Shown: one piece after another, positions 1 through 64,000 of the stretch
Numbering within the stretch: the first letter of the stretch is position 1
Layout: every line of letters starts with the position of its first letter
Origin: Candidatus Parcubacteria bacterium
GTDB taxonomy: Bacteria > Patescibacteriota > Minisyncoccia > UBA6257 > 2-01-FULL-56-20
DNA length: 64,000 nt
Assembly (NCBI GenBank): GCA_027450205.1
Contig: DAIDJL010000004.1
Coordinates: forward strand, 204,413-268,412
Reading direction: 5' to 3'
The notes under the pieces: generated by a model
Database searches by the model: none
What the model was told of the DNA's origin: nothing
What the model saw: only the letters and a program-made list of their open reading frames with translations
Program-made: the position numbers and the translations under genes

Positions 1-827
1 TTAAGGAAATATCCCGCAAGGTCAACCGCCACCTCGAGATAGCCGCCAGGATCGTTCCGCAGATCTAATACAATTCCTTGCGCATTATTATCCACTGCCT
101 TTTGCAGCGCGTTATAGAACAATCCATCGGCGTCCTGCGTGAACTCGTTCAGCTGAATGTATGCAATATCGCCTTTCATGGAAAACTCCACGGTCGGCAC
201 CTGGATATTTGCCCGGGTGATCGTGAAATCCTTCGGTTTGCTCCACCCCTGGCGGTAGATGCTCAGCGTAACGTTCGTCCCCACCGTACCGCGAATAAGG
301 TTGACCGCGTCATCCACGTTCATGCCGGCAGTCGAGCTGCCGTTGATGGCAACGATGACATCCTCCGGCTTCAACCCTGCTTTCGCCGCGGGAGTACCGG
401 TAAGCGGCGAGATGATCACGATCTCCGTGCTGGTGTTCTCGCCAAGCTCGGCGCCAATGCCGCCGAAGTTGCCGGTGATATCCTGTTGGAATTGATTGCT
501 GTCGGCGGGAGTGAAAAATTCCGTATACGGATCACCGAGCGATGCCACCATGCCGCTTATCGCGCCATACATCCGTTCCTGCGGCGTCGTGCTCGGGACC
601 CAAAGCGAATCATTGTTGATATCCTGCCAGGCCGCCCAAAACGTGCTGAAATCCGCCACGCTGGACGATGCGCCCGGCTGGATGTTCACCGCGTCGCTTA
701 TTACAATATTCTTTGGATAGCTCCTTCCCGCATTCCACCCTATCCAGACACCGCTTCCGATAAGGATCGCACCCAAAACTACGACCGCAATAATCTCCAA
801 GATACGCTTTTTTAACTCTTTGGTCAT
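1..827 (-). CDS. ctpA: Carboxyl-terminal processing protease (S41 family, PDZ domain), N-terminal ~275 aa. The gene continues beyond the window start.
   Basis: Minus-strand translation from the ATG at 827..825 gives MTKELKKRILEIIAVVVLG... with a PDZ motif (GIGAELG, ISPLTGTPAAKAGL) and an S41 motif (VLDLRNDPGG). The + strand ORF 78..815 is its shadow. Confidence 0.85.
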   Translation of the reverse strand, partial: MTKELKKRILEIIAVVVLGAILIGSGVWIGWNAGRSYPKNIVISDAVNIQPGASSSVADFSTFWAAWQDINNDSLWVPSTTPQERMYGAISGMVASLGDPYTEFFTPADSNQFQQDITGNFGGIGAELGENTSTEIVIISPLTGTPAAKAGLKPEDVIVAINGSSTAGMNVDDAVNLIRGTVGTNVTLSIYRQGWSKPKDFTITRANIQVPTVEFSMKGDIAYIQLNEFTQDADGLFYNALQKAVDNNAQGIVLDLRNDPGGYLEVAVDLAGYFL

Positions 828-911
828 AGGGTTCAGTTTATCACTGATGGCAAATTAAAAAAAGGTAAAGGGCGGCTTTCAAAAAGCGGCAAAAATAGGT
901 AAAATAGAGCC

Positions 912-1217
912 ATGGCACGGATGCAGGAGAAATATATGGATGAGCTCAAGCGCCGTGGTAAAGAATCGCATGTATATAAGAAATACCAGCTTATCGGCCT
1001 TGAGATCGCAAAATTATTGGGCGATGAAATGCATAAAGCGCTCTATATCAAGCTCGCAAAGGAAAATGACGCCGACACGCTCATGCGGCTTGCCAAAGAC
1101 ATCGCCGAACGGACGAATGTAAAAAATAAAGGGGCATATTTCATGGCAATGCTCAAGGAGCGAAACACAAAACCCGCCGCCACCCCCGCCAAGAAATCCA
1201 TATTAAGATCCAAATAA
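912..1217 (+). CDS. Small hypothetical protein (101 aa, Lys/Glu-rich, helical)
   Basis: The ORF has coding-like composition but no recognisable motif. Confidence 0.4.
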   Translation: MARMQEKYMDELKRRGKESHVYKKYQLIGLEIAKLLGDEMHKALYIKLAKENDADTLMRLAKDIAERTNVKNKGAYFMAMLKERNTKPAATPAKKSILRSK

Positions 1218-1218
1218 T

Positions 1219-1725
1219 ATGATATCCGAGATCGTCACCATCGCCCAAAAAAAAGATGAGAAGTTCTTGCGGAGGAAAACCGTTCCGTTCGATTTCAAAA
1301 AATTCACACGCAAGGAAGTGAACGACCTGATCGTGCGCATGCGCCGCGCGATGCATCTGGCGAACGGCATCGGATTGTCCGCGAATCAGATCGGGCTTAC
1401 ATTTTCGGTGTTCGTTGCGGAGATTCCCGATGCGCAAGGCGGCACGAAATTTTATGCGGTGTTCAATCCGAAGCTGGAGAAGGCCGGCAAAGAGACGATC
1501 ACATTCGAGGAAGGATGCCTGAGCGTTCCCGGTAAATGGGGCGAGGTCACGCGTGCGGAACAGATCGTCATTTCCGGCTATAACAAAATGGGCAAGCCGG
1601 TAAAAGTGAAAGCATGGGGACTGCTCTCGCGCATCTTCCAGCACGAGATGGACCACCTGAATGGAAAGCTTTTTATCGATCGCGCAAAGAAGGTCTATAC
1701 TTCGGAGCAAACGCAAGAAAAATGA
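1219..1725 (+). CDS. def: Peptide deformylase
   Basis: All three PDF motifs are present: GIGLSANQIG, EGCLSVPG and QHEMDHLNG. Confidence 0.95.
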   Translation: MISEIVTIAQKKDEKFLRRKTVPFDFKKFTRKEVNDLIVRMRRAMHLANGIGLSANQIGLTFSVFVAEIPDAQGGTKFYAVFNPKLEKAGKETITFEEGCLSVPGKWGEVTRAEQIVISGYNKMGKPVKVKAWGLLSRIFQHEMDHLNGKLFIDRAKKVYTSEQTQEK

Positions 1726-2609
1726 TCATGGCAGCCGCCGATAAAAAATTCGCTCCCCCGAAGTTCGTCTTCTTTGGAACGCCGCGGTTTGCGGAGCTCG
1801 TACTTAAGGGACTTGTCAGTGCCGGATTCGTTCCCGCCGCGCTCGTGTGCAATCCCGACCGTCCGCTCGGCCGGAAGCAGGTCGTCACTCCCCCGCCAAC
1901 GAAGCGCTTCATCATGGAGAACGGATTGCTCACGGCGATCCTCCAGCCGGAAAAATTGGATGATGGATTCATCGCGCAATTACGGGCGCTTCAACCTGAT
2001 TTTTTCGTGGTTGCTGCATTCGCAAAGATCATTCCTTCCGCCGTACTGGATCTCGCGCGTATGGGCGTGCTCGGAACCCATCCGTCGCTTCTTCCCGCAT
2101 ATCGCGGCGCATCCCCCATCCAATCGGCCATCCTTGCAGGCGACACAAAGACCGGAGCAACCATCTATTTGATGGATGCAAAAATGGACCATGGCCCGAT
2201 ATTCGCCCAGGCCGAAGTACCGCTTGATGCACTTACCACAGATTATGTATCGCTCGAGGAACAGCTGGCAAAACTTTCGGCGGAACTGCTTGTCCGCACG
2301 ATCCCGTCGTTGCTTAACGGCACCGTTGCGCCGCGATCGCAGGACGAATCAAGCGCCACGTTCACAAAAAAATTCGTCACCGATAACGGATTCATTGAAT
2401 ACTCCGAGCTTGATGCCGCGATCGCGGGAAACAGCGACAAAGCGGAACTTATCTTACGCACCATTCACGCGCTCACGCCGGAACCGGGTTGCTGGACGAT
2501 CAAAGATAGCAAACGCATAAAACTGCTCGAAGCGCGCATGGATGGATCCGCGTTAAAGCTTTTAACAATACAAGAGGAAGGCGGCCGACCTAAAAGTGCC
2601 GGGGTTTAA
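1722..2609 (+). CDS. fmt: Methionyl-tRNA formyltransferase
   Basis: The start ATG overlaps the def stop as ATGA. Motifs VFFGTPRFA and HPSLLPAYRGASPIQ are present. The gene is partnered with def in the classic way. Confidence 0.9.
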   Translation: MIMAAADKKFAPPKFVFFGTPRFAELVLKGLVSAGFVPAALVCNPDRPLGRKQVVTPPPTKRFIMENGLLTAILQPEKLDDGFIAQLRALQPDFFVVAAFAKIIPSAVLDLARMGVLGTHPSLLPAYRGASPIQSAILAGDTKTGATIYLMDAKMDHGPIFAQAEVPLDALTTDYVSLEEQLAKLSAELLVRTIPSLLNGTVAPRSQDESSATFTKKFVTDNGFIEYSELDAAIAGNSDKAELILRTIHALTPEPGCWTIKDSKRIKLLEARMDGSALKLLTIQEEGGRPKSAGV

Positions 2610-2610
2610 G

Positions 2611-3240
2611 CTATTTTATTTTTTTTGCTGCCTCGAACGTTGCATTCACCGCTGCCCAATCAACGACGTTCCACCAGGCATCAATATAATCTGGGCGCTT
2701 ATTTTGATACTTCAGATAGTAGGCGTGTTCCCAAACGTCAAGGCCAAGCACCGGCGTCTGTTGATTCATGAGCGGACTATCCTGATTCGGCGTTGAGGTG
2801 ATCATGAACTTTCCGTCCTTGTCAGCCACAAGCCACGCCCAGCCGGAACCAAACACGCCCGCCGCCGCCTTAGTGAATAATTCTTTGAATTGCCCAAAGT
2901 CGCTGAACGCGGTCTTGATCTCCGCCGCCACGCGGCCGGTAGGTTCATTGCTCGCATCGGCCTTCATTGGTCCCATGGTGGTCCAAAAGAACGAATGATT
3001 GCTGTGCCCGCCGCCATGATTACGCACCGCCGTGCGGATATCCTCCGGCACCGCGCCCAGATTGCCAAGCAGCTCTTCAAGCGGCTTATCCGCCAATTCG
3101 GGATGTTTTTCAAGCGCCTCATTAAGTTTGTTCACGTACGTCTGGTGATGCTTTGTATAATGGATCTCCATCGTCTTTGCGTCGATATATGGCTCAAGCG
3201 CGTCATAAGCATACGGAAGTTTTGGGAGTTCGTATTTCAT
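2611..3240 (-). CDS. sod: Fe/Mn superoxide dismutase
   Basis: Motifs HYTKHHQTY and DVWEHAYY are present, together with the metal-ligand His/Asp pattern. It is convergent with fmt, with a 1-nt gap. Confidence 0.95.
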
Positions 3241-3264
3241 GATGTTAGTTTAAATAATTATTTG

Positions 3265-3293
3265 TTGGCTTGCGACCGCACCTCCTTTATAAT
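3265..3293 (+). promoter_or_regulatory. Sigma70-like promoter for tRNA-Gln (TTGGCT, 17 nt spacer, TATAAT)
   Basis: The hexamers were read directly, about 40 nt upstream of the tRNA 5' end. Confidence 0.3.
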
Positions 3294-3330
3294 ACATTAT
3301 ACAGGTCGTTTCGTGCCAGAGTTCGCATAT

Positions 3331-3401
3331 TGGGAGATCGTCTAACGGTAGGACAGGGGCCTTTGAAGCCCTCAATCTAGGTTCGATTCCTAGTCTCCCA
3401 G
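3331..3401 (+). tRNA. tRNA-Gln (anticodon UUG)
   Basis: It folds as a cloverleaf. The acceptor is UGGGAGA/UCUCCCA, the T-arm is CTAGG-TTCGATT-CCTAG, and the anticodon loop cuUUGaa has U33 and A37. CCA is not encoded. Confidence 0.85.
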
Positions 3402-3486
3402 CAGTCTAGTACAAGGTGTTAAACGCCCAGGAAGGGTGGGTTTATTAAGGTTAATTTTTATTCCAAAAAAGATGTAAAATTAAGCC

Positions 3487-6400
3487 ATGGAAATTAAAAA
3501 TTTCAGCTTTTTAAAAGATGAGCCTATTACCCCGGGGACGGTTGGATATTTTGAGTTTTATCATAAATATTTTTCCCCGGCCCTAAAAGATATGATTCTC
3601 TCAGATTCATGTCCCCATACTATTGGACTTTTTAGTAAATGGGGCACTGGCAAAAGTTCGATCATTGATCAATTAAAAACTGATCTCCCTAAGAATATTG
3701 CAAAAGTTTTTATTTTTGACGCTTGGAAATATCAAGAAGATTCGCTGCGCCGAACCTTTCTTATTAAATTTGAAGAATTTCTAAAAAGAGAGGGGTACAC
3801 CATTCCACTGGACGCTCTTTCTGGTTTTTATAAGAATAGGAGCAGTTCTACTTCTAGAAGTGGAAATATAAATTCCGAAAATACTGTAAAGGGCTGGCGA
3901 AGAGTGGGTGCCTTTTTCAAATCATATTGGCAGGTTTTGGTTTTTTTGGTTTTGCCCTTAGTGATTTTAGGAACTTTTAACGTATTACTTGCCTATCACC
4001 CTAGCAATGATTTTTTAATTGGGGTTAAGAATTTTTGTGTTTATTTAACGACGCTGTCGTGGTTTGTTTTCTTTTTAAAGCCAGTAGCCGATAAATTTCT
4101 AGATAAAATTAGCGGGAACATTTTCGCTTCAACCAAACAATATACAGAAATTCGCACTCAGATCGAAGAAGAGGAAAGATTGAATTCTCCCGAACAATTT
4201 GAAGCTGTTTTTAATAAACTGATCAGCCATGTTGATGATAAATTAGTGATCGTATTTGATAATATTGATCGCGTTCACGGAGATGTCGCCCTAAAAACCC
4301 TCTCAACTATAAAAACCTTTTTGGATCCAGAAGAAAAATCTAAGGTTGTTTTTGTAGTTCCTTGCGACTCGGATGCAATAAACCAACAGATTAAGGCATT
4401 TTATAAAAATGAAATCGACGAAAATTTCGACGAGTCCGAATATCTCAAAAAGTTATTCAATGTGATTATATACACTCCAGAATTCATCGACGACGATATT
4501 TATCAATACGCAAATGACCTAATCGCGGAAACTGGAGATCTTAAAGATTTACTTTCAAATGAACAAATCTTTTTAGTTATAAAATCTGCATTTAAAAACA
4601 ATCCAAGAGAAATTAAGCAATTTATTAACAATCTCATTGCTGTAATACTAGTCGTTTCTAAAAGTGAAGTTTCAGAATTATTGTTAAATTCTGATGCAAT
4701 TGGTTTTTTAGCAAAAGTTACTGTTTTGAAACAAAAATTTCCTGAAGCTTACAAAAAATTAAAGGAGAATTGGAGCGATCCACAAGGCGTATTAAGCGAA
4801 CATTCGAGTTCTAATTTAAAAGATTTTTTAACTTTAACGAGTGTTGTTACAACTAATAACGCTGAACCATATATCTATTTTAAGGCTCCACAAATAGAAA
4901 GAGATCTCAATGATTCTGTTGGTATTCGAAAAACATTAATCGAAGGAAATGTCGAAGAATTTGAAAAACTTGCCGCAACCGAAACAAAGAAAGATAAATT
5001 AATTCGTTTTATTGGCAGACTTTTATCTAATTACAAGTCTCAGCCACTAATTTTATTTCAAATTTTTAAGACACAGTTACAAGGATTGGCGGATTTAAAT
5101 GAACAAAGTTCTGCTCCAGACTTTCTCAACAACTGCATAGATGCTATTGAAGCAATTTGGAATAATTACCTGAAATTACCTCCAGGTCTGATATTTGATC
5201 TTTTAATAAAGAGCAATGATCACAAAAGGCGAGAATCAATCTTTGATCGCTATGTTCTTGCCCTAGGTACGGAAGAAATAAAGATCGAAGAAAATAAAAT
5301 ATATCTTCATGATTTAATCAATGAATTAATTAGGAATGAAAGATACCTTACTGCTACTCACCAGCTAGCAATTATGGATGCGATAAGACAAAATCTGGTC
5401 GGGCGAGACGATATTTTACTTCAATTCACCACCCTAGACATTCAAACAAAATTTATAGCTCCTGAGAATCTTAGGAGGATAATTCAAGAAGCTCTAAATA
5501 ACAGAACATTGAAGCATTATTTGGCTATTTTAGATTTATATAAAGAATATATTGGTGTTAATAACTTAGGTCCAAATCTTATCAGTCGGATACCTCAGTT
5601 GATTTCTTTAGAAAATAGCGAAATGCCGAATGCATCACCACGAAAACTTGAGTTTCACGATGCCCTTCTACAAATATTTACCAATTTTGCCAGTTATATC
5701 AAAGATATTCCTCCGGCTCAACAACAAGAAATATTCAATGGTTTGAATACTACCTATCAACAAGTCGGACAAGATCAGTCGATCCTTGCCAAGATAACGA
5801 ATTCCCTTCGTTGGCTCTCGTTAAGGACTACTGACGCTAATACAAAAACCCAGGCAGATGCAAAGGTTAATGCCTTTATATCTCAAGTCGATGGAACCGG
5901 TATGAAGTTGACCTTGAAATACTGGAGTTCAAAATCAAAGATAGCTTTTATAAATAATTACTTTGATTCCATTAAAGCGAGGGCTAATGTAGACGATTCT
6001 GTTCTTATGGAGGTATACGAAGTGGCCGATGAAAGCCAAAAAATAACTTTGATTGATTACATTATAAAAAATCGAGGCGATTCCGGTCTCGGATTCCTAC
6101 AAAAAATTGGTAACTCCCTACCGGATCGAATTAAAATTATCAACCTACTTTTATCAAAAGCTGAGGTGTTAGCCATTCAAGATAGAAAAGGTATTTTTGA
6201 CTATCTGCGAAACAAAATAGATGGAAATGATGACGCGACAGTAAAGCAGACCGCCATTAAGGAGTTCTTAAATTTCCTAAAATCTAAGAATCAAGATTTG
6301 ATTCAATTTGGTACTAGCTTGCTTAACGAACCGTTTTTGAATGATTCCGATCATAGAGAAATCACTAAAGAAATGTTGGCGTTTTACAATAACCCCCCCG

Positions 6401-6762
6401 ACATTCTTCAAAAACACGATCTTAGTTTTATTGACTATTTAATTCGGATAGAAGCGAAACTCCAAAACCCTCTAAAGGAAACTCTTGTATATTTAATTTT
6501 TAAAAATATTAGTCCAGACAGACCTTTTGAAATTATCCCCGCATTAATAGAAGATATCTCCTTGCTCAAGCCTAATTCTGATAAATATGAAAAGGATTAT
6601 AGTGATTTAATTGGGCGTGTAAGCGCATGGACTCCTCCAGATCAAAAGCTCCTCATAGTTCAGCAATTAAACGAGGCCATGAAAGGCATTCCGGGTAAAA
6701 AAACTAAGGATTATATTGCGATCCTAGAAAAACTTGTAAGTGCTGAGAAAGAAGCTAACTAA
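3487..6762 (+). CDS. KAP-family P-loop NTPase (1091 aa) with a large C-terminal alpha-helical domain
   Basis: The Walker A is KAP-type, IGLFSKWGTGKSS. Two TM helices are inserted into the NTPase domain. The Walker B is LVIVFDNIDRV. The gene is very AT-rich. Confidence 0.8.
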   Translation: MEIKNFSFLKDEPITPGTVGYFEFYHKYFSPALKDMILSDSCPHTIGLFSKWGTGKSSIIDQLKTDLPKNIAKVFIFDAWKYQEDSLRRTFLIKFEEFLKREGYTIPLDALSGFYKNRSSSTSRSGNINSENTVKGWRRVGAFFKSYWQVLVFLVLPLVILGTFNVLLAYHPSNDFLIGVKNFCVYLTTLSWFVFFLKPVADKFLDKISGNIFASTKQYTEIRTQIEEEERLNSPEQFEAVFNKLISHVDDKLVIVFDNIDRVHGDVALKTLSTIKTFLDPEEKSKVVFVVPCDSDAINQQIKAFYKNEIDENFDESEYLKKLFNVIIYTPEFIDDDIYQYANDLIAETGDLKDLLSNEQIFLVIKSAFKNNPREIKQFINNLIAVILVVSKSEVSELLLNSDAIGFLAKVTVLKQKFPEAYKKLKENWSDPQGVLSEHSSSNLKDFLTLTSVVTTNNAEPYIYFKAPQIERDLNDSVGIRKTLIEGNVEEFEKLAATETKKDKLIRFIGRLLSNYKSQPLILFQIFKTQLQGLADLNEQSSAPDFLNNCIDAIEAIWNNYLKLPPGLIFDLLIKSNDHKRRESIFDRYVLALGTEEIKIEENKIYLHDLINELIRNERYLTATHQLAIMDAIRQNLVGRDDILLQFTTLDIQTKFIAPENLRRIIQEALNNRTLKHYLAILDLYKEYIGVNNLGPNLISRIPQLISLENSEMPNASPRKLEFHDALLQIFTNFASYIKDIPPAQQQEIFNGLNTTYQQVGQDQSILAKITNSLRWLSLRTTDANTKTQADAKVNAFISQVDGTGMKLTLKYWSSKSKIAFINNYFDSIKARANVDDSVLMEVYEVADESQKITLIDYIIKNRGDSGLGFLQKIGNSLPDRIKIINLLLSKAEVLAIQDRKGIFDYLRNKIDGNDDATVKQTAIKEFLNFLKSKNQDLIQFGTSLLNEPFLNDSDHREITKEMLAFYNNPPDILQKHDLSFIDYLIRIEAKLQNPLKETLVYLIFKNISPDRPFEIIPALIEDISLLKPNSDKYEKDYSDLIGRVSAWTPPDQKLLIVQQLNEAMKGIPGKKTKDYIAILEKLVSAEKEAN

Positions 6763-8089
6763 TTTCATCGAGCATAATAGTTTTTTCGATTAAAACTAAC
6801 TTTGATTTGATTGTATTTAATAGTTTCCTCTTTTCGGGTATCGATCCATCTTCAAGAATATATTTGCTGTAATTTCTAATATCGATATCTTTAGCTCTGC
6901 AATCTTCGATCGATCGACCAAGAATATTGAAGTGGAATTTTTTATGTCGCTCAATTTCCAATTCAAGGTTTTTTCTGATGCCAGATCGATCTAAATCAAT
7001 TTTATTGATTAATTGAACCAATTGGTTAATTAGAGAGCGTTCTTCAATATAGAATTCCTTACAATTAATGTCCTTGGCACGGGTACATCCATAGTAAATA
7101 TATTTTGAGACTTCTCCATTTTTAAGTTTTTTATATTTATCCTGCGCCGTAACCCCTGAGCCACATTTCCCACAAAACATTAATTTCGTAAAAGCGAATT
7201 CCTTGTTAACTCTCGGCGCCTTCCGCTGAAGATCTAGCTGCTCCTGCGCTTCGTCAAAAAGCTCTTTAGAGATGATCGGCTGATGTTTGCCCTGATACCA
7301 TCTTCCGCTTCCCCGTGGATATTCAAATGTGCCGTGATAGAAATGATTATTAAGCAACGTGTAGACATTGCTAATGGTAAATGACTTTCCGTTTCGTGAT
7401 ACAAAGCCCGTTTCTTTGAGCCAGCGATATATCTTCCGGCCACTCCAGCCACCGTGAGCTACTTTCGTAAATATCTCTTTCACGATAGGAGCGCGGATCG
7501 GATCGAGGAATATCTGTCCTTTCTGGTCGACGTTCTTTGAGTTGAAATATCCCGTGGGAGCAACCGACGGCCAGAGTCCCATCTCGCACTTTGTTTTGAG
7601 CCCTCGCTTCACATTGATGCTCTTGTTGTCATTCTCTAGCTTTGCTTGAGAACCGAGAATCATGAGCAGGAATTTCTCGTTTGGATTATTCGTAAATCGC
7701 TGGCTGTGGGTTTTGATTTCGATGAGCTTCTTTTGGTCGAGAAGATCAACGAGGGCGCCGAGGTCACCGGCGTTACGACTCAAACGATCGGGATGCCACA
7801 CAAGAATGGCGTCGAACTTCCCCTCCCGGATATCCGCGAGGAGCTTATTGAATACTGGGCGCTGCCCACAGTCTTTGGCCGAGTGGGATTCCTTATAAAT
7901 GTCGATTACGTTCAAATTGTCCCGTTGGGCCACAAGTAGCATCTCTTTGGTCTGGGAATCGATCGACAAGGCCTGTTTTTCCTCCGCCTCGCTCGATTTA
8001 CGGGCATACAGGCAGTATTGGAGGGGTTGTGCCGTAACTGGCTGTGGACCGCTTATTTGGGCTCCCTGCAGTGGTGTTGTATATTCCAT
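6755..8089 (-). CDS. Large serine recombinase (resolvase/integrase family)
   Basis: A YARKSS catalytic-Ser region, a DRLSRN motif, a recombinase domain and a C-terminal zinc ribbon (CGKCGSG...YYGC) are present. Its 3' end overlaps the KAP gene convergently by 8 nt. Confidence 0.9.
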   Translation of the reverse strand: MEYTTPLQGAQISGPQPVTAQPLQYCLYARKSSEAEEKQALSIDSQTKEMLLVAQRDNLNVIDIYKESHSAKDCGQRPVFNKLLADIREGKFDAILVWHPDRLSRNAGDLGALVDLLDQKKLIEIKTHSQRFTNNPNEKFLLMILGSQAKLENDNKSINVKRGLKTKCEMGLWPSVAPTGYFNSKNVDQKGQIFLDPIRAPIVKEIFTKVAHGGWSGRKIYRWLKETGFVSRNGKSFTISNVYTLLNNHFYHGTFEYPRGSGRWYQGKHQPIISKELFDEAQEQLDLQRKAPRVNKEFAFTKLMFCGKCGSGVTAQDKYKKLKNGEVSKYIYYGCTRAKDINCKEFYIEERSLINQLVQLINKIDLDRSGIRKNLELEIERHKKFHFNILGRSIEDCRAKDIDIRNYSKYILEDGSIPEKRKLLNTIKSKLVLIEKTIMLDEIS

Positions 8090-8154
8090 ACCAACAACAA
8101 AGCCCGAGGCAGGTTTATAAGTCCAGCGGGCGAAGTGGATAACTTACTAAGCGG

Positions 8155-8829
8155 CTAAAGTGGTTTGGTGAGGGGTAAACCTTCAGACATTATATAAGTT
8201 AAAAATTCTCTCCCGAGAGGGGTGATAGTCGCCATGCCGGTAGTCTGCCATTCTTCAACTGGGGGCAAAGCCACAAGACCAGCATTCTTAAGATAATTTA
8301 AGTAGTCGGCGAACGGATAATTCCTGATTGTTGGATATTGCACTGCGGCATTCATATAAAACTGAGTTGCGTTAACTATCCTCATGCCGGCGGGAGTAGC
8401 GTTAAGCAGAGACAATAAGCTAAGCTGGCTGCCAAAAATATTACTATAGATCCTTTCAAACAATGTCTTCTTCCCTTGCTGAAGTAGCGCACCTTGTAAT
8501 TGAGCTATGCTGGTGCGCAAGCTTTCAGTAGACGCCTCGCTGTTCCTTTGTTCTTCAATTGGAAATGTTTCCACGCCTGAAGATCCTATTGATTTTATTC
8601 TCCGAATAAAAAGATCAACTGCCTCTTTATGTCCAAGCAAAATCAATAGGAAAATAATTAAGATTACGGCGGGCCATGAACTGAGAATTAATTTAAGATA
8701 GGTATCTAATATTTTCGAAATTTCTAAAATTTGCTGATGATAAAGTTTTCCGAAGACCACCAAAATAAAGGCGAGCAGGCCGGGATACCAGCTCGCCTTC
8801 AAAAAGCTTTTAACACCAGATCGTACCAT
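8155..8829 (-). CDS. Hypothetical membrane protein (2 N-terminal TM helices plus a soluble C-terminal domain)
   Basis: The ORF lies 52 nt downstream of the XRE gene on the same strand. It is AT-rich. Confidence 0.5.
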   Translation of the reverse strand: MVRSGVKSFLKASWYPGLLAFILVVFGKLYHQQILEISKILDTYLKLILSSWPAVILIIFLLILLGHKEAVDLFIRRIKSIGSSGVETFPIEEQRNSEASTESLRTSIAQLQGALLQQGKKTLFERIYSNIFGSQLSLLSLLNATPAGMRIVNATQFYMNAAVQYPTIRNYPFADYLNYLKNAGLVALPPVEEWQTTGMATITPLGREFLTYIMSEGLPLTKPL

Positions 8830-8881
8830 GCTTAAAGCATAAACCTAAACCGCCGAATTGTTAAAGTCGATGGAGATACTT

Positions 8882-9103
8882 TTACTTCAAAAAATATGAA
8901 ATCGGCTTCCCGTAAAGCTGAGCAAAGCGCTTGAGCTCGATCACATCAACCCGTTGCTGGCCTGATTCAATGTTTGAAATATGAGACTGCGGCCTGCCAA
9001 TTTTCTTTGCAGCCTGCACCTGAGTAAGGCCGGCGTCGAGTCGGGCTTTGCGCAAACGCTCCACAAAATAGGCATATTCCTTAGTCTGGATTGACTTGGT
9101 CAT
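8882..9103 (-). CDS. XRE-family HTH transcriptional regulator (Cro/CI-like)
   Basis: The motif LTQVQAAKKIGRPQSHISNIESGQQ is a classic XRE helix-turn-helix. Confidence 0.85.
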   Translation of the reverse strand: MTKSIQTKEYAYFVERLRKARLDAGLTQVQAAKKIGRPQSHISNIESGQQRVDVIELKRFAQLYGKPISYFLK

Positions 9104-9114
9104 TACCTCAACGC

Positions 9115-9149
9115 TATATCCAGACTTTCAATATCCAAACTTTGGATAT
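9115..9149. promoter_or_regulatory. Operator-like site: a 9-1-9 perfect palindrome ATATCCAAAcTTTGGATAT plus an upstream half-site ATATCCAGACTTT
   Basis: The site lies 12-46 nt upstream of the XRE start codon, in a divergent intergenic region. Confidence 0.4.
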
Positions 9150-9237
9150 TATGCTAAGCTAGCGGAAAAGGGCCTTAAAACCGGAGTGGATAACTCTGAC
9201 TTGCAATTACCTGGACGTAAGCTCAAATGCAAAAGCT

Positions 9238-9510
9238 ATGAAAATAACCCTTAAGAAAGTTCTGTGGTTCGCCGCGTTCTGGGCTGTATTTCTGCTTGGT
9301 TGGTGGCGAGGCTGGCAACAGAGTCCTGATGCTACCCTGCTTCGGCAGGCATCGGGATTACAAGCGCAAATCGATAAATGCACGCTGGTAACTCAAAAAG
9401 CATGCTCGGATATAGAAGCCCAAGATAAAACACTGATTGAACTGGGCGCTCCGCCCTCACAGGTAACACTTCATTGTTCCTCAAGTTCACTATCTCAACC
9501 CCTCGAATGA
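9238..9510 (+). CDS. Small hypothetical membrane protein (90 aa, N-terminal TM)
   Basis: It has a hydrophobic N-terminus and is AT-rich. Confidence 0.35.
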   Translation: MKITLKKVLWFAAFWAVFLLGWWRGWQQSPDATLLRQASGLQAQIDKCTLVTQKACSDIEAQDKTLIELGAPPSQVTLHCSSSSLSQPLE

Positions 9511-9707
9511 TCATGAAAGCTATCACGAAAAAATGGATTGAACTTATAGTCGCAGCCACAATCCTCTATTGGATTGTTTCAGGGAGCGACGATCGCCAGC
9601 TTCTTATAGGATGTGCAATCGGGATTATTGTGCTTCTCTTTAAGGACACGATTCGAGATGAGTTCAAAAAAGCTCGCGAAGACGACAGACCAAATTATTC
9701 TCCCTGA
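9507..9707 (+). CDS. Small hypothetical membrane protein (~66 aa, 2 TM)
   Basis: There is an ATGA start/stop overlap with the previous ORF. The longer 9474 start overlaps that ORF. Confidence 0.35.
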   Translation: MIMKAITKKWIELIVAATILYWIVSGSDDRQLLIGCAIGIIVLLFKDTIRDEFKKAREDDRPNYSP

Positions 9708-11056
9708 AGAATGAACTTTACCGCTTCATCTGCCCGCTTTTCGAAATTTGGATCGACTTCCTCAAGAAGATCAAAATATCGGTATCCTAACTTTTCGGCA
9801 CGACTTCTGAGCAGCTTATTCAATGGAATTGTTTCGGTTGTTTCTCGTTCAACATCACGTCGCACGGCCTCTTCTCCACGAGTAAGGATATCGCGATAAA
9901 CATAGCTTTTTTCTTTTACCTTTTTCGCATAATCAATTCTTGCCTGGGCATGTGAAGGACTGCTGTAACCAATAAAAATTGGTCGGATCTCAAAATTTTT
10001 AAGCTCTAAATCGCTTATATTCTCTGGGGTTATGGCTACGCCCTCCAAAAGCAAATCTGGTCCCATACGATGATGGTCGTAATATTTAATCAATCCTAAG
10101 CTAGCCTTCCATGCAAAATAATCTTCGCCCTGATCCCCGGATTCAAATCGGACATCTTCACTCGTAGGAGTTGTTGCTAAGACTTTTATATTAGCCGTTG
10201 CAACTCCTGCCTTGCTCATGAAAAAAGTTTGATTAACGGTCCCGCGAACCCCATCAGTTTCAACGGATATTAATGAGAGGTCGTCCTTAGTTTCGTCTTT
10301 TATAACGATGGGCGCCAATAAATCCCCCTCAACTTTTCCCTGGGAGATCATATCAAAAGGTTTCAGATGCGCTTCAAAAACAATTTGTTTGAAAGTTTTT
10401 GGGTCTTCGCCAACAAGCACGCTACGCAAGCCGGCCAAAATCGCCTCACGAGTGAGCGGAATTAACTTATGATGTTCTTCGATCTTTTCTCGTATGTAAC
10501 TTTTTCCAGCTTTAGCGTAACCTCCAATTAAATAAAGACGCCTCTTTCTCTTTGGTATAGGTTGCCATTCATTTTTCTTGAGATCGCTTTTTGATATTTC
10601 AGAATTACTAATAGCGCCACAGTTGGGGCACACGGCAACAATTTTGCGGGGACCTCGCGGATCCCATCCTTCGACAAATTGAAGCCATAGTTTTGCGGAC
10701 GATGAAGCTCCCGATTTTTTACCAATTGCCTTCATCCGAAGTGCTTCCAAAACTTGAACCGTATATTCCTTATACCGCATGACGATCTGCCCGAGATATC
10801 TATTCCGGGCAGCTTCCCAATCAATTTTTCTGTTCCAATCCGTAAGGGTGCCAAGGTCTTTTATCCCGAATCGCTGGGCGAACTGTGTTTGAGTTTTTAT
10901 CCCTTCCAACTCTTTAAGTAAGGGGTCGTCATGTCCGTGCTGCTCAAGAATTTCTGCAGGAAGTCCCCGATACCCCGATGGAAGCATATTCCACAAGACG
11001 TAAAGCTCAAATTCTCGCTTTTTGTAAGGTGTGCGGTTTTTGGCATTTATTGGCAT
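9695..11056 (-). CDS. Hypothetical protein with an N-terminal HTH-like region, a CPNC zinc ribbon and a P-loop (GGYAKAGKS) kinase/NTPase-like domain
   Basis: The GxxxxGKS Walker A was read directly. There is an hhhhEG Walker-B-like LLLEGV. No confident family assignment is possible. Confidence 0.5.
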   Translation of the reverse strand: MPINAKNRTPYKKREFELYVLWNMLPSGYRGLPAEILEQHGHDDPLLKELEGIKTQTQFAQRFGIKDLGTLTDWNRKIDWEAARNRYLGQIVMRYKEYTVQVLEALRMKAIGKKSGASSSAKLWLQFVEGWDPRGPRKIVAVCPNCGAISNSEISKSDLKKNEWQPIPKRKRRLYLIGGYAKAGKSYIREKIEEHHKLIPLTREAILAGLRSVLVGEDPKTFKQIVFEAHLKPFDMISQGKVEGDLLAPIVIKDETKDDLSLISVETDGVRGTVNQTFFMSKAGVATANIKVLATTPTSEDVRFESGDQGEDYFAWKASLGLIKYYDHHRMGPDLLLEGVAITPENISDLELKNFEIRPIFIGYSSPSHAQARIDYAKKVKEKSYVYRDILTRGEEAVRRDVERETTETIPLNKLLRSRAEKLGYRYFDLLEEVDPNFEKRADEAVKFILQGE

Positions 11057-11130
11057 TTGTATTTATTGTACATCCTCCACCAAAGCATTTGCTAGCAGTA
11101 TTAGCGAAGCGTAGAATAGGCATACCTCTC

Positions 11131-11712
11131 ATGAAAAAGATCAATCTTAAATGGCAAAAAGAGGCACTTCTTAAAAGCGCGAAGGCTATCGCGACCTCCG
11201 CGGAAACTTATGTTATCTTTGCTCTCGTCCTTCTCCTCTGGCGATTTGCCGCAGGGATGAAATTCGAGCTGCATAATATTGATCCGTTTTCAACTCCCAC
11301 CTTTTTTGAGCGGTCGTTCTATAGCGCGATCACCTTTTTTACGACCGGGCGGATCTTATATAAGTTAGGCTTCTACAAATTACTTTGGGAACTCATTCAA
11401 GATTGGCGTGATTACGTTGCGATAAAAGGAATTATCTGGGTGATATTAATGGGCATATCATACGAATACATAGTTCCGTGGGCATTCGATATTTTGAACG
11501 GCATATCATCTTTGCTTTTCAACATAGCCAATTTCGCATTGTATATGACCCCACCGATTGGGATAGCGGCTATTTTGAGCGCCATCTATTTTATCTATAA
11601 GCCGGATCCGGTAGTGCTTGATGTTAGAATGGAGCCTGACCAGGAGGGGTTGCCAATACCCATCCCCCTACCCTCAGAAGTGCCCGTGAACACTGATATC
11701 TACAACGACTAG
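11131..11712 (+). CDS. Hypothetical integral membrane protein (4 predicted TM)
   Basis: Start chosen at MKKINLKW. The longer ORF from 10978 overlaps the upstream gene. Confidence 0.45.
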   Translation: MKKINLKWQKEALLKSAKAIATSAETYVIFALVLLLWRFAAGMKFELHNIDPFSTPTFFERSFYSAITFFTTGRILYKLGFYKLLWELIQDWRDYVAIKGIIWVILMGISYEYIVPWAFDILNGISSLLFNIANFALYMTPPIGIAAILSAIYFIYKPDPVVLDVRMEPDQEGLPIPIPLPSEVPVNTDIYND

Positions 11713-11790
11713 ACCAGAGTACGCAGCCGACAAACGCCAAGTTGTTTGGCGAGAAAATCTGTTTCGTTTTGTCACATACCCGAACCTTGA

Positions 11791-14295
11791 TCAGGGCAGC
11801 TGCGGGATCGGAAGGTTCAGCGACGGGCACATAATCATATTGATCAAGCGCTGGGTTGTCTTATAGACATAGCCCGTCGGGGCAACGGCGTTCACCAACC
11901 CATGCGGAACCCAGGGAGCAAGGACATCGCTGGAATATTTCAATTGGAACTGGCGCACGGCCGCTTCAGATACCGGACCATAATAGCCGCTGATCGGGAT
12001 ATTCAAGCCGAGCTCTTTGTTCAAGAACACCTGCAGCTTCATCACTTCCACGGGATCGTTCTGCCCGTTCGCGTACCGCGCCGGCGTGATGTATCCCGTC
12101 AGATAATATCCGCATGTCGTGCTGGCGCCGAGTACCTGGCCCTGCTCCGCCGGAGGTGCCGTTACCACGATCGGCGCGGGTGCGGTAGTGGAAGCTCCAA
12201 GCACCAATCCCTGGCCGATCGGCGCCAATCGCCCTCCGGCGGCGACCCCTACGGTCGCTCCGCCGCCTCCGCCGGTATTATTGTTGCCGTTGGTTCCATC
12301 ATTGCTTCCGCCGCTCCGCACGACGACCGTCACAGAAGAAGTGTTGTCCTCGGGGGTCGGATCCGTAAAGCTGCCGAGCGTGCTTGATACCGTCGCGGTG
12401 TTCACGATCGTATTTCCCGCCTCTCCCTGCCCCACTGTCATTGCGATGGTCATCGTCGCTGTTGCGTGGGGTTCCAGCGTTCCCACCTCCCAATTTACGC
12501 CGTTGCCGACAAGGGCAAGTGATCCCTGAGAAGATGTCGCATTCGCAAAGGTCAGCGCCGTCGGCCACGTATCATTCCCCGTCACGAACGCCGCCGGGGC
12601 ATCGCCGCTGTTTTCAACCATGATGGAATACACAATGCCCGTTCCGGGATCGGGATTCGCATTGTCCACCGCCTTGCTCACGGCAAGATCCGGCCCGATC
12701 GTACCACCCCCGCCGCTTATCACCGGAAGCGTGATGCTGGAACTATTATTGGAAAGATTCAGATCTTCGCTCCATTCATCGCCGGCAACGGAGGCCGTGT
12801 TCGTAATGGCAGATGCGTCGATTCCCGGGTCCACAAGAGCGGAAAGATCAAGCGTCGCGCCGGAACCGGCGGAGAGGGTTCCGATCAGCCACGCGCCCGT
12901 CGAGCTTTCATAGCTGCCGATCGATGTGGTCGCATTCATGAACATGAGCCCATCCGGCAGGAGGTCCTCCGCTGTAATACCGGTAGAAGTTGCCGGGCCG
13001 AGGTTCGCGACCGCGATCCGATATCGAACGATGCTCCCCGGAGCCGTCGATGTCGCCTCGGCGGTCTTTTCCACAGAGAGATCGGCCTGCGGTATGATCA
13101 TCGGCCCGCTGAACACCGCCACGATCGTGCTTCCGGTCGTCGCCGAATCAATGGAGAAGGAACAGGAAGTCGACGTCGCGCCGGCGCACGGGCCCGTACT
13201 CCATAGCGCGAACGTGGAACTCGCATCCGGCGTGGCGAAGAGAGTCACAGGCGTTCCGATAGCGAACACCTGCATACAAACGGACGAGGTCGCATCGGCG
13301 GAATCGCAATAGATCGTTCCCGAGGCATCCGTAATGACGCCGTCCCCGGTGCCGCCCGTGGCAACCGTAAGCGCATAGGTTTGGATCCCGAATGCGGCAC
13401 TCACTTCGGCATCCGCCGACATTGTGACCGTGCAGACGCTGGATGTCCCGGCCGACGCACATGCGCCGCCCCATCCTTCAAATGTCGATGTGGGAACGTC
13501 GGGGCTCGCCGTAAGCGTCACCGTAGCATCCTTCGGGAAGTTCGCCGTACAGACCGCGCCCGCCGTGCCGCACGAGATCCCTGCCGGATCGCTCGCTATC
13601 GTTCCGGTCCCTTCACCCGTGGTGGTGGCCGTCAGAGTGCGGGTGGGACCCGATATGAACCGGACGTCGATCGTGTGATCGTCTGTGATATCGGTAAAGG
13701 TATAAGAATCCGCGGTCGTGGTGGAAACGCCGTCAATAAGAAGGGCGCCTACCGTTCCCCCGCCCGACGGAACCATCGTAAAGGTCTGATCGCCGTGATA
13801 CCCGACGGTCATGGTGCCAGCCGGAGCGATCGTCCCGCCGTCCCCCGCCACGGCGACGATCCTTGGACGAACCGTCACGGTGGTCGTTGCCGCGGCATAC
13901 TGTTCGTTATCCTCGCTCACTTCGCCGTGATAGGCCATTGCCGTCACGATATATTCCCCCGGTCCGGCATACGTATGCGTCGCGGACCATGTCGCGGAAA
14001 ATGTTTTCGGAGAGGCACTGGATGAAACGATGACAAAGTCGCTCACGGGAACCGTACGCCCGCCGTCGCCCCAATCCGTCACGCCAACATGAACGGCACT
14101 CAGCGAACCTGTATATGGGTTCGCTCCCGCCGTTCCTTGAAGGGTCACCGTCCGTTCAGGCTCGTCCAAGACTGTTGAAGCGATGTCTATGGAGTAGTTC
14201 ACCGGGATCGCAAAAACCGAAAGCGCGGGTGCTACCGCACCCCCCACAGCAACGGCGCCGAATATGATCAAATTAAAAACAAGTTTTTTGTTCAT
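11791..14295 (-). CDS. Large secreted cell-surface protein. It has a signal peptide, a PKD-like domain, several InlB-type B-repeat domains (C..C..F.GW.G.C motifs), DUF11-like repeats and a C-terminal peptidoglycan-binding domain.
   Basis: The N-terminal signal is MNKKLVFNLIIFGAVAV. Repeated modules are Gly/Thr/Ala-rich. The C-terminus KLQVFLNKELGLNIPISGYYGPVSEAAVRQFQ resembles PG_binding_1. Confidence 0.7.
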   Translation of the reverse strand: MNKKLVFNLIIFGAVAVGGAVAPALSVFAIPVNYSIDIASTVLDEPERTVTLQGTAGANPYTGSLSAVHVGVTDWGDGGRTVPVSDFVIVSSSASPKTFSATWSATHTYAGPGEYIVTAMAYHGEVSEDNEQYAAATTTVTVRPRIVAVAGDGGTIAPAGTMTVGYHGDQTFTMVPSGGGTVGALLIDGVSTTTADSYTFTDITDDHTIDVRFISGPTRTLTATTTGEGTGTIASDPAGISCGTAGAVCTANFPKDATVTLTASPDVPTSTFEGWGGACASAGTSSVCTVTMSADAEVSAAFGIQTYALTVATGGTGDGVITDASGTIYCDSADATSSVCMQVFAIGTPVTLFATPDASSTFALWSTGPCAGATSTSCSFSIDSATTGSTIVAVFSGPMIIPQADLSVEKTAEATSTAPGSIVRYRIAVANLGPATSTGITAEDLLPDGLMFMNATTSIGSYESSTGAWLIGTLSAGSGATLDLSALVDPGIDASAITNTASVAGDEWSEDLNLSNNSSSITLPVISGGGGTIGPDLAVSKAVDNANPDPGTGIVYSIMVENSGDAPAAFVTGNDTWPTALTFANATSSQGSLALVGNGVNWEVGTLEPHATATMTIAMTVGQGEAGNTIVNTATVSSTLGSFTDPTPEDNTSSVTVVVRSGGSNDGTNGNNNTGGGGGATVGVAAGGRLAPIGQGLVLGASTTAPAPIVVTAPPAEQGQVLGASTTCGYYLTGYITPARYANGQNDPVEVMKLQVFLNKELGLNIPISGYYGPVSEAAVRQFQLKYSSDVLAPWVPHGLVNAVAPTGYVYKTTQRLINMIMCPSLNLPIPQLP

Positions 14296-14745
14296 GTTAT
14301 TTTTATCGGGCGAGGCATTGACTTACATTCATTGACCTTGTCCGACATGTACTACAACATCCCCTATGCCGTATTACAAGACGAATGAGCAACCTCAAAA
14401 CGCCCTCAGCAAAACGCAAGGATGCCTTACTCTTCTTTTTTGTTTTGTCCGCATGTCCAGCGAACAGCGAACATATACCACAACGGGCCGCGACCGGCCC
14501 ATGCGCAGTTTCTTTGCCTTGGTATCACACGAGAGCCCAAACTCTCTGCGCTCTCACCGACATCCCACGGGATGGCACGATCTTGAGCGTCTGCGATGGC
14601 CAGTTCGATCAAAGAACTCGGCACTGGGTTTTTGGTAGCGGCCCACTCACTATTACATCCGCTCTTGGGATTCCTAACCATCGCAGACGGTGGCCGCAAC
14701 ACATCCCGTCCGTATCGGAAAAATCCTGGATCGAGGTGTCTGGCA

Positions 14746-15855
14746 CTATCCCAAAAACCTCTTCACCCTCGCTGCCAATTCCTGTTGCACCCGCGCATTC
14801 ACTTTTTTACCCGCGAGCAATAAAAAATTATAGTCCGATGGATAACCGGCGAGCTCCATAAAACCGACGCCACTTACTTTCTTGCCGCCGACCGTGGCGG
14901 CAACGGCGATCGGGCCTTCCCAATAATTGATGGCGCCGAAGATCATTTCCTGATCGTGCATCCGCGCGTGCGTTGTAAGCGTGATACCTTTTTCCGGTAT
15001 GGAAATATTCCACGCGAGCGGATATTCGGCCTTCGTCGTTTTACTCTTCCAGATTTCCGATCCGGAAGAAAACGCCGCTTCAGAAACATGCGACGCCTTG
15101 CCGTGCGCATCCAAAATGTCCACGACACGATCCTTCCCCTTGCCGTCATCATATTCCACGCACATGATATCCATGCCATTTTCAAGCTGGATGGAAAACC
15201 ATGTCCACCTGTCTTTTGCGTAAGGCGTATCCGCCCATTGGTGATCCATCCATGAGCGGCCGGTCACGGAGACCCATCCGTCATCGGTACCCGCGCCTCT
15301 GCCCGCGCCGGCGCCAGGGACACGAATCATGCCCGTAGCTTTGAGGTCGGTCAGCGAATAGTAAAAACTTTCACGGCCACGCACGGAAATGAATCCGTTG
15401 CCGCCCTCAAGCATCACCGGGCGGCGCGATTCCAGCAGAAGATCGATCGTTTCGGTTTTGATATGGAATTTTCCCGGTGCGATCTCCGCCATCTCATGCG
15501 CCACGAACCCGCCAGCGACGGAGACCGGATCTATATAGTTTGCGTAAAAAAGCGGCCGTGTGAACGTATCGCGCGAAGCAAGCGAGATGTTCTGCACGTC
15601 CTTCCATGTTTTTCCCGCGCCAAGGTCCGCCAGCATGGAATGCGCAAAAAGTGCATAACGCCCCGCCTTGCCCGCACCGAAAATATTTTTAAAATATGGG
15701 ATCTTTACCTTATCCGCATCCGCGCGAAACAGGCAATCCATGAACGCATAATGATTGCCTCGCACATCCGTTAAAAAACCATTAAAGTACCACCATTCAA
15801 TGATGGTATCGTGCGGCAACGTATCTTGCGGAAACCGTATCGCGCGCGGTTTCAT
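14746..15855 (-). CDS. CrtC/AttH-like (hydroxyneurosporene-synthase-like lipocalin domain) protein
   Basis: An N-terminal EWWYFNG motif is typical of the CrtC/AttH family. Moderate confidence. Confidence 0.5.
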   Translation of the reverse strand: MKPRAIRFPQDTLPHDTIIEWWYFNGFLTDVRGNHYAFMDCLFRADADKVKIPYFKNIFGAGKAGRYALFAHSMLADLGAGKTWKDVQNISLASRDTFTRPLFYANYIDPVSVAGGFVAHEMAEIAPGKFHIKTETIDLLLESRRPVMLEGGNGFISVRGRESFYYSLTDLKATGMIRVPGAGAGRGAGTDDGWVSVTGRSWMDHQWADTPYAKDRWTWFSIQLENGMDIMCVEYDDGKGKDRVVDILDAHGKASHVSEAAFSSGSEIWKSKTTKAEYPLAWNISIPEKGITLTTHARMHDQEMIFGAINYWEGPIAVAATVGGKKVSGVGFMELAGYPSDYNFLLLAGKKVNARVQQELAARVKRFLG

Positions 15856-16517
15856 GAGAATGTCCTGCTCTCCCCCGCTCCGAGGGCCACGTATTCCACG
15901 CCATCGGCCTTAAGAAAATTCTGAAGCATCGCCACCACAAACCCGCCGAAGCCCGGCACGATCATTCCGTCGTGCACGCCGAACGCGACGCGTGGTTTTA
16001 CCGCCTTGGCAAAGTCTATCGCCTCGCTGATCTTCATCCACGGGCCGGCGACCGGAAGTGCAAGTACGTCGATCGGACGTTTTGGGTCATAGAATGCATC
16101 GCCGGGAAAATAGAACTTGCCCGCAACGAGATATCCGGTATTCTCGCACGCCCCCATGGTGCCGTATATGATCGCATGATCCTTACCGAAGCCTTCTATC
16201 AATATTCCGGCCGAACCGTTTCCCGCTCCCACCGTTGCGGACTGCATATCGCCTACCACCGTGCACGGAATGTTCTTTTCCGCCAAAAGCTTCGCAACCG
16301 CACCGTTGCTCACCACGGTCGCACCCGGATTATTGGCCAATACCGCCTGGACGGACTCGATGTGATAGTGGTCGGTGTGCTCGTGGGTGATAAGAATGAC
16401 GTTGATCCCTGTTACCGTCTTGACGGGCTCGATCGTGAACGACCCGGGATCGGTCAATATTTTCATTCCTTCATTTTCCAACACCAAACAACAGTGCCCA
16501 AGTTTTGTGATGATCAT
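15852..16517 (-). CDS. Metallo-beta-lactamase-fold hydrolase
   Basis: The HEHTDH (HxHxDH) motif and the downstream His/Asp ligand pattern are present. Confidence 0.8.
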   Translation of the reverse strand: MIITKLGHCCLVLENEGMKILTDPGSFTIEPVKTVTGINVILITHEHTDHYHIESVQAVLANNPGATVVSNGAVAKLLAEKNIPCTVVGDMQSATVGAGNGSAGILIEGFGKDHAIIYGTMGACENTGYLVAGKFYFPGDAFYDPKRPIDVLALPVAGPWMKISEAIDFAKAVKPRVAFGVHDGMIVPGFGGFVVAMLQNFLKADGVEYVALGAGESRTFS

Positions 16518-16557
16518 ATAACCATTATACCAAACAAAATCCCTGTCCCGCGATTTT

Positions 16558-17424
16558 CTATCGCGCCATTTTTATGTGCTCCCTCCCTCCGTGTTCATGC
16601 GTTGCCCGAATGCGCGGATGCGCCCAGTGCCCGACGGTTATCGCAGCACCATAAGTGACCGCGGCGAGCGCGGCGATATAAAAGCTGACCGGCCAGGAGG
16701 TTGCAAGTGCGAGAAACAGGCCTCCCCACGTGAAGGCGAGGCCGAGTGCGGCGGAAATGGCGATGGCGGTGAAGGGCTTGCGTGTAAGATGCTGCGCTGC
16801 CGCGGCGGGCGCCACGATAAGCGCAAACACAAGCAATACTCCCACCACTTGGATCGCTTCCGCAACAGTGATCGCAAGCAATAGTATGAAAATTATCGAG
16901 AGCGCCTTTATGGGCACGCCGCGCGCTTCTGCCACCTCCGGATCGATGGAACTGAAGAGCAAGGGGCGAAAGATCGCCGCAAGCACCACAAGCGTCCCGA
17001 TCCCAAATACGAGCGTGAGAACGATATCCGCATGCGTCACGCTCAAAATGGACCCGAACAACACGCTCACTGTTTCGCTCGCAGAATTGGTGTAAAGCCG
17101 CAAAAAGAGCACGCCAAGGCCGAGCGCAAAGGAAAGGATCATGCCGATCTCCACGTCGCGCCCGCGGATGCGCTTGCCGAGCGCCCCCATCCCAAGCGCC
17201 GCCGCCATGGTAAACCCCGCCATGCCGAGCAATCCGCTCACGCCCAGGAGCGCCGCGAGCGTTGCGCCCGCAAACCCAACGTGCGAAAGCGCGTGTGCGG
17301 CGAACGCCTGTGCGCGCAACACCGCAAAATATCCCACGATGGCCGCCACGACCGCGATCAACGTTCCCGCCATAAATGCGTTCACTACGAATGGCTGCTG
17401 CAATAATTGGATAAAAGTATTCAT
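16558..17424 (-). CDS. Metal (Mn/Zn/Fe) ABC transporter permease, TroD/ZnuB-like (ABC-3 family)
   Basis: It is a polytopic ABC-3 permease and a paralogue of the upstream permease. Confidence 0.85.
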   Translation of the reverse strand: MNTFIQLLQQPFVVNAFMAGTLIAVVAAIVGYFAVLRAQAFAAHALSHVGFAGATLAALLGVSGLLGMAGFTMAAALGMGALGKRIRGRDVEIGMILSFALGLGVLFLRLYTNSASETVSVLFGSILSVTHADIVLTLVFGIGTLVVLAAIFRPLLFSSIDPEVAEARGVPIKALSIIFILLLAITVAEAIQVVGVLLVFALIVAPAAAAQHLTRKPFTAIAISAALGLAFTWGGLFLALATSWPVSFYIAALAAVTYGAAITVGHWAHPRIRATHEHGGREHIKMAR

Positions 17425-17430
17425 ATCGGA

Positions 17431-18240
17431 TTACGCGCGGGCGGTGAGCAATCGTACCGGAAGATAAACACAGAACGATATCGTCGCAATATAGAACGTG
17501 ACCGGCCAGGTCCCCGTCGCCGCAAGGAATATTCCGAGCCATGTGTACGCGAGCGCAAGCGCGACCGATACCGCCACTGCATAGAGGGGGGCATTGACGA
17601 GGCGCGTTGCCGTGGCGGCGGGACCAACGAGCAGGGTGAATATCAAAAGCACGCCGACCACCTGTACCGACATGGAGACGGCGACGGCGACCAGTACGAG
17701 AAAAATGATGCCGAGGGCGCGTACGGGAACGCCGCGCGCTTCTGCCACCTCCGGATCGATGGAGCTGAAGAGCAAAGGGCGAAAGATCGCCGCGAGTACC
17801 ACAAGCGTCCCGATCCCAAACAGCACGGTGACCAAAACATCTATCCTGCTGATTCCCAAAATCGTCCCGAACAATATGCTGTATGCCTGTTCCGCATAGC
17901 CCCTATAGAGCGATATGAAAAGCGCGCCAAGGCCAAGCATCAACATCATGATGATGCCGATATTGATATCCTCCTCGCGCATGTCCTTGCCGAACACGCC
18001 GATCCCGATGCCTGAGGCAACGGTAAAAAGCAGTAATCCAACCATCGGGTCAACACCGACCAAGAGCGCGCCGGCGGCGCCGGCGAAGCCGATGTGCGAA
18101 AGTGCGTGGCCGGCGAACGTAAGCCCCCGCATCACCAAAAAATATCCGACAAAGCCGGCTACCACCGCCACGACCGAGCCGGCAAGAAATGCATTTTGAA
18201 TGAATGGGTATTGAAAGATCGAGTTCATGCCTTTACGCAA
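17431..18240 (-). CDS. Metal ABC transporter permease, TroC/ZnuB-like (ABC-3 family)
   Basis: It is an ABC-3 permease. It shares a ~92-nt near-identical stretch with the paralogue. Confidence 0.85.
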   Translation of the reverse strand: MRKGMNSIFQYPFIQNAFLAGSVVAVVAGFVGYFLVMRGLTFAGHALSHIGFAGAAGALLVGVDPMVGLLLFTVASGIGIGVFGKDMREEDINIGIIMMLMLGLGALFISLYRGYAEQAYSILFGTILGISRIDVLVTVLFGIGTLVVLAAIFRPLLFSSIDPEVAEARGVPVRALGIIFLVLVAVAVSMSVQVVGVLLIFTLLVGPAATATRLVNAPLYAVAVSVALALAYTWLGIFLAATGTWPVTFYIATISFCVYLPVRLLTARA

Positions 18241-18254
18241 TATCCCGCGCGCCT

Positions 18255-19025
18255 TTATATTTCCGCACCGGCCACGAATACATGGCCGCCGCTCCGCACC
18301 ACCTCCACCTTGGCACCATAAAGTTTGGAAAGCGTTGCGCTCGTCACGACCTCGTCCGGCGTGCCCATCGCACTATGCCCGCGCGCAAGATAGAGCACGC
18401 GATGCGCCGCCGGCAGGAGCGGGTTGATGTCGTGCGAGATCAGCATGATCGTGACGCAACGATGCTTTGCGATCTCCGTAAGCAGCGAAATGATCTCCTG
18501 TGCATGGCTGATATCAAGATTGGAAAGCGGCTCATCAAGCAGCAATATCTGCGGATCGGTGATGAGCGCCTGTGCAATGAGCAATCGCTGCTGTTCGCCC
18601 CCGGAAAGATGTCCCACCGGCACATTCGCGAACTGATACGCATCCACTTCCTTCAAGACCGCTTCGATCATTTTATCGCGTTTGCTGGTGCCGAAACCGA
18701 TCCCCCACTTATTCCCGTCCAATCCGAAGCCGACCACGTCGCGCGCGCGGAGTGCGAGCTCCGTTTCCAGCACGCGATGCTGCGGCGCGTAACCGATATT
18801 ACTGTCGCCCCGATGAGGGATGGCGCCAAGCACGCGAATATCTCCTTTTGTCGGCTTTAAAAGCCCAAGCAACAATTTGAAAAGCGTCGTCTTACCCGCG
18901 CCGTTCGGCCCGAGAATCGCTACGAATTCCCCCTTTTCCACCGAAAAACTAACATCATTGAATATCGCATGCCCACCCAACTCGACGGTCACACCGTCGA
19001 GGAAAATAACATTTTGGGGATCCAT
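18255..19025 (-). CDS. Metal ABC transporter ATP-binding protein (TroB/ZnuC-like)
   Basis: The Walker A is GPNGAGKTT, the signature is LSGGEQQR and the Walker B is LLLDEP. Confidence 0.9.
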   Translation of the reverse strand: MDPQNVIFLDGVTVELGGHAIFNDVSFSVEKGEFVAILGPNGAGKTTLFKLLLGLLKPTKGDIRVLGAIPHRGDSNIGYAPQHRVLETELALRARDVVGFGLDGNKWGIGFGTSKRDKMIEAVLKEVDAYQFANVPVGHLSGGEQQRLLIAQALITDPQILLLDEPLSNLDISHAQEIISLLTEIAKHRCVTIMLISHDINPLLPAAHRVLYLARGHSAMGTPDEVVTSATLSKLYGAKVEVVRSGGHVFVAGAEI

Positions 19026-19051
19026 GATCTTATTTTACACTACTTCGCGCA

Positions 19052-20053
19052 CTAATGGTGCCCCGCAAGCGCGGTTTCGAGCGCATTCAATTCGTCCATC
19101 ATCCATGACTGGTATGTATCGCCCGCGGGCATCGTCTCCGTCACCGGAACGACCGGTATGCCATTTGCTACCGCTGCGTCCTGCAGATTGGTCGTGATCG
19201 GCGTCACCGTCTGGCTGTTATAAATGAACACTTTCACCTGCTTGTTCGCGATCTGCTGATTGGCGATATTCACGTCCTGCGCCGACGGATCGTTTCCTTC
19301 CGCGATCGCACGCTCAAAGCTGAGCGGCGTAAGCACATTGAGCCCCATCGGTCCGGTCTGATAGAGATAGATCGTTTCCGTAAGCCCTACGGGAGTGCCG
19401 GCATACGCCGCCTTGATCCCGCCCATCTTCGCTATGATCGGCGCGAGCGAATCATTGAATATTGATAAATTATTTTGGAAAAGGGCGGCATCCGCCGGGT
19501 CGGCTTTGACGAGCGCATCGGTGATCGCGCGCGCGACCGCCATCATATTATTCACGCCGTACCACACGTGTGGATTGTTCGACAGGACATCCGGCGCGAT
19601 ATCTCCGGCAGTGATCACCGCGCGATCGACGCTCGGCGACGCGGCGATCAATTTATCCATCCATGTGTCATACTGCAATCCATTATCAAGCACGATATTG
19701 GCATCCGCGATCGCGATCCCGTCCTGCACGCTCGACTCATATTCGTGCGGATCCACGTCCGGATTGGAAATGATGTTCCTCACCGAAACCTTGTCCCCGC
19801 CCAGCTGCGCGGCGATATTGCCATAAAAATTTTCCGCGGCGACCACCTTAATGATGCCGCCGTCCGGCGTTCCTGCAGCGCCGTTCCCGCCCGGTTGTAC
19901 GGCAAATTTTTGATTGATAAAAACAAGCGTTCCTACAAGGAGAACAACCGCTATTACCGCAATGATCCCTGCCGTTCTCTTCATTACTCTCAGTATACGG
20001 TGATGTCCATAAATAGTGAAAGGGCCGCCGGAGAATTTCTCCAACGGCCCCAC
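19052..20053 (-). CDS. Metal ABC transporter substrate-binding protein (TroA/ZnuA family). The likely start is MKRTAG at 19981.
   Basis: It is an SBP cluster-9 type with DPHEYE and NPHVWYG motifs. It has an N-terminal membrane anchor or signal. Confidence 0.85.
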   Translation of the reverse strand: MGPLEKFSGGPFTIYGHHRILRVMKRTAGIIAVIAVVLLVGTLVFINQKFAVQPGGNGAAGTPDGGIIKVVAAENFYGNIAAQLGGDKVSVRNIISNPDVDPHEYESSVQDGIAIADANIVLDNGLQYDTWMDKLIAASPSVDRAVITAGDIAPDVLSNNPHVWYGVNNMMAVARAITDALVKADPADAALFQNNLSIFNDSLAPIIAKMGGIKAAYAGTPVGLTETIYLYQTGPMGLNVLTPLSFERAIAEGNDPSAQDVNIANQQIANKQVKVFIYNSQTVTPITTNLQDAAVANGIPVVPVTETMPAGDTYQSWMMDELNALETALAGHH

Positions 20054-20303
20054 TGTGGCAGCAGATCCTACCCCCTAAACCCTAAACCCTCCGGCCTCTT
20101 TTGTCTCTTGAGCTTGGGCGCTAAGCCTCAAGCTCTTTTTTTCATCCTCCTGCTTTATCCTCCTGTTGATGAGATATCGAATCCTCAAGCATACAATAAG
20201 CAGGATTAAGCACACCACAATTCCGACATACGATACAGACATGATTATTTTTCTCCTTACGGACAAATTTCTATTTAAAAATATAACATGGTTATATAGA
20301 TGC

Positions 20304-20323
20304 GTCAAATTATACAATTTGAC
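20304..20323. promoter_or_regulatory. Palindrome GTCAAATT-ATAC-AATTTGAC in an AT-rich region upstream of the metal-transporter operon. A second palindrome, ATATAAC-atg-GTTATAT, lies at 20281-20297.
   Basis: Read directly. This is a candidate metalloregulator operator. Confidence 0.25.
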
Positions 20324-20513
20324 CGATGTATAAAATAATGCTATATAATAGTTAAGAACTTTAACAATGTCTTCCTCCTGCGGCAAGCCCCGCCTGCCGC
20401 AGCGGCGACCCGCATGACCAACCCGCGAGGCCTTCCGCAGGAGGACGGCCGCACATAGTGTGGCGCAGCAAGTCGAGCTGTTCAACTAACACTCCTTCCC
20501 TGCGAGCACTATC

Positions 20514-20681
20514 ATGCGAAGAGCCATTGGCTTGGCGGCGCTGATTATAGTCCTGGGAATCTTCATGCCCAGCGTACTGAACGCGCTCGTCAGCTTCCTG
20601 CTGGTTCTTTTCGGAAAGGCCACCGCAATGCTCAACGCATTGCCGGCGAGCCCCGCAGACGTGCACCTTATGGTGCAATAG
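20514..20681 (+). CDS. Small hypothetical membrane protein (55 aa)
   Basis: It is a hydrophobic ORF (MRRAIGLAALIIVLGIFMPSVLNALVSFLLVLFG...) followed directly by a strong terminator. It is below the 60-aa ORF-track cutoff. Confidence 0.3.
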   Translation: MRRAIGLAALIIVLGIFMPSVLNALVSFLLVLFGKATAMLNALPASPADVHLMVQ

Positions 20682-20688
20682 CCGCAAC

Positions 20689-20717
20689 GGGCATCCATAC
20701 GGATGCCCGATTTTTTT
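20689..20717 (+). terminator. Rho-independent terminator (GGGCATCC-ATAC-GGATGCCC followed by a T7 run)
   Basis: There is a perfect 8-bp stem followed by a T-run. It also sits immediately 3' of the lexA stop on the other strand. Confidence 0.6.
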
Positions 20718-21384
20718 ATTTCTTTTTCGTATGCGGCGTTTTGATGACCCCGATCACCTTGCCGTTGATCGCGAACTCATCATTCTCATGGATATGGATC
20801 GCCGGAAAATCGTGCGTGGATTCGGACATGAGGAGGATCTGATTATTTTCCTTGTCCACGTAATATTTTTTGATATTAGCCATGCCTTCAATGACCGATA
20901 ACACGATATCGTCGTTCGCGGCCTCGCGGTCCTCGCTGTCGATTATGACATAATCGCCGTCCTCGATCTTTTTTCCGCCGACATACGCCATATTCATAGA
21001 CGGGCCATCTACCTTGAGCGCAAACAGTCTGTGCGACAAGCGCGGGCGTTCGAGCAGAGTACTTGAAACGCGAAGATAACCCTCAATGTTTGCATTGGCG
21101 AAAATCATGGCCGGACCGGCGTTCGCCGCACCTAAGATCGGGATGGAAAGGAGTTTTGCATTCTTTAATACTCCCTGCACCGCCATGCCTTGCTGCTTTG
21201 TGGTGGTTATTGTGTGTTCCACTTTGTTTATATTGATAAATCCCCGTTTCGCAAGCTGCTGCAGATGATGTTTTATCTTCTGCGGCGACGCCTCCCCCAC
21301 AAATCCCCCGATCTCCCGCAGGGTGTAATTACCCAGATTCTTCTTCTCCGCCAGCGCCAATAGTTTTTGTTGTATATTATGCAT
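20716..21384 (-). CDS. lexA: LexA repressor (S24 peptidase)
   Basis: It has an N-terminal HTH, an AANAGP cleavage region, a catalytic Ser in VDGPSM and a downstream Lys. Confidence 0.85.
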   Translation of the reverse strand: MHNIQQKLLALAEKKNLGNYTLREIGGFVGEASPQKIKHHLQQLAKRGFININKVEHTITTTKQQGMAVQGVLKNAKLLSIPILGAANAGPAMIFANANIEGYLRVSSTLLERPRLSHRLFALKVDGPSMNMAYVGGKKIEDGDYVIIDSEDREAANDDIVLSVIEGMANIKKYYVDKENNQILLMSESTHDFPAIHIHENDEFAINGKVIGVIKTPHTKKK

Positions 21385-21411
21385 AATTACAGTTTAATCC
21401 TTTAAATATTA

Positions 21412-21443
21412 CTGTCAAGCGTAACTGTGGACAACCTTGACAG
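21412..21443. promoter_or_regulatory. Inverted repeat CTGTCAAG-N16-CTTGACAG, 28-60 nt upstream of lexA (candidate SOS operator)
   Basis: Read directly. It lies in the divergent lexA/PAP2 intergenic region. Confidence 0.3.
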
Positions 21444-21478
21444 ACAATTAGGGGGGTATTCCCAAAATCACCCCAAAA

Positions 21479-22156
21479 GTGCTAAAATGGAGTGGAACTT
21501 TTATTCGCCAGCAATATATGCCTTATTTCAACTATAAAGGGTTCTTTACCCGCGAGCACGTCCGTTCCCTTATCAACGCCCTCATCCTCCTTGCGCTCGC
21601 GGTCATTTTTCAGTTTTATGCATCTGCATATGTGGAGCGAACGCCCGGCAATTCGGTCGCCGATCTTTTCCTTAGCATCCTGCCGGTCCTTAACCTGAAT
21701 TTCATTATTGTTGAAGGCGCCCTCGCCGCCATAGCCTTCAGCGTCATCCTCATCCTCGCAAAGCCGCGATATTTATTGTTTACGTTAAAGGCGGCGGCGA
21801 TATTCATCGCCACGCGAGCGGTGTTCATCGCGGTGACGCATATCGGCATCTATCCGGGTCAGGTAGGTCCCGATCCCACCGGGATCTTCGATGGCCTCTA
21901 CACCGGACTCGGACTCGAGGCAGGATTTTTCTTTTCCGGGCATACGGGGCTGACCTTCCTGATGGCGCTCATTTTTTGGGACGAAAAATTCTGGCGCTAC
22001 GCTTACCTTGTCATGTCTGCCATATTCGGCATCGCCGTGCTCTTTGCACATGTGCATTACACGATCGATGTCCTTGCGGCGCCGTATATGGCGTATGGGA
22101 TATTTAAAATGTCCCAATACTTCTTTACGGAAGATTATAAGCTGATAGAATCCTAG
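21479..22156 (+). CDS. PAP2-superfamily membrane phosphatase-like protein
   Basis: PAP2 motifs FSGHTG and HVHYTIDV are present in a polytopic membrane protein. Confidence 0.6.
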   Translation: MLKWSGTFIRQQYMPYFNYKGFFTREHVRSLINALILLALAVIFQFYASAYVERTPGNSVADLFLSILPVLNLNFIIVEGALAAIAFSVILILAKPRYLLFTLKAAAIFIATRAVFIAVTHIGIYPGQVGPDPTGIFDGLYTGLGLEAGFFFSGHTGLTFLMALIFWDEKFWRYAYLVMSAIFGIAVLFAHVHYTIDVLAAPYMAYGIFKMSQYFFTEDYKLIES

Positions 22157-22181
22157 CAGATTTTACGCGCGCGGCTTTTTC

Positions 22182-22478
22182 CTACCACATACCCGGTCCA
22201 TCGCCCTGAAGATACCATCTGCCGTTGATCTCCGCGATCGTTATCGTGGCACCCGAAAAAGTCTTACAGACGCCGGACGTGTCGGTCTTTGAGATCAGCT
22301 GCGTACACCCACGAAACGCGTAATAGTTATCAAATGTGCTGTGCGCTTTTTGTAAAACAAAATACTGATCGACCGTAAGCGCAGCGGCGGACACCACGAG
22401 CACGCCGACGATCCATAATGCTATTTTCTTGTTTTTAGGATTCATCATTATGCTTCGCACTTTTGTATGATGATACAA
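22182..22478 (-). CDS. Small hypothetical secreted/membrane-anchored protein
   Basis: The likely start is MMNPKNKKIALWIVGVLVV (TM or signal). Confidence 0.4.
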   Translation of the reverse strand: MYHHTKVRSIMMNPKNKKIALWIVGVLVVSAAALTVDQYFVLQKAHSTFDNYYAFRGCTQLISKTDTSGVCKTFSGATITIAEINGRWYLQGDGPGMW

Positions 22479-22481
22479 AAT

Positions 22482-23903
22482 TTATCGACGTGGATAACGG
22501 CTAGAACTTGAACCTGGCCGACGTGGGCCACCGTAGCCTCCTGGCTTGTGGAACGGCTTGCGGGCAGGGCCGCCACCAACCGATGATGGATGATGCCCGG
22601 AAGAGCTATATGAAGGCTTTGAAATCCCATAGGAGGGCCTGTTGAATGCCGGACGATGTGACGACCCGTATGAAGGCCGTGCGCCATCCGACGGTGCGCC
22701 TGCTCCGCCGCGCCGATAGGGCGTGAATTCTCGTGGAACATATTGTTCCGCGCGCGCCGGCGGCAACTCCGGAGTTTTGGAAAGCGGCAACTTTATGCGC
22801 ATCAGGCGCTCGATGCTATACACATCACCCCGTTGATCCGGCGTGGCAAACGAGATCGCATGGCCAGTGGCGCCGGCGCGGCCCGTGCGGCCTATGCGAT
22901 GCACATAATCTTCCGGATTGTCGGGAAGGTCGTAATTGATGACAAGCTCGATCCCCTTTACATCGATGCCACGCGCAGCGATATCCGTCGCAACGAGCAC
23001 GCGATATTTGCCGTTCTTGAATCCGTCCAGCGCTTCACGGCGCTGACTGAGCGAGCGATTGGCATGGAGTTCGGCTGCGGTGTGGCCGAGCGCGCGGATA
23101 GACGCGGCGATCTTCTTCGCACCGTGCTTGGTGCGCGAAAACACAAGCACCGATCCGCGATAATCGTATAGCAACTTTTCAAGTAGGCGCGACTTATCGT
23201 TCTTAGCAATAAAATACAATTCTTGCGCGATCTTTTCGATGGCGGTACCCGGCGGCGCGATCTCGATACGCAATGGTAATTTCATGTACGACTGCGCCAA
23301 GGAGAGAATGCTCTGCGGCATCGTTGCCGAAAAGAGCATCGTCTGCCGCTCCCGCGGGACGCCCACCATAATGCGCTTCAGCTGCGGCGCAAAACCCATA
23401 TCGAGCATGCGATCCGCCTCATCAAGCACCAGCATGTTGGTTTTATTCAAATTTAACGTCTTTTGCTGCATATGATCCATGATCCGTCCCGGCGTGCCGA
23501 TGATGATCTGCGGCAGCCGGTGGATCGCCTGCACCTGGCGATAATTGGACTCTCCGCCCACCAAAAGCGCCGTCCGGATGCCAAGCGGCCCGCCAACCTT
23601 CGCGATCGTCTCCTGGACCTGCAGGGCCAATTCCCGCGTAGGAAGGATAATGAGCCCATGCTTACCCGCAAGTGCGGCTTGTATCAAGGGGATGCCAAAA
23701 GCCAGCGTCTTTCCGGTGCCGGTCTGCGCAAGCCCCATCACATCTTTTCCCTCGATGCCCATTGGGATAGCCTTCGCCTGTATCGGCGTGGGGGTCTTGA
23801 ATCCAAGCTTATCCAGAATAGTTAAAATATTGGGCGCGATGCCCAATCCGTAGAACCCTTGACCTGAACTTGAAGATGTTTCCATGTGCGCTAACCATAA
23901 CAC
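22482..23903 (-). CDS. DEAD-box ATP-dependent RNA helicase with a Gly/Arg-rich C-terminal tail
   Basis: The Q motif (TPTPIQ), AQTGTGKT, PTRELA, DEAD (VLDEADRM), SAT and HRIGRTGRAG are all present. The probable start is METSSS at 23885. Confidence 0.9.
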   Translation of the reverse strand: MLWLAHMETSSSSGQGFYGLGIAPNILTILDKLGFKTPTPIQAKAIPMGIEGKDVMGLAQTGTGKTLAFGIPLIQAALAGKHGLIILPTRELALQVQETIAKVGGPLGIRTALLVGGESNYRQVQAIHRLPQIIIGTPGRIMDHMQQKTLNLNKTNMLVLDEADRMLDMGFAPQLKRIMVGVPRERQTMLFSATMPQSILSLAQSYMKLPLRIEIAPPGTAIEKIAQELYFIAKNDKSRLLEKLLYDYRGSVLVFSRTKHGAKKIAASIRALGHTAAELHANRSLSQRREALDGFKNGKYRVLVATDIAARGIDVKGIELVINYDLPDNPEDYVHRIGRTGRAGATGHAISFATPDQRGDVYSIERLMRIKLPLSKTPELPPARAEQYVPREFTPYRRGGAGAPSDGARPSYGSSHRPAFNRPSYGISKPSYSSSGHHPSSVGGGPARKPFHKPGGYGGPRRPGSSSSRYPRR

Positions 23904-24009
23904 AGAAGGCCGATAATAGCTATTATTTTAAGAGTGAGCGCGCTTGAGCCATTTCGCTTATTATTATAGGCGTGTTATAAAGACACTAGATTCATGTGGA
24001 GGAAAATCT

Positions 24010-24120
24010 ATGGAATGGGCGCCTGAAGTCATTGAATATTTTATCTCTCTTCGCCGTCAAATTGAACAAGGACGAACAAAAGAAGCCATGACCTCGCTTG
24101 ACCACCGACGAAACGATTAA
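24010..24120 (+). CDS. Small ORF (36 aa) with a GGAGG RBS and a downstream terminator
   Basis: GGAGG lies 7 nt upstream of the ATG. A terminator hairpin follows at 24147-24172. Confidence 0.25.
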   Translation: MEWAPEVIEYFISLRRQIEQGRTKEAMTSLDHRRND

Positions 24121-24146
24121 GGAAAACACAGAAAACGTATGCGGGA

Positions 24147-24172
24147 GGGGCATCGAAAATGCCCCTTTTTTA
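24147..24172 (+). terminator. Rho-independent terminator (GGGGCATCGAAAATGCCCC followed by a T-run)
   Basis: Read directly. Confidence 0.4.
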
Positions 24173-24186
24173 TTCCTGTTCGCGGG

Positions 24187-24303
24187 GTTGCTGTTATTCT
24201 GGGCTTTTGAAAGGCGTCTCGGAGCCGCGAAGGTGGCGAGAGCCGAGGCGGCCAGCCAGCAGGTTGGAACGCCGTACTTTCAAAAGCCCAGAATAACAGC
24301 AAC
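24187..24303. ncRNA. Unclassified structured element, copy 1. A conserved 63-nt core (24214-24276) is enclosed by a 27-bp perfect stem, extendable to ~30 bp.
   Basis: The stem GTTGCTGTTATTCTGGGCTTTTGAAAG/CTTTCAAAAGCCCAGAATAACAGCAAC encloses a core that is 53/63 identical to copy 2. Internal hairpins show compensatory changes. Confidence 0.45.
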
Positions 24304-24524
24304 CCCCCACTCGGGTCGAAAGCGAGGGAGGGTTTGCTCTATTTATGCATGATATATTTTATTCCTCTATTCATTCCGCCCTCTGGCGGCCCATATATTT
24401 CTGTGATTTTTTATTTTCCGCGACCTTTATCCCCCTTTTTTGCGCCGGCAATCTGTTTATGATGGCCGGTTCATGAGTTAATACATCATCTCATTTTCTT
24501 TATTTCACTTCCTTCCGTAAATGA

Positions 24525-25211
24525 TCACTGATAATCCACGATCTTCTCCACGCCGGATGCCTGGATGGTGGCGGTCGCAACGCCGCGGCCGAAAATAAGC
24601 ACGTAATCCCCGGGGCTAAGCCCTCCGATTTCCGGCGACGCCATCGGCACCAGGAGCACGGTCGAGGTCTGACCCCTCCCGTTCACTAAAATAAAACTGC
24701 TTGTGGCAAGCACCAGAACCTGCCCCCGATATACGCCGCTCATCGGCGCGGTATCGAACTCATAGACCCCCGTTACCACCGGGATATAACTTTTTGAAAC
24801 ATAATGGAATATCCCTCCCTGGAGAGAAGTTCCCGGAAGCAGGAAAATAGCGGTGATCGATACGACAACGACAAGGATCAGCAGGGTGTAGAGGAGCGGT
24901 TGATGATATACGATCGCGTAGCGCCGGAGCAGAACCCAAAGAATGAGCAAAAGCGCGATCGAAAGCGCCAATATGGTCCATGGTAACGATTCAAAGAATA
25001 TCTCCCATCCACCGGGACCAAAATTGGTCGCAAAAATACCTCCGTTCTCCTGGAGGGCGAAGATGATGAATGTGGTCAGAAAAAGGACGACGAAAAACAC
25101 CGCCACCGCGCCAATTATGGCAAGCGCCGAACGCACGATGAAATATGCCCGCGGGCGCATTTTTGCGCCTCCGCTCTTTATGGTATTGATAACTTTGTCG
25201 CCGCTTTCCAT
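24525..25211 (-). CDS. Putative anti-sigma factor (membrane protein) downstream of the ECF sigma. Start chosen at MESGDK, but it could be 25277.
   Basis: It overlaps the 3' end of the sigma gene and has several TM segments. Confidence 0.45.
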   Translation of the reverse strand: MESGDKVINTIKSGGAKMRPRAYFIVRSALAIIGAVAVFFVVLFLTTFIIFALQENGGIFATNFGPGGWEIFFESLPWTILALSIALLLILWVLLRRYAIVYHQPLLYTLLILVVVVSITAIFLLPGTSLQGGIFHYVSKSYIPVVTGVYEFDTAPMSGVYRGQVLVLATSSFILVNGRGQTSTVLLVPMASPEIGGLSPGDYVLIFGRGVATATIQASGVEKIVDYQ

Positions 25212-25224
25212 TTTTTTGCTGATA

Positions 25225-25803
25225 TTATTCTGTAACGATTTTTTTAAGCATAGCTCTGCCCCGCTGTAGCCGAACACCGACCGTGGATATCGGGATGTGT
25301 AAAATATCGGCTATCTCGCGATAGTCCATATCCTCAAAATAGTACAGCACGAGAGGTTCTTTGTATTTGGCGTTCAGCTTGCTGAGCGAGCCCTCGAGCA
25401 TTCGTTTTACCTCCGTATTGTTAACGCCGTCATCGGCGCTCTCTTTTGCGATAAGGTGGGGAATGAGCACATCAAAATCGAAGATGGAGACATTTTCCCG
25501 CTCCTTCTGCCGTCGCTTGATATTGTTCACGAACTCGTTATGCGCAATGCGGTAAATCCATGGCGAAAACCGCCGGGAGGCGTCAAAACTCCGGATGTTC
25601 ACGTAGGCCTTTATGAAAACCTCCTGCACGAGATCTTTGCCTTCGTCACCATCAAAGAAAAACCGTTTCGCGTAGCGGGTCATCTTCGGCTCATAACGTT
25701 CCACGAGCAACCGAAACGACTCAATGTCGCCTTTCTGCACTTGAACAGCGACCTCCTCGTCATTCCTCTCGCGTGTTTTTGTCGTCTCAGGCATCTCAGG
25801 CAT
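25225..25803 (-). CDS. ECF-type RNA polymerase sigma factor
   Basis: Sigma-70 region 2 (DLVQEVFIKAY) and region 4 (YREIADILHIPISTVGVRLQRGR) are present. Confidence 0.85.
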   Translation of the reverse strand: MPEMPETTKTRERNDEEVAVQVQKGDIESFRLLVERYEPKMTRYAKRFFFDGDEGKDLVQEVFIKAYVNIRSFDASRRFSPWIYRIAHNEFVNNIKRRQKERENVSIFDFDVLIPHLIAKESADDGVNNTEVKRMLEGSLSKLNAKYKEPLVLYYFEDMDYREIADILHIPISTVGVRLQRGRAMLKKIVTE

Positions 25804-25964
25804 GATGATAGTATAGACGGATGCCTACCCCCTTACTACAGGAGAATAGGCATTTTATTTCATTTTTCGCAGTCCTCCATTAGCCCATACAGGCTATATA
25901 CGCCTTGCACGACCATATTGTTGCGTAAAAACATTGTTAAATCTGCATTAAAACGTTAAACTAG

Positions 25965-26384
25965 ATGGATAATTCAATGAATAACGCTACCGAAGAGCAA
26001 AAGCGGAGCTTGCGGCGGCTGCGAACATCAATATTCATCATGTTCGCCATCTGCGCCATACTCGCCGCCTACGTCTACACGCAAAGCCTGCCGCCGCCGC
26101 CGGGAACGTATGACGCGCTTGCAAAGTGCATCGCCCACTCAAGTACTACATTTTACGGTGCATACTGGTGCCCGCACTGCGCGGCGCAAAAGACCAAGTT
26201 CGGCACCGGCGCAAAATACCTGCCCTACGTTGAATGCGCGATCCCCGGAAGTTCGTCGCAAACGCAAGTTTGCATCGATCACGGCATCATACAATATCCG
26301 ACATGGGTTTTCAGTGACGGCTCACGATTAGTAGGCGTACAAACACCGCAAACGCTCGCGCAAAAAACCGGATGCGCACTGTGA
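25965..26384 (+). CDS. Membrane-anchored thioredoxin-fold protein (DsbA/BdbD-like, WCPHC active site)
   Basis: It has an N-terminal TM, YWCPHCAAQK and a second Cys pair. Confidence 0.65.
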   Translation: MDNSMNNATEEQKRSLRRLRTSIFIMFAICAILAAYVYTQSLPPPPGTYDALAKCIAHSSTTFYGAYWCPHCAAQKTKFGTGAKYLPYVECAIPGSSSQTQVCIDHGIIQYPTWVFSDGSRLVGVQTPQTLAQKTGCAL

Positions 26385-26413
26385 TATAATCAACCTATCG
26401 TAGACCAACTTCC

Positions 26414-26983
26414 ATGACCCCCACAGTCACATTCGTCACCAATCTTCTTTCTCTCGGCACCATCGCCGGCGATCTTATTGTGTTGTTTTTGTTCGTGATA
26501 ATCCTTACGCCGCTCAGCGAACACGGCTGGGGCAAGAAGATTGACGAATTCGTAGGGAAGCGCGCGATGATACTTTCATTCCTTGTAGCGTTGGGCGGCG
26601 TCGCGGGGAGCCTGTTCTATTCTGAATATGCGCACTTCGCGCCATGCGAGCTTTGCTGGATCCAGCGCGGGCTGCTTTACACACAGGCGGTGATCCTCTT
26701 TCTCGCATTGTTCGCGCGCAGCGCGGAGCGGGTGCGCAAATTCCAAAATCTTACCCAGAAAGCGTGCCTTGCGCTCTCAGCCATCGGATTCCCCGTAGCC
26801 GCATATCATATGTACCTCCAATTCGGCGGCGGCGCCATCGTCCCCTGCTCGGCAATCGGACCCACCTGCTCCTACGTCTACTTCATCACATACGGCTACA
26901 TTACCATCCCCACGATGTCACTCACCGCGTTCGCACTGATCCTTTGCTTTATGCTTTTGCACCGACCGGCGGTGGAAAAATAG
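26414..26983 (+). CDS. Disulfide bond formation protein B (DsbB/BdbC family)
   Basis: There are 4 TM segments. The CELCWIQR motif is in loop 1 and the second Cys pair is in loop 2. Confidence 0.7.
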   Translation: MTPTVTFVTNLLSLGTIAGDLIVLFLFVIILTPLSEHGWGKKIDEFVGKRAMILSFLVALGGVAGSLFYSEYAHFAPCELCWIQRGLLYTQAVILFLALFARSAERVRKFQNLTQKACLALSAIGFPVAAYHMYLQFGGGAIVPCSAIGPTCSYVYFITYGYITIPTMSLTAFALILCFMLLHRPAVEK

Positions 26984-26985
26984 AT

Positions 26986-28107
26986 TTAGACAAATTCTAT
27001 CTCCACGATCTCCGACTTTGTGCCCAGCCGCAACGGCGGGCCCCAGGTGCCCGCGCCGCTGGAAGTGAATACCCGCATGGCGCCGAAGTGTTTTAAGCCG
27101 TAATCGAATCCTTTGTAGATCTGCCAGGTAAAGAACATAAGCGGAAATATCTGGCCATGATGCGTGTGGCCGGAGAGGTCGAGCGACACGCCCGCCGCTT
27201 CGGCGATATCGAGATCGGTCGGCTCGTGCTTAAGGAGAATGCTCGGCCGCGCGCGATCGACACCGATGCGCGCAAGCACGTTTTTGAAATCGTCGCGTTT
27301 GTGCGCCGACCGATAATCCACGCCAATGATATCAATGCCGCCAAGGTCGATCTTTTTGTCATCCAACACCATGATGCCCGCGCCGCGGACCGCGGCGATC
27401 GCCGGCAGGATATCGCGAAGATAATATTCATGGTTACCGGTGATAAAATACGTGCCGGCGGCGGGATGCAGGGCGTGGAGCGGCTGAATAAGATTTTCAA
27501 CGTCGCAGGCGACGCCATCATACAGGTCGCCGCCGATGAACACCGCGTATGGATCGAGCGCATTGATCTTCTTGACCACGCGCGCGAGAAACCCCTGCCG
27601 ATAGACATTCCCCAACTGAAAATCGCTCACGAACACAAGTTTTTTGCCTTTCCAAAAATCGGCGCGGAAACCGGGCAATGATGAAAATGGTATTTTGATG
27701 CTTGTGACCTCAGGATGCTGGCTTTTCCATGTTCCATAAAGATGAATAAGAAATATGGCGCCGAAACAGACACCGCCCACGAGTGCAGGCGGGACGTATA
27801 TGCCGCGGCCATACGCGATGTTCAAGACGAAATAGAATGCGACCGCGGCACCGAACAGGAAATGCACAAGCCCGAACCAATAGGCCGAGAATGCGTAATA
27901 TGCGTCGACGATCCTGCCTTTATAAAAATGGGAAACGACCGACGCCGACACGAATGTGAACGCGAGCACAATGAACACGATCTTCAGCCATAGGATCTCC
28001 ACGCCGCCAATGCCGAACGCCGCAGCAAGCGTGGCATACACCGCAAGATGCACGATAATGAGCAATGCTTGGAAAACGACGAGGCTGGCAATGATGGCAA
28101 TGGGCAT
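26986..28107 (-). CDS. Membrane-anchored calcineurin-like metallophosphoesterase
   Basis: Motifs GDLYD, GNHE and GHTH are present after an N-terminal TM region. Confidence 0.8.
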   Translation of the reverse strand: MPIAIIASLVVFQALLIIVHLAVYATLAAAFGIGGVEILWLKIVFIVLAFTFVSASVVSHFYKGRIVDAYYAFSAYWFGLVHFLFGAAVAFYFVLNIAYGRGIYVPPALVGGVCFGAIFLIHLYGTWKSQHPEVTSIKIPFSSLPGFRADFWKGKKLVFVSDFQLGNVYRQGFLARVVKKINALDPYAVFIGGDLYDGVACDVENLIQPLHALHPAAGTYFITGNHEYYLRDILPAIAAVRGAGIMVLDDKKIDLGGIDIIGVDYRSAHKRDDFKNVLARIGVDRARPSILLKHEPTDLDIAEAAGVSLDLSGHTHHGQIFPLMFFTWQIYKGFDYGLKHFGAMRVFTSSGAGTWGPPLRLGTKSEIVEIEFV

Positions 28108-28111
28108 AGGA

Positions 28112-29620
28112 TTATTCCGCGATCACGCGGTGTTCGGTGGTGGCCGCTTCGCGCGGCACGTTGATGAGAAGCGCGGTAAAGGATCCAAGCATCACGATGA
28201 TGGCCGCTACCTCGAAGACGGTGGCATATCCCGCCACCTGCGCCTTAAGGATGATGAGGCTTGAAAATTGCTGCATCAGCCGCACGCCGGAGCCGTTCAG
28301 AAAGCTTTGCCGGGCGATCGAGAGCACGTTCCCGTTGATGGAATTGTCGAGCAGTGTGCTGAAGATCGCCACGCCGAACGCGCCGGAAATGTTACGCACA
28401 AGCGCGAGCACCGCCGACGCTTCGCCGATCTCTTCATGCGGCACGACGACCGCCACCAGGTTGGTGCGCTGGGCCATGCCGAATCCGAGCGAGAACGCCA
28501 TGATGGACATCGGGATCATGATATCGAGCGCCGTTGAACGCGGATCGATGTACGAAAGCAGAAAGATCCCGGCGCCGCAAAAGAGGGTGCTGAAAAATAT
28601 CACATAACTTGGTTTCACTTTGCCGATCAGCCGTCCGCCGATCGGCGCGGCCACCATGAGCGAGATCGCAAGCGGGATAAAGAGGTATCCCGTCTGTGTA
28701 GCATCATATCCCAAGAACGTCTCGGCAAAGATCGGAATGAGGAAGATCGCGCCGATCAGCGCCATGAAAACGATGAAATTGTTGAGGAGGGTGTATACGA
28801 ATGTGGGTATCTTGAAGAATTTGAAGTCCACGATCGGCTCATCCTGCCGCACCTCGATCATATAGAAGAGAACGCTGAAAATGATCGTGCCGATATAGCA
28901 CGCGATGCTCGACGCGGACGTCCATCCCCATGTCTGCCCCTGGTCCAGTACGAGCGTAAGCGTAAAGAGTGCAGCACCGAGCGAGGATGCTCCCCACCAA
29001 TCGAACTTGGCGCTCCGCTTCTCCCCCACTGATTCGTCTATGAACGTAAGCGCGAGGAAAAGCCCGATAATGCCGAGCGGGATGTTGATGAAGAACACCG
29101 AGCGCCAGTTGAAATTATCAATGAGCGGGCCGCCAATGAGCGGGCCGAACACCGACGCGGCGGCGAACGCCGACGACCAGATGCCGAGCGCCTGCGCGCG
29201 TTCTTTCATGTCACGGAACGTGATCGCGATGATGGCCATTGCCGTCGGATAGTCCGCCGATACGGCGAATCCCTGGATGACGCGAAACACGATCATGGAC
29301 GGCAGATCCCACGCGATCATGCAGAGCGCCGACGCGACGATGAAGCCGATGAAGCCGATCAGATATATTTTTTTGCGTCCGGCCGTATCTCCCAGCTTTC
29401 CCCATACCGGCACGAACACCGCGTTCGCCAGAATATACGCCGTGGAGATCCACGCCGCATCCGTCACGCTGATACCGAAATCGCCGATGATCTTCGGCAA
29501 TGCAAGATTGACCACCGTCTGGTCAAGGCGGCCAAGGAACGTGCCGAAGATGACGGTGCCGAGCACCCACCACCGGAGATTGCTATTGTCTTTTTTTGTT
29601 TCTTCCGTTATTTCTGCCAC
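28112..29620 (-). CDS. MFS transporter, DHA2 (EmrB/QacA-like 14-TM drug:H+ antiporter)
   Basis: The MFS signature GRLGDTAGRKK is present and the protein is ~500 aa. Confidence 0.85.
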   Translation of the reverse strand: MAEITEETKKDNSNLRWWVLGTVIFGTFLGRLDQTVVNLALPKIIGDFGISVTDAAWISTAYILANAVFVPVWGKLGDTAGRKKIYLIGFIGFIVASALCMIAWDLPSMIVFRVIQGFAVSADYPTAMAIIAITFRDMKERAQALGIWSSAFAAASVFGPLIGGPLIDNFNWRSVFFINIPLGIIGLFLALTFIDESVGEKRSAKFDWWGASSLGAALFTLTLVLDQGQTWGWTSASSIACYIGTIIFSVLFYMIEVRQDEPIVDFKFFKIPTFVYTLLNNFIVFMALIGAIFLIPIFAETFLGYDATQTGYLFIPLAISLMVAAPIGGRLIGKVKPSYVIFFSTLFCGAGIFLLSYIDPRSTALDIMIPMSIMAFSLGFGMAQRTNLVAVVVPHEEIGEASAVLALVRNISGAFGVAIFSTLLDNSINGNVLSIARQSFLNGSGVRLMQQFSSLIILKAQVAGYATVFEVAAIIVMLGSFTALLINVPREAATTEHRVIAE

Positions 29621-29632
29621 GATCCATTTTTA

Positions 29633-30271
29633 TTATTGAGTATATACCCATATTCTCGCGGACATCCCGTTTTTTAATTGCGGATATTCCGCCGGGTCGA
29701 AGCGCACGTAGACGGAGAATTGGTTGGTCGGCCGCTGGTCGGAAATATTGAACACCATATCGCTCTGGTTGGACGTCGGCGCGATCTCATCCACAACGCC
29801 CTTGAACTGCTGGCCGCCGAATGCATCCACGGTGAACATCGCCGGATCTCCGACTTTAACATTGTTCAATCCCTTGTTCTCGTCCAGGCTGCCCACCACG
29901 CGGAGCTGGGTAGGATCGATCATCGTCGCCACCGTCCCTGCGCCGGTCATCGTGTTCATATATTGGCCGATGTTATCGTTCGTCGCGACGATCTCGCCGG
30001 CAGTCTGCGCTTCCACCACCTGGTTGCCCACAAGCGCGATCGGTTCGTTTGCCGTCACCATGTCGCCCGGGTTCACATACATCGCCTGGAGCACGCCCGA
30101 AGTCGTCGGCGAAAGATTGATGAGCGGCGCCTGGATCTGCGACAGGTCAATATAGACCGTCTTTGAATTGACGTACCAATACAACCCGCCGCCCGCGCCA
30201 CCGACGACAACGAGCGCGACGATCACCCACAGCATAAGATTTCCCCGATTTTCTTTTTTTTCTTCAGGCAT
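29633..30271 (-). CDS. HlyD-family secretion/efflux membrane fusion protein (short)
   Basis: It has an N-terminal TM and a beta-barrel/lipoyl-like region. Confidence 0.6.
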   Translation of the reverse strand: MPEEKKENRGNLMLWVIVALVVVGGAGGGLYWYVNSKTVYIDLSQIQAPLINLSPTTSGVLQAMYVNPGDMVTANEPIALVGNQVVEAQTAGEIVATNDNIGQYMNTMTGAGTVATMIDPTQLRVVGSLDENKGLNNVKVGDPAMFTVDAFGGQQFKGVVDEIAPTSNQSDMVFNISDQRPTNQFSVYVRFDPAEYPQLKNGMSARIWVYTQ

Positions 30272-30282
30272 GGTAATGGCAG

Positions 30283-31791
30283 TTAAAAACTGTTGATAGT
30301 GTCCCCGACGCTCAATCCCGACGTGATCTCCGTGGTGCTCGCGCCGACAAGCCCGATCTGCACCGGCTGGCGGTCCACTACACCGCCCTTTTGCATAAGC
30401 ACAAAATAGCTGCCTTTGTCGTTGATCACCAGATCACTCGGTACCGCAATGACGTCATCGTGCTCCGCCTCGATGATATGGACATTTCCCGTCATGCCGT
30501 CCTTGATCTGCGCGGTGGAACCCGTAAAGTGGAGCGTCACAAGGTATGCCGCGGCGCCGTTCACCTGCGTCTGCGCCGCGTCCACGGTCGTGACCGTCGC
30601 AGGAAATGCCGTTCCCGTACCAAATGCGTCGAGTGTTACGGTCGCCGGGTCGCCCGGCTTTACCTTTGCCACATCCTTTTCCGAAACATACGCCTCGATC
30701 TTAAGACCGCTGTTATTAACGAGCGTCGCGATCGGCACGCCGGGTGATACCACTTGTCCCACCTGCGCAGTCAGGTCCTGCACGGTCCCGGAAAACGGCG
30801 CCACGAGCGAGGCGTGATCGAGCGCCACCTGCGCGCTCGTCACCGCCGCCTGCGCCTGGGCTACCACCGCTTCCTGCGCCTGGATGGCCTGCGGCGTGGA
30901 TCCGGCCTGCGCAAGCGCAAGCGCATTCTGTGCCGCCGTGAGCGCCGATCGATCGCCGGAGATGGCGCTTACCGACGCCTGTATCTCGGTCCGCGCAGTC
31001 GCCACGTCCGCCTTGTACGCCGCGATCGTTGCCGCGGTCAGCTGACCGCCCGGCGTTGCTTCGTTCACGGTGAGCGAAATCTGGTCGATATACGATTCGA
31101 TCTGCTGCAGATTTGCGGATGCTGTATCCGCGAGCGTCGCCGGATCGAATCCGGTGCTTGTGGCCGAAAGCGCTCCATACCACTGCGCAAGCGCAGCGCC
31201 GATCTGCAGCCGCTCGCTCGCGATGTCATTGATAAGCTGGGAATCGCTGTTCGGCACGAGGAACGTCGGATTATTCGTTCGCGTATTCGCAAAAAGATTG
31301 TCGAGCTGGTTACGCACCGCGTCATCGGACGCGCTGTACGCGTTCTGTACGGCGATGCCGAGCGTCTGATCGGCGCTCGATACGGCGCTCTCGTCTATCG
31401 TCAACTGCTGCGGGCGAGTGCCGCTCTGCAGGAGCGCCAGCTGGGCCTGCGCACCGGCGAGCGCGGCGTTCGCCTGCTGCACCGACGCATTCAGCTGCGC
31501 CGAATCAAGATCGGCAAGCACCGTCCCGGCAGCGATCTGACTGCCTTCACTTACGTACACATGGGCGATCTGCCCGGATTCCTGGAATGACACTGCGGCG
31601 TTCGCCTCCGCAGCCACCGTACCTGCCTCATCCACCGACGCAATGACATTTCCTTTTGCTACCGCCACACTGCCGAACGCCGGCGGATTCGCCGTGCCGA
31701 TATACCAATAGGCGCCTCCGATCGCGGCAAGCGCCACGATGACACCGATCGCAATATAATATTTCGTAAAAAGATGTTTTATGCGCGCCAT
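30283..31791 (-). CDS. Efflux periplasmic adaptor (membrane fusion protein) with an extended coiled coil
   Basis: It has an N-terminal TM, a long Ala/Gln-rich coiled coil and C-terminal beta domains. Confidence 0.65.
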   Translation of the reverse strand: MARIKHLFTKYYIAIGVIVALAAIGGAYWYIGTANPPAFGSVAVAKGNVIASVDEAGTVAAEANAAVSFQESGQIAHVYVSEGSQIAAGTVLADLDSAQLNASVQQANAALAGAQAQLALLQSGTRPQQLTIDESAVSSADQTLGIAVQNAYSASDDAVRNQLDNLFANTRTNNPTFLVPNSDSQLINDIASERLQIGAALAQWYGALSATSTGFDPATLADTASANLQQIESYIDQISLTVNEATPGGQLTAATIAAYKADVATARTEIQASVSAISGDRSALTAAQNALALAQAGSTPQAIQAQEAVVAQAQAAVTSAQVALDHASLVAPFSGTVQDLTAQVGQVVSPGVPIATLVNNSGLKIEAYVSEKDVAKVKPGDPATVTLDAFGTGTAFPATVTTVDAAQTQVNGAAAYLVTLHFTGSTAQIKDGMTGNVHIIEAEHDDVIAVPSDLVINDKGSYFVLMQKGGVVDRQPVQIGLVGASTTEITSGLSVGDTINSF

Positions 31792-31802
31792 AACAATGAT
31801 GA

Positions 31803-32234
31803 TTATGAATTATTTTTGACGATCTTCTTAAGTACGCTGACAAAATGCGTGCGCTCCGCGGGGGTAAGGACGCCGAAGATCCGCTTCATCTCCTTTATTT
31901 TCTGCGTGATCCCGCGCTCGAGCAGCTGCTTTCCCCTTGGCGTGATCGCCACACGTACCGAGCGCCGGTCCTTCGGGTCAAGCACGCGGGCAAGCAGTTT
32001 TGCCTTTACGAGACCGTCGATCATGAGCGTGGCCGCAGGCGGCGTCACATGGAACGTCTTTGCGATCTCCCGCATATGCGGCCTGCCGTTATCCTTGACA
32101 TACTTGAGCGTCTCGAACTCCAGGAGCGTGCACTGCTGCTTGCTCACATTCCGGTGCATCCGGTCACGCATGATCCGCCCCATGATGAACATGTGCGATA
32201 CCAGCTCCTCCATTGTTGCCTGTTTTGATGCCAT
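31803..32234 (-). CDS. MarR-family transcriptional regulator
   Basis: It has a winged HTH with RRSVRVAITPRGKQL. It is the first gene of the efflux operon. Confidence 0.85.
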   Translation of the reverse strand: MASKQATMEELVSHMFIMGRIMRDRMHRNVSKQQCTLLEFETLKYVKDNGRPHMREIAKTFHVTPPAATLMIDGLVKAKLLARVLDPKDRRSVRVAITPRGKQLLERGITQKIKEMKRIFGVLTPAERTHFVSVLKKIVKNNS

Positions 32235-32370
32235 GCGCAGGTATACTATGACGTTATATTTGGAATATATAACTATTAGGTTACTTAACTATTTTAGCGC
32301 GAGAGGAGCCGGGCGTCAACTGGGGATAACGGCGAACCTACTCTCTGCGTGCGCCGGAACTGCAAGATTT

Positions 32371-34299
32371 TTAATTCCCTCCGAACTTTGCTTCCTTCAC
32401 CAGCCCCTCCACGAGCAGATCCACGTCAATGGATGCCACGCCTACCACCTTGTCCGCCCCGCCGTAGTAAACATACAGCTGGTGCCGCAGGATGACGGCA
32501 CCGCACGGAAAGACGACATTACTGACGATCCCCTGCCGCTCGTATGCAGGCGTGGGTTCGAGCAATGGGTCGTGCGTACGATATAAGATCTTTGATGGAT
32601 CCTTGAGGTCGAGCAGCGCCGCGCGGACGTTGTAATGGTTGGTGCGCTTGGAAATGCCGTGATACAAGAGAAGCCAGCCATACTTTGTTTCTATCGGCGG
32701 ACCGGAAATGCCGATACGTTTGGAATCCCACGCGGTGTCGCGCGGACGCATGAGCACTTCGCCCTTGAGAAATTTTCCGTCTTTGAACTCAAGGTCGTCC
32801 ACGCGATCGATCCAAATCTCCGAGCCGAGCCGATGCAGGAACACGTATTTTCCGCCGATCTTACGCGGAAATACCGCCGCATCCTTGTCGTCCATGTTCG
32901 GCGGCGAGATCAGGATCGGCGGCGCCCATTGCCATCGGTGCGCAAGAAAATCGTCCACCGCGATGGATGTGAATGCGACGCGCGGCGGATCTTTGCCGTC
33001 GTACGCGGTGTAGCACATATAGATACGGTCGCCGATGCGCGTAATGCGCGGATCCTCGCAGCCGGAGTTGCCGCCCGGCACTTTCTTTTGCTCAAAATCG
33101 GCACGCGGCGCATAGATCGGCTCCGACAGGCGTTCGCTCACGTCCACGCCATCCGGCGATGACGCATAACCGATCACCGACGTGTTATCCCCCGACATTG
33201 CGCGATACAAAATATGGACCTTGCCGCCCTCGTAAATTGCCGCGGGATTGAATGTCGCAAGTGATTCCCACGCATGTTCCGAGATCGGCGTAATGATCGG
33301 GTTGCCCTCAAAGCGCCGCAGTTGCCGGCGTGCGGTGAACACCAATTGCTCCAATAAATCTTTTTTCTTGAACGTCGCCACGCACGATGTCGTGTCCGCC
33401 GCGCCGTAATATACGTGCACGTCGGGACCTTTCATGAGCGCGCCGGACGGGAAAACGACATGCGGCACGCGACCGTAGAATTCGTATTCTTCCTGTGGCA
33501 CGATGAACGGCCGCTTCACTTCACCGACGATCTTTCTCGGATCCTTGAGATCAAGTAAAGCCGCCTGAATGCCAAAGATCGGCGGCGGCGTGAAATAGTT
33601 ATAAATATATGAATAGAAGATAAGCCAGCCGTCTTTGGTTTTGAGCGGTGCGGAGCCGACCTCCACCTGGTCCGATTGCTCGTTTTGCTCTATCGGCAAT
33701 TCATGTTCGGCAAAATGCGCATACCATTCGTCCCAATATTCCTTTGACCATATCTGCTCGATGCTGTCGAAAAGGGCGAGGCAGATCTTTGCCGGCGGCC
33801 GGTCGGTGTTCACCGTGAGGAGCGCGGCGATCTTGCCGCTCACCCGTTCCGGAAAAAGCGCCATTGCCTTCGCGTTGAACGGCGTCACAAGATGCCGCTC
33901 GTCGATCGTCTTAAAATCCCTGGTGATGGCGACCGCCACCTTGATGCCATCGGCGGAAAATTCCCGGACGGCGGTATAGAAAATATAGTAACGGCCTTCG
34001 AATTCCGTAACGCGCGGATCCTCGCAGCCGTAACGCTCCCACTCCTCCATCGGCGCCACGAGCTGCGTACGTGCGCCGCCAAAGCGAACCGCGTTCTTTC
34101 CCGCAATATGGCCAATGGAAGATATCTCCACATCCATGCCGTTCACGTGCGTCTTCGCGCCGGCGGCGCGGAACAGCAAATGGATCATACCACCCTTATC
34201 CTCCACGACCGACGGATTGAACGCCGCCTCCGCTTCCCATGCCGCCGCAGTGTCCGGAATAAGTATCGGATTTTCGGGCGATCGCTTAGCGCCGGCCAT
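32371..34299 (-). CDS. Tandem two-domain GH130-family glycoside hydrolase/phosphorylase-like protein
   Basis: Motifs FNPS/FNPAA, GCEDPR(V/I)T and FP(S/C)GA are repeated twice within the protein. Confidence 0.7.
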   Translation of the reverse strand: MAGAKRSPENPILIPDTAAAWEAEAAFNPSVVEDKGGMIHLLFRAAGAKTHVNGMDVEISSIGHIAGKNAVRFGGARTQLVAPMEEWERYGCEDPRVTEFEGRYYIFYTAVREFSADGIKVAVAITRDFKTIDERHLVTPFNAKAMALFPERVSGKIAALLTVNTDRPPAKICLALFDSIEQIWSKEYWDEWYAHFAEHELPIEQNEQSDQVEVGSAPLKTKDGWLIFYSYIYNYFTPPPIFGIQAALLDLKDPRKIVGEVKRPFIVPQEEYEFYGRVPHVVFPSGALMKGPDVHVYYGAADTTSCVATFKKKDLLEQLVFTARRQLRRFEGNPIITPISEHAWESLATFNPAAIYEGGKVHILYRAMSGDNTSVIGYASSPDGVDVSERLSEPIYAPRADFEQKKVPGGNSGCEDPRITRIGDRIYMCYTAYDGKDPPRVAFTSIAVDDFLAHRWQWAPPILISPPNMDDKDAAVFPRKIGGKYVFLHRLGSEIWIDRVDDLEFKDGKFLKGEVLMRPRDTAWDSKRIGISGPPIETKYGWLLLYHGISKRTNHYNVRAALLDLKDPSKILYRTHDPLLEPTPAYERQGIVSNVVFPCGAVILRHQLYVYYGGADKVVGVASIDVDLLVEGLVKEAKFGGN

Positions 34300-35530
34300 T
34301 GGTCTTTGTGGCGTTCGATTTATTTTCCGGCGTGAGCCGCGGTTTGCCGTACATCTTCAGTTCATTCAAAAAAGTATCGAGGTTCGCCATCGCGACGCAT
34401 ACCACCGAATCCGCGCCGCCATAATAAACATATAATTCGCCGTCATTCACGACCGCCCCGCAGGAATAAATAACGCCCGATTTAAATCCATGGTTCTCAT
34501 AATAAAAGTCCGGTTCGAGGATCGGCGTGCGGGAGCGATAGAGCACTTTTGTGGGATCCTTGAGATCAAGGATCATCGCGCCAAGCTTGTACCGGTTCGG
34601 GTCGCGAAGGTCCATCGCGTGGTAAAGCAGCAGCCAGCCGTCTTTTGTTTTGAGCGGCGGCGGTCCCGCGCCGCGGATCCAGCTATCCCACGCCCCGGTG
34701 TTCGAAATGCGGCTGTATTTGCTTTTAATGACCGCCTCTCCTTCGTCAAAATCATCAAGGTCATCAAAATAATCCACGAGTATGTTCGGCGAGATACTGT
34801 GCAGGATCGCGAACTTGCCGTTGATTTTTTCCGGAAATAATACCCAGTTCTTATGGATCTCCCCTTTCGGCGAGATCATCGCCGGCTTCTTCCATTTCCA
34901 ATTTTTGTTCAAAAAATCCTCAAGGCCGATCGAAGAAAGCGCGATGCGGATGGAACCCCATCCGTCGAATGCGGTATAGGTAAGATAGACAGTGCCTTCG
35001 ATGAGCGTGAGGCGCGGGTCCTCGCAGCCGCCGTTCCATCCGCCGCCGGAAAAATACGCGGGCTCAAGCGGTTTTTGTTCTTCTTTCGGCGTAGCGGCCT
35101 TTGTCGTGACCGGCACGTACGCCGGTTCGTTCAATCGTTCCACGAACGAAATGCCGTCATCGCTTGACGCGTATCCCAGTACCGAAACGTCGTCGCCGCC
35201 AATGGCACGATACAGCAAATGCACGCGATGGTCGGCATAGATCGCGCCGGGGTTGAACGTGGCTTTCATCTCCCAATAATTGCCTTCGCGCGGTTCAATG
35301 ATCGGATTGCTTTCGTGGCGCCCAAGCTGATGCGGGCGCGGGCGCGAAACCATTGGCCGCGCGGCACGCACAGCGCGCAACAGTTTTTTGCTGCGCTGTG
35401 CACGGGTCAACGCAGCTCTCTTTGATGGGATCCTTTTTACCGGCCGCTTCTTTGCCGTCGCTATTTTTTTGCGTGATCGTTCGTTCTTCTGAAGCCCTTG
35501 CTTTTTTTTGATCGGTTTTTTTAACGGCAT
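34286..35530 (-). CDS. GH130-family glycoside hydrolase/phosphorylase-like protein. The annotated N-terminus is a ~70-aa Lys/Arg-rich tail, and the true start may be internal at MVSRPRP.
   Basis: FNPGAIY, GCEDPRLT and YSCGAV are present. There is a 14-nt overlap with the upstream paralogue. Confidence 0.7.
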   Translation of the reverse strand: MPLKKPIKKKQGLQKNERSRKKIATAKKRPVKRIPSKRAALTRAQRSKKLLRAVRAARPMVSRPRPHQLGRHESNPIIEPREGNYWEMKATFNPGAIYADHRVHLLYRAIGGDDVSVLGYASSDDGISFVERLNEPAYVPVTTKAATPKEEQKPLEPAYFSGGGWNGGCEDPRLTLIEGTVYLTYTAFDGWGSIRIALSSIGLEDFLNKNWKWKKPAMISPKGEIHKNWVLFPEKINGKFAILHSISPNILVDYFDDLDDFDEGEAVIKSKYSRISNTGAWDSWIRGAGPPPLKTKDGWLLLYHAMDLRDPNRYKLGAMILDLKDPTKVLYRSRTPILEPDFYYENHGFKSGVIYSCGAVVNDGELYVYYGGADSVVCVAMANLDTFLNELKMYGKPRLTPENKSNATKTNGRR

Positions 35531-35677
35531 CGTAAAAAATACCCGCCGAGAAACGCCTTAAAGGACCGGCCAGCGGCTCACGGCAAACTATACCCACAGT
35601 ATATAACGTTTTCACATCTGCATCGGTCGCGGCTGTGGATAACCATAAAAACCTCCGCTCCGCGGAGATTTTTATGA

Positions 35678-36130
35678 TCACTGCCCCGCACCGGCAGGTG
35701 CAGAGGCGCTGCTGCCGTATCCCCCTCCCGCGCTACCCGTCCTGACCTGGATCATCTGCGCGGTCACGCTGCCATCCGAATTGGTGGTTCCGCCGACCAC
35801 CACATCCGTTCCCGCCTTAAGAATGCTCGGGGAGACCGTCGTCGGTTCCGTCACCGGCGTGGAACTGGAGTAGAACACCACTTCCGAATTTCCATTCGCA
35901 AGCTGGAGGGTGATGCTCGTAGGGTCCACCGCTGTGATCTGTCCGGCTACCAGGCCGCCTCCGGACGTTCCACCTGCCAGCCTCCTGGGAGAGGAACCGA
36001 ACGCGCTGCCGGTGCCGGCATACGCCGACCTTGCATTGCTCACCGCGCCCGCCTTGCCCCAATAATATCCTCCGCCCAGTGCGCCGATCGCAATGATCGC
36101 CCAAATGATATGTATCGTATATTTTTTCAT
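35678..36130 (-). CDS. Hypothetical membrane-anchored Gly/Ser/Thr-rich protein
   Basis: It has an N-terminal TM. It is a paralogue in architecture of the 40022..40519 product. Confidence 0.4.
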   Translation of the reverse strand: MKKYTIHIIWAIIAIGALGGGYYWGKAGAVSNARSAYAGTGSAFGSSPRRLAGGTSGGGLVAGQITAVDPTSITLQLANGNSEVVFYSSSTPVTEPTTVSPSILKAGTDVVVGGTTNSDGSVTAQMIQVRTGSAGGGYGSSASAPAGAGQ

Positions 36131-36163
36131 AATGGTCTTTTTTAATGTTCTTTCAACGACCTT

Positions 36164-37411
36164 TTATTCGTACCGTAACGCCTCGATCGGGTTGAGGCCG
36201 GCAGCCCGCCGTGCCGGATAATATCCGAAGATGATCCCGATCGCCGCCGACACAAAGAACGCGAGGAGGATGTACGGAATGGAAACACTGGTGGCAATAC
36301 CGGTAACGAGGGATATGATGGCTGCGGCGAGCCACCCCAATACGATGCCGATCAATCCGCCGGTGAACGTGAGCATCACCGACTCCGCAAGGAACTGAAG
36401 CGTGATGTCCTGCTTTTTGGCGCCGATCGCCTTGCGCAAGCCGATCTCCCGCGTTCGCTCGGTGACGGTCGTGAGCATCATGTTCATGATGCCGATGCCG
36501 CCGACAAGAAGCGATATGGCGGCGATCGCGGCAAGGAGCGTGGTGAATGTGCCTGTCACGCTTGACGCGGTCGAGACGATGCTTGCCTGATTGAGCACGT
36601 TGAAGTCTGCCTGCGTTGGATCCGTAATATTATGGCGCTGCAACAATAATGCAGTGATATCGTTCTGCACCTGCGTCATCGCATCCTGCGTCGCTGCCTC
36701 AACGTCAACCTCCGTTAAATATGCGCTGCTTCCCAGGAGATAATGCTGTGCCGTAGAGAGAGGCACGTAGATCATGTCGTCCTGATTACTGAATCCGCTG
36801 CCGCCCTTTGCGACCGTGACGCCGATGACCGTGAATTCCGTCCCTTTGATCTGAATGGTCTTCCCGATCGCCATATCGGGCGTCGCGCTCGCGGTTGCGC
36901 TTGGCGCAAAAAGCGTCTGAAGCACCGTCGGGCCGATCACCGCCACACGGTTCGAAACGGCGTTGTCGGTATCGCTGAAGAAATTTCCCGTATCGATCGA
37001 AACGTTGCGGACCTGCTCATAGGCTGCCGTCGTTCCCAGCACGCTCGTATTGGTATTGTTCGCGCCATAGATCACCTGATATCGCCCGCTCACCTCCGGC
37101 GCCACCGCCGCCACGTTGCTTACCGATGATGCGATCGCGGCGGCGTCATCCGGCGTGAGCGTTTGCGAACTGCCGCCGGCGGAACGCACCGTTGTCCCGA
37201 ATCCTCTTGCCGCTCCCGGCAAGACCATCACGAGATTTGCACCAAGCGAATCGATGTTCGCCTGAATGGATGCCTGCGACCCCTGTCCGACGGCGACCAG
37301 CGCGATCACGGATGCGATGCCGATCACGATGCCGAGCATCGTCAAGCCGGACCGCACCTTGTTTACGGTCACCGCACTGTAGGTTTCTTCCAAAAGATCA
37401 CGTGTGGTCAT
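36164..37411 (-). CDS. ABC transporter permease (FtsX/MacB family)
   Basis: It has an N-terminal TM, a large periplasmic domain and 3 C-terminal TM segments (the FtsX fold). Confidence 0.85.
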   Translation of the reverse strand: MTTRDLLEETYSAVTVNKVRSGLTMLGIVIGIASVIALVAVGQGSQASIQANIDSLGANLVMVLPGAARGFGTTVRSAGGSSQTLTPDDAAAIASSVSNVAAVAPEVSGRYQVIYGANNTNTSVLGTTAAYEQVRNVSIDTGNFFSDTDNAVSNRVAVIGPTVLQTLFAPSATASATPDMAIGKTIQIKGTEFTVIGVTVAKGGSGFSNQDDMIYVPLSTAQHYLLGSSAYLTEVDVEAATQDAMTQVQNDITALLLQRHNITDPTQADFNVLNQASIVSTASSVTGTFTTLLAAIAAISLLVGGIGIMNMMLTTVTERTREIGLRKAIGAKKQDITLQFLAESVMLTFTGGLIGIVLGWLAAAIISLVTGIATSVSIPYILLAFFVSAAIGIIFGYYPARRAAGLNPIEALRYE

Positions 37412-38141
37412 GGGGAATGTCCTTTTCGTTCCTCGCCAGCAATTTCTTATGATTCCTCTCGTCAGTCACGATATTGCCGTCGAGAATATGGATGATGCGG
37501 TCCGCGTGCCGGGCGACATACGGTTCGTGCGTAATAAGCACGATCGTCTTTCCCTGCCCCATGTTGAGCGACTGGAAAGTGTGCAGCACGATCTCGCCGG
37601 TCTTTGAATCCAGATTGCCCGTCGGCTCGTCCGCAAGGATGAGCGCGTGATTGTTCACGAGCGACCGCGCGATCGCGACGCGCTGCATCATACCTCCCGA
37701 GATCTGGTTGGAATGATACGACCAGAACGCTTCAGGGAACGCCGCGTCGGTGAGCGCCTTCGCCGCGATCCTCTCGCGATCCTCCTTCGGCACATTCGCA
37801 TACACGAGCGGGAGGGAAACGTTACGCAATACGCTTGCGCGCGGAAGTAAATTGAATGCCTGAAAGACGAACCCGATCTTCTCGCGGCGGATGTCCGCAA
37901 GCTCTTCGTCGGATAACCGGGAGACATCCTTGCCGTCCAAAAAATATTCGCCGCCTGTTGGCGTATCGAGTGCGCCCAAAATATGCATAAGCGTGGATTT
38001 TCCGGAGCCGGACGGACCCATGATCGCCACAAACTCCCCTTCCTTAATGGAAAAGGTAATACCTTTAAGAACGGTCACTTCCGTATCTCCCGATCCATAC
38101 GCTTTTTTAATGTCCCTGCATACGATAATATCTTTTTCCAT
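37398..38141 (-). CDS. ABC transporter ATP-binding protein (MacB/LolD-like)
   Basis: GPSGSGKST, LSGGMMQRVAIAR and ILADEPTGNLD are present. Confidence 0.9.
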   Translation of the reverse strand: MEKDIIVCRDIKKAYGSGDTEVTVLKGITFSIKEGEFVAIMGPSGSGKSTLMHILGALDTPTGGEYFLDGKDVSRLSDEELADIRREKIGFVFQAFNLLPRASVLRNVSLPLVYANVPKEDRERIAAKALTDAAFPEAFWSYHSNQISGGMMQRVAIARSLVNNHALILADEPTGNLDSKTGEIVLHTFQSLNMGQGKTIVLITHEPYVARHADRIIHILDGNIVTDERNHKKLLARNEKDIPHDHT

Positions 38142-38164
38142 TCGTTGATCGTTATCCCCGTCGT

Positions 38165-40009
38165 TTATCCTCCAATACCGGCACGGACCGCGCCGCCGGT
38201 AAATCTCGCCCCTCCCCCGCCCGCGCCGCCGAGAAGCTGGAATGCATTGCCGCCCGAACCCGCCGTGATTTTTGCGCCGGATGTCGACTTGAGCGTCTGC
38301 ACGACGATCTGATCGCCCGCATTCACGCCGGACGCGATCTCGGTCATCGTATCGTTCGATAAGCCGGTGACGACCGGCACCTGTTTGACCGCCGGAAGAA
38401 TAATGCCGCCGCTCGCGCTGAACGCCAGATCGGCGGCAGAGAGCGGCGCGGCCGGTTCAAGGATATACGATGAACCGCCCAATGCGACGATCGCGGCATT
38501 CGGCACTGCGATGACGTTCTGGTCCACCCGCGTCACGATGTTCGCCGTCACGCTCATGCCCGGCTTTACCTGCATGGTGCTCGACGTATCCGCGGGCTGG
38601 GAAAATCCGATCTGCACATTATAGCTCACCACGCCCTGACTGACCGTTCCCACGGGATCGATCTCCACGACCGTCCCGGCAAGCGAAAGCCCGCTGATCG
38701 CATCAAAGGTAAGCGTCGCCTTGTCGCCGAGCGCAACCTTTGCCGCGTCAACTTCGTTCAACGTCACTTCCGCAACCTGGCCGTCGCCTACGATCGTCAC
38801 CGCGTCCGCCGCCGCCGTCTCGCCGACGACCGCATTGATCGCCGAGATCGTTCCCGCGATCGGCGCCCGCACTGACGTGTAATCAAGGTTCTCCTGCGCG
38901 GTGGTCAGGTTAGCCTGCGCCGTCTGGATACTGATCTGCTGGCCAAGCAGCGTCGTCTGCGTCGGGCCGGCGAGCGTCTCGGCGAGCGTCTCGCTCGCCT
39001 GGGCCAACGAGTTCTGGGCATTCACAATATTGTTCCGATCGGTCGCGATCCCCGTTATAGTGCTTTGTACGCCGGACACCATAGTGTTCATGGTTGTCGT
39101 GTAGTTGGAGAAATTCGTCTGGAGCGTCGCCGTGATCGGGGGGAGCGGCTTTGTGCTGCTGCCATTCGACGGATACGTATTGATCACGTAGTTAAGAAAA
39201 TCTTTTCCCGCCTTGACCGCATCACTGATCGTCTGTGCCGTGTTCAGCGTTTCGGAGAACAGGGAATCCATGGATGACCGGCTGGAGTTCGCACCCGCCG
39301 CGTGATAGTCGGTAAGATTCTGCTGATATGCAGCAACCGCGGCGGTGTACGCCGATTGTAAGGTGTTTTTATACGGAATGACCCCTGCCTGAAGATAATC
39401 CGGCATCAGGCTCACAAATGCGTCGGGATCCGCCTGTGTCTTACTGATATCGTTGCCGACGACAAAATCCTGCAAGCCGGTCATCACCGTTTGCAAATTC
39501 ACGAACGTCGGGCCCAGACCGTTGAATCCATTAAGGTAATCTGTTGCAAGCGTCGCAGATGCATCCGCCACTGATTGCTGATCCGCGGTCACCGCGCTCC
39601 GCTGTTGCAACAGCGTCGTCGTTGCGACCTGGTTGGTCTCCTGCGCGTTCAACTGGGCCTGTTCGAGTGAAAGCTGCGCCTGCGCGAGTGCGCGTTGTTC
39701 GTTCGTGGGGTCAAGCTGGACAAGCAGTTGGCCGACGGACACATGCTGACCCACCGCTACCGGAATGGATGTAACCGTTTCCGATACCTTTGGCGTCACA
39801 TTGACGGTGGTCCCCGCCTGTACCTGGCCCGTGCCGGACACGGATGCAACGACGGTACCTTGCGTCGCATTTTCCACGACATATTTGGTGACGGCGGTAG
39901 CAGTATTTGCCGCGCCATACCAATAATAGCCGCCGGCCGCGAGCGCGATCACGACGACTATGGAAATTATTTTGTGCCCCCGGATATATGTCCTTATTTT
40001 TGCGAACAT
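38165..40009 (-). CDS. HlyD-family periplasmic adaptor (membrane fusion protein, 614 aa)
   Basis: It has an N-terminal TM, a long coiled coil and beta-barrel domains. Confidence 0.7.
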   Translation of the reverse strand: MFAKIRTYIRGHKIISIVVVIALAAGGYYWYGAANTATAVTKYVVENATQGTVVASVSGTGQVQAGTTVNVTPKVSETVTSIPVAVGQHVSVGQLLVQLDPTNEQRALAQAQLSLEQAQLNAQETNQVATTTLLQQRSAVTADQQSVADASATLATDYLNGFNGLGPTFVNLQTVMTGLQDFVVGNDISKTQADPDAFVSLMPDYLQAGVIPYKNTLQSAYTAAVAAYQQNLTDYHAAGANSSRSSMDSLFSETLNTAQTISDAVKAGKDFLNYVINTYPSNGSSTKPLPPITATLQTNFSNYTTTMNTMVSGVQSTITGIATDRNNIVNAQNSLAQASETLAETLAGPTQTTLLGQQISIQTAQANLTTAQENLDYTSVRAPIAGTISAINAVVGETAAADAVTIVGDGQVAEVTLNEVDAAKVALGDKATLTFDAISGLSLAGTVVEIDPVGTVSQGVVSYNVQIGFSQPADTSSTMQVKPGMSVTANIVTRVDQNVIAVPNAAIVALGGSSYILEPAAPLSAADLAFSASGGIILPAVKQVPVVTGLSNDTMTEIASGVNAGDQIVVQTLKSTSGAKITAGSGGNAFQLLGGAGGGGARFTGGAVRAGIGG

Positions 40010-40021
40010 GATAAAAATATT

Positions 40022-40519
40022 CTATTGCGGAAATAACGGCGGCATGCGCGGAGGCAACAGCAATGATGACGATGATGCGTCGAATACGCGGATGAAGCGG
40101 GCGAATATCTGCCCCTGGTCGTTCGGTTCGCCGATCACCGCAATCTGGTCGCCGGCGGCGATGTCTCCGATGGTGATCGTTGCATTGTCCTTGCGGATCA
40201 CCGTCCCCGAAGAAACGGCCACCGACTGCTCATTGTTCCTTATGTCCATGATCGATATGGTGGAACTGCCGACATCAATGACCGTTCCCGCTGCTCCGTT
40301 GATCACGATCGCCGCCGAAGATCCTTCCATCATCCCCATCGGGCCGCCCACGGTGACGCCGTAAAAATTCCGATAATAATTCCGGTCAAAGCCGACGGCG
40401 AATCCCGCGCGGCGGATCCCGACGGCGATGCCCAGCCCGAATGCCAAAAAGAGGACGATCAACCCTCCCAATACCCAAAGCACCGTCCTCACTTTTTTTG
40501 ACCCTAAAAAATTGCTCAT
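40022..40519 (-). CDS. Hypothetical membrane-anchored protein
   Basis: It has an N-terminal TM and lies between the anti-sigma gene and the efflux adaptor. Confidence 0.4.
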   Translation of the reverse strand: MSNFLGSKKVRTVLWVLGGLIVLFLAFGLGIAVGIRRAGFAVGFDRNYYRNFYGVTVGGPMGMMEGSSAAIVINGAAGTVIDVGSSTISIMDIRNNEQSVAVSSGTVIRKDNATITIGDIAAGDQIAVIGEPNDQGQIFARFIRVFDASSSSLLLPPRMPPLFPQ

Positions 40520-40968
40520 GGGGTTGTGCGGAAAAATTTACCGGCGCGACCGGCGCGAAAGAGCGACGCTTCATCGATAAGCGCCGCCATTGACCATGTG
40601 GCAAACAACACTCCGCTCAAAAGCAGCGCCGCGGTGAACACCGGGAACGATTCCGCTATAGAGAGCGCGAAGTCCGGAAAGTTTGCGGTGATCGCGGAGA
40701 AATCCGAGAACGCGAGCGAAAATATCTGAAAGAACCCCGACTGCGAAAGATTTGCCATCAGGTCAAAGTAGCCCGCCACGGAAATACCCGTCGATATGCC
40801 GAAAACGCACGCCGAAAGGGCGATCTTGATACCAAGGATGCGCCGCTCGCGACGGGCTATGCGGGCAAGTATCTTTTCCGTGAGGTCCGCCGGCGGTTCC
40901 GGGGTCCGAAGGCTGGAGAAAAGCTTTTCGAGATCGTGGTCCATGGGAATGGTTATTACCCCATTCAT
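40516..40968 (-). CDS. Putative anti-sigma factor (membrane)
   Basis: It is immediately downstream of the ECF sigma, overlaps it by 4 nt and has TM helices. Confidence 0.4.
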   Translation of the reverse strand: MNGVITIPMDHDLEKLFSSLRTPEPPADLTEKILARIARRERRILGIKIALSACVFGISTGISVAGYFDLMANLSQSGFFQIFSLAFSDFSAITANFPDFALSIAESFPVFTAALLLSGVLFATWSMAALIDEASLFRAGRAGKFFRTTP

Positions 40969-40985
40969 ACGAACCGCGGGCTATT

Positions 40986-41654
40986 TTAGGTGCGGGCAAG
41001 CAGCAGCCTCCGAAGCTGGATAAGCGCCCGGCGATGCTTGCTTTTAATGGTATCGATTGGCTCCTGGAGCATTTCCGCAACCTCCCGAAACTTCATATGC
41101 TCCGCATAACGAAGCATGAGCACGTTCCGGTAGGAGGGGCTGAGCTTCTGGAGTGCGTCTTCCAGTTCTGCACCGTCCTGTTTTTTCAAAAACACGGCGT
41201 CCGGAAGTTCCGGACCCTCCACATACGGGGCGAGGAACGTATCAAGGTCCGCCCCCTCCCCTTCTTCGATTTTAGAGAACAATACCGCTTTCTTTTTCTT
41301 TACTGCGTCGAGCGCGGTATTTTTGGCGATTGTAAGCAGCCATGTTTTAAAATTCTTCTGCGCATCGAATTTTTTAATATTCTTCCATACCTTAATGAAT
41401 ACGTCCTGAACGATGTCGTTCGCCGCGTCGGCATTGCCGGCATAACGATAGACGAACTTATAGACCATCGGCATATGCCGGTCCACGAGCGCGGCGAACG
41501 AGTCGCCGTCGCCGCTCATAAAATCGGCGACGAGTCTGGCATCTTCATGCGCGGCGTGCTCAGCGCGTACTTCGGCGATGCTCTTTTCCGAATGCCCGCT
41601 CGGAATATGCGGCCGGGCATCGAGAAATATATTATTTAAAGGCATATCGATCAT
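40986..41654 (-). CDS. ECF-type RNA polymerase sigma factor
   Basis: Region 2 (DIVQDVFIKVW) and region 4 (YREVAEML...TIKSKHRRALIQLRR) are present. Confidence 0.85.
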   Translation of the reverse strand: MIDMPLNNIFLDARPHIPSGHSEKSIAEVRAEHAAHEDARLVADFMSGDGDSFAALVDRHMPMVYKFVYRYAGNADAANDIVQDVFIKVWKNIKKFDAQKNFKTWLLTIAKNTALDAVKKKKAVLFSKIEEGEGADLDTFLAPYVEGPELPDAVFLKKQDGAELEDALQKLSPSYRNVLMLRYAEHMKFREVAEMLQEPIDTIKSKHRRALIQLRRLLLART

Positions 41655-41683
41655 GGACAGGGATGGTTATTATTCATCTTCTA

Positions 41684-42136
41684 TCATTTATTTCCGCGGC
41701 CGTAAAGCCCGACAAGCTCGGCAGCGGCGATCGTATGTTCGTCTATTTCTTTTTGAAGCGCCGCCGCAGGCGCGCCTTCGGGAAGGTCGAGGATCGCGTC
41801 AAGCGCATAGAGGTGAAAATGGTAATGGTGCGGTTCGCCGGGCGGCGGGCAAGGGCCGGCATACCCCATCCTATCCCCTCCGTTCTTACCCTCCACGCTT
41901 CCCGGCGGAATGCTCTCTTCTTTTATAAGCAACGTCTTCGGATCGATATTCCACACCGTCCAGTGCGTAAAACCGCCCGGCATTGGCGCATCCGGATCGT
42001 GCACAACAAGCGCCAAGCTCCTGGCCTCCGGCGGCGCATTTTGCACCAAAAGCTCGGGGTTGATATCTCCCCCGTCGCACGTGAATTTCTTCGGGATCAT
42101 ACCCCCGTCGTCAAATGAAGAACTGGCGATGATCAT
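41684..42136 (-). CDS. YbhB/YbcL-family PEBP (Raf kinase inhibitor-like) protein
   Basis: FTCDG and HHYHFHLYALD motifs are present. Confidence 0.8.
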   Translation of the reverse strand: MIIASSSFDDGGMIPKKFTCDGGDINPELLVQNAPPEARSLALVVHDPDAPMPGGFTHWTVWNIDPKTLLIKEESIPPGSVEGKNGGDRMGYAGPCPPPGEPHHYHFHLYALDAILDLPEGAPAAALQKEIDEHTIAAAELVGLYGRGNK

Positions 42137-42176
42137 GCTTAGTCAGTAATACGATGCCGTACGCAAAAAGATTTCA

Positions 42177-42551
42177 TTACCCGGTTTTGCTTGTTATTTC
42201 CGCTGCATCGTCCAAGAGAAACTCCCCATACTCCTTTTGGAAAAATGCGGCATCGCGCGCTCTCGTAACGCCGGGATACCGCCAGGCACTGATCACCTTC
42301 CGCGCTCCCGCGGCGTCCTGTACCATCACCCAGATTTCCTGCGTCCACGATTCTTTTTTTCCATTCAGCCGCATTGAAACCGGCTGCATCATCGCCACCG
42401 TCTTTGGCGCGACGCCTTCCTCCACGCGCTTTGGTGAATGGAGTACGTGCCGCACGCGCGCCGGCGACAATCGGTAATGGTTCATCTTTGCCCGGGCATG
42501 GAGCGTCCATTGCAACGATACGGGTCTTTTGACGGATGGCATCCGTTCCAT
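42177..42551 (-). CDS. Hypothetical protein, possibly a DUF4258-like (RelE/BrnT-fold toxin-like) domain
   Basis: TLHARAKMNHYRLSPARVRHVL and a C-terminal VISAWRY give a weak family resemblance. No partner gene was seen. Confidence 0.3.
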   Translation of the reverse strand: MERMPSVKRPVSLQWTLHARAKMNHYRLSPARVRHVLHSPKRVEEGVAPKTVAMMQPVSMRLNGKKESWTQEIWVMVQDAAGARKVISAWRYPGVTRARDAAFFQKEYGEFLLDDAAEITSKTG

Positions 42552-42585
42552 TATACCGCGCCGGCGGTTAAAAACAGATTAAATG

Positions 42586-42622
42586 AAAAAGGCGCCAGGC
42601 ATCCAAAAGGATGCCTGGCGCC
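42586..42622 (-). terminator. Rho-independent terminator (14-bp stem GGCGCCAGGCATCC/GGATGCCTGGCGCC, loop AAAA, then a T-run on the minus strand)
   Basis: Read directly. It follows the stop of 42638..42877. Confidence 0.6.
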
Positions 42623-42637
42623 AAATAGGCCTGTTCA

Positions 42638-42877
42638 TCAAAAGATCTGCGAGGAATGGACCCGGCAGGACGCAGTACGTCGTGAAAGTTTTCGATAGAT
42701 AGCGAGGGTGATGGATCCGAAAGATGCGGCAAATAGCGCTGCAAGAATGGCCACGGTGATATCTCCTCCCGGAAGTTTCAGGGAACGCAGACATACGTCG
42801 GCGACCGCCCACGTCAGAAATAGTGCAGCAATAAAAAAATCGCCGCGGAGGGATTGTACAACACTCTTCTTCTTCAA
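42638..42877 (-). CDS. Small hypothetical membrane protein (79 aa)
   Basis: It has two hydrophobic segments. Confidence 0.3.
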   Translation of the reverse strand: MKKKSVVQSLRGDFFIAALFLTWAVADVCLRSLKLPGGDITVAILAALFAASFGSITLAIYRKLSRRTASCRVHSSQIF

Positions 42878-42937
42878 GAACGTTACTCCTTGATGGTTTG
42901 AATTATGTTCTGCCTGTTACTACACACCACACGGCGG

Positions 42938-43909
42938 TTATCTTCCAATCAATTTCTTGAACTCTTCCACCATCGGCACCTGCTCCGGTTCCACGCCATA
43001 CATTTTTGCACTGTAATAAGCGGTCCAATCCGCAAGGTTGAGCGCGTTAAAGATCTTATTCAGCTCCGTTTTACCCTGCAGCAAAATGATCTCTGTTTTG
43101 AACCCGCGGTCACGATAGAGCTTTTCCAAAACGTTCATCCGCTTGATGATGCGGCGGTCATCGCCCGCATCTTTCAAAAAAATGAAGTGAAAATTACGTG
43201 AAAGCGGAATGGTCTTCGTCTTTACGTCAAAGCCCGTCATCTCGTTATGGTTCAATTCGGGAACCACGTTATAGAACGCGGGTACCTTGCTCGTCTCGTT
43301 GAATTTTATCTTCCAATTCTGCGCAAGCGCCATATTTCGCGTTGACGCGTAGATGATCGGCACCACGCCGTGGATGCGCCGCGCGAGATCTTTGCCACGA
43401 AGCTCTTCCCGTGACGGGTGCAGCTGGGTAGCAAGCAGCTTCGATTCCGCGAGCAGATTCTTCTCGCCCATCAGCGCGAGCATCGCCTTCAAACTGAGCC
43501 CCGTCGCCATGCGCGGCTGAAGGTGCAGGTCCGGCATCTTCACGTACGGAATTTTCGCCTTATCGGCGAGCGAGATCAGCTTTCCTTTCGCAGCGATGAC
43601 GGCAAAGTGCATCTTCCTGGCCTTTGCTGCCGCGAACGCGTCAACCACTTCTTCAGTACTGCCCGAGTACGAGCTTAAAATGATCAAGCGGTCTTTAAGC
43701 TCTTTTTCCGCGAGCGGCGGAAGGCCGTAGCTGGACCACACGATGATGTCGATCTCCGGGTGCCACGCCCGGATCAAACTGGCCGCCAGATGCGATCCGC
43801 CCATCCCTATAACCACAAATTTGCCAAACTTCTTCAGTTTGGCGGCGTTTTCGATGACTGGCTCAAAATCGAACTGTTTACCGTAATGCTTTATATCGTC
43901 GGGGATCAT
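42938..43909 (-). CDS. Bifunctional phosphoglucose/phosphomannose isomerase (SIS domain, archaeal-type PGI/PMI)
   Basis: GMGGSHLAASL and SYSGSTEE SIS motifs are present. Confidence 0.8.
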   Translation of the reverse strand: MIPDDIKHYGKQFDFEPVIENAAKLKKFGKFVVIGMGGSHLAASLIRAWHPEIDIIVWSSYGLPPLAEKELKDRLIILSSYSGSTEEVVDAFAAAKARKMHFAVIAAKGKLISLADKAKIPYVKMPDLHLQPRMATGLSLKAMLALMGEKNLLAESKLLATQLHPSREELRGKDLARRIHGVVPIIYASTRNMALAQNWKIKFNETSKVPAFYNVVPELNHNEMTGFDVKTKTIPLSRNFHFIFLKDAGDDRRIIKRMNVLEKLYRDRGFKTEIILLQGKTELNKIFNALNLADWTAYYSAKMYGVEPEQVPMVEEFKKLIGR

Positions 43910-43969
43910 AACCTCTATTATACGCTATTTGGAGGATTTTTGTTGCCTTTAGATCTTATGGAGGCGTTT

Positions 43970-46483
43970 CTATTTCCCCTTCCCCTGATCTATCGCATGC
44001 CCTCCGAAGCGGTTTCGCAGCGCAGACAGCACCTTCCCGATGTAGCTTGGCGACTTCTTGGACCTCACGCGGAACTTGAACGAGTCTTCGATAACGGGCA
44101 CGGGCACTTTCATTTTCTTGCCGGTTTTGACCGTCCACTCCCCTTCGCCAGTGTACGCGACGGAACCGGAGACGGTTTTTAGATCCTGCCCGTACATTTT
44201 ATACGCTTCGCCAAGCCACCCAACAAGTTTTGACTCAATCACGCTACCACGATTGTAGACCTCCGCCACCTGCTCGAGATCCAACTTGAACGGCGACTTT
44301 TTCATAATAGCGAATCCTTCCGCGAGCGACTGCATCATGCCGTACTCAATGCCGTTGTGCACCATCTTTACGAAATGGCCGGCGCCAGCGGAACCGAAGT
44401 ACGAATAACCGCCCGGCACGGAGAGATCGCGGAAGAGCGGTTCCAGGCGTTCGAAGATCTGTTTTTCCCCGCCGATCATGAGCGATCCGCCATTGCGCGC
44501 GCCCGACGGCCCGCCCGAAAATCCCACGTCCATAAAGTGAATGCCGCGCTTTTTGAGCAGCTTGGCGCGGCGCACCGTATCCTCGTAGAACGCGTTCGCC
44601 GCATCGATCACAATGTCGCCTTTCTTTAAATATTGCGCCAAACCGTCCTTCCCAAAGAGCAGATCGTCGTTTCCCTTGCCAGCCGTGATCATCAGCCAGA
44701 TGATGCGCGGCGCCTTGAGCTGTGCCACAAGGTCGGCATGCGAGAACACGCCCTCAATGCCTTCTTTCTGGATCATCTCCACCGGCCCGGGCGAGCGGTT
44801 GGACGCAATAATGCGCCAGCCCTTCTCGTGCAGCTGCCGTGCGACATTCGCCCCCATCTTCCCCAAACCAAAAATGCCGATCTCCTTTCGAACCAGACCC
44901 CGGCCGGAATTTTTCGCTGCAGCAGAATTGGAGGTATCTTTCGGCGGATCAAGCAATGTCGTTGCCTCGACGACCACCGTTTCCGAATCCGGCGCATAGC
45001 GACGAAGCGGTACGAGTCCTTTCGCCCATCCTTTTACGATCGGATCTACAAAGCGCCACATCGCCGCAATCTCACGACTTGAAACAAACAGCGTCTGGTC
45101 GCCATTGATGCAATCAAGCAAAAGTTTTTCGTATTCTTCCGTGTATTGCGATTTACGCTCGCCCTGCCGCAGGTCGATCGTAAACACGCGTTCTTCAAGC
45201 TCCATCGCAAGCCCCGGCTTCTTTGCCCAAAACCGGATCACGATCCCTTCGTGCGGATCCTGCCGGAACGTGATGGAGTTCCTAAAATGCTCCACTGACG
45301 CGCCTGGGAGCTTTCCTCTTCCGTCCGCGACATAAAGCGCGCAGAGACATGGCTGCTCATGCCTGAAGACCACCTCGATCTCGGTGATCTCGCCATCCCT
45401 CTTGGGTCCAACCACGCGCTTGCCCGCTTCTATGAATATCGGCACACCTTTCCAACGCGAATGCGTAAGTTCAAGCCCAACCTTAAAATATGTCTCCACA
45501 CTAGACCTCGGATCCACACCCTTGATGGCCCGATAGCCGTCATACTGTGCGCGGAACGTCTTTTGCGCCACCTCGGACGGCGTGAACGGCTTGATTGTTT
45601 CCAGGATCGCCGCGCGAGCATCGCGGATCGCGTCGGCACCCATGTTGCGCGGCTCGTCCATTGTAACGAGCGCGATCATCTCCAATAGGTGGTTCTGCCC
45701 GACATCGCGCAAAGCTCCCACGCTTTCATAGAACGGGCCGCGATCTTCGGCACCGACATTCTCCAGCTCGCGCACATTGATCTTTTCTATCAGATTACGG
45801 CCCCAATTATCTTCAAAAAGATTATTGAAGAAACGGAACGTTAAAATGTTCTGCAATGTCTCTTTTGCCAAATAATGGTCGATACGATAGACCTGTTCTT
45901 CTTTGAACAACCGCGCAATGCGCTCGTCGAGCGCCTTCGCACCCTTTTCATCGCTGCCGAACGGCTTTTCGACCACTACGCGCGTCCAGCCGCCTGCCGC
46001 GGGATCGCAGAGTTCCGTCAATCGCGCCTTATGGATGTTTGTGAATATTGTCTCGTAAAACTGCGGCGGAACGGAAAGATAGAACAGCTTATTGGAGCAC
46101 TGGCCGTGCTCATCGTCGATCCTTCTGAGCGCGTCGCCAAGCGCCACATAGTCCGCGTATGCATCAAACGTAATTTTATGATATATCACCGTCTTGAGAA
46201 ACGATGCCACGGAGGCGGGCGATGCGTGCTTTACCCTAACTTCCAAAATGGCCTGAATGTGGCGCTTGAGGTCGTCATCCGTCCAGTCGCGCCGCGAAAC
46301 ACCGACAAGGCGGAAATGTGCCGGCAATAGCCCCCGCTCATGCAGATTGAAGAGCGCTGGCGCTATTTTTTTTGCCATAAGGTCGCCGGTGACGCCCAGC
46401 ACGACGAACGTGGTGGGTTGCTGTGATTTTTGAGTGGTCATGATGGTTTGTTTATTATACACCGCCGGAGCGGAAAATATCAT
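43970..46483 (-). CDS. zwf: Fusion protein with N-terminal glucose-6-phosphate 1-dehydrogenase and a C-terminal 6-phosphogluconate dehydrogenase-like (NAD(P)-binding, short form) domain
   Basis: The N-terminus carries LGVTGDLMAKK and RIDHYLAKE, which are G6PD motifs. The C-terminus carries IGIFGLGKMGANVARQL, a 6PGDH/HIBADH Rossmann motif. The total is 837 aa. Confidence 0.8.
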   Translation of the reverse strand: MIFSAPAVYNKQTIMTTQKSQQPTTFVVLGVTGDLMAKKIAPALFNLHERGLLPAHFRLVGVSRRDWTDDDLKRHIQAILEVRVKHASPASVASFLKTVIYHKITFDAYADYVALGDALRRIDDEHGQCSNKLFYLSVPPQFYETIFTNIHKARLTELCDPAAGGWTRVVVEKPFGSDEKGAKALDERIARLFKEEQVYRIDHYLAKETLQNILTFRFFNNLFEDNWGRNLIEKINVRELENVGAEDRGPFYESVGALRDVGQNHLLEMIALVTMDEPRNMGADAIRDARAAILETIKPFTPSEVAQKTFRAQYDGYRAIKGVDPRSSVETYFKVGLELTHSRWKGVPIFIEAGKRVVGPKRDGEITEIEVVFRHEQPCLCALYVADGRGKLPGASVEHFRNSITFRQDPHEGIVIRFWAKKPGLAMELEERVFTIDLRQGERKSQYTEEYEKLLLDCINGDQTLFVSSREIAAMWRFVDPIVKGWAKGLVPLRRYAPDSETVVVEATTLLDPPKDTSNSAAAKNSGRGLVRKEIGIFGLGKMGANVARQLHEKGWRIIASNRSPGPVEMIQKEGIEGVFSHADLVAQLKAPRIIWLMITAGKGNDDLLFGKDGLAQYLKKGDIVIDAANAFYEDTVRRAKLLKKRGIHFMDVGFSGGPSGARNGGSLMIGGEKQIFERLEPLFRDLSVPGGYSYFGSAGAGHFVKMVHNGIEYGMMQSLAEGFAIMKKSPFKLDLEQVAEVYNRGSVIESKLVGWLGEAYKMYGQDLKTVSGSVAYTGEGEWTVKTGKKMKVPVPVIEDSFKFRVRSKKSPSYIGKVLSALRNRFGGHAIDQGKGK

Positions 46484-46486
46484 TCC

Positions 46487-47167
46487 TCATTCCCCTATCT
46501 TGTACCCGTACCCATGAACGGTCTTTATGAGCTTCTGCCTATGACCCTCGTCTATCTTGGCACGAAGGAACCGCACATGGACGTCCACCGTGTTGGTGAA
46601 CGGGTCGGCATTGATATCCCACACGTGTTCCAGGATCATTCCGCGCGTGAGCGTGGTACCGGCATTGCGCATGAGATATTCAAGCAGGGTGAACTCCTTT
46701 CGGTTCAGTTTGATCTCCCTCCCTGCGCGGGTGACCGTATGCGCAAGCGTGTCCATCTCCAGGTCCGCGATCACGAGCTTCGGCCCGGTCAATGTCTTTT
46801 CGCGGCGCAGAAGCGCGCGCATGCGCGCGACCAGTTCCGCCACAAAGAACGGCTTGGTGAGATAATCATCCGCACCGGTATTAAGCGCGGCGATCTTGGT
46901 GGGCGCATCGTTGATGACGGAGAGCATGATGATCGGATATGTCCGGCCTTTCGCGCGTATCTCCGCGCAGATATCGATGCCGCTCTCCCCGTGCCCGAGG
47001 TTAATGTCTATGATCGCAAGATCGTACGCATTGACCTTTCCCCACATGAGCCCTTTCGCGCCCGTCTCCGCCCAATCGACCGCAAAATGCTCCGCCCTAA
47101 GCCCGTTTATGATGAACTGCGCTATCTCCCGCTCATCCTCGACCAATAATATTTTCATATCACCCAC
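46487..47167 (-). CDS. OmpR-family two-component response regulator
   Basis: It has a receiver domain (VEDE, D in AIIDINL, K in TKP) and a winged-helix domain. Confidence 0.9.
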   Translation of the reverse strand: MGDMKILLVEDEREIAQFIINGLRAEHFAVDWAETGAKGLMWGKVNAYDLAIIDINLGHGESGIDICAEIRAKGRTYPIIMLSVINDAPTKIAALNTGADDYLTKPFFVAELVARMRALLRREKTLTGPKLVIADLEMDTLAHTVTRAGREIKLNRKEFTLLEYLMRNAGTTLTRGMILEHVWDINADPFTNTVDVHVRFLRAKIDEGHRQKLIKTVHGYGYKIGE

Positions 47168-47334
47168 AATACACCTACTACATTAAAAATATATTAAATT
47201 TTTTATCAAGAAAAATTCAGGAAAAACACAGAAAAATGTGCGATCCCGCCGAAATGAAATTTTGACAAAGCTTTTGGAGTATGATAGATTGTCAACGGGT
47301 TCGTTCATTGTCATCTTAAAAAAGGGAGGTCGCA

Positions 47335-47826
47335 TTGAGAGTTCTGATTTTCACCGCAGCCGTTGTATCATTGTTCACGACAAGCTTTAGGTTTTCCTCA
47401 AGCGTGGACAGCGCTACGCCGGATACAAGTCCAAAACCCGCGGCAACCGCCGCAAAGCCCGTATTTCGCCCGGTCTATGCCATCCTGACAGCATATGTTC
47501 CCGACCCCGGCTCGCTTACATCGACCGGTAAGGATGCGAATGCCGGCCCCGGCCTCGCAGCCGACCCCGGCATGTTCCCCCCGGGGACGAAGATCCTTAT
47601 TCCCGGTAAAGGAACTTTCGCCGTGGATGACACTGGCGGGCACATGATCGCAGACGCCAAGCGCGGTATCCGCCACATCGACCTGCGGATCGTTCCCCGC
47701 TACCGCCGCGGCATCGATCCCGATGTTGCGTATCGGCACGCCGTAGATCATGCGAATGAAATCGGTATTCATTGGGTAAACGTATACATCGTTTCCCCAC
47801 CTCCAACCAGCAGCCGCAACGGCTGA
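47335..47826 (+). CDS. Secreted 3D-domain protein (MltA-like lytic transglycosylase fold)
   Basis: It has a signal peptide and 3D-domain motifs TSTGK...AADP...DDTGG...IDL. Confidence 0.6.
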   Translation: MRVLIFTAAVVSLFTTSFRFSSSVDSATPDTSPKPAATAAKPVFRPVYAILTAYVPDPGSLTSTGKDANAGPGLAADPGMFPPGTKILIPGKGTFAVDDTGGHMIADAKRGIRHIDLRIVPRYRRGIDPDVAYRHAVDHANEIGIHWVNVYIVSPPPTSSRNG

Positions 47827-47889
47827 ACAAAATCAAAAGGCGCCCAACCAGGCGCCTTCAATTTTTATATACCCGCCATGCGAAAGCAG

Positions 47890-48369
47890 CTACTGCCCCG
47901 CCGGCGTGGAAGTTGATACCGACAGAAGCGTAACGGTAAAGTGCAGCGTTGCGTTCGGCGGGATCACCGTCCCCGCGCCCTGCGAACCATAACCAAGCGC
48001 CGGCGGAATCGTAAGCTCGCGGGTGCCGCCCACCTTCATGCCAAGAACGCCTTCGTCCCACCCCTTAATAACCTGACCCGCGCCAAGAAGAAAACCGAAT
48101 GGCGTCCGTCCCGGCTTTAACGAACTGTCGAATACCGTGCCGTTGTCCAGTGTGCCGGTATAGTTGACTGTCACATAATCGCCGACCGCCGCCGCCGTAC
48201 CTGTTCCCACTACATCGTCTTTAATAACCAATCCGTCCATATTATTTTGATTAGTTTGTGTTGGTTGTGTTGCCGACCGCTGTGTCACGCTATCCGCATA
48301 CCATGCCCCCACCCCGATGATCGCAGCCGCCACTACTACGTATACTGCAAGGAGAATGCCTTTTTTCAT
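47890..48369 (-). CDS. FKBP-type peptidyl-prolyl cis-trans isomerase (membrane-anchored)
   Basis: YTGTLDNGTVFDSS and GWDEGVLGMKVGGTRELTIPP are present. Confidence 0.85.
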   Translation of the reverse strand: MKKGILLAVYVVVAAAIIGVGAWYADSVTQRSATQPTQTNQNNMDGLVIKDDVVGTGTAAAVGDYVTVNYTGTLDNGTVFDSSLKPGRTPFGFLLGAGQVIKGWDEGVLGMKVGGTRELTIPPALGYGSQGAGTVIPPNATLHFTVTLLSVSTSTPAGQ

Positions 48370-48375
48370 GATAAT

Positions 48376-48720
48376 TTAAGAAATTTTTGCGCCCGGAGGA
48401 ACGTCGCTTGCCGGCAAAAGGAGTACCGGAACACCGTCCCCGCCATGCGCGGCGAGAAGCATTCCGTTGGACTCCATTCCCATCATCACCCGCGGATCAA
48501 GATTGGCGATGATCACCACGCTCTTTCCGATGATATCCTCCGGTGCATACGCCCTTGCGATCCCCGAAAGGATCTGCCGCAGTGCCGCCTCGCCGATATC
48601 GACCTGAAGCTTCAGCAGCTTTTCTGAACCCTCCACGCGTTCCGCGGAAACTATTTTTCCGACCCGCAGGTCGGACTGTTGGAATTCGTCGATGGTCATC
48701 GTCGGATTATATTCTAGCAC
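48376..48720 (-). CDS. tRNA-binding protein (CsaA/Trbp111-type OB-fold EMAP domain)
   Basis: DLRVGKIVSAERVEGSEKLLKLQVDIG is present. Confidence 0.8.
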   Translation of the reverse strand: MLEYNPTMTIDEFQQSDLRVGKIVSAERVEGSEKLLKLQVDIGEAALRQILSGIARAYAPEDIIGKSVVIIANLDPRVMMGMESNGMLLAAHGGDGVPVLLLPASDVPPGAKIS

Positions 48721-48735
48721 AAAAAAATAAAATCA

Positions 48736-51396
48736 TCATCCTATCACCTCGTGCTTCGCGCCGCCTTGCGCCATGTTCTTCCGGTGCTCTTCGGTGTCCA
48801 ATAAACCGCAATGTTTCCACTTTTTCTTGCTGCCGCACGGACACGGGTCGTTACGACCGATCTTTGCGCCGGGACCCGTCTCGCTCGCGGGAGCGGCAGC
48901 GGAAATATTCAGGTTGAAGTTCGCGCCGGCGGCGGCACTACCCGACGCCGCACCGCCGGCGGTTTGCGCTGCCAGTTTGAACATATTATTGAATATCCAT
49001 CCATTGAAATTCCCCCAGAAATCCTTGAACAACCTGCTTGCTTCGTGGCGATATTCCACGAGCGGATCACGCTGGGCATATGCGCGCAAACCCACGGATT
49101 CCTGCAGCGCATCAAGATCTTCAAGATTGGTCATCCATAACATATCCAGAATGCCGATGATCTGGTGCTTGGCGAGCGGATGATCGGCAACGGCGGCGCT
49201 CTTCTCTTTTATCGCAACGATAAAATCTTCGCCGGTCCGGAGCACGTCGGCATCCGCAACGATCCCCGCATCCTTGAACGCCTTGCGGGCCTCCTGTTCG
49301 GCAGCCTCCCGGTCGTTCTGCGAATCCTGGCCGAATCCCGGCGCAATGGCAGCGTTGAAATGCGCCGCTGCCGCGTCGGCGATGACATCTGCGAGCGCCA
49401 CTTTGTCCGTCATCTCCAAAAGTTCATTGCGGCGTTTGTAGATCGCGCCACGCTGCTTGTTCAATACGTCATCATACTCAAGGAGGTGCTTGCGCATATC
49501 GAAGTTAGCGCCTTCTACTTTTTCCTGCGCCTGTTCGACTGCTTTCGTGACCATGCCGAACTCGATCGGCTCGTTTTCCGGAAGATCGAACCGCTCCATG
49601 ATTCCCTTAATGCGATCGCCGCCGAAAATGCGCAGGAGGTCATCGTCGAGCGAAAGGAAGAATTGCGACGAACCGGGATCCCCCTGGCGTCCCGCGCGGC
49701 CGCGGAGCTGATTGTCAATGCGCCGCGCCTCGTGGCGGTCGGTGCCGATCACGTGAAGGCCGCCGAGGGCGCGGACCTTTTCCGCCTCCGCGGGATCCGG
49801 CGGATTGCCGCCGAGCAGGATATCCACGCCGCGCCCGGCGACGTTCGTCGCCACCGTAACGGCACCGGAATGCCCCGCCTGCGCGATGATCGCGCCTTCG
49901 CGCTCGTTGTTCTTCGCGTTCAGCACTTCGTGCCGGATCCCCGCCTGCGAGAGCGCCGCGGAGATGATCTCATTTTTTGCGATAGAGGTCGTACCAAGCA
50001 GCACCGGCTGGCCTTTCTTTTGCCGTTCTTTTACATCCGCCGCGATCGCGTTCAGTTTTGCGGTAAAGTTTTTATAGATGAGATCATTCAGATCTTTGCG
50101 CGCAAGCCCGCGGTTCGGCGGGATACTTTCTACCTCCAGGTTATACACCTTATAGAATTCCTCCGCCGAGGTCTGTGCCGTTCCCGTCATGCCGGAGATC
50201 TTCCTGTACATGCGGAAATAATTCTGCGTGGAGATCTTTGCGTACGTGCGCGACTCCTGCTGGACCACAACGCCCTCCTTGGCCTCGATCGCCTGGTGCA
50301 GCCCCGCCTGATAGCGCCGCCCGACAAGCAGCCGACCCGTGAACTCGTCGACTATGTATACCTGTCCGTCCTTTACGACATAATCCTTGTCGCGCTGAAA
50401 GAGCGCTTTTGCCTTGACGCTCTCTTCCATGTAATGCACCAGGCGGATATTTTCCGGCGCGTAGATATTCTGTACGCCGATCAGTTTTTCCACCTTCTCC
50501 ACGCCTGCGTCATGAATCGTGATGGTCTTCTTTTTTTCGTCAACCTCGTAATCCACATCCTTTTCCAGATTGCCCGCGATGCGTGCAAAAGCCTTATAAA
50601 ATTCGCTTGATTGGGCATCCGGCGCGGCAATGATAAGCGGCGTCCGGGCCTCATCTATCAATATGCTGTCCACCTCGTCAATGATGGCAAAATTATGCCC
50701 GCGCTGGACGCGGTCCTCGGGGCGGTAGACAAGATTGTCGCGAAGGTAGTCGAACCCGAATTCATGGTTCGTCCCGTAGGTGATATCCGCACGATACGCC
50801 TCCTGCCGGGAAACGGGACGAAGGAATTCCTGTTGAACCAAAAAGCTTCCGGTCGTCTCCACTTTTTTCTCTTCGGCCTCCTCCTCCGCTTTTGGGATCT
50901 CCCATTCGGGATCGTAAAGGAATGCCGCGCCGGGAACGATGGATCCGACGGTAAGTCCGAGTAGGCGGTAGATCTTCCCCATCCACACCGCGTCGCGGCG
51001 CGAAAGATATTCGTTGACGGTGATCACGTGCACGCCCGCGCCGGTAAGCGCGTTCAGATATGCCGGCGCGACGCCCGCGAGCGTCTTTCCTTCTCCGGTC
51101 ATCATCTCCGCGACCGCACCGCGGTGCAGGACGAGTCCGCCGAGCAACTGAACATCGAATGGGCGCTGTCCGAGCACGCGCCGCGCCGTCTCGCGCACGA
51201 GCGCAAACGCCTCGACGGCGACGCTATCCAACGATTCACCCGCCTTCACCCGCTCCTTCAACACCAGGCTTTTCGCGGTCAGATCGGCGTCGGAAAGTCC
51301 CTGGAGCATAGGTTCCAAAGCGTTGATCTCCCTTACATTTGCCTCAAGCGACGCAAGCGAGCGCCCTTGAAACATCTTTTTCAGTCCTTCAAGCAT
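48736..51396 (-). CDS. secA: Preprotein translocase ATPase SecA
   Basis: The DEAD-like motor (MTGEGKTL), the preprotein cross-linking domain and the C-terminal zinc finger CPCGSKKKWKHCG are present. Confidence 0.95.
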   Translation of the reverse strand: MLEGLKKMFQGRSLASLEANVREINALEPMLQGLSDADLTAKSLVLKERVKAGESLDSVAVEAFALVRETARRVLGQRPFDVQLLGGLVLHRGAVAEMMTGEGKTLAGVAPAYLNALTGAGVHVITVNEYLSRRDAVWMGKIYRLLGLTVGSIVPGAAFLYDPEWEIPKAEEEAEEKKVETTGSFLVQQEFLRPVSRQEAYRADITYGTNHEFGFDYLRDNLVYRPEDRVQRGHNFAIIDEVDSILIDEARTPLIIAAPDAQSSEFYKAFARIAGNLEKDVDYEVDEKKKTITIHDAGVEKVEKLIGVQNIYAPENIRLVHYMEESVKAKALFQRDKDYVVKDGQVYIVDEFTGRLLVGRRYQAGLHQAIEAKEGVVVQQESRTYAKISTQNYFRMYRKISGMTGTAQTSAEEFYKVYNLEVESIPPNRGLARKDLNDLIYKNFTAKLNAIAADVKERQKKGQPVLLGTTSIAKNEIISAALSQAGIRHEVLNAKNNEREGAIIAQAGHSGAVTVATNVAGRGVDILLGGNPPDPAEAEKVRALGGLHVIGTDRHEARRIDNQLRGRAGRQGDPGSSQFFLSLDDDLLRIFGGDRIKGIMERFDLPENEPIEFGMVTKAVEQAQEKVEGANFDMRKHLLEYDDVLNKQRGAIYKRRNELLEMTDKVALADVIADAAAAHFNAAIAPGFGQDSQNDREAAEQEARKAFKDAGIVADADVLRTGEDFIVAIKEKSAAVADHPLAKHQIIGILDMLWMTNLEDLDALQESVGLRAYAQRDPLVEYRHEASRLFKDFWGNFNGWIFNNMFKLAAQTAGGAASGSAAAGANFNLNISAAAPASETGPGAKIGRNDPCPCGSKKKWKHCGLLDTEEHRKNMAQGGAKHEVIG

Positions 51397-51440
51397 CTCA
51401 CCGATTATAGGCGATTGTGCGCATTTTTGCGAATTGCGCG
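51397..51440 (-). promoter_or_regulatory. Candidate secA promoter (TTCGCA, 18 nt spacer, TATAAT) with the -10 box only 7 nt from the ATG, implying a leaderless or near-leaderless mRNA
   Basis: Read on the minus strand as ...TTCGCAaaaatgcgcacaatcgccTATAATcggtgagATG. Confidence 0.35.
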
Positions 51441-51461
51441 ATGTGCGATATTAAAAATTTG

Positions 51462-51493
51462 GTCAAAAAAATACCCCGGCACCTGCCGGGGTA
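51462..51493 (-). terminator. Rho-independent terminator (ACCCCGGC-ACCT-GCCGGGGT followed by T7 on the minus strand)
   Basis: Read directly. It lies downstream of the small Lys-rich ORF. Confidence 0.5.
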
Positions 51494-51506
51494 TTTTCAG
51501 AAAAGA

Positions 51507-51581
51507 CTATGCGCGCTTCTTTGCGGTCTTCTTCTTCGCGCTCTTCTTTGCTACTTTCTTTGCTTTCTTTTTTGCTGCCAT
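51507..51581 (-). CDS. Tiny Lys-rich ORF (24 aa, MAAKKKAKKVAKKSAKKKTAKKRA) with its own terminator
   Basis: The ORF plus terminator sit between hpf and secA. There is no clear SD. Confidence 0.25.
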   Translation of the reverse strand: MAAKKKAKKVAKKSAKKKTAKKRA

Positions 51582-51721
51582 TGTAGTAATTGTTTTTAGT
51601 TTATCGGGTTGCGACCACTCCGATAATTTTTTCCCCGTAGGAAAAAATTTACTATAGATTTAGTATAGCAAAGTGATTTTTCGATTTTTATGATTTCTGT
51701 GGATAACTTTTTTTATTCTCT

Positions 51722-51751
51722 TGCATAAAAAACCCGCGCGGAAACGCGCGG
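51722..51751 (-). terminator. Rho-independent terminator for hpf (CCCGCGCG-GAAA-CGCGCGGG followed by a T-run on the minus strand)
   Basis: Read directly. Confidence 0.5.
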
Positions 51752-51760
51752 GGAATAAAA

Positions 51761-52096
51761 TTATTTTTCGCGCTCCTGCGGCCGCGCATTCTTTGTTTTG
51801 TATTTTTGTATCTCCATGTGCAATATGTTACGCGCTTCGTCGATCGCCCTGCGGATATCCGCTGCCGTCGCCTCTCCGCGCAATACCTTCCCCGGCAATG
51901 AAAGATCGGCGCATGCCATGAATACTTCTTCCCCTTTCCGGTGGTGTTGGCTCGTGCGGGAAACCTCCAAGTGCAACTCAACCGATCCATCCCGGTCGAA
52001 CGGCTCAATGAACTTTGCAAGGGGCATAAGCTTTTCCTCTATATATACCTCCAACGGCTCCGTCACTTCCAGCGTTTTTTTGGTGATTATTTTCAT
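51761..52096 (-). CDS. hpf: Ribosome hibernation promoting factor (HPF/RaiA family)
   Basis: MKIITKKTLEVTEPLEVYIEEKL...SVELHLEVS is present and it is adjacent to secA. The longer ORF from 52213 is unlikely. Confidence 0.8.
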   Translation of the reverse strand: MKIITKKTLEVTEPLEVYIEEKLMPLAKFIEPFDRDGSVELHLEVSRTSQHHRKGEEVFMACADLSLPGKVLRGEATAADIRRAIDEARNILHMEIQKYKTKNARPQEREK

Positions 52097-52103
52097 ATGA
52101 TTA

Positions 52104-53138
52104 TTATAACAATTGGACCTCTTCTTCGAGTGGAATGCGGAACTTCCGGCGTACCTCGGACTTTGCCAGGGTAATGAGACGGGCGACATCCACGGATCCG
52201 GCGTCAAGCACATTCACGATAAAGTTGGGGTGCTTTGGCGAGATCATCGCGCCGCCCGCGCTCACACCACGCAAACCGGATTCAGAGATCAGCTTCCCCG
52301 CCGAGATGACCGGGAACGGATCTGTCTTTACCGAGAACTGCGAACCTTTGAGTGCGAGCCCGAGGTCGCGGAGCGCTTTCTCATACCTGACACTCCCCTT
52401 CCTGCACACCGCGTGAAGCGGAACATTTTTGAATATGCTTCCGATGTTCGGATGCTCAAGCGGATGGTGCGCTTTGCGATATCGGATCCTCTCCTGTATT
52501 ACTTTTGTGATCTCTTTTTTATTTCCCTTCGCAAGCGCGAACGTCACCGATAGGACTATCTCCGCGCCGTTCTTCTTTTTAAAAATGCTATGGCGATAGG
52601 CAAATGCGCACTGCTTTGCCGTTCGCGTGACGACCTTCATTTTTTTGACGTCAAAGCTCCGCACCGATGCGACGGTATCCTTTACCTCCCCGCCAAAGCA
52701 ACCGGCGTTGCCGCGGATCGCGCCGCCGACGGTGCCCGGCAAGCCGCCGGCCCACTCAAGCCCGGCGAGCGACCGTGCCGCCGTACGCTTCAAAAGATCG
52801 GCCATCAACACTCCTGCACCGACCATGACGGTGCTCCCCTTCACGGTAATATCTTGGATAGCCGGACGGAGAACCAATCCGTCAAAACCATTGTCACCGA
52901 TCAAAAGGTTCGTTCCGCCGCCAAGAATAAATACTGGCAGCCGCCGTTTCTTTGCCTCTTTGACCGCCCATTGCACGTCTTTTTCGCTCTTGGCTTCAAA
53001 AAAAAAGCGGGCAGGCCCGCCGATCTTGTAATGACTGAACTTTGACAACGAAATATCCTCCTTAAATTTTGGCATATAGTAAAAAATATGTTTATCCGCG
53101 TGGCTCTGCTCCAGGCAAACAAAAACCGCTCCGCCCAA
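52104..53138 (-). CDS. murB: UDP-N-acetylenolpyruvoylglucosamine reductase
   Basis: An FAD-binding GGGTNLL and the MurB C-terminal domain are present. Confidence 0.9.
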   Translation of the reverse strand: MGGAVFVCLEQSHADKHIFYYMPKFKEDISLSKFSHYKIGGPARFFFEAKSEKDVQWAVKEAKKRRLPVFILGGGTNLLIGDNGFDGLVLRPAIQDITVKGSTVMVGAGVLMADLLKRTAARSLAGLEWAGGLPGTVGGAIRGNAGCFGGEVKDTVASVRSFDVKKMKVVTRTAKQCAFAYRHSIFKKKNGAEIVLSVTFALAKGNKKEITKVIQERIRYRKAHHPLEHPNIGSIFKNVPLHAVCRKGSVRYEKALRDLGLALKGSQFSVKTDPFPVISAGKLISESGLRGVSAGGAMISPKHPNFIVNVLDAGSVDVARLITLAKSEVRRKFRIPLEEEVQLL

Positions 53139-53349
53139 GACTCAAACAATGAGATCCGCTTAATGTGCTGGGCGGAGCGGCTGTGGTGACCTCCGGTTCT
53201 GTTTGTATTGAACGAGTGCTCAATCAGCCACTCCACGATAAGTATAGCAAGTATTGAAATTGAAGCAAAATAAGAATTCTCTTTATTCATAAGACCGCTC
53301 AATTTTTAGACGAGGAAAGGAATATCGACGAAACATAATTGAGCGGTCT

Positions 53350-53382
53350 AAAAAAACTAAAACCGCTCTTTCGAGCGGTTTT
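53350..53382 (-). terminator. Rho-independent terminator for gtrA-like gene (AAAACCGCTC-TTTC-GAGCGGTTTT followed by a T-run on the minus strand)
   Basis: Read directly. Confidence 0.45.
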
Positions 53383-53516
53383 AGCCAAACAGAATCGTGT
53401 GGGTTATGCCTCAATCGATATCGTCGCTGAGGTATACTCGCACCCATTCGAGAGCATTGTAGCATAACAACCGAAAAAACGCAACCGCCATCCGCAGGAT
53501 TGCCGTTCCTTTGGCG

Positions 53517-54140
53517 TTACACCACAACCGGCGCCTTCTTCTTGAACACGAAATATTTGTATCCGAGGAAGTTCCAGATGAACGTCACAAGGATGCCCGC
53601 GAGCGGGGCGACAATATCCACCCAGATCTTCGTCTCCGGCCCGATCGCCTTCACGAGCGTCGCGACGGCAACATTCGCCGCCCATCCGATGATGGCAATC
53701 GTGTAAAATCCCGTCACCTCGCCCACATTCACTTTATCCTTCGATCCGAACGTCCAATTCCGATTCCAGAAAAAGCTGTTCGTCGTGGCAAATAGGAACG
53801 AGATCGCCTTGAACACTGCAAAGAGCGCGGTCGAAATGACAGGACCGCCGAAAAAGAATGTTTCCAGATTAAAGACGCCGACATCAATGAAGCTGTTCAG
53901 CGTTCCCACCGCGGCGAATTGGCCGAACTGATAGAACGCTTTCCATACCTTTGCGATCATCGCACAAAGCCACAGCGCGAACGGCGCAAAAAGCGTGAAG
54001 AACATGAAGACACCGGCGCGCATCACGAGCGTGAGATGGACGCTCGTGATCGTGTTCGCGAGGATCGGCTGAATAAGCAGGCCGACGGCCGCACCAATGA
54101 CCAGGCTTGCAGTAAGATCTTTTTTTGTCATGGATGGCAA
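53517..54140 (-). CDS. GtrA-family polysaccharide-biosynthesis membrane protein
   Basis: It has 4 TM segments and the GtrA-like motif FGQFAAVGTLNSFIDVGVFNL. Confidence 0.65.
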   Translation of the reverse strand: MPSMTKKDLTASLVIGAAVGLLIQPILANTITSVHLTLVMRAGVFMFFTLFAPFALWLCAMIAKVWKAFYQFGQFAAVGTLNSFIDVGVFNLETFFFGGPVISTALFAVFKAISFLFATTNSFFWNRNWTFGSKDKVNVGEVTGFYTIAIIGWAANVAVATLVKAIGPETKIWVDIVAPLAGILVTFIWNFLGYKYFVFKKKAPVVV

Positions 54141-54147
54141 GAAATAC

Positions 54148-54906
54148 CTAGCGCAACGCGTACGTGATCGTCACGCTATCCGTCACGTCCTGCGTGCCAG
54201 GCTGGATATTCGGCGTGGAAACCGCTTGCGGTATCGCGAGCCCCGCGCCCGACGACATCGCATACATCGGCAGCGGCTGGGGTATATAGGTATTCTCCGA
54301 AAGCGTGACCACCTTGCCAAGCGACGCCCCTGCCTCGGATGCCATCTCCTGCGCTTTGACCTGCGCCTTGCTCATTGCATCCGCACGCGCAAGCGCGACG
54401 AAGTCATCGGGATTGTTAAACGTGAAGTTCACGCCCCCGATCTGATTCACGCCAAGCGGCGCGAGACCGCCAAGCACCGTCGCGACCTTCGAAAGATCGT
54501 GGATCTTGAGCGTTACCGTCTGTGTCAGCGTATAGCCGCTGATAAAGTTTCGCAGCGTATTTTTGTCATAGTTGTACGTCGGCTGAAGGTTGTACCCCGT
54601 CGTCGCAATGTCGCTCGTCGCGATATTCTGCGATGACACGAACTCCAATACCGCATTCATCTTATCCGTATTATTGGATGCGAGCGTCTGCGGATTCTGT
54701 CCCTGCGAGACCACCGAGAACGTTACTTCTGCCAGATCGGGCGTCGCTGTCGTTTTCCCTTCGGCCATTACCGTGATCGTTCTTGCGGGCGGTATCGACG
54801 ATGCCCATTGCACAAGTGCCGGCAATCCGACCCCCAATACCCCAATAATAAGCGCTGCAATAAGCGCATCCAAAAGTACCCAAAACCAAACCTTTGATTC
54901 ATTCAT
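54148..54906 (-). CDS. SIMPL/DUF541-domain protein (YggE-like, membrane-anchored)
   Basis: It has an N-terminal TM and a SIMPL-like beta-rich domain. Confidence 0.55.
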   Translation of the reverse strand: MNESKVWFWVLLDALIAALIIGVLGVGLPALVQWASSIPPARTITVMAEGKTTATPDLAEVTFSVVSQGQNPQTLASNNTDKMNAVLEFVSSQNIATSDIATTGYNLQPTYNYDKNTLRNFISGYTLTQTVTLKIHDLSKVATVLGGLAPLGVNQIGGVNFTFNNPDDFVALARADAMSKAQVKAQEMASEAGASLGKVVTLSENTYIPQPLPMYAMSSGAGLAIPQAVSTPNIQPGTQDVTDSVTITYALR

Positions 54907-54920
54907 TTTTATTTTTATGG

Positions 54921-55679
54921 TTATACCGAGTTTATTATTTTCCCGAACTCTTCGGCCTTTAAACTGGCACCTCCCACAAGCGCCCCATCTACCTCCTTCA
55001 ATTGTACATAATCGGCGGCGTTCTTGCTATTTACCGAACCGCCATAGAGAAATCGCACCGATATGCGCCGTGTTTTCTTTAAGGATGATTTAATGAATAC
55101 CGCCATATCACGCGTGTCTTCCGGCCTGTCATTTTTGCCCGTGCCGATCGCCCAGATCGGCTCGTAGGCGACAAAAAGCTGGCCGGTTTTAAGTGGAATA
55201 TTTTTAAGATCCTTAAGAAGCTGCTGCCCGACGAATTTTTTTGCGACTGCCGCGCCCTTCTCGCGCACCGAAAGTGATTCGCCGACGCACAGAATTATTT
55301 TTAGCCCGTCGCGCGCCGCGAGCGCGATCTTTTTATTGATGGTCCCATCGGTTTCCTTCTCGAACCGGCGCCGTTCCGAGTGTCCGACGATCGCATACTT
55401 CACGCCAAGCGAACGGAGCATCGCGGGACCAACCTCGCTTGTATATGCACCTTGCTCTTCCCAAAATACGTCCTGGCCGCCGACCGCGAGCCCTTTACGC
55501 CTGTCCGGCGTCAGACGCTTGAACTCCCGCGCGATCTCTTCCAGGTAGATGAACGGCGGACAGATCACCACCTCCGCGCCGTCCGGCCGCTCTTTCTTTG
55601 CCACCGCTTTAAAAAGTGCAAGCGCCTCCGCTTCCGTCTTTGGATGCTCTTTCCAATTGGCCGCGATCAATTTGCCCAT
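54921..55679 (-). CDS. tpiA: Triosephosphate isomerase
   Basis: AYEPIWAIGTGK, VGHSERR and YGGSV are present. Confidence 0.95.
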   Translation of the reverse strand: MGKLIAANWKEHPKTEAEALALFKAVAKKERPDGAEVVICPPFIYLEEIAREFKRLTPDRRKGLAVGGQDVFWEEQGAYTSEVGPAMLRSLGVKYAIVGHSERRRFEKETDGTINKKIALAARDGLKIILCVGESLSVREKGAAVAKKFVGQQLLKDLKNIPLKTGQLFVAYEPIWAIGTGKNDRPEDTRDMAVFIKSSLKKTRRISVRFLYGGSVNSKNAADYVQLKEVDGALVGGASLKAEEFGKIINSV

Positions 55680-55939
55680 ATGGCAATTCTAGCATAGAAT
55701 CTATCCGGTTCTTGATATCCCGGAAAGGAGCCTGTGAAATGACGCTTCAATGAAGACGCGGATATATTTGAGAGCAGGACGTCAGTGGAAGTGTTTCGGC
55801 TTGATCCGAACACTGAAAAAAAACATCGCCAAGCGCCTCGGATTGAAGATAGAAGACGTGATCGAACGCCGTGACCAACCTAACTGACCACGGCGCGTTT
55901 TTATCAGTACTCCACGGTGGACGGGTTTAGAACCATGAT

Positions 55940-56206
55940 ATGCTTATAAATATGATATACATCCAACTAATCGGGTATGTCGCCGGGGCACTCAATACCT
56001 TCTGCTTTCTCCCGCAAGTAATAAAAATATGGCACACGAAACAAACGCGAGATCTCTCATTGCCAATGTATATCGCGAATACAACGGGAACTATTCTGTG
56101 GTGTCTCTATGGTGTCTTGGTTGCCCAGCCACCTATTTGGATCGCTAATGGAGTCGCACTATTTTTAATAGGATCGATTCTTATTTTAAAGATCAAGCAC
56201 GGTTAA
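55940..56206 (+). CDS. SemiSWEET (PQ-loop/MtN3 family) sugar transporter, 3 TM
   Basis: The PQ motif FLPQVIKIW is present. The protein is ~85 aa. Confidence 0.8.
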   Translation: MLINMIYIQLIGYVAGALNTFCFLPQVIKIWHTKQTRDLSLPMYIANTTGTILWCLYGVLVAQPPIWIANGVALFLIGSILILKIKHG

Positions 56207-56228
56207 ATCCGGCAACACTCGACCCTGG

Positions 56229-56483
56229 TTAAGGATTCGCGTTTTCTTGGACGCCACCCTGAACTGGTTTGCTTATCAGCTCACTAGCCGCTTCAAAATG
56301 GTCCGGCATAACCCACAGATCGGTCGGTCCATTAATTTGTCCGAGGGCTCCCATCAAGCCGTCGCCGACTTCGTTAAATTGGAGAAAACATTTAATGCCG
56401 TTTGCATTAAGCAATCCTTCCATCGCCTCTGCTTCTTCTCTTGAGGGATATGTCGCAACGTATTTCAAATCATTGGTCGGCAT
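56229..56483 (-). CDS. Small DUF2007-like hypothetical protein
   Basis: There is a weak family resemblance only. Confidence 0.35.
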   Translation of the reverse strand: MPTNDLKYVATYPSREEAEAMEGLLNANGIKCFLQFNEVGDGLMGALGQINGPTDLWVMPDHFEAASELISKPVQGGVQENANP

Positions 56484-56540
56484 GTTCCAAGTATAGCAAA
56501 CTTCGTTGGTACTCCACGCTGGACGCGTTTAGAACTGCAT

Positions 56541-57005
56541 TTATGTCTTCAATGCCTCCAAGGCCTTCTTGGCATGAAATCTAACCCCTTCCGTAAGACC
56601 AAAGGTTGGATCATCTAACTCGTCTTTAGTGAACCATCGGATATCTTCGCTAATCTCTGTTTCTCCCTGATGAATGTCGGTGGTTGCCGTCGTGGCGAAG
56701 TAAATGAACGAAACATGTTCATGGGTATCATTGACCCAATGACGGTTTATGAATCGTGGCGGAAGAAGTTCTTTCCCCTTCTTAAAATCGCCGACCTCAA
56801 CAACATTTCCCGCGAGCGTAATATCCAGCCCGACTTCTTCCTTTGCTTCACGAATAGCGGCTTCCGTCGGATCCTCGCCAGGTTCGATATGGCCGCCAAC
56901 GCTCAACCAAATTTTATATTTATCGTGTTTGCGAAGCAGAACCTTATTTTCGTGGACGATAAAAACATCTGATACAAAATCTAATTTTTCATTAATGTGA
57001 GGCAT
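56541..57005 (-). CDS. NUDIX hydrolase
   Basis: The Nudix box GGHIEPGEDPTEAAIREAKEEVGL is present. Confidence 0.85.
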   Translation of the reverse strand: MPHINEKLDFVSDVFIVHENKVLLRKHDKYKIWLSVGGHIEPGEDPTEAAIREAKEEVGLDITLAGNVVEVGDFKKGKELLPPRFINRHWVNDTHEHVSFIYFATTATTDIHQGETEISEDIRWFTKDELDDPTFGLTEGVRFHAKKALEALKT

Positions 57006-57207
57006 GCCCTAACTATAGCAAATTTCGCGGTACACCTGGGCGGACGCCTTTCAAACGTTTGCGCGGGAGAGGGCGCTCCCGGATCCGGTGGCAGCAAAGG
57101 GACGGATCGGGCGATTATTGGCACTTAGAGGCAAATCGAGAACAAATATAAGTAGTTAAGTGCTTCTTCCCTTGAGTCGGTCTATTTTTAAGCGTATCAT
57201 TTATACT

Positions 57208-58008
57208 ATGGCCGAAGACCAATATCTTGATATCCTCGTTTCGTTTGAGCCGATTTTTAAGCAGGCCGCCGAGCTCGCGTGCGATTTGAGGAATAAAGTC
57301 TCGTCCTACAACAAATCAGAGACGGGCGTCGGGGCTCTCGACATCGTCACCGAGGCCGACCTGCAGGTCCAGGAATTCATCCTTTCAAAGCTGGCCGACA
57401 CTTCCCTCGCCGAGTGCGAGCTGATCGCCGAAGAAGCCACGCCGTCCGTTTCCCGATTCAAAGGGACGAACGGATTGGTGCTCACGATCGACCCAATCGA
57501 CGGCACGGCGATCTACGTGGATGGAGGAAACTATTTTTCGCTGATCATCGGTATGCACAATAAGAAGGACCTGCTCTATACCTATTACCGCTATCCCCTG
57601 CTTGGATGGACCAAGCGGATAGTGAAGGATTGTGCGGAAGACATCGGCGATGTGCCCGAGATGAAGACCAAGCCGGGCATCGACCCGATGCGCGTGATTG
57701 CGTATCTATCCCACGTAAAACCGGACGCGCTGCCGCCAGAGATCGAACAAAAGCTTGCGGCGGGAGGATTTTCCGTACATGGCTATAAGGACATTTTTGA
57801 CGAAGGCACCATGACCGCGCTGCTCTATGGCGGAAAGATCGCCGGCATGTGCATGCAAAACCCGGTCGCATATGATTGTTTGGGGTGCCTCCATTATGCG
57901 CAAGCAGCGGGCGGCTTTGAAATCTATTCGACTGTGAATCTTTCGGAGCCGACCAAGGGGCCGTTCGGGATATATTATCCCGGATTGTATGTCGTATGGA
58001 AAAAGTGA
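57208..58008 (+). CDS. Inositol monophosphatase-family (IMPase/FBPase/CysQ-like) phosphatase
   Basis: DIVTEADLQVQEFI and LTIDPIDGT motifs are present. Start taken at MAEDQY. Confidence 0.8.
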   Translation: MAEDQYLDILVSFEPIFKQAAELACDLRNKVSSYNKSETGVGALDIVTEADLQVQEFILSKLADTSLAECELIAEEATPSVSRFKGTNGLVLTIDPIDGTAIYVDGGNYFSLIIGMHNKKDLLYTYYRYPLLGWTKRIVKDCAEDIGDVPEMKTKPGIDPMRVIAYLSHVKPDALPPEIEQKLAAGGFSVHGYKDIFDEGTMTALLYGGKIAGMCMQNPVAYDCLGCLHYAQAAGGFEIYSTVNLSEPTKGPFGIYYPGLYVVWKK

Positions 58009-58042
58009 GGGTTACGGCGTTCAAATCCCTACAATAATAAAC

Positions 58043-58155
58043 AAATATTTATCTTTCCTCTCGTAAAGGTGCCTCGGAGGTACGAAGGTGCCGAGAGCCA
58101 AGGCGGCCAGCCAGTAGGCTGGAACGCCGTCCTTTACGAGAGGAAAGATAAATAT
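58043..58155. ncRNA. Unclassified structured element, copy 2. A conserved 63-nt core (58068-58131) is enclosed by a 25-bp perfect stem, extendable with one bulge.
   Basis: The stem AATATTTATCTTTCCTCTCGTAAAG/CTTTACGAGAGGAAAGATAAATATT differs from copy 1, while the core is 84% identical. A/T-rich tracts flank it on both sides. Confidence 0.45.
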
Positions 58156-58184
58156 TGTTTTTCTTAAATGTTATTCCTAAATCC

Positions 58185-59861
58185 CTAATAAGCATTACTA
58201 CACGCATAGGTTCCATCAGGGTTATTGTATCCTAGATAATAACTCCCTGGACCAACATCGTTTTGACATATTTGGCTTATATCTACACACGTACCATTAC
58301 TATACGCATAGCCAGAATCACACGCACAAGAATTTGTGCCAGCATTATAGTTCGCGCCATATCCCTCTGTATCCGTGCAGTAGGTATAACCCGAGACGCA
58401 TTGGCCGCCATACATGATATATCCAGTGTCGCACACACAATTATATTGACCACTACTACTATAAGTACCGTCCCACGTTTCATTTGGATAAGCCTGGGCA
58501 CATACCTGATAACCAGTTTCGGGAGGCAGCTCAACGCACGCGGTATCGTCTGAATTCCAGGTGTATCCACTCTGACATCCGCAAACGATCCCACCCTGAC
58601 TATTGTTGTTCGTATAGTCGCTGTTTACCCCATATTGATTTTGGCAAATTTGATCATTGGTCAATGTGACGCGTTGACGCGCGAGACTCACTGATTGAAT
58701 ATAGCCAGTCCCAGCAGTAAGACCTGAGACACCGAGCGTTGGTATACCCAAATCACAACTGCTCTTATCTAAGATAGCAAGTCCTCCAGAATTGCCGTGA
58801 TCAATGGCTCCATCAAACTTATAAATCGGCCCTGGGGTTTGGCCAGATATTGTTCCCTGTGTTACCGTCTCTGATACATTCAGATAATTGCCGGACGCTG
58901 GATAGCCAAAGATAGTTACGCTGTCACCGTTATCCACATTAGAACACCCTGAACCAATTCCCGTAAGAGATGTGTCATTGATTACCGGAATTGAAGCCAA
59001 TGGCGCTGATGATGAAACTGATCCATCAAGAGTAAAATCCGCCACATCTTCAGATGTGTTGGGGTCGTAATTATAGCTATGAAAGCTAAGTTGATAACCC
59101 CCAGAATCAGCGTTTATTGAAAAATCTGGCGCAGGCCCAGGATAATAAGCAAGACATGTCGGTGATCCTCCCCCCGTGTTTTCTCCATTATAAACATGAT
59201 AATTTGTTTCGATATAATTGGTCCCGCCATAGTCAACTGAAACACCAGAGCCGTAATCAAAACTACCTCCGGAATAATTTGGCGGAAAACAAGCCACAAG
59301 AACGACGGCTGGTTCTATTTGACTGATAAAAGATGTCGTAATGTTCGAATTTGTATTACCTAATACACTTTGTGACCCCTGGTTTATGGGTTGCGCACTT
59401 TGTTGTGATATACCGTTCGGCAAATTTCTGCTTTCATTTGAAGTTGTAGTTGCCGCAGCCGAAACAGCATTAACTGTGTCACTTGAAGTAGTACTAGATC
59501 CTTGAGAAGAATTCAGGCCAGACGAAATTATACCCCAAAGAATGGCAACCGCTATTATCAACCCTATGACTGTGGTGAAAACGGCTGCGGGAGAGAATGA
59601 TTCTTTGTCTGTATCAATAACGCTGGCTGTGCCATCAAGCGTAGATGTTTTATTGTTTGAAACATCCGATTCTTTTTCAGAAGGAGTCGATTGGGTAGAA
59701 TTTAATTTTTCATTATTATTCCCAACCTCTTTTTTATCCTCAACACGAGAGATTGAGCCCACATCTTTTTTATACCCACCTTCAACATCTCGCGGCTTGC
59801 CGCAAGTCTCACAAAATTTTGCATCAGGCTTAAATTTTGCACCACAATGCTTGCAGAACAT
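58185..59861 (-). CDS. Membrane-anchored trypsin-like serine protease with an N-terminal CxxC...CxxC zinc ribbon and C-terminal Cys-rich (C.C..GY) repeats
   Basis: The zinc ribbon is FCKHCGAKF...CETCG. There is one TM segment. The S1-like domain carries HVYNG and DHGNSGG. The repeats are CGCQSGY, CVCDTGY and CACDSGY. The gene is AT-rich. Confidence 0.55.
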   Translation of the reverse strand: MFCKHCGAKFKPDAKFCETCGKPRDVEGGYKKDVGSISRVEDKKEVGNNNEKLNSTQSTPSEKESDVSNNKTSTLDGTASVIDTDKESFSPAAVFTTVIGLIIAVAILWGIISSGLNSSQGSSTTSSDTVNAVSAAATTTSNESRNLPNGISQQSAQPINQGSQSVLGNTNSNITTSFISQIEPAVVLVACFPPNYSGGSFDYGSGVSVDYGGTNYIETNYHVYNGENTGGGSPTCLAYYPGPAPDFSINADSGGYQLSFHSYNYDPNTSEDVADFTLDGSVSSSAPLASIPVINDTSLTGIGSGCSNVDNGDSVTIFGYPASGNYLNVSETVTQGTISGQTPGPIYKFDGAIDHGNSGGLAILDKSSCDLGIPTLGVSGLTAGTGYIQSVSLARQRVTLTNDQICQNQYGVNSDYTNNNSQGGIVCGCQSGYTWNSDDTACVELPPETGYQVCAQAYPNETWDGTYSSSGQYNCVCDTGYIMYGGQCVSGYTYCTDTEGYGANYNAGTNSCACDSGYAYSNGTCVDISQICQNDVGPGSYYLGYNNPDGTYACSNAY

Positions 59862-59921
59862 CTTGAGGAAATTGTAATTTACTCTTAACTCTTATTCATA
59901 TCTAGTATTCATTTGATTGAA

Positions 59922-61019
59922 TTAATATCCCATCGCTTCTGCTTGTATATCCTCGCCTTCTTTTTGTGCCGATGCGGCGCAATCCATTGTATTCTGCTCG
60001 GCTTGAATACCTTGCTCGCCCTCTCCGAGTGAAAGTGTTACCGATGAACATTGCTCGTTTTGTGTTTGTTCAGATTCAATTTGAGCTTCTATGCTAGAAG
60101 CGATCCGAATAGCATTGTCGATTTTTTGCTGATTTTGAGCGTCTTGCAAAGTAAGCTGCGCGGCACTCAATTGCGAACTATAGGCCAGGTTAAGATTATT
60201 TTGTTCGCCCTGCTCCTCCTCAAGTGGTATCCCCCTTCCCTGCATATCGGCCAAGTCTTGAGCATATTGTTTTTGAAGGTTTTCAAGATTTTGTGCTGAA
60301 GTATTAACTGCAGTAATATCGAAATTCAGATAGCTTGTGTTTGGCTGAAAAGTCACCGGCTGCGGCGTATAGGTTTGCTGTGGCATAGGAGTATTGTAAT
60401 TTACAGTTGGCTGCGAATATGTCTCAGGCGCGGAGATAGCTAAAGCATTTCGCAGCGTGAACGAACCGCCGTCGGGATTGGTGACGGTGACACCATATGT
60501 CCCCGCTGGGAGCGATCCAGTATAGTTTACCGAAATGGAATTTGGCGAAACATCGTTAGGGTTTAATTTTACGAGACCTCCAATCATCAAAACCGCGCCA
60601 CTTTGAAAACCACTACCTTCAATTGTAAGAGTAAGAGAATTTCCCTGGATTATAATAGCTGGATTGATATAACTAATGGATGGGGATGAAATGGTAGGAC
60701 TCGTGGTTGCAACCGGTACCTCTGGAGGGACACTAACGACGGCTTGTTTTTGTGAAACTATTATTGCTTGTGGCTGCTTTGATGGCGCAGCCACTGAATT
60801 AATGGGTGGAGCTACGGATATTTTTTCGATGGGCCGGGTTGTAGCTATTGTTCCCGACGACGATGTTGAACTTGTCGTTTGAACTGCGATTTGAGAATTC
60901 GAGGTAGCGGGAATTATTGGAATAGTTTGGGGCGTTGCAGAAACGAGTCCAAAAAGAGCGGCTAGGCCTACAAATGAAACGATTGTTTTATGGAGAAGCG
61001 AACCGAAGAAGTTAAACAT
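59922..61019 (-). CDS. Secreted IPT/TIG-domain protein with a Gln/Glu-rich coiled-coil C-terminus
   Basis: It has a signal peptide and an IPT/TIG-like segment PSISYINPAIIIQGNSLTLTIEGSGF...VTVTNPDGG. The gene is AT-rich. Confidence 0.5.
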   Translation of the reverse strand: MFNFFGSLLHKTIVSFVGLAALFGLVSATPQTIPIIPATSNSQIAVQTTSSTSSSGTIATTRPIEKISVAPPINSVAAPSKQPQAIIVSQKQAVVSVPPEVPVATTSPTISSPSISYINPAIIIQGNSLTLTIEGSGFQSGAVLMIGGLVKLNPNDVSPNSISVNYTGSLPAGTYGVTVTNPDGGSFTLRNALAISAPETYSQPTVNYNTPMPQQTYTPQPVTFQPNTSYLNFDITAVNTSAQNLENLQKQYAQDLADMQGRGIPLEEEQGEQNNLNLAYSSQLSAAQLTLQDAQNQQKIDNAIRIASSIEAQIESEQTQNEQCSSVTLSLGEGEQGIQAEQNTMDCAASAQKEGEDIQAEAMGY

Positions 61020-61335
61020 TTTTTATTCTTCATTTTCCCGGCTGGGGAGCAAAAAACTCCCAGCCAGTAATGGCCCGAAGGCCACCCTATATCCCTTTCG
61101 AGATATGGCCCATCAAATGCGCTCTGACTAGGGGCTTTTTACCTTTGACGGAACTTTGACCAGGCCGCCGATTATTCGACGGTTTAGGCGACTTATTAAA
61201 TTGTGCTTTTATTTTGCCACTTATCCCTAAAAAAGGGAAGTTTCGCTGATTGAAGAAGTATCGATTTTTAAACCGGCAGAAAATCCAGCAATGGCAAGCT
61301 CTTTCGAGCCTTCTGGCAAAGAAAAATTAACTTCG

Positions 61336-61410
61336 TACCACCATCGGGATTTGAACCCGAGTTCCCGCCGTGAGAGGGCGATGTCCTAGACCAGGCTAGA
61401 CGATGATGGC
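61336..61410 (-). tRNA. tRNA-Glu (anticodon CUC)
   Basis: The reverse complement folds as a cloverleaf. The acceptor is GCCAUCA/UGGUGGU with 2 G-U pairs. The T-arm is TCGGG-TTCAAAT-CCCGA. The anticodon loop is CUCUCAC with U33 and A37. Confidence 0.75.
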
Positions 61411-61478
61411 ATATCGTAACGAAAAAAAGTATAAGGAAAAATGAGGGATAAAACAAGCGTGGCGGATGGCGCGGCAAT

Positions 61479-62783
61479 CTAGCTCAACGGCACCACCGTC
61501 GGAATCGGAACTTCCTTGATTTCCTCCACTATCTTATCCAATTCCATGGAGTGGGAACCCTTCACTAAAACCAAGTCCCCTTTTTTAATGAAATCCTTCA
61601 CCGGCTTTCGCGCCTCGTCGGCGGTGTCAAAAGAAAAGATCGCGGTGCGCTTCATGCCCGCGGCGCGCGCGGCTTCGGCGATGAACTTCGCGCGCGGACC
61701 CACGGTAAAGAGCACATCCGCCGATTTCGCCGCAATGCGCCCTATGCCCTCGTGCGCCTCCAGGGTATATTTGCCGATCTCAAGCATGTCGCCCAATACT
61801 GCCACTTTTCGCTTTGCGGGGATCGCAGCCAGCGTTTCAAGCGCCGAACGCATCGCGATCACGCTTGCGTTATACGAATCATCAATAAGGGAAGTGTACT
61901 TAATGCCGGGCAGGAGTTGCATGCGCGATTCCGGCGGTGCGTAGTGCGTGAGCGCTTCCGAAATGGTCACCAAATTCATGCCGAAAACCAGCCCAATTGC
62001 CGCCGCCGCGCCGGCGGCATAGGCGTGAGCGCGGCCAAAAACATTACTGATCCGCACCGGCACCACGCCGCTGCCATGCTCAAGTTTGAACGAGATGCCG
62101 GAAGGCTGCCCGTCCTTTACTTTATTCTCAAAACGCGAGATGCGGACTTCGGCTCCCTTATCAAAACCGAACGTCATCACCCGCGCCCGCGTGCGCGACT
62201 GCAGGTTCACGACCATCGGATCATCGCCGTTCAATATCGCGAAGCCGCCCGAAGGGAGGTATTCTATCAGCCTGCCTTTTTCTCGCGCAACCTCGTCCGG
62301 TCCGCCGTAAAATTCCACATGTACGGGAATATCGCCGATCGCCGTGATGACGCTGATGTTCGGCCGCGCGATATTTAACAGGTTTTTAATATCGCCCGGG
62401 CGGTCGGCACCGTATTCCAATATCAAGATCTCCGGATATTCGGTGACCGATGCGAAAGCGAGCCGCCATGCGGAGCTCGCGATCACCCTGATCCAAAACC
62501 CCATCTTTCGGAACCGCGCCGTGCCGCGCGGCGTCGCGTGGCTCACCAAAGCAAGGTCTTCGGCACTCCAGTCGCCAAGGATCGTAAGCGGCAAGCCGAG
62601 GTCGCTGTTCAGATTGCCGAATGAAACCCGCACGCGCCGGTCGCGCTCGAGCACTGCCTTGATCGCAAGTTTCGTGGATGTCTTTCCCGCACTCCCCGTC
62701 ACGCCGATCACCGCCGGCCGGTAGCGCCAGATCGTCCATCGCGCAAGCCGCCGTAAGATTTTCCGGAGAATGGTTACGGACAT
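61479..62783 (-). CDS. murF: UDP-N-acetylmuramoyl-tripeptide--D-alanyl-D-alanine ligase
   Basis: The Mur ligase P-loop GVTGSAGKTSTK, DDSYNAS and KGSHSM are present. Confidence 0.9.
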   Translation of the reverse strand: MSVTILRKILRRLARWTIWRYRPAVIGVTGSAGKTSTKLAIKAVLERDRRVRVSFGNLNSDLGLPLTILGDWSAEDLALVSHATPRGTARFRKMGFWIRVIASSAWRLAFASVTEYPEILILEYGADRPGDIKNLLNIARPNISVITAIGDIPVHVEFYGGPDEVAREKGRLIEYLPSGGFAILNGDDPMVVNLQSRTRARVMTFGFDKGAEVRISRFENKVKDGQPSGISFKLEHGSGVVPVRISNVFGRAHAYAAGAAAAIGLVFGMNLVTISEALTHYAPPESRMQLLPGIKYTSLIDDSYNASVIAMRSALETLAAIPAKRKVAVLGDMLEIGKYTLEAHEGIGRIAAKSADVLFTVGPRAKFIAEAARAAGMKRTAIFSFDTADEARKPVKDFIKKGDLVLVKGSHSMELDKIVEEIKEVPIPTVVPLS

Positions 62784-64000
62784 ATCAGGTTTTTACAATG
62801 AGGGATGACATCCGCCGTCGTCCGGTTCGGCGGGATGTTGTAATAGTTGACGATCCACTGTGCAAGCTGATTCCACGCCGGCACCACCGTCTCGGCGGCG
62901 AGCGACGTGACGGGAATCGTATTGAGGCGGATGAAAGCGATAAATTTCGGATCCGACGTCGGACCCCAGCCGATATACGAATCGGTAAGCTTGTTCAGAT
63001 AGCCGCCGCCTTTCGGATTCGGGATGAACGCGCTGCCCGTCTTGCCGGCCATGGAATATCCGTTGATCTCCGCAACCTGCGCAAGGTCGACGGCGTCCAC
63101 TGCCATCTGTGACACCTGCGCAGCCGTCGACGCGCTGATCACACGCCGGATCACCTGCGGTTGCAGCGACGCATTCAGATACGGCCGCATGAGCAATCCC
63201 CCGTTTGCGATCGCGCTTACGGCATCCACAAGCTCGATCGGCGTCATCGCGATCCCCTGCCCGTACGCCGCCGTATCCCAATCCACCTGCGGCGCATTCG
63301 GCGTAAGCTGACTCAGATCGCCCGTTACTTCGCCCGGCAGGTCGATGCCGGTCTTTTGATCAAGGCCGAATTTCTTCGCATAGCTCAAAAAAACGGGATT
63401 ACCAGTGGTGTTTTCCGCCCAGATCGCGCCGGTATTGATCGAATGCTCGATCACCTGCGTCATCGTGGTGCCCGGACCATACGGGCCTTCTGTCGTCAGG
63501 TTGTAATTCGTAATATGCGCCCCGTCCACGTTTACATACCCATGGTCGAAGTAGGTGGTATCCGGCGTGATACGCCCGGAATCAATGCCTGCCGCCATGG
63601 TAAGAAGCTTCATAATGGATCCCGGTTCATATACTCCCTGCACATCGGTGTTCATGAAGTCCGAGATCGGGAATTTGCCGTAATTATTCGGGTCGAAATT
63701 TGGGTCGCCGCCCATTGCGAGGATCTTTCCCGTCTTCGGATCCATCACCATCACATCGCCGCCGGTCGCTCCGGTGGATTGCACCAGATTATCCAATATC
63801 TTCTCCGCCTCGATCTGGATGTTCGGATCGATCGTGGTCGTAAGGTCCGTTCCCACGCCTCCTGCCGAATTGCTGCCGTTGAGCGTATTGTTGTAATACG
63901 ACTCCAACCCGTACTTTCCGCTCTCGCCGGTATTTGACGCATTCGGCCCCACATATCCCAGCACCTGCGATGCGACCGTGGAAAGCGGATAATATCGCTC
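62774..64000 (-). CDS. Penicillin-binding protein transpeptidase domain (PBP2/FtsI-like). Only the C-terminal part is in the window, and the gene continues past the window end.
   Basis: SIMK (SxxK), SIN (SxN) and KTGS (KTG) motifs are present. The reading frame is open to position 64000. Confidence 0.85.
   Translation of the reverse strand, partial: ERYYPLSTVASQVLGYVGPNASNTGESGKYGLESYYNNTLNGSNSAGGVGTDLTTTIDPNIQIEAEKILDNLVQSTGATGGDVMVMDPKTGKILAMGGDPNFDPNNYGKFPISDFMNTDVQGVYEPGSIMKLLTMAAGIDSGRITPDTTYFDHGYVNVDGAHITNYNLTTEGPYGPGTTMTQVIEHSINTGAIWAENTTGNPVFLSYAKKFGLDQKTGIDLPGEVTGDLSQLTPNAPQVDWDTAAYGQGIAMTPIELVDAVSAIANGGLLMRPYLNASLQPQVIRRVISASTAAQVSQMAVDAVDLAQVAEINGYSMAGKTGSAFIPNPKGGGYLNKLTDSYIGWGPTSDPKFIAFIRLNTIPVTSLAAETVVPAWNQLAQWIVNYYNIPPNRTTADVIPHCKNLICP

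What the first reader, a model, noticed from the sequence alone, without database searches (positions are those of the whole stretch)
43970..46483. Single-polypeptide fusion of glucose-6-phosphate dehydrogenase with a 6-phosphogluconate-dehydrogenase-like domain
The N-terminal ~500 aa has G6PD signatures, GDLMAKK and RIDHYLAKE. The C-terminal ~330 aa begins with a textbook Rossmann motif, IGIFGLGKMGANVARQL, of the 6PGDH/beta-hydroxyacid dehydrogenase family.

This would fuse steps 1 and 3 of the oxidative pentose-phosphate pathway. It is encoded next to a PGI/PMI gene and an orphan response regulator. I saw no separate 6-phosphogluconolactonase in the window.
Basis: partly seen in the sequence, partly recalled or inferred. 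Interest (0 to 1): 0.5.

Follow-up and report, generated by a model that had tools for sequence, protein, structure and literature searches.

The report
Fused G6PD–6PGDH pentose-phosphate enzyme gene

Summary
Window 43970..46483 (-) is one uninterrupted 837-aa frame, and the true start is probably M15 at 46441 (823 aa). Residues 23-499 score as glucose-6-phosphate dehydrogenase (TIGR00871, 424 bits, cut-off 400.6). Residues 535-832 score as short-type decarboxylating 6-phosphogluconate dehydrogenase (TIGR00872, 334 bits, cut-off 297). HIBADH and tartronate-semialdehyde reductase models fall far below their cut-offs.

It is not an artefact. At least 118 90%-identity clusters from four data sources have the same architecture. 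So do about 13 more full-length 50%-identity clusters and 16 species-representative genomes (Wolfe-, Magasanik-, Doudna-, Woesebacteria, Paceibacteria, and three Coriobacteriia-type MAGs). All catalytic motifs of both halves are conserved. The 24-45-aa linker varies by in-frame indels and is disordered in AlphaFold2.

Many relatives have separate, adjacent zwf→gnd genes, and in one they are a single stop codon from fusion, so stop-codon loss is the likely origin. Both halves carry NADP-type cofactor residues.

No 6-phosphogluconolactonase lies in the window or within 10 kb of any fused locus. A PGI/PMI gene follows in the close relatives.

The proteins are publicly named only as G6PD or 6PGDH. 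The only fusion of this kind found in the searched literature is in the diatom Phaeodactylum. Modest interest.

The parts
43970..46483 (-). Whole ORF of the fusion protein. It is 837 aa from the first ATG, and the probable true start is ATG 46441 (M15), giving 823 aa.
   Evidence: One stop-free frame. Homologues start at the position of M15. The promoter-like site overlaps codons 1-10.
44987..46417 (-). Glucose-6-phosphate dehydrogenase module (residues 23-499). Motifs: GVTGDL 30-35, R64-R65, EKPFG 172-176, RIDHYLAKE 200-208, catalytic His265 in GQNHLLE 262-268.
   Evidence: TIGR00871 424.3 bits against a 400.6 cut-off. Pfam G6PD_N and G6PD_C. Motifs invariant or nearly so in 119 and 80 family members. 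The AF2 model matches L. mesenteroides and human G6PD with TM(target) 0.85-0.89.
44888..44962 (-). Inter-domain linker (about residues 508-532). It is unconserved, rich in A/E/P/D/S and variable in length.
   Evidence: No conserved columns. The length between residues 497 and 535 ranges from 24 to 45 aa across 119 homologues, through in-frame indels. The only long stretch with pLDDT below 50 is model residues 502-515, which are ORF residues 516-529.
43988..44881 (-). Short-type decarboxylating 6-phosphogluconate dehydrogenase module (residues 535-832). Motifs: GLGKMG 539-544, N562-R563, SGGPSGA 656-662, GAGHFVKMVHNGIEYG 700-715 (K706, H709, N710, E713), TGEGEWT 778-784, LRNRFGGH 822-829.
   Evidence: TIGR00872 333.8 bits against 297.2 and NF007161 343.7 against 271. 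End-to-end alignment to the solved short 6PGDHs 6vpb, 8ihe, 4e21 and 6xeq. Motif conservation.
46454..46483 (-). Sigma-70-like promoter match (ATGATA-18 nt-TATAAT, 10 of 12), just upstream of the M15 start codon.
   Evidence: (consensus match only) and the sequence read.
42938..43909 (-). SIS-type bifunctional phosphoglucose/phosphomannose isomerase family gene, 60 nt downstream on the same strand. It is the probable supplier of glucose-6-phosphate.
   Evidence: Pfam bact-PGI_C 1.7e-38. The NCBIfam PGI/PMI models are the best hits but fall below their cut-offs. The gene lies immediately downstream of the fusion in L001 and the P0088 locus, within 1-3 kb downstream in L002 and L003, and directly after a separate gnd in L038 and L043.
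42591..42622 (-). Strong terminator-like hairpin (14-bp stem, 11 G-C pairs, T tail). It is the first on this strand after the fusion, PGI and a 79-aa ORF (42638..42877), and so the possible end of the transcription unit.
   Evidence: pattern match only.
46487..47167 (-). OmpR-type response regulator immediately upstream. No histidine kinase was found in the window. It is context only, with no evidence that it regulates the fusion.
   Evidence: Pfam Response_reg and Trans_reg_C. The same position is occupied in L001 but not in L002, L003 or the P0088 locus.

Best explanation
The gene encodes a genuine bifunctional enzyme. The N-terminal glucose-6-phosphate dehydrogenase oxidises glucose-6-phosphate to 6-phosphoglucono-δ-lactone. 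The C-terminal short-type 6-phosphogluconate dehydrogenase oxidatively decarboxylates 6-phosphogluconate to ribulose-5-phosphate and CO2. Both probably use NADP+, so the polypeptide yields two NADPH per hexose phosphate. The two modules fold independently and are joined by a flexible 24-45-residue linker. The intervening lactone hydrolysis is not encoded in the protein or nearby. It is inferred either to occur spontaneously, as is chemically known for the δ-lactone, or to be done by an enzyme encoded elsewhere. The fusion most likely arose by loss of the stop codon between adjacent zwf→gnd genes, an arrangement common in related CPR bacteria, and fused and split states have interconverted more than once. 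Together with the downstream PGI/PMI gene it forms a compact module running from fructose-6-P or mannose-6-P through glucose-6-P to ribulose-5-P plus 2 NADPH. Shown here: the continuous frame, the identity of both domains, conservation of the catalytic residues, recurrence across lineages, linker behaviour and gene neighbourhood. Inferred: both activities, the cofactor preference, the fate of the lactone, the operon structure and the selective benefit (1:1 co-expression and co-localisation).
For: There is a single frame. Both halves exceed the curated equivalog cut-offs. All G6PD motifs (TGDL, EKPFG, DHYLxKE, QNH) and all 6PGDH motifs (GLGKMG, SGG, KMVHNGIEY, R..FGGH tail) are invariant or nearly so in 119 and 80 fused homologues. 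At least 118 full-length fused 90%-identity clusters come from NCBI, JGI, ENA and Logan at 54-88% identity. About 13 further full-length fused 50%-identity clusters lie at 39-52% identity, and further fragments span the junction. Sixteen species-representative genomes carry a single-frame fusion. The linker is variable, in frame and disordered. The AF2 model has mean pLDDT 87 with both modules confident. R64 and R65 in the G6PD half and N562-R563 in the 6PGDH half match NADP-type enzymes: the NADP form 2w90 has N-R, whereas the NAD+-dependent Gnd2 (8ihe) has D-H. Split zwf→gnd neighbours occur in 13 CPR genomes, and in L007 they are separated only by TAG plus 9 in-frame nucleotides. Fused and split forms interleave in the half-trees and nearest-neighbour lists. 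PGI lies directly or closely downstream in the close relatives.
Against: There is no biochemical evidence for this or any other G6PD-6PGDH fusion. The cofactor assignment rests on two or three residues, and NCBI's best equivalog model for the C-half is named NAD+-dependent. The RIDHYLGKE motif has Ala in place of the canonical Gly; this is shared with many unfused relatives, but its effect is unknown. The two fused enzymes catalyse non-consecutive steps, so direct substrate channelling cannot be the simple rationale. G6PD and 6PGDH each need their own homo-oligomeric interfaces, and whether one chain can satisfy both was not tested. The promoter, terminator and operon calls are pattern matches only. 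The trees are neighbour-joining with weak deep resolution.
Confidence: 0.8

Rival explanations
1. The fusion is an artefact. A sequencing or assembly error removed the stop codon or a frameshift between two separate adjacent genes, zwf and gnd.
For: Separate adjacent zwf→gnd genes do exist in related CPR genomes, sometimes only a stop codon apart. Metagenome assemblies contain indel errors; L003, for example, has visibly fragmented genes.
Against: The same continuous frame is found in at least 118 90%-identity clusters from four independent repositories. These include contigs of 0.8-0.9 Mb and proteins seen on up to 16 contigs. It is also found in 16 species-representative genomes. Linker lengths differ by whole codons. 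GC content is uniform across the gene.
Confidence: 0.02
2. The C-terminal module is not a 6PGDH but another β-hydroxyacid dehydrogenase, such as 3-hydroxyisobutyrate, tartronate-semialdehyde or L-threonate dehydrogenase. The protein would then not couple two pentose-phosphate steps.
For: The N-terminal Rossmann domain (PF03446) is shared by the whole β-hydroxyacid dehydrogenase superfamily. Weak hits to HIBADH and TSR models exist, and NAD_binding_11 gives a weak hit.
Against: The scores for those families are 45-80 bits against cut-offs of 290-450, while gnd_rel and NF007161 pass theirs. The 6PGDH-specific KMVHNGIEYG catalytic motif and the tail R..FGGH are conserved. The closest PDB hits are all 6PGDHs at 1e-57 to 1e-60.
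Confidence: 0.03
3. The gene is translated as one chain, but the functional species are two separate enzymes, produced by proteolysis in the disordered linker or by internal translation initiation. Post-translational cleavage has been suspected for at least some of the diatom metabolic fusion proteins.
For: The linker is disordered and exposed. Kroth et al. [quoted passage not shown] Fused and split gene states interconvert easily in this clade, which suggests that covalent linkage is not essential.
Against: No conserved cleavage motif or conserved internal start and ribosome-binding site is visible in the variable linker. The fused state has been retained over sequence divergence down to about 40% identity.
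Confidence: 0.1
4. One of the two modules is catalytically dead or repurposed as a regulatory or scaffolding domain, leaving a monofunctional enzyme.
For: Public annotation pipelines give the protein only one function, either G6PD or 6PGDH. The G6PD substrate motif deviates from the PROSITE consensus, with DHYLAKE in place of DHYLGKE.
Against: Every catalytic and substrate-binding residue checked is conserved in both halves across the family. The Ala variant is also common in unfused G6PDs of the same clade. The single-function names simply reflect best-hit naming.
Confidence: 0.05

Closest known systems
G6PDH/6PGDH fusion protein of the diatom Phaeodactylum tricornutum (protein ID 54663; Kroth et al. 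2008, PMC2173943; Stover et al. 2011, PMC3148214)
   Same: [quoted passage not shown] Both skip the lactonase.
   Different: The diatom fusion is eukaryotic, cytosolic and reported as restricted to one species and its closest relatives. Its reality was questioned by re-annotation, and it has never been characterised. The fusion here is bacterial, recurs across many CPR classes and some Coriobacteriia-type MAGs, and uses the roughly 300-aa short-type (gnd_rel) 6PGDH.
G6PD::6PGL bifunctional enzymes: Plasmodium GluPho, the Giardia and Trichomonas G6PD::6PGL, and metazoan H6PD (PDB 8em2)
   Same: A G6PD module is covalently joined to another oxidative pentose-phosphate enzyme. These fusions arose several times independently (Stover 2011). 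A bacterial example of this type, P0246, turned up in the same search.
   Different: Those enzymes fuse consecutive steps 1 and 2, with a Glucosamine_iso-type lactonase domain. The window protein has no lactonase domain and instead fuses steps 1 and 3.
Stand-alone short-type 6PGDH: M. tuberculosis Gnd2 (PDB 8ihe, NAD+-dependent), Geobacter metallireducens 4e21, 6vpb and 6xeq; NCBIfam TIGR00872 gnd_rel
   Same: The C-half aligns over its full length at E of 1e-57 to 1e-60. It has the same catalytic motif, the same lack of the duplicated helical domain found in 470-aa enzymes, and the same R..FGGH tail.
   Different: The C-half is fused to G6PD. It has N-R at the cofactor-discriminating position instead of Asp-x, and it lacks two surface insertions present in the solved short forms.
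Separate, adjacent zwf→gnd gene pairs in CPR bacteria (for example L007, L020, L026, L027, L033-L040), Bacillales (L023, L024) and Mycobacterium (L028-L032)
   Same: The gene order is the same, and for the CPR pairs the protein subfamilies are also the same, at 41-49% identity to the window's G6PD half and 36-60% to its 6PGDH half by tblastn. This is the probable ancestral state.
   Different: These pairs have two polypeptides. The split CPR forms mostly carry the NAD-type Asp in the 6PGDH cofactor site (9 of 13), against N-R in 31 of 37 fused forms.

Membership tests
Glucose-6-phosphate dehydrogenase (zwf; TIGR00871, Pfam PF00479 + PF02781) | Profile score above the curated equivalog cut-off over the full domain | tested here: met
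   TIGR00871 scores 424.3 bits against a 400.6 cut-off, residues 23-499 on profile positions 2-465 of 486. G6PD_N scores 187 bits and G6PD_C 236 bits.
Glucose-6-phosphate dehydrogenase (zwf; TIGR00871, Pfam PF00479 + PF02781) | The three conserved G6PD motifs: the GxxGDL dinucleotide fingerprint, EKPxG, and RIDHYLGKE (Asp/His/Lys substrate site). The motif definitions are from my own knowledge of the family (PROSITE PS00069; L. mesenteroides D177/H178/K182). | tested here: met
   GVTGDL 30-35, EKPFG 172-176 and RIDHYLAKE 200-208. D, H, Y, K and E are invariant in 80 homologues. Gly is replaced by Ala at 206, a substitution shared with many unfused relatives.
Glucose-6-phosphate dehydrogenase (zwf; TIGR00871, Pfam PF00479 + PF02781) | Catalytic general-base His (L. 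mesenteroides H240, human H263) in the QNH(L/M)(L/M) context | tested here: met
   His265 lies in GQNHLLE. Q, N and H are invariant. The model superposes on 1dpg and 2bh9 with TM(target) 0.85-0.87.
Glucose-6-phosphate dehydrogenase (zwf; TIGR00871, Pfam PF00479 + PF02781) | Measured G6P:NAD(P)+ oxidoreductase activity | not testable with these tools
   This needs a recombinant enzyme assay.
Short-type decarboxylating 6-phosphogluconate dehydrogenase (TIGR00872 gnd_rel / NF007161) | Profile score above the curated cut-off over the full length of about 300 aa | tested here: met
   TIGR00872 scores 333.8 bits against 297.2 (profile positions 3-296 of 299). NF007161 scores 343.7 against 271 (2-300 of 302).
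Short-type decarboxylating 6-phosphogluconate dehydrogenase (TIGR00872 gnd_rel / NF007161) | Catalytic Lys and Glu plus the His/Asn/Tyr of the K-M-V-H-N-G-I-E-Y motif (sheep K183, H186, N187, E190, Y191; numbering from my own knowledge) and the Ser of S-G-G | tested here: met
   K706, H709, N710, E713 and Y714 lie in GAGHFVKMVHNGIEYG, and S656 lies in SGGPSGA. All are invariant in 80 homologues and aligned to solved enzymes.
Short-type decarboxylating 6-phosphogluconate dehydrogenase (TIGR00872 gnd_rel / NF007161) | C-terminal tail R-x-x-F-G-x-H, which completes the partner subunit's substrate site (sheep R446/H452 equivalents; my own knowledge) | tested here: met
   LRNRFGGH at 822-829 is conserved in fused, split and non-CPR forms and aligned to the tails of 6vpb, 8ihe and 4e21. 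Dimer formation itself was not tested.
Short-type decarboxylating 6-phosphogluconate dehydrogenase (TIGR00872 gnd_rel / NF007161) | Cofactor preference. TIGR00872 is named NAD+-dependent, while NF007161 is named NADP-dependent. | tested here: inconclusive
   N562-R563 resembles the NADP-dependent enzyme 2w90 (N-R) and differs from the NAD+-dependent Gnd2, 8ihe (D-H). This is a residue-level inference only.
β-Hydroxyacid dehydrogenases other than 6PGDH (HIBADH TIGR01692, tartronate semialdehyde reductase TIGR01505, L-threonate dehydrogenase NF043037) | Profile score above the curated cut-off | tested here: not met
   The scores are 74.0 against 291.6, 80.5 against 340.75 and 71.2 against 350.
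G6PD::6PGL bifunctional enzymes (GluPho / H6PD type) | Presence of a 6-phosphogluconolactonase (Glucosamine_iso, PF01182) domain on the same chain | tested here: not met
   There is no PF01182 hit in the protein. The only non-domain segment is the 24-45-aa linker.
Natural G6PD-6PGDH fusion (diatom type, Phatr 54663) | G6PD and 6PGDH domains in one reading frame without an intervening stop | tested here: met
   The description of the diatom protein comes from PMC3148214 and PMC2173943.
Natural G6PD-6PGDH fusion (diatom type, Phatr 54663) | Common descent with the diatom fusion (same fusion event) | not tested
   The diatom sequence was not retrievable with the tools. An independent origin is likely, given the split zwf→gnd intermediates within the CPR.

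The most novel reading that the evidence does not exclude
The fusion may be the core of a lactonase-free oxidative pentose-phosphate branch in genome-reduced bacteria. Tethering an NADP-type 6PGDH to G6PD, possibly in a mixed oligomer built from G6PD-G6PD and 6PGDH-6PGDH interfaces, would keep 6-phosphogluconate formed by spontaneous lactone hydrolysis next to its consumer and make a dedicated 2-NADPH generator. The association of the fused state with an NAD-to-NADP switch in the 6PGDH cofactor site (31 of 37 fused forms against 3 of 13 split CPR forms) would then be adaptive rather than a phylogenetic accident.
Probability: 0.2. Interest if true: 0.45.

Novelty: new member of a known kind. 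Interest (0 to 1): 0.3.

Why it matters
Three practical points follow.

1. Annotation. Hundreds of public CPR proteins of about 800 aa are named only "glucose-6-phosphate dehydrogenase" or only "6-phosphogluconate dehydrogenase". Metabolic reconstructions of Patescibacteria that count gene names can therefore wrongly score one of the two NADPH-forming steps as missing.

2. Literature. The searched literature treats natural G6PD fusions as essentially G6PD+lactonase. [quoted passage not shown] A widespread natural step-1/step-3 fusion is a ready-made template for compact NADPH-regeneration enzymes.

3. Evolution and physiology. The clade offers fused, one-stop-codon-from-fused and split states side by side, which makes it a clean natural system for studying gene fusion and fission. 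It also raises the question of how these organisms handle the lactone.

None of this overturns current understanding. Both enzymes are textbook, and fusion of neighbouring operon genes is a common event.

Tried and rejected
1. An α/β-hydrolase gene overlaps the stop codon of the fusion by 4 nt in L002, and I considered it a candidate non-canonical lactonase. A tblastn search found it in no other locus and not in the window, so I dropped it.

2. A DevB-type 6PGL probe (P0246 residues 521-768) found lactonase genes beside zwf in 21 non-CPR loci. It gave weak hits in two CPR loci with unfused genes (L020, L055). It found none in any fused locus or in the window.

3. The idea that the response regulator is a conserved partner was rejected. 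It is adjacent only in the window and L001, not in L002, L003 or the P0088 locus.

4. The idea that the fusion is CPR-exclusive was rejected. Three high-GC contigs labelled Coriobacteriia, Actinomycetes and Slackia carry it. A neighbouring gene of L014 has its best named relatives in Coriobacteriia and Anaerosomatales.

5. Many non-CPR hits seemed to cover the whole query. Frame analysis showed them to be separate genes, mostly in the reverse order gnd→zwf.

6. Literature searches for a bacterial or CPR G6PD-6PGDH fusion found nothing.

7. Searches of solved structures by sequence and by fold found no chain covering both modules.
Full report
OBSERVATION

The window carries a single uninterrupted 837-codon frame at 43970..46483 on the minus strand.

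Pfam finds four domains:
- G6PD_N at residues 27-212
- G6PD_C at 214-500
- NAD_binding_2 at 534-688
- 6PGD at 702-810, covering only the first 115 of 290 profile positions

NCBIfam places the N-half in the zwf equivalog (TIGR00871, 424.3 bits, cut-off 400.6). It places the C-half in the short 6PGDH families (TIGR00872 gnd_rel, 333.8 against 297.2; NF007161, 343.7 against 271). 3-Hydroxyisobutyrate dehydrogenase, tartronate-semialdehyde reductase and L-threonate dehydrogenase score 71-80 bits against cut-offs of 290-350.

The true start is probably M15 (ATG at 46441). Homologues begin at that position, and a sigma-70-like match, ATGATA-18-TATAAT, occupies 46483..46454.

IS THE FUSION REAL?

Several independent lines say yes.
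- A search of 5.8 billion cluster representatives returned 120 listed hits at 54-88% identity. Of these, 118 are at least 770 aa and carry all four domains at 97-99% query coverage. They come from NCBI, JGI, ENA and Logan assemblies and include contigs of 0.8-0.9 Mb.
- An exhaustive HMMER scan of 1.84 billion 50%-identity representatives added about 13 further full-length fused clusters (730-808 aa, 39-52% identity), plus fragments that span the junction.
- Among species-representative genomes, 16 loci carry both halves in one stop-free frame.
- In an alignment of 119 fused proteins, the segment between the last G6PD helix and the 6PGDH Rossmann strand is unconserved. It is rich in Ala, Glu, Pro, Asp and Ser, and it varies from 24 to 45 residues by in-frame indels.
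- AlphaFold2, run with an 80-sequence alignment, gives mean pLDDT 87.4 with both modules confident. The only long segment below pLDDT 50 is model residues 502-515, which are ORF residues 516-529 and fall in the linker. The pTM of 0.62 fits two modules without a fixed mutual orientation.

An assembly artefact is excluded.

ARE BOTH HALVES COMPETENT?

G6PD half. TGDL, EKPFG, D202, H203, Y204, K207, E208 and the QNH motif containing the catalytic His265 are invariant or nearly so. The only deviation from the classical RIDHYLGKE signature is Ala206, which many unfused relatives share. The model superposes on L. mesenteroides and human G6PD with target-normalised TM scores of 0.85-0.89.

6PGDH half. 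GLGKMG, S656-G-G, K706, H709, N710, E713, Y714 and the C-terminal LRNRFGGH are conserved. The half aligns end to end with the solved short-type enzymes 6vpb, 8ihe, 4e21 and 6xeq at E of 1e-57 to 1e-60. By my own knowledge of the sheep enzyme, these residues are the general base and acid, the substrate ligands, and the tail Arg/His that enter the partner subunit's active site.

Cofactor. R64-R65 in the G6PD half occupy the position of the 2'-phosphate-binding Arg. The 6PGDH half has N562-R563, like the NADP-dependent 2w90 (N-R) and unlike the NAD+-dependent M. tuberculosis Gnd2 (D-H) and the other solved short forms (D-x). I therefore infer, but have not shown, that both halves make NADPH.

No solved structure covers both modules, by sequence or by fold (query-normalised TM is about 0.52).

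DISTRIBUTION AND ORIGIN

Names attached to fused proteins and loci include Candidatus Paceibacterota and Minisyncoccia, Woesebacteria and Microgenomates, Wolfebacteria, Magasanikbacteria, Doudnabacteria and "Patescibacteria group". Three high-GC contigs (0.64-0.68) labelled Coriobacteriia, Actinomycetes and Slackia also carry the fusion. A neighbouring gene on one of them has its best named relatives in Coriobacteriia and Anaerosomatales. So the fusion is not strictly confined to the CPR. Those three group together inside the CPR-type clade, which suggests lateral transfer.

Frame analysis of the 80 best genome loci gave three arrangements:
- 16 fused
- about 22 separate but adjacent in the order zwf→gnd: 13 CPR, two Bacillales and six Mycobacterium/Actinomycetota
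- about 32 separate in the order gnd→zwf: Chloroflexota, Acidobacteriota, Deinococcus, Bacteroidota, Chlorobiales and others

In the Parcubacteria MAG L007 the two genes are in the same frame, separated only by TAG plus nine nucleotides before the ATG of gnd. That is one substitution from a fusion.

In a neighbour-joining tree of the 6PGDH half, and in nearest-neighbour lists for both halves, fused and split CPR forms are interleaved. For example, fused L018 and split L027 share 67% identity in the C-half, and fused L016 and L021 group with split L026 and L027 in the N-half. The simplest reading is stop-codon loss in a zwf→gnd operon, with more than one fusion or fission event. The deep nodes are poorly resolved, so I do not give a number.

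A genuinely stand-alone G6PD that is 52% identical to the N-half also exists, in a Minisyncoccota MAG without an adjacent gnd.

CONTEXT AND THE MISSING LACTONASE

Sixty nucleotides downstream, on the same strand, lies a SIS-type phosphoglucose/phosphomannose isomerase family gene. Its Pfam bact-PGI_C hit is 1.7e-38. The PGI/PMI NCBIfam models are its best hits but fall below their cut-offs.

The same gene lies directly after the fusion in L001 and in the P0088 locus. It lies within 1-3 kb downstream in L002 and L003, and directly after a separate gnd in L038 and L043, while the outer flanks differ. It is not adjacent in the more distant fused loci.

No terminator-like hairpin lies between the two genes. 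The first strong one on this strand is at 42622..42591.

Two GH130 β-mannoside phosphorylase-family genes lie at 32371..35530 and recur near the fusion in L001 and the P0088 locus. This makes a route from mannose and hexose phosphates to ribulose-5-P plausible, but that is inference.

No window ORF has a lactonase domain. A DevB-type 6PGL probe detected lactonase genes beside zwf in 21 non-CPR loci but found none in the window or within 10 kb of any fused locus. A translationally coupled α/β-hydrolase in L002 proved unique to that locus and was dropped.

Whether a lactonase is encoded elsewhere in these genomes could not be tested. From established chemistry, 6-phosphoglucono-δ-lactone hydrolyses spontaneously, so the pathway can run without one.

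AN ASSOCIATION WORTH TESTING

In the sampled set, 31 of 37 fused proteins have N-R at the 6PGDH cofactor site. Of 13 split CPR homologues, 9 have the NAD-type Asp, as do all 8 split non-CPR homologues. These counts are not corrected for shared ancestry.

COMPARISON WITH WHAT IS KNOWN

A G6PDH/6PGDH fusion was noted in the diatom Phaeodactylum tricornutum (Kroth 2008, PMC2173943; Stover 2011, PMC3148214). It was reported as restricted to that species and its closest relatives, it was questioned by re-annotation, and it has never been characterised.

G6PD::6PGL fusions (Plasmodium, Giardia and Trichomonas, and metazoan H6PD) are well known. They join steps 1 and 2.

I found no paper describing a bacterial or CPR G6PD-6PGDH fusion. 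[quoted passage not shown]

In public databases the fused proteins carry single-function names.

VERDICT

The finding is correct. It is a real, conserved, probably NADP-dependent bifunctional G6PD-6PGDH, formed by read-through of adjacent zwf→gnd genes. It is a new, bacterial and widespread member of an already recorded kind of fusion between textbook enzymes.

Its value lies in three places: correcting annotation and metabolic reconstruction for Patescibacteria, serving as a natural template for NADPH-regenerating enzymes, and providing a tidy fusion/fission system. Interest is modest (0.3).

Noticed in passing
window 3331-8089: tRNA-Gln (3331-3402) is followed by a low-GC stretch (0.33-0.40, against about 0.55 elsewhere). 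The stretch carries a 1091-aa KAP-family P-loop NTPase (3487-6762, +) and a large serine recombinase (6755-8089, -). It looks like a mobile element integrated at the tRNA gene.
   Followed up: no
P0213 (735 aa; NCBI/Logan, 102-kb contig): This is a different pentose-phosphate fusion: a classical PGI (PF00342, residues 64-430) joined to a short-type 6PGDH (442-713). P0246 (768 aa) is a bacterial-metagenome G6PD::6PGL fusion.
   Followed up: partly
L007:4890-5010 (Parcubacteria MAG JBEEJY010000010.1): zwf ends ...VIV-TAG. Nine nucleotides later, in the same frame, gnd starts with ATG (MQKTIGIIGLGKMG). The gene pair is a single substitution away from the fused state.
   Followed up: yes
L011, L012, L014 (contigs labelled Coriobacteriia / Actinomycetes / Slackia; GC 0.64-0.68): These high-GC, non-CPR MAG contigs carry the same single-frame fusion (49-55% identity). 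They cluster together within the CPR-type clade. A neighbouring cell-wall-binding protein of L014 has its best named relatives in Coriobacteriia and Anaerosomatales. Lateral transfer between the CPR and Actinomycetota seems likely.
   Followed up: partly
6PGDH cofactor position (window residues 561-564) across loci L006-L085 and P0121-P0270: N-R (NADP-type) is found in 31 of 37 fused proteins. It is found in only 3 of 13 split CPR homologues, 9 of which have the NAD-type Asp. The counts are not corrected for phylogeny.
   Followed up: partly
window 32371-35530 (-): Two adjacent GH130 (β-1,4-mannooligosaccharide phosphorylase family) genes lie here. A GH130 pair also sits next to the fusion-PGI pair in the P0088 locus, and one GH130 gene lies about 9 kb downstream in L001. 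This hints at a link between mannoside use, the PMI/PGI and the oxidative branch.
   Followed up: no
window 46454-46483 (-): A sigma-70-like promoter match lies inside the first 14 codons of the longest ORF, only about 12 nt upstream of the M15 ATG. This suggests a very short leader or a leaderless mRNA. A second TATAAT sits about 10 nt upstream of the PGI start.
   Followed up: partly
window 2611-3240 (-): An Fe/Mn superoxide dismutase gene lies here, consistent with an oxygen-exposed lifestyle in which NADPH supply for redox defence would matter.
   Followed up: no
L045, L051 (Nitrospirota MAGs): Their gnd is CPR-like (52-53% identity to the window's C-half, nesting among CPR sequences). The adjacent zwf, however, is only 31% identical to the N-half, and the gene order is gnd→zwf. 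The two genes therefore have different histories there.
   Followed up: no
P0139 (868 aa, JGI, 4.2-kb contig): This G6PD is 50% identical to the window's N-half. It has a C-terminal extension of about 420 aa with no Pfam match at E of 1e-5 or better. It may be another fusion partner or a read-through artefact.
   Followed up: no

Follow-up and report, generated by a model that had tools for sequence, protein, structure and literature searches.

Extragenic hairpins capped by a conserved three-way junction form an apparently uncatalogued family in CPR/Patescibacteria

The stretch of DNA analysed here (the window, 64 kb in all) carries a long hairpin, which we refer to as copy 2, in the 176-nt gap between two convergent genes. 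On its 5' side lies a gene of the inositol monophosphatase (IMPase) family, whose transcript would enter copy 2 in the sense orientation; the encoded protein is 100% identical to database protein P0001, with Candidatus Taylorbacteria / Patescibacteria as its nearest named relatives, and the organism belongs to the CPR. On its 3' side, the gene for a 558-aa protein with a serine-protease-like GNSGG motif opens an AT-rich block. An earlier note on this DNA had placed the hairpin between these two genes and at the left edge of the AT-rich block leading to tRNA-Glu. Both statements are correct as descriptions: the two genes end at 58008 (plus strand) and 58185 (minus strand), and the GC content over 58-61 kb, that is, about 3 kb next to copy 2 and up to tRNA-Glu, is 0.41-0.45 compared to about 0.53-0.58 around it. 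An attachment-site repeat of tRNA-Glu at the edge of this island was also considered and rejected, as the only match was the 11-nt GTTCAAATCCC in the wrong orientation (E = 0.12). The features at the locus are as follows.

57208-58008, plus strand: IMPase-family gene, the 5' convergent neighbour (266 aa from ATG)
58032-58042, plus strand: A-rich tract caataataaac at the 5' base of the copy 2 hairpin; U-rich and located after the hairpin when read on the minus strand
58039-58069, plus strand: 5' arm of the long stem P1 of copy 2; locus-specific, its end AAAGG being part of a semi-conserved proximal stem (from the inverted repeat and the fold)
58070-58100, plus strand: P2 hairpin of the core of copy 2 (from alignments and pair counts)
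58101-58130, plus strand: junction A, P3 hairpin and junction dinucleotide GU of copy 2 (from alignments and pair counts)
58131-58161, plus strand: 3' arm of P1 of copy 2 (from the inverted repeat and the fold)
58157-58170, plus strand: T-rich tract GTTTTTCTT at the 3' base of the hairpin, including gtttttctt at 58157-58165
58185-59861, minus strand: gene for the 558-aa protein with a zinc-ribbon N-terminus and the GNSGG motif, the 3' convergent neighbour and first gene of the AT-rich block
61335-61410, minus strand: tRNA-Glu

The arms at 58039-58069 and 58131-58161 form an inverted repeat of 31 nt that is 94% complementary and encloses 61 nt. The hairpin described in the earlier note is real and slightly larger than had been stated. 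Its 25-nt stem, AATATTTATCTTTCCTCTCGTAAAG, is present at 58044-58068 with its exact complement at 58132-58156, one base away from the position that had been given, and the flanking tracts caataataaac and gtttttctt lie where the note had them. Neither AATATTTATCTTTCCTCTCGTAAAG nor its complement occurs elsewhere in the 64-kb window when up to 3 mismatches are allowed, and a match was obtained in 0/100 shuffles. The predicted RNA fold of positions 58030-58170 reaches -70.4 kcal/mol, compared to -30.9 ± 3.6 kcal/mol in shuffled sequences (z = -10.9). The stem is followed by U-tracts on both strands, GUUUUUCUU on the plus strand and UUUAUUAUU on the minus strand, each of them 3' of a convergent gene.

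Six loci with orthologs of the IMPase gene (75-80% amino-acid identity) carry no element anywhere, and the downstream synteny is different in each of them. Copy 2 therefore represents a lineage-specific presence at a variable junction, and because downstream synteny is lost at these six loci, no clean empty site can be aligned. At locus L137, a canonical terminator is situated about 20 nt after the stop codon of the IMPase ortholog, where the window carries copy 2.

A related hairpin, copy 1, is located at 24184-24306 on the plus strand, with fully complementary (100%) arms of 30 nt (24184-24213 and 24277-24306) that enclose 63 nt. The earlier note had ascribed the same architecture to both copies. 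The enclosed cores are about 85% identical and clearly related (nhmmer E = 3.8e-8), and the arms share no sequence. A covariance model of the element matched only these two copies in the window, with 103 and 100 bits, the next best match scoring 18 bits. Two other long-loop hairpins of the window, at 20373-20445 and 53119-53187, have unrelated cores and were rejected as members, as was a kinship with the LOOT RNA of the window, whose structure is different. Orthologs of copy 1 occur at L053, L066, L127 and L133. L053 is syntenic with window positions 23.8-31.6 kb at about 72-74% nucleotide identity and has retained the copy. Between copy 1 and its ortholog, in a region where the genes are about 73% identical, 12 of the 63 core positions differ; eleven of these are paired, and the remaining one is the last junction position before the 3' arm. 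Copy 1 adjoins a canonical terminator, lying immediately after it, and the same arrangement is found at L049 and L027.

Beyond the window, the covariance model identified at least 117 instances in genomes and peat metagenomes, 93 of them distinct and belonging to about 39 independent loci. A scan of one genome per species with a 19-base core pattern returned 55 loci; 26 of these have a complete core inside a long hairpin, and the rest are chance matches in GC-rich genomes. The 26 true loci reside in MAGs of Paceibacterota, Minisyncoccia, Parcubacteria and Saccharibacteria or in unclassified MAGs labelled 'uncultured bacterium'. With the strict pattern alone, five MAGs have 3-6 loci each and four others a single one. 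The element is thus multi-copy in genomes of about 0.9 Mb, with copies that are dispersed and not arrayed. At least 80 loci, mostly from peat, were obtained from the metagenome scan. Among everything scanned, the family was found only in CPR/Patescibacteria genomes and peat metagenomes: BLAST against plasmid and phage records revealed no element, and three scans of viral contigs gave only one chance match inside a phage gene (9.4 bits).

The element also has no counterpart in Rfam 15 as searched here. At the gathering threshold the whole window yielded two tRNAs and LOOT only, positions 57950-58250 gave only a spurious SNORD10 match at E<=10, and a variant with a long P3 from L040 gave no match at E<=10. 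No Rfam model of the self-cleaving ribozyme classes (hammerhead, twister, twister-sister, pistol, hatchet, hairpin, HDV-like) matched at E<=10 either. Within the library searched here, the literature on CPR/Patescibacteria, hairpins, palindromes, repeats and LOOT yielded no description of the element. These extragenic hairpins capped by a three-way junction hence constitute a conserved and apparently uncatalogued family that is restricted to CPR among everything scanned.

The core was aligned by hand for 23 copies and then with the model for at least 117 copies (93 distinct). It folds into a three-way junction of about 63 nt between P1, which is the long stem, and the two hairpins P2 and P3. 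In P2, the junction pair covaries throughout the family (U-A, C-G or A-U) and is followed by a G-C pair, a mismatch of one base and the helix CUC/GAG; the tip is built from the internal loop GGA/GA, a 5-bp helix and a G-N-A-G loop. Copy 2 has here the junction pair U-A with G-C, an unpaired C, the CUC/GAG helix and the GGA/GA internal loop, topped by the 5-bp helix GGUAC/GUGCC with a GAAG loop. P3 comprises GGCG/CGCC, a bulged G, a 6-bp helix, an AG-Y-A loop and an R-A bulge, represented in copy 2 by GGCG/CGCC, the bulged G, the helix CCAGCC/GGCUGG, the loop AGUA and an AA bulge.

This fold is backed by extensive covariation. Paired cells make up 96.1% in the large alignment, compared to 38-46% when the partners are slid by 1-3 columns, and in 27 of the 33 pairs both partners have changed. 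The covariation score reaches 0.494 versus 0.166 in shuffles, and none of 500 column shuffles reached any of the observed measures. In P3b, CG, GC, AU and UA replace one another in four of the six pairs, and columns 2-14 of P1 covary as well. Unpaired purines (GGA, GAAG and GA in the letters of copy 2) are 97-100% conserved across the 93 distinct copies and are intact even in copies that are only 53-66% identical overall. The near-invariant unpaired set comprises GGA/GA, the G-N-A-G loop, the junction A, the AG-Y-A loop and the R-A bulge, and almost all of these conserved unpaired bases are purines on one strand. A covarying fold together with conserved unpaired nucleotides is what is generally taken to mark a structured functional RNA. 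The data show that purifying selection acts on the core as a folded strand. Taken together, more than 90 distinct copies, the covariation, the near-invariant purines and the retention at the same loci across deep divergence identify a selected, structured element. The earlier note had named an unconserved core in relatives as part of what would refute its proposal; more than 90 distinct copies keep the core.

A number of observations and rejected candidates concern the same segment. The core pairs would form in single-stranded DNA as well, and the junction is possible on both strands. The element can be read as an open reading frame (e.g. ERCLGAAKAARAKAAGQQTGTPSFQ), and spurious ORFs through it are the top 'neighbour' clusters; a protein-coding core was rejected because its variable positions are not synonymous but lie in pairs and compensate each other. 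P3 is enlarged by about 22 nt at L002, L005, L035, L040 and L047. These copies enclose no ORF, and the idea that they are a longer 'autonomous' form was therefore rejected. The core shares GGCGGCC, AACGCCGU and GCGAGAG as well as a three-way junction with 5S rRNA, but its helices come in a permuted order and the Rfam 5S model does not match it, so that we take this likeness as coincidence.

The arms follow different rules. Over 92 non-redundant complete copies, P1 has a median length of 31.5 bp (10th-90th percentile 20-52, maximum 64). Only its proximal part of about 12 bp is semi-conserved (GCTTTTGAAAGG...CCTTTCAAAAGC, in many copies); the remainder is locus-specific, and the arms differ at every independent locus. 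Nearly all arm substitutions in the ortholog pairs L054/L037, L046/L044, L023/L039 and L048/L011 are mirrored in the opposite arm. The five-genome series of copy 1 displays the mirrored states TCTGGG/CCCAGA, TGTGGG/CCCACA and CCTGAG/CTCAGG, and one-base-pair indels are mirrored there too. The arms are thus free to change provided that both change together.

Larger rearrangements affect the arms and the core as well. Between L009 and L054, both flanks are collinear and the arms homologous, and the cores are reverse complements of each other, which indicates that the spacer has been flipped. A second copy at L037 lies within an insertion of about 260 nt. L054 and L009 lack this copy at the corresponding site, and the stop codon of the neighbouring gene is there followed directly by a canonical terminator. 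The distal 3' arm of this second copy overlaps the end of the pre-existing neighbour gene, including its stop codon, and the 5' arm is the inverted copy of that segment. According to published work, template switching between the arms of inverted repeats makes stems perfect, introduces compensatory changes of several bases at once, extends stems and inverts loops (PMC8794818), and two further studies (PMC8604942, PMC13100816) also report footprints of this process on hairpins. Since the features of the arms match these published footprints, we infer that the arms were created, lengthened and kept perfect by replication template switching, and that the core was occasionally flipped in the same way. 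Strong selection for pairing acting on ordinary mutation may be an alternative source of the footprints, and selection for pairing may also act on the arms in addition to templated copying.

The earlier note had read copy 2 as a bidirectional intrinsic terminator with a structured insert in its loop. For copy 2 itself this fits, given the convergent genes, the U-tracts of both strands and the terminator that L137 has in its stead, and judged from its sequence, copy 2 may reasonably be regarded as a terminator. The AT-rich stem of 31 bp and the structured loop of 63 nt nevertheless fall outside the usual properties of intrinsic terminators, and a consensus terminator scan reported no terminator at copy 2. 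The reading also does not define the family. Of the 92 copies, 16 have a T-run of at least 4 at the 3' base and 21 an A-run at the 5' base; overall, T-runs are found in 17-26% of the copies. Sides that face an incoming gene show no enrichment of T-runs (17/66 versus 18/96 otherwise, p = 0.33).

Placement relative to genes points in the same direction. Orientation was counted per orthologous group, 35 of the 39 groups being scorable: both neighbours are on the opposite strand in 17 groups and on the same strand in 8, with 6 groups between convergent and 4 between divergent genes. This split into co-directional, convergent and divergent positions equals the genomic background (p about 0.3), with no preference for gene 3' ends, and an avoidance of divergent intergenic regions was not significant against the baseline. 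Individual copies abut the stop codons of tuf or secY or sit between convergent tRNA genes. The median gap is 98 nt to the upstream and 38.5 nt to the downstream feature. Family-wide, the element is not a dedicated terminator.

We accordingly regard it as very unlikely that the element is a plain bidirectional intrinsic terminator, selected for termination everywhere, with the core as a tolerated or loop-closing passenger. The layout of copy 2, the GC-rich outer stem with A- and T-runs at L047 and L005 and the canonical terminator at the corresponding place in L137 would all agree with such a role. However, T-runs are present in a minority of copies and unlinked to incoming genes, the same genomes contain canonical short terminators, sometimes immediately upstream of the element, and 4 of the 35 groups are positioned between divergent genes. 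Moreover, if the loop were a passenger, its unpaired bases would not have stayed 97-100% identical across CPR classes.

The strand asymmetry of the core raises a further option, a small RNA gene. According to this explanation, the purine-loop strand would give rise to a trans-acting RNA of about 90-150 nt that works through the cap, as a protein-binding RNA, a scaffold or a ribozyme, and P1 would serve as a processing or stability stem. This is in line with the fact that, on one strand, nearly every conserved unpaired position is a purine, and with the very high conservation across CPR classes. G.U pairs exceed C.A pairs on that strand, with 17 versus 8 in the core (p = 0.11) and 52 versus 39 in the arms (p = 0.21), which is a weak difference. 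The larger upstream than downstream gap, a weak antisense tendency towards the neighbours (17 versus 8 groups) and the copies directly after a canonical terminator would fit as well. On the other hand, these strand-bias statistics are not significant, most copies have no terminator-like T-run, and sigma-70-like promoters upstream are not enriched on either strand (3/37 and 1/37 by strand versus about 10% in shuffles). No conservation of the 5' flank was found among the copy 1 orthologs. At L009, the core is inverted with arms and flanks in place, so that an external promoter would now transcribe the other strand. We therefore consider a small RNA gene improbable, though less so than the plain terminator.

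The cap is strongly asymmetric, yet its orientation to genes is nearly random, which makes a purely cis-acting RNA role hard to sustain. This brings a DNA-level element into view, in which the cap would be recognized in trans as folded single-stranded DNA or as an extruded cruciform, comparable to REP/BIME sequences or to a non-autonomous mobile or recombinogenic site. The recognizing factor could be a host or selfish recombinase, a nuclease, a topoisomerase or a nucleoid protein, and any effect on transcription would be a side effect. Orientation and intergenic class that are indistinguishable from background favor this possibility, as do a junction that either strand can form, a core that is able to invert and several copies within genomes of about 0.9 Mb. 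Presence/absence polymorphism is seen for the second copy at L037 (copy B) and for copy 2, which is absent at six orthologous loci and sits at the edge of a variable AT-rich block. Core distances likewise carry no signal of orthology, being about 0.14-0.15 for paralogs of the same genome, orthologs (0.146) and non-orthologs (0.137) alike; the same equality led us to reject concerted evolution within genomes.

Signs of mobility are nonetheless missing where they were sought. Across 34 independent loci, no transposase, recombinase, reverse transcriptase or partner gene family recurs as a neighbour, and no RAYT-like gene was seen beside any copy in the 64 kb of the window and in the other loci, which span 8-15 kb. 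Direct repeats at the junctions are absent in 70 of the 92 copies and measure 4 nt in 9 copies versus 1 in the shuffle, which is not convincing as target-site duplication, and neither the viral contigs nor the phage records and plasmids searched contain copies. A replication-strand bias suggested by negative GC skew at 21 of 31 copies was rejected, as counting per group gives 20 of 35 negative versus 15 positive (p = 0.5). Furthermore, orthologous copies are kept at about 73% gene identity with their unpaired bases intact, unlike decaying MITE copies, and conserved unpaired bases that are rich in purines would rather be expected of a functional RNA than of its complement. A DNA-level element is thus unlikely in our view, but it deserves more weight than a small RNA gene.

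For copy 2, the U-rich tracts on both strands together with the convergent genes make a two-way transcript boundary the most economical local role, and to judge by the layout this is what the hairpin most likely provides. A 31-bp hairpin with U-tracts between convergent genes would stop or pause RNA polymerase from both directions and would leave a protective 3' stem on the transcripts. Long perfect RNA duplexes are expected substrates of RNase III, and the copy 2 duplex would be a possible target. As the boundary effect depends on the arms alone, it would work whichever way the core faces. As for the cap, our guess is that it may help the long hairpin to nucleate, in RNA and/or single-stranded DNA, by serving as a fast-folding clamp or a recognition module. 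Our tentative preference is therefore for arms that would act as orientation-free transcript boundaries kept by template switching, with the cap as the fast-folding or recognized module that nucleates the hairpin.

A bolder version is possible, if rather doubtful: the cap would be a new CPR-specific functional nucleic-acid module (an RNA handle, a processing signal, a ribozyme or a folded-DNA site for a trans-acting enzyme) that at the same time works as a 'palindrome seed'. Wherever such a cap landed, template switching would grow a long perfect hairpin from the local flanking DNA. If correct, minimal genomes would gain transcript boundaries from it. If the cap has a partner protein or a catalytic activity, it would offer a handle on the RNA/DNA metabolism of CPR not yet grown alone.

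CPR/Patescibacteria account for a large share of bacterial diversity, and their regulatory and non-coding repertoire is almost unknown. The family offers an unusually clean natural case in which arm-to-arm templated evolution, spacer inversion and arm growth from the flank can be followed around one conserved spacer, and it connects the birth of long hairpins at transcript boundaries with a mutational mechanism that is already known.

Several known systems share part of this architecture. Bidirectional intrinsic terminators between convergent genes are likewise hairpins flanked by A- and U-tracts, which is the layout of copy 2; they have, however, a GC-rich stem of 5-14 bp and a loop of 3-8 nt, whereas the element has an AT-rich stem of 31 bp, a structured loop of 63 nt and mostly no U-tracts. 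The skipping-rope, drum, DUF3800-I and FuFi-1 motifs of Weinberg et al. 2017 (PMC5737381) are also conserved structured RNA candidates that lie outside 5' UTRs and are associated with hairpin terminators. These motifs precede a separate terminator and are linked to particular genes; here, the motif lies inside the hairpin and has no gene association. The Rfam models of these four motifs do not match the element, and no description of it was found in the parts of that article that were consulted.

The arms have their closest parallel in hairpins shaped by template switching (Monttinen & Loytynoja 2022, PMC8794818), which are characterized by perfect arbitrary stems, mirrored multi-base changes, extension copied from the flank and spacer inversion, and all four are seen here. 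The consulted parts of the template-switch studies (PMC8794818; PMC8604942; PMC13100816) treat the process on rRNA, microRNA and promoter repeats and include no dispersed family with a shared structured spacer. An inverton is not apparent, as the core is a GC-rich 63-nt segment devoid of promoter hexamers and no recombinase recurs nearby.

Hairpin repeats of the MITE type are able to terminate or process transcripts. Like the present element, these sequences (Neisseria Correia elements, ERIC/IRU and RUP/BOX) are short and intergenic, form long hairpins when transcribed and show presence/absence polymorphism. They differ in having family-wide terminal inverted repeats and target-site duplications, whereas the repeats here vary by locus, no clear duplication is visible and orthologs retain the element over deep divergence; measured against Correia-like elements, the terminal repeats are not conserved and target-site duplication is not convincing.

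For REP-type elements, roles in termination, mRNA stabilisation and DNA topology have been proposed. REP, BIME and REPIN sequences are multi-copy, extragenic and hairpin-forming, occur in either orientation and, as REPINs, also form long hairpins. The REP-type elements of Proteobacteria (PMC3733652) carry GTAG/CGTC tags. Whereas REP/REPIN sequences combine conserved arms ending in the GTAG/CGTC tag and upkeep by RAYTs with an unimportant loop, the family described here has locus-specific arms and a conserved 63-nt loop; the arms of copies 1 and 2 are unrelated, and neither is a conserved arm tagged with GTAG/CGTC.

Integron attC sites resemble the element in that structure rather than stem sequence is recognized or selected and in that they are strand-asymmetric folded hairpins of about 60-140 nt. 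Their R''/R' base is conserved, their centre is variable and they stand in arrays beside an integrase; the element shows a conserved centre and a variable base, with no array and no integrase. Compared with the R''/R' consensus RYYYAAC/GTTRRRY, copy 2 has TAAAC / GTTTTTC at its base, and its GTTTTTC deviates from GTTRRRY. In its workings the element comes closest to REP/BIME/REPIN and Correia-type palindromes and to bidirectional terminators. It is of the repeated extragenic palindromic kind but follows a logic inverse to that of REP, Correia and attC sequences: its structured centre is conserved, and its arms are free.

Directly 3' of the first copy of the hairpin element in the window (24184-24306), the sequence CCACTCGGGTCGAAAGCGAGGGAGGGTTTGCTCTATTTATGCATGAT occupies positions 24305-24355 and is 100% invariant across five genomes that share only 72-84% gene identity, so that the block is more strongly conserved than the element itself. 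Beyond CCACTCGGGTCGAAAGCGAGGGAGGGTTTGCTCTATTTATGCATGAT, further conserved islands extend to about position 24520, namely a CCGCCC...GCGG hairpin, GCGACCTTT and CTTTnTTTCAC. No Rfam match was obtained for this conserved region (24305 to about 24520). It may represent a small RNA that has escaped annotation, or else a regulatory region. The 5' side of the same copy is occupied by the following segment:

23944-24175: small ORF of 58 aa with a TTG start and, behind it, an intrinsic terminator of textbook form, GGGAGGGGCATCGAAAATGCCCCTTTTTT

The terminator ends about 10 nt short of the start of the element, and the segment as a whole lacks conservation at the loci orthologous to the first copy.

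Some copies of the element in other genomes and metagenomes differ in the second hairpin of the conserved cap, P3. An enlarged-P3 variant (…CCAGCCAGCAG-aCGCGACTCTTAGGAGTCCCGTGG-GAGAACGCC), in which the normal P3 helix keeps its 5' half while the partner strand is swapped out, is found at loci L002, L005, L035, L040, L047, L108, L129 and L135. This variant was observed beside highly expressed translation genes: it lies directly 3' of tuf in L005 and directly 3' of secY in L035, and the L002 copy is located upstream of infA-rpmJ-rpsM.

Two further hairpins in the window also combine a stem with a branched-loop cap and thus resemble the element in architecture:

53119-53187: hairpin with arms of 12-21 nt and a 31-nt loop, family model score 8.8 bits
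20373-20445: hairpin with arms of 12-21 nt and a 31-nt loop, family model score 18 bits

Both 31-nt loops fold into small hairpins themselves; the sequences are unrelated to those of the family.

In three other genomes (L048, L011 and L004) the element sits exactly between two convergent tRNA genes. Just upstream of the second copy in the window (58039-58161), the 11-nt string GTTCAAATCCC (58019-58029) matches at every base the T-loop region of the tRNA-Glu encoded in the window and runs in the opposite orientation to that tRNA (E = 0.12). This could reflect chance or a tRNA remnant.

In L037 (3990-4450), the insertion of about 260 nt bearing that locus's second copy also includes, between the canonical terminator and the hairpin, an AT-rich non-coding stretch of about 190 nt. 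Orthologs of the IMPase gene preceding the window's second copy have defence-type genes nearby, with an SduA_C (Shedu) domain in L136 (5889-6152) and a ThsB_TIR (Thoeris) domain in L141 (1714-2196), consistent with a variable region in those genomes.

The window itself contains two AT-rich blocks, 58185-61335 (GC 0.41-0.45) and 3400-7000 (GC 0.32-0.35), compared to about 0.55, which adjoin tRNA-Glu and tRNA-Gln (3331-3402), respectively. Both have the appearance of variable or acquired regions linked to tRNA genes; a search at the end of the tRNA-Glu block away from the tRNA gene revealed no direct repeat derived from a tRNA. The tRNA-Glu gene (61335-61410, minus strand) is followed, after about 145 nt and on the same strand, by a hit to a known RNA family:

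61069-61190, minus strand: LOOT RNA (RF03000) hit, scoring 53.2 bits where the gathering score is 46.4

The structure of LOOT RNA is unrelated to that of the hairpin element.
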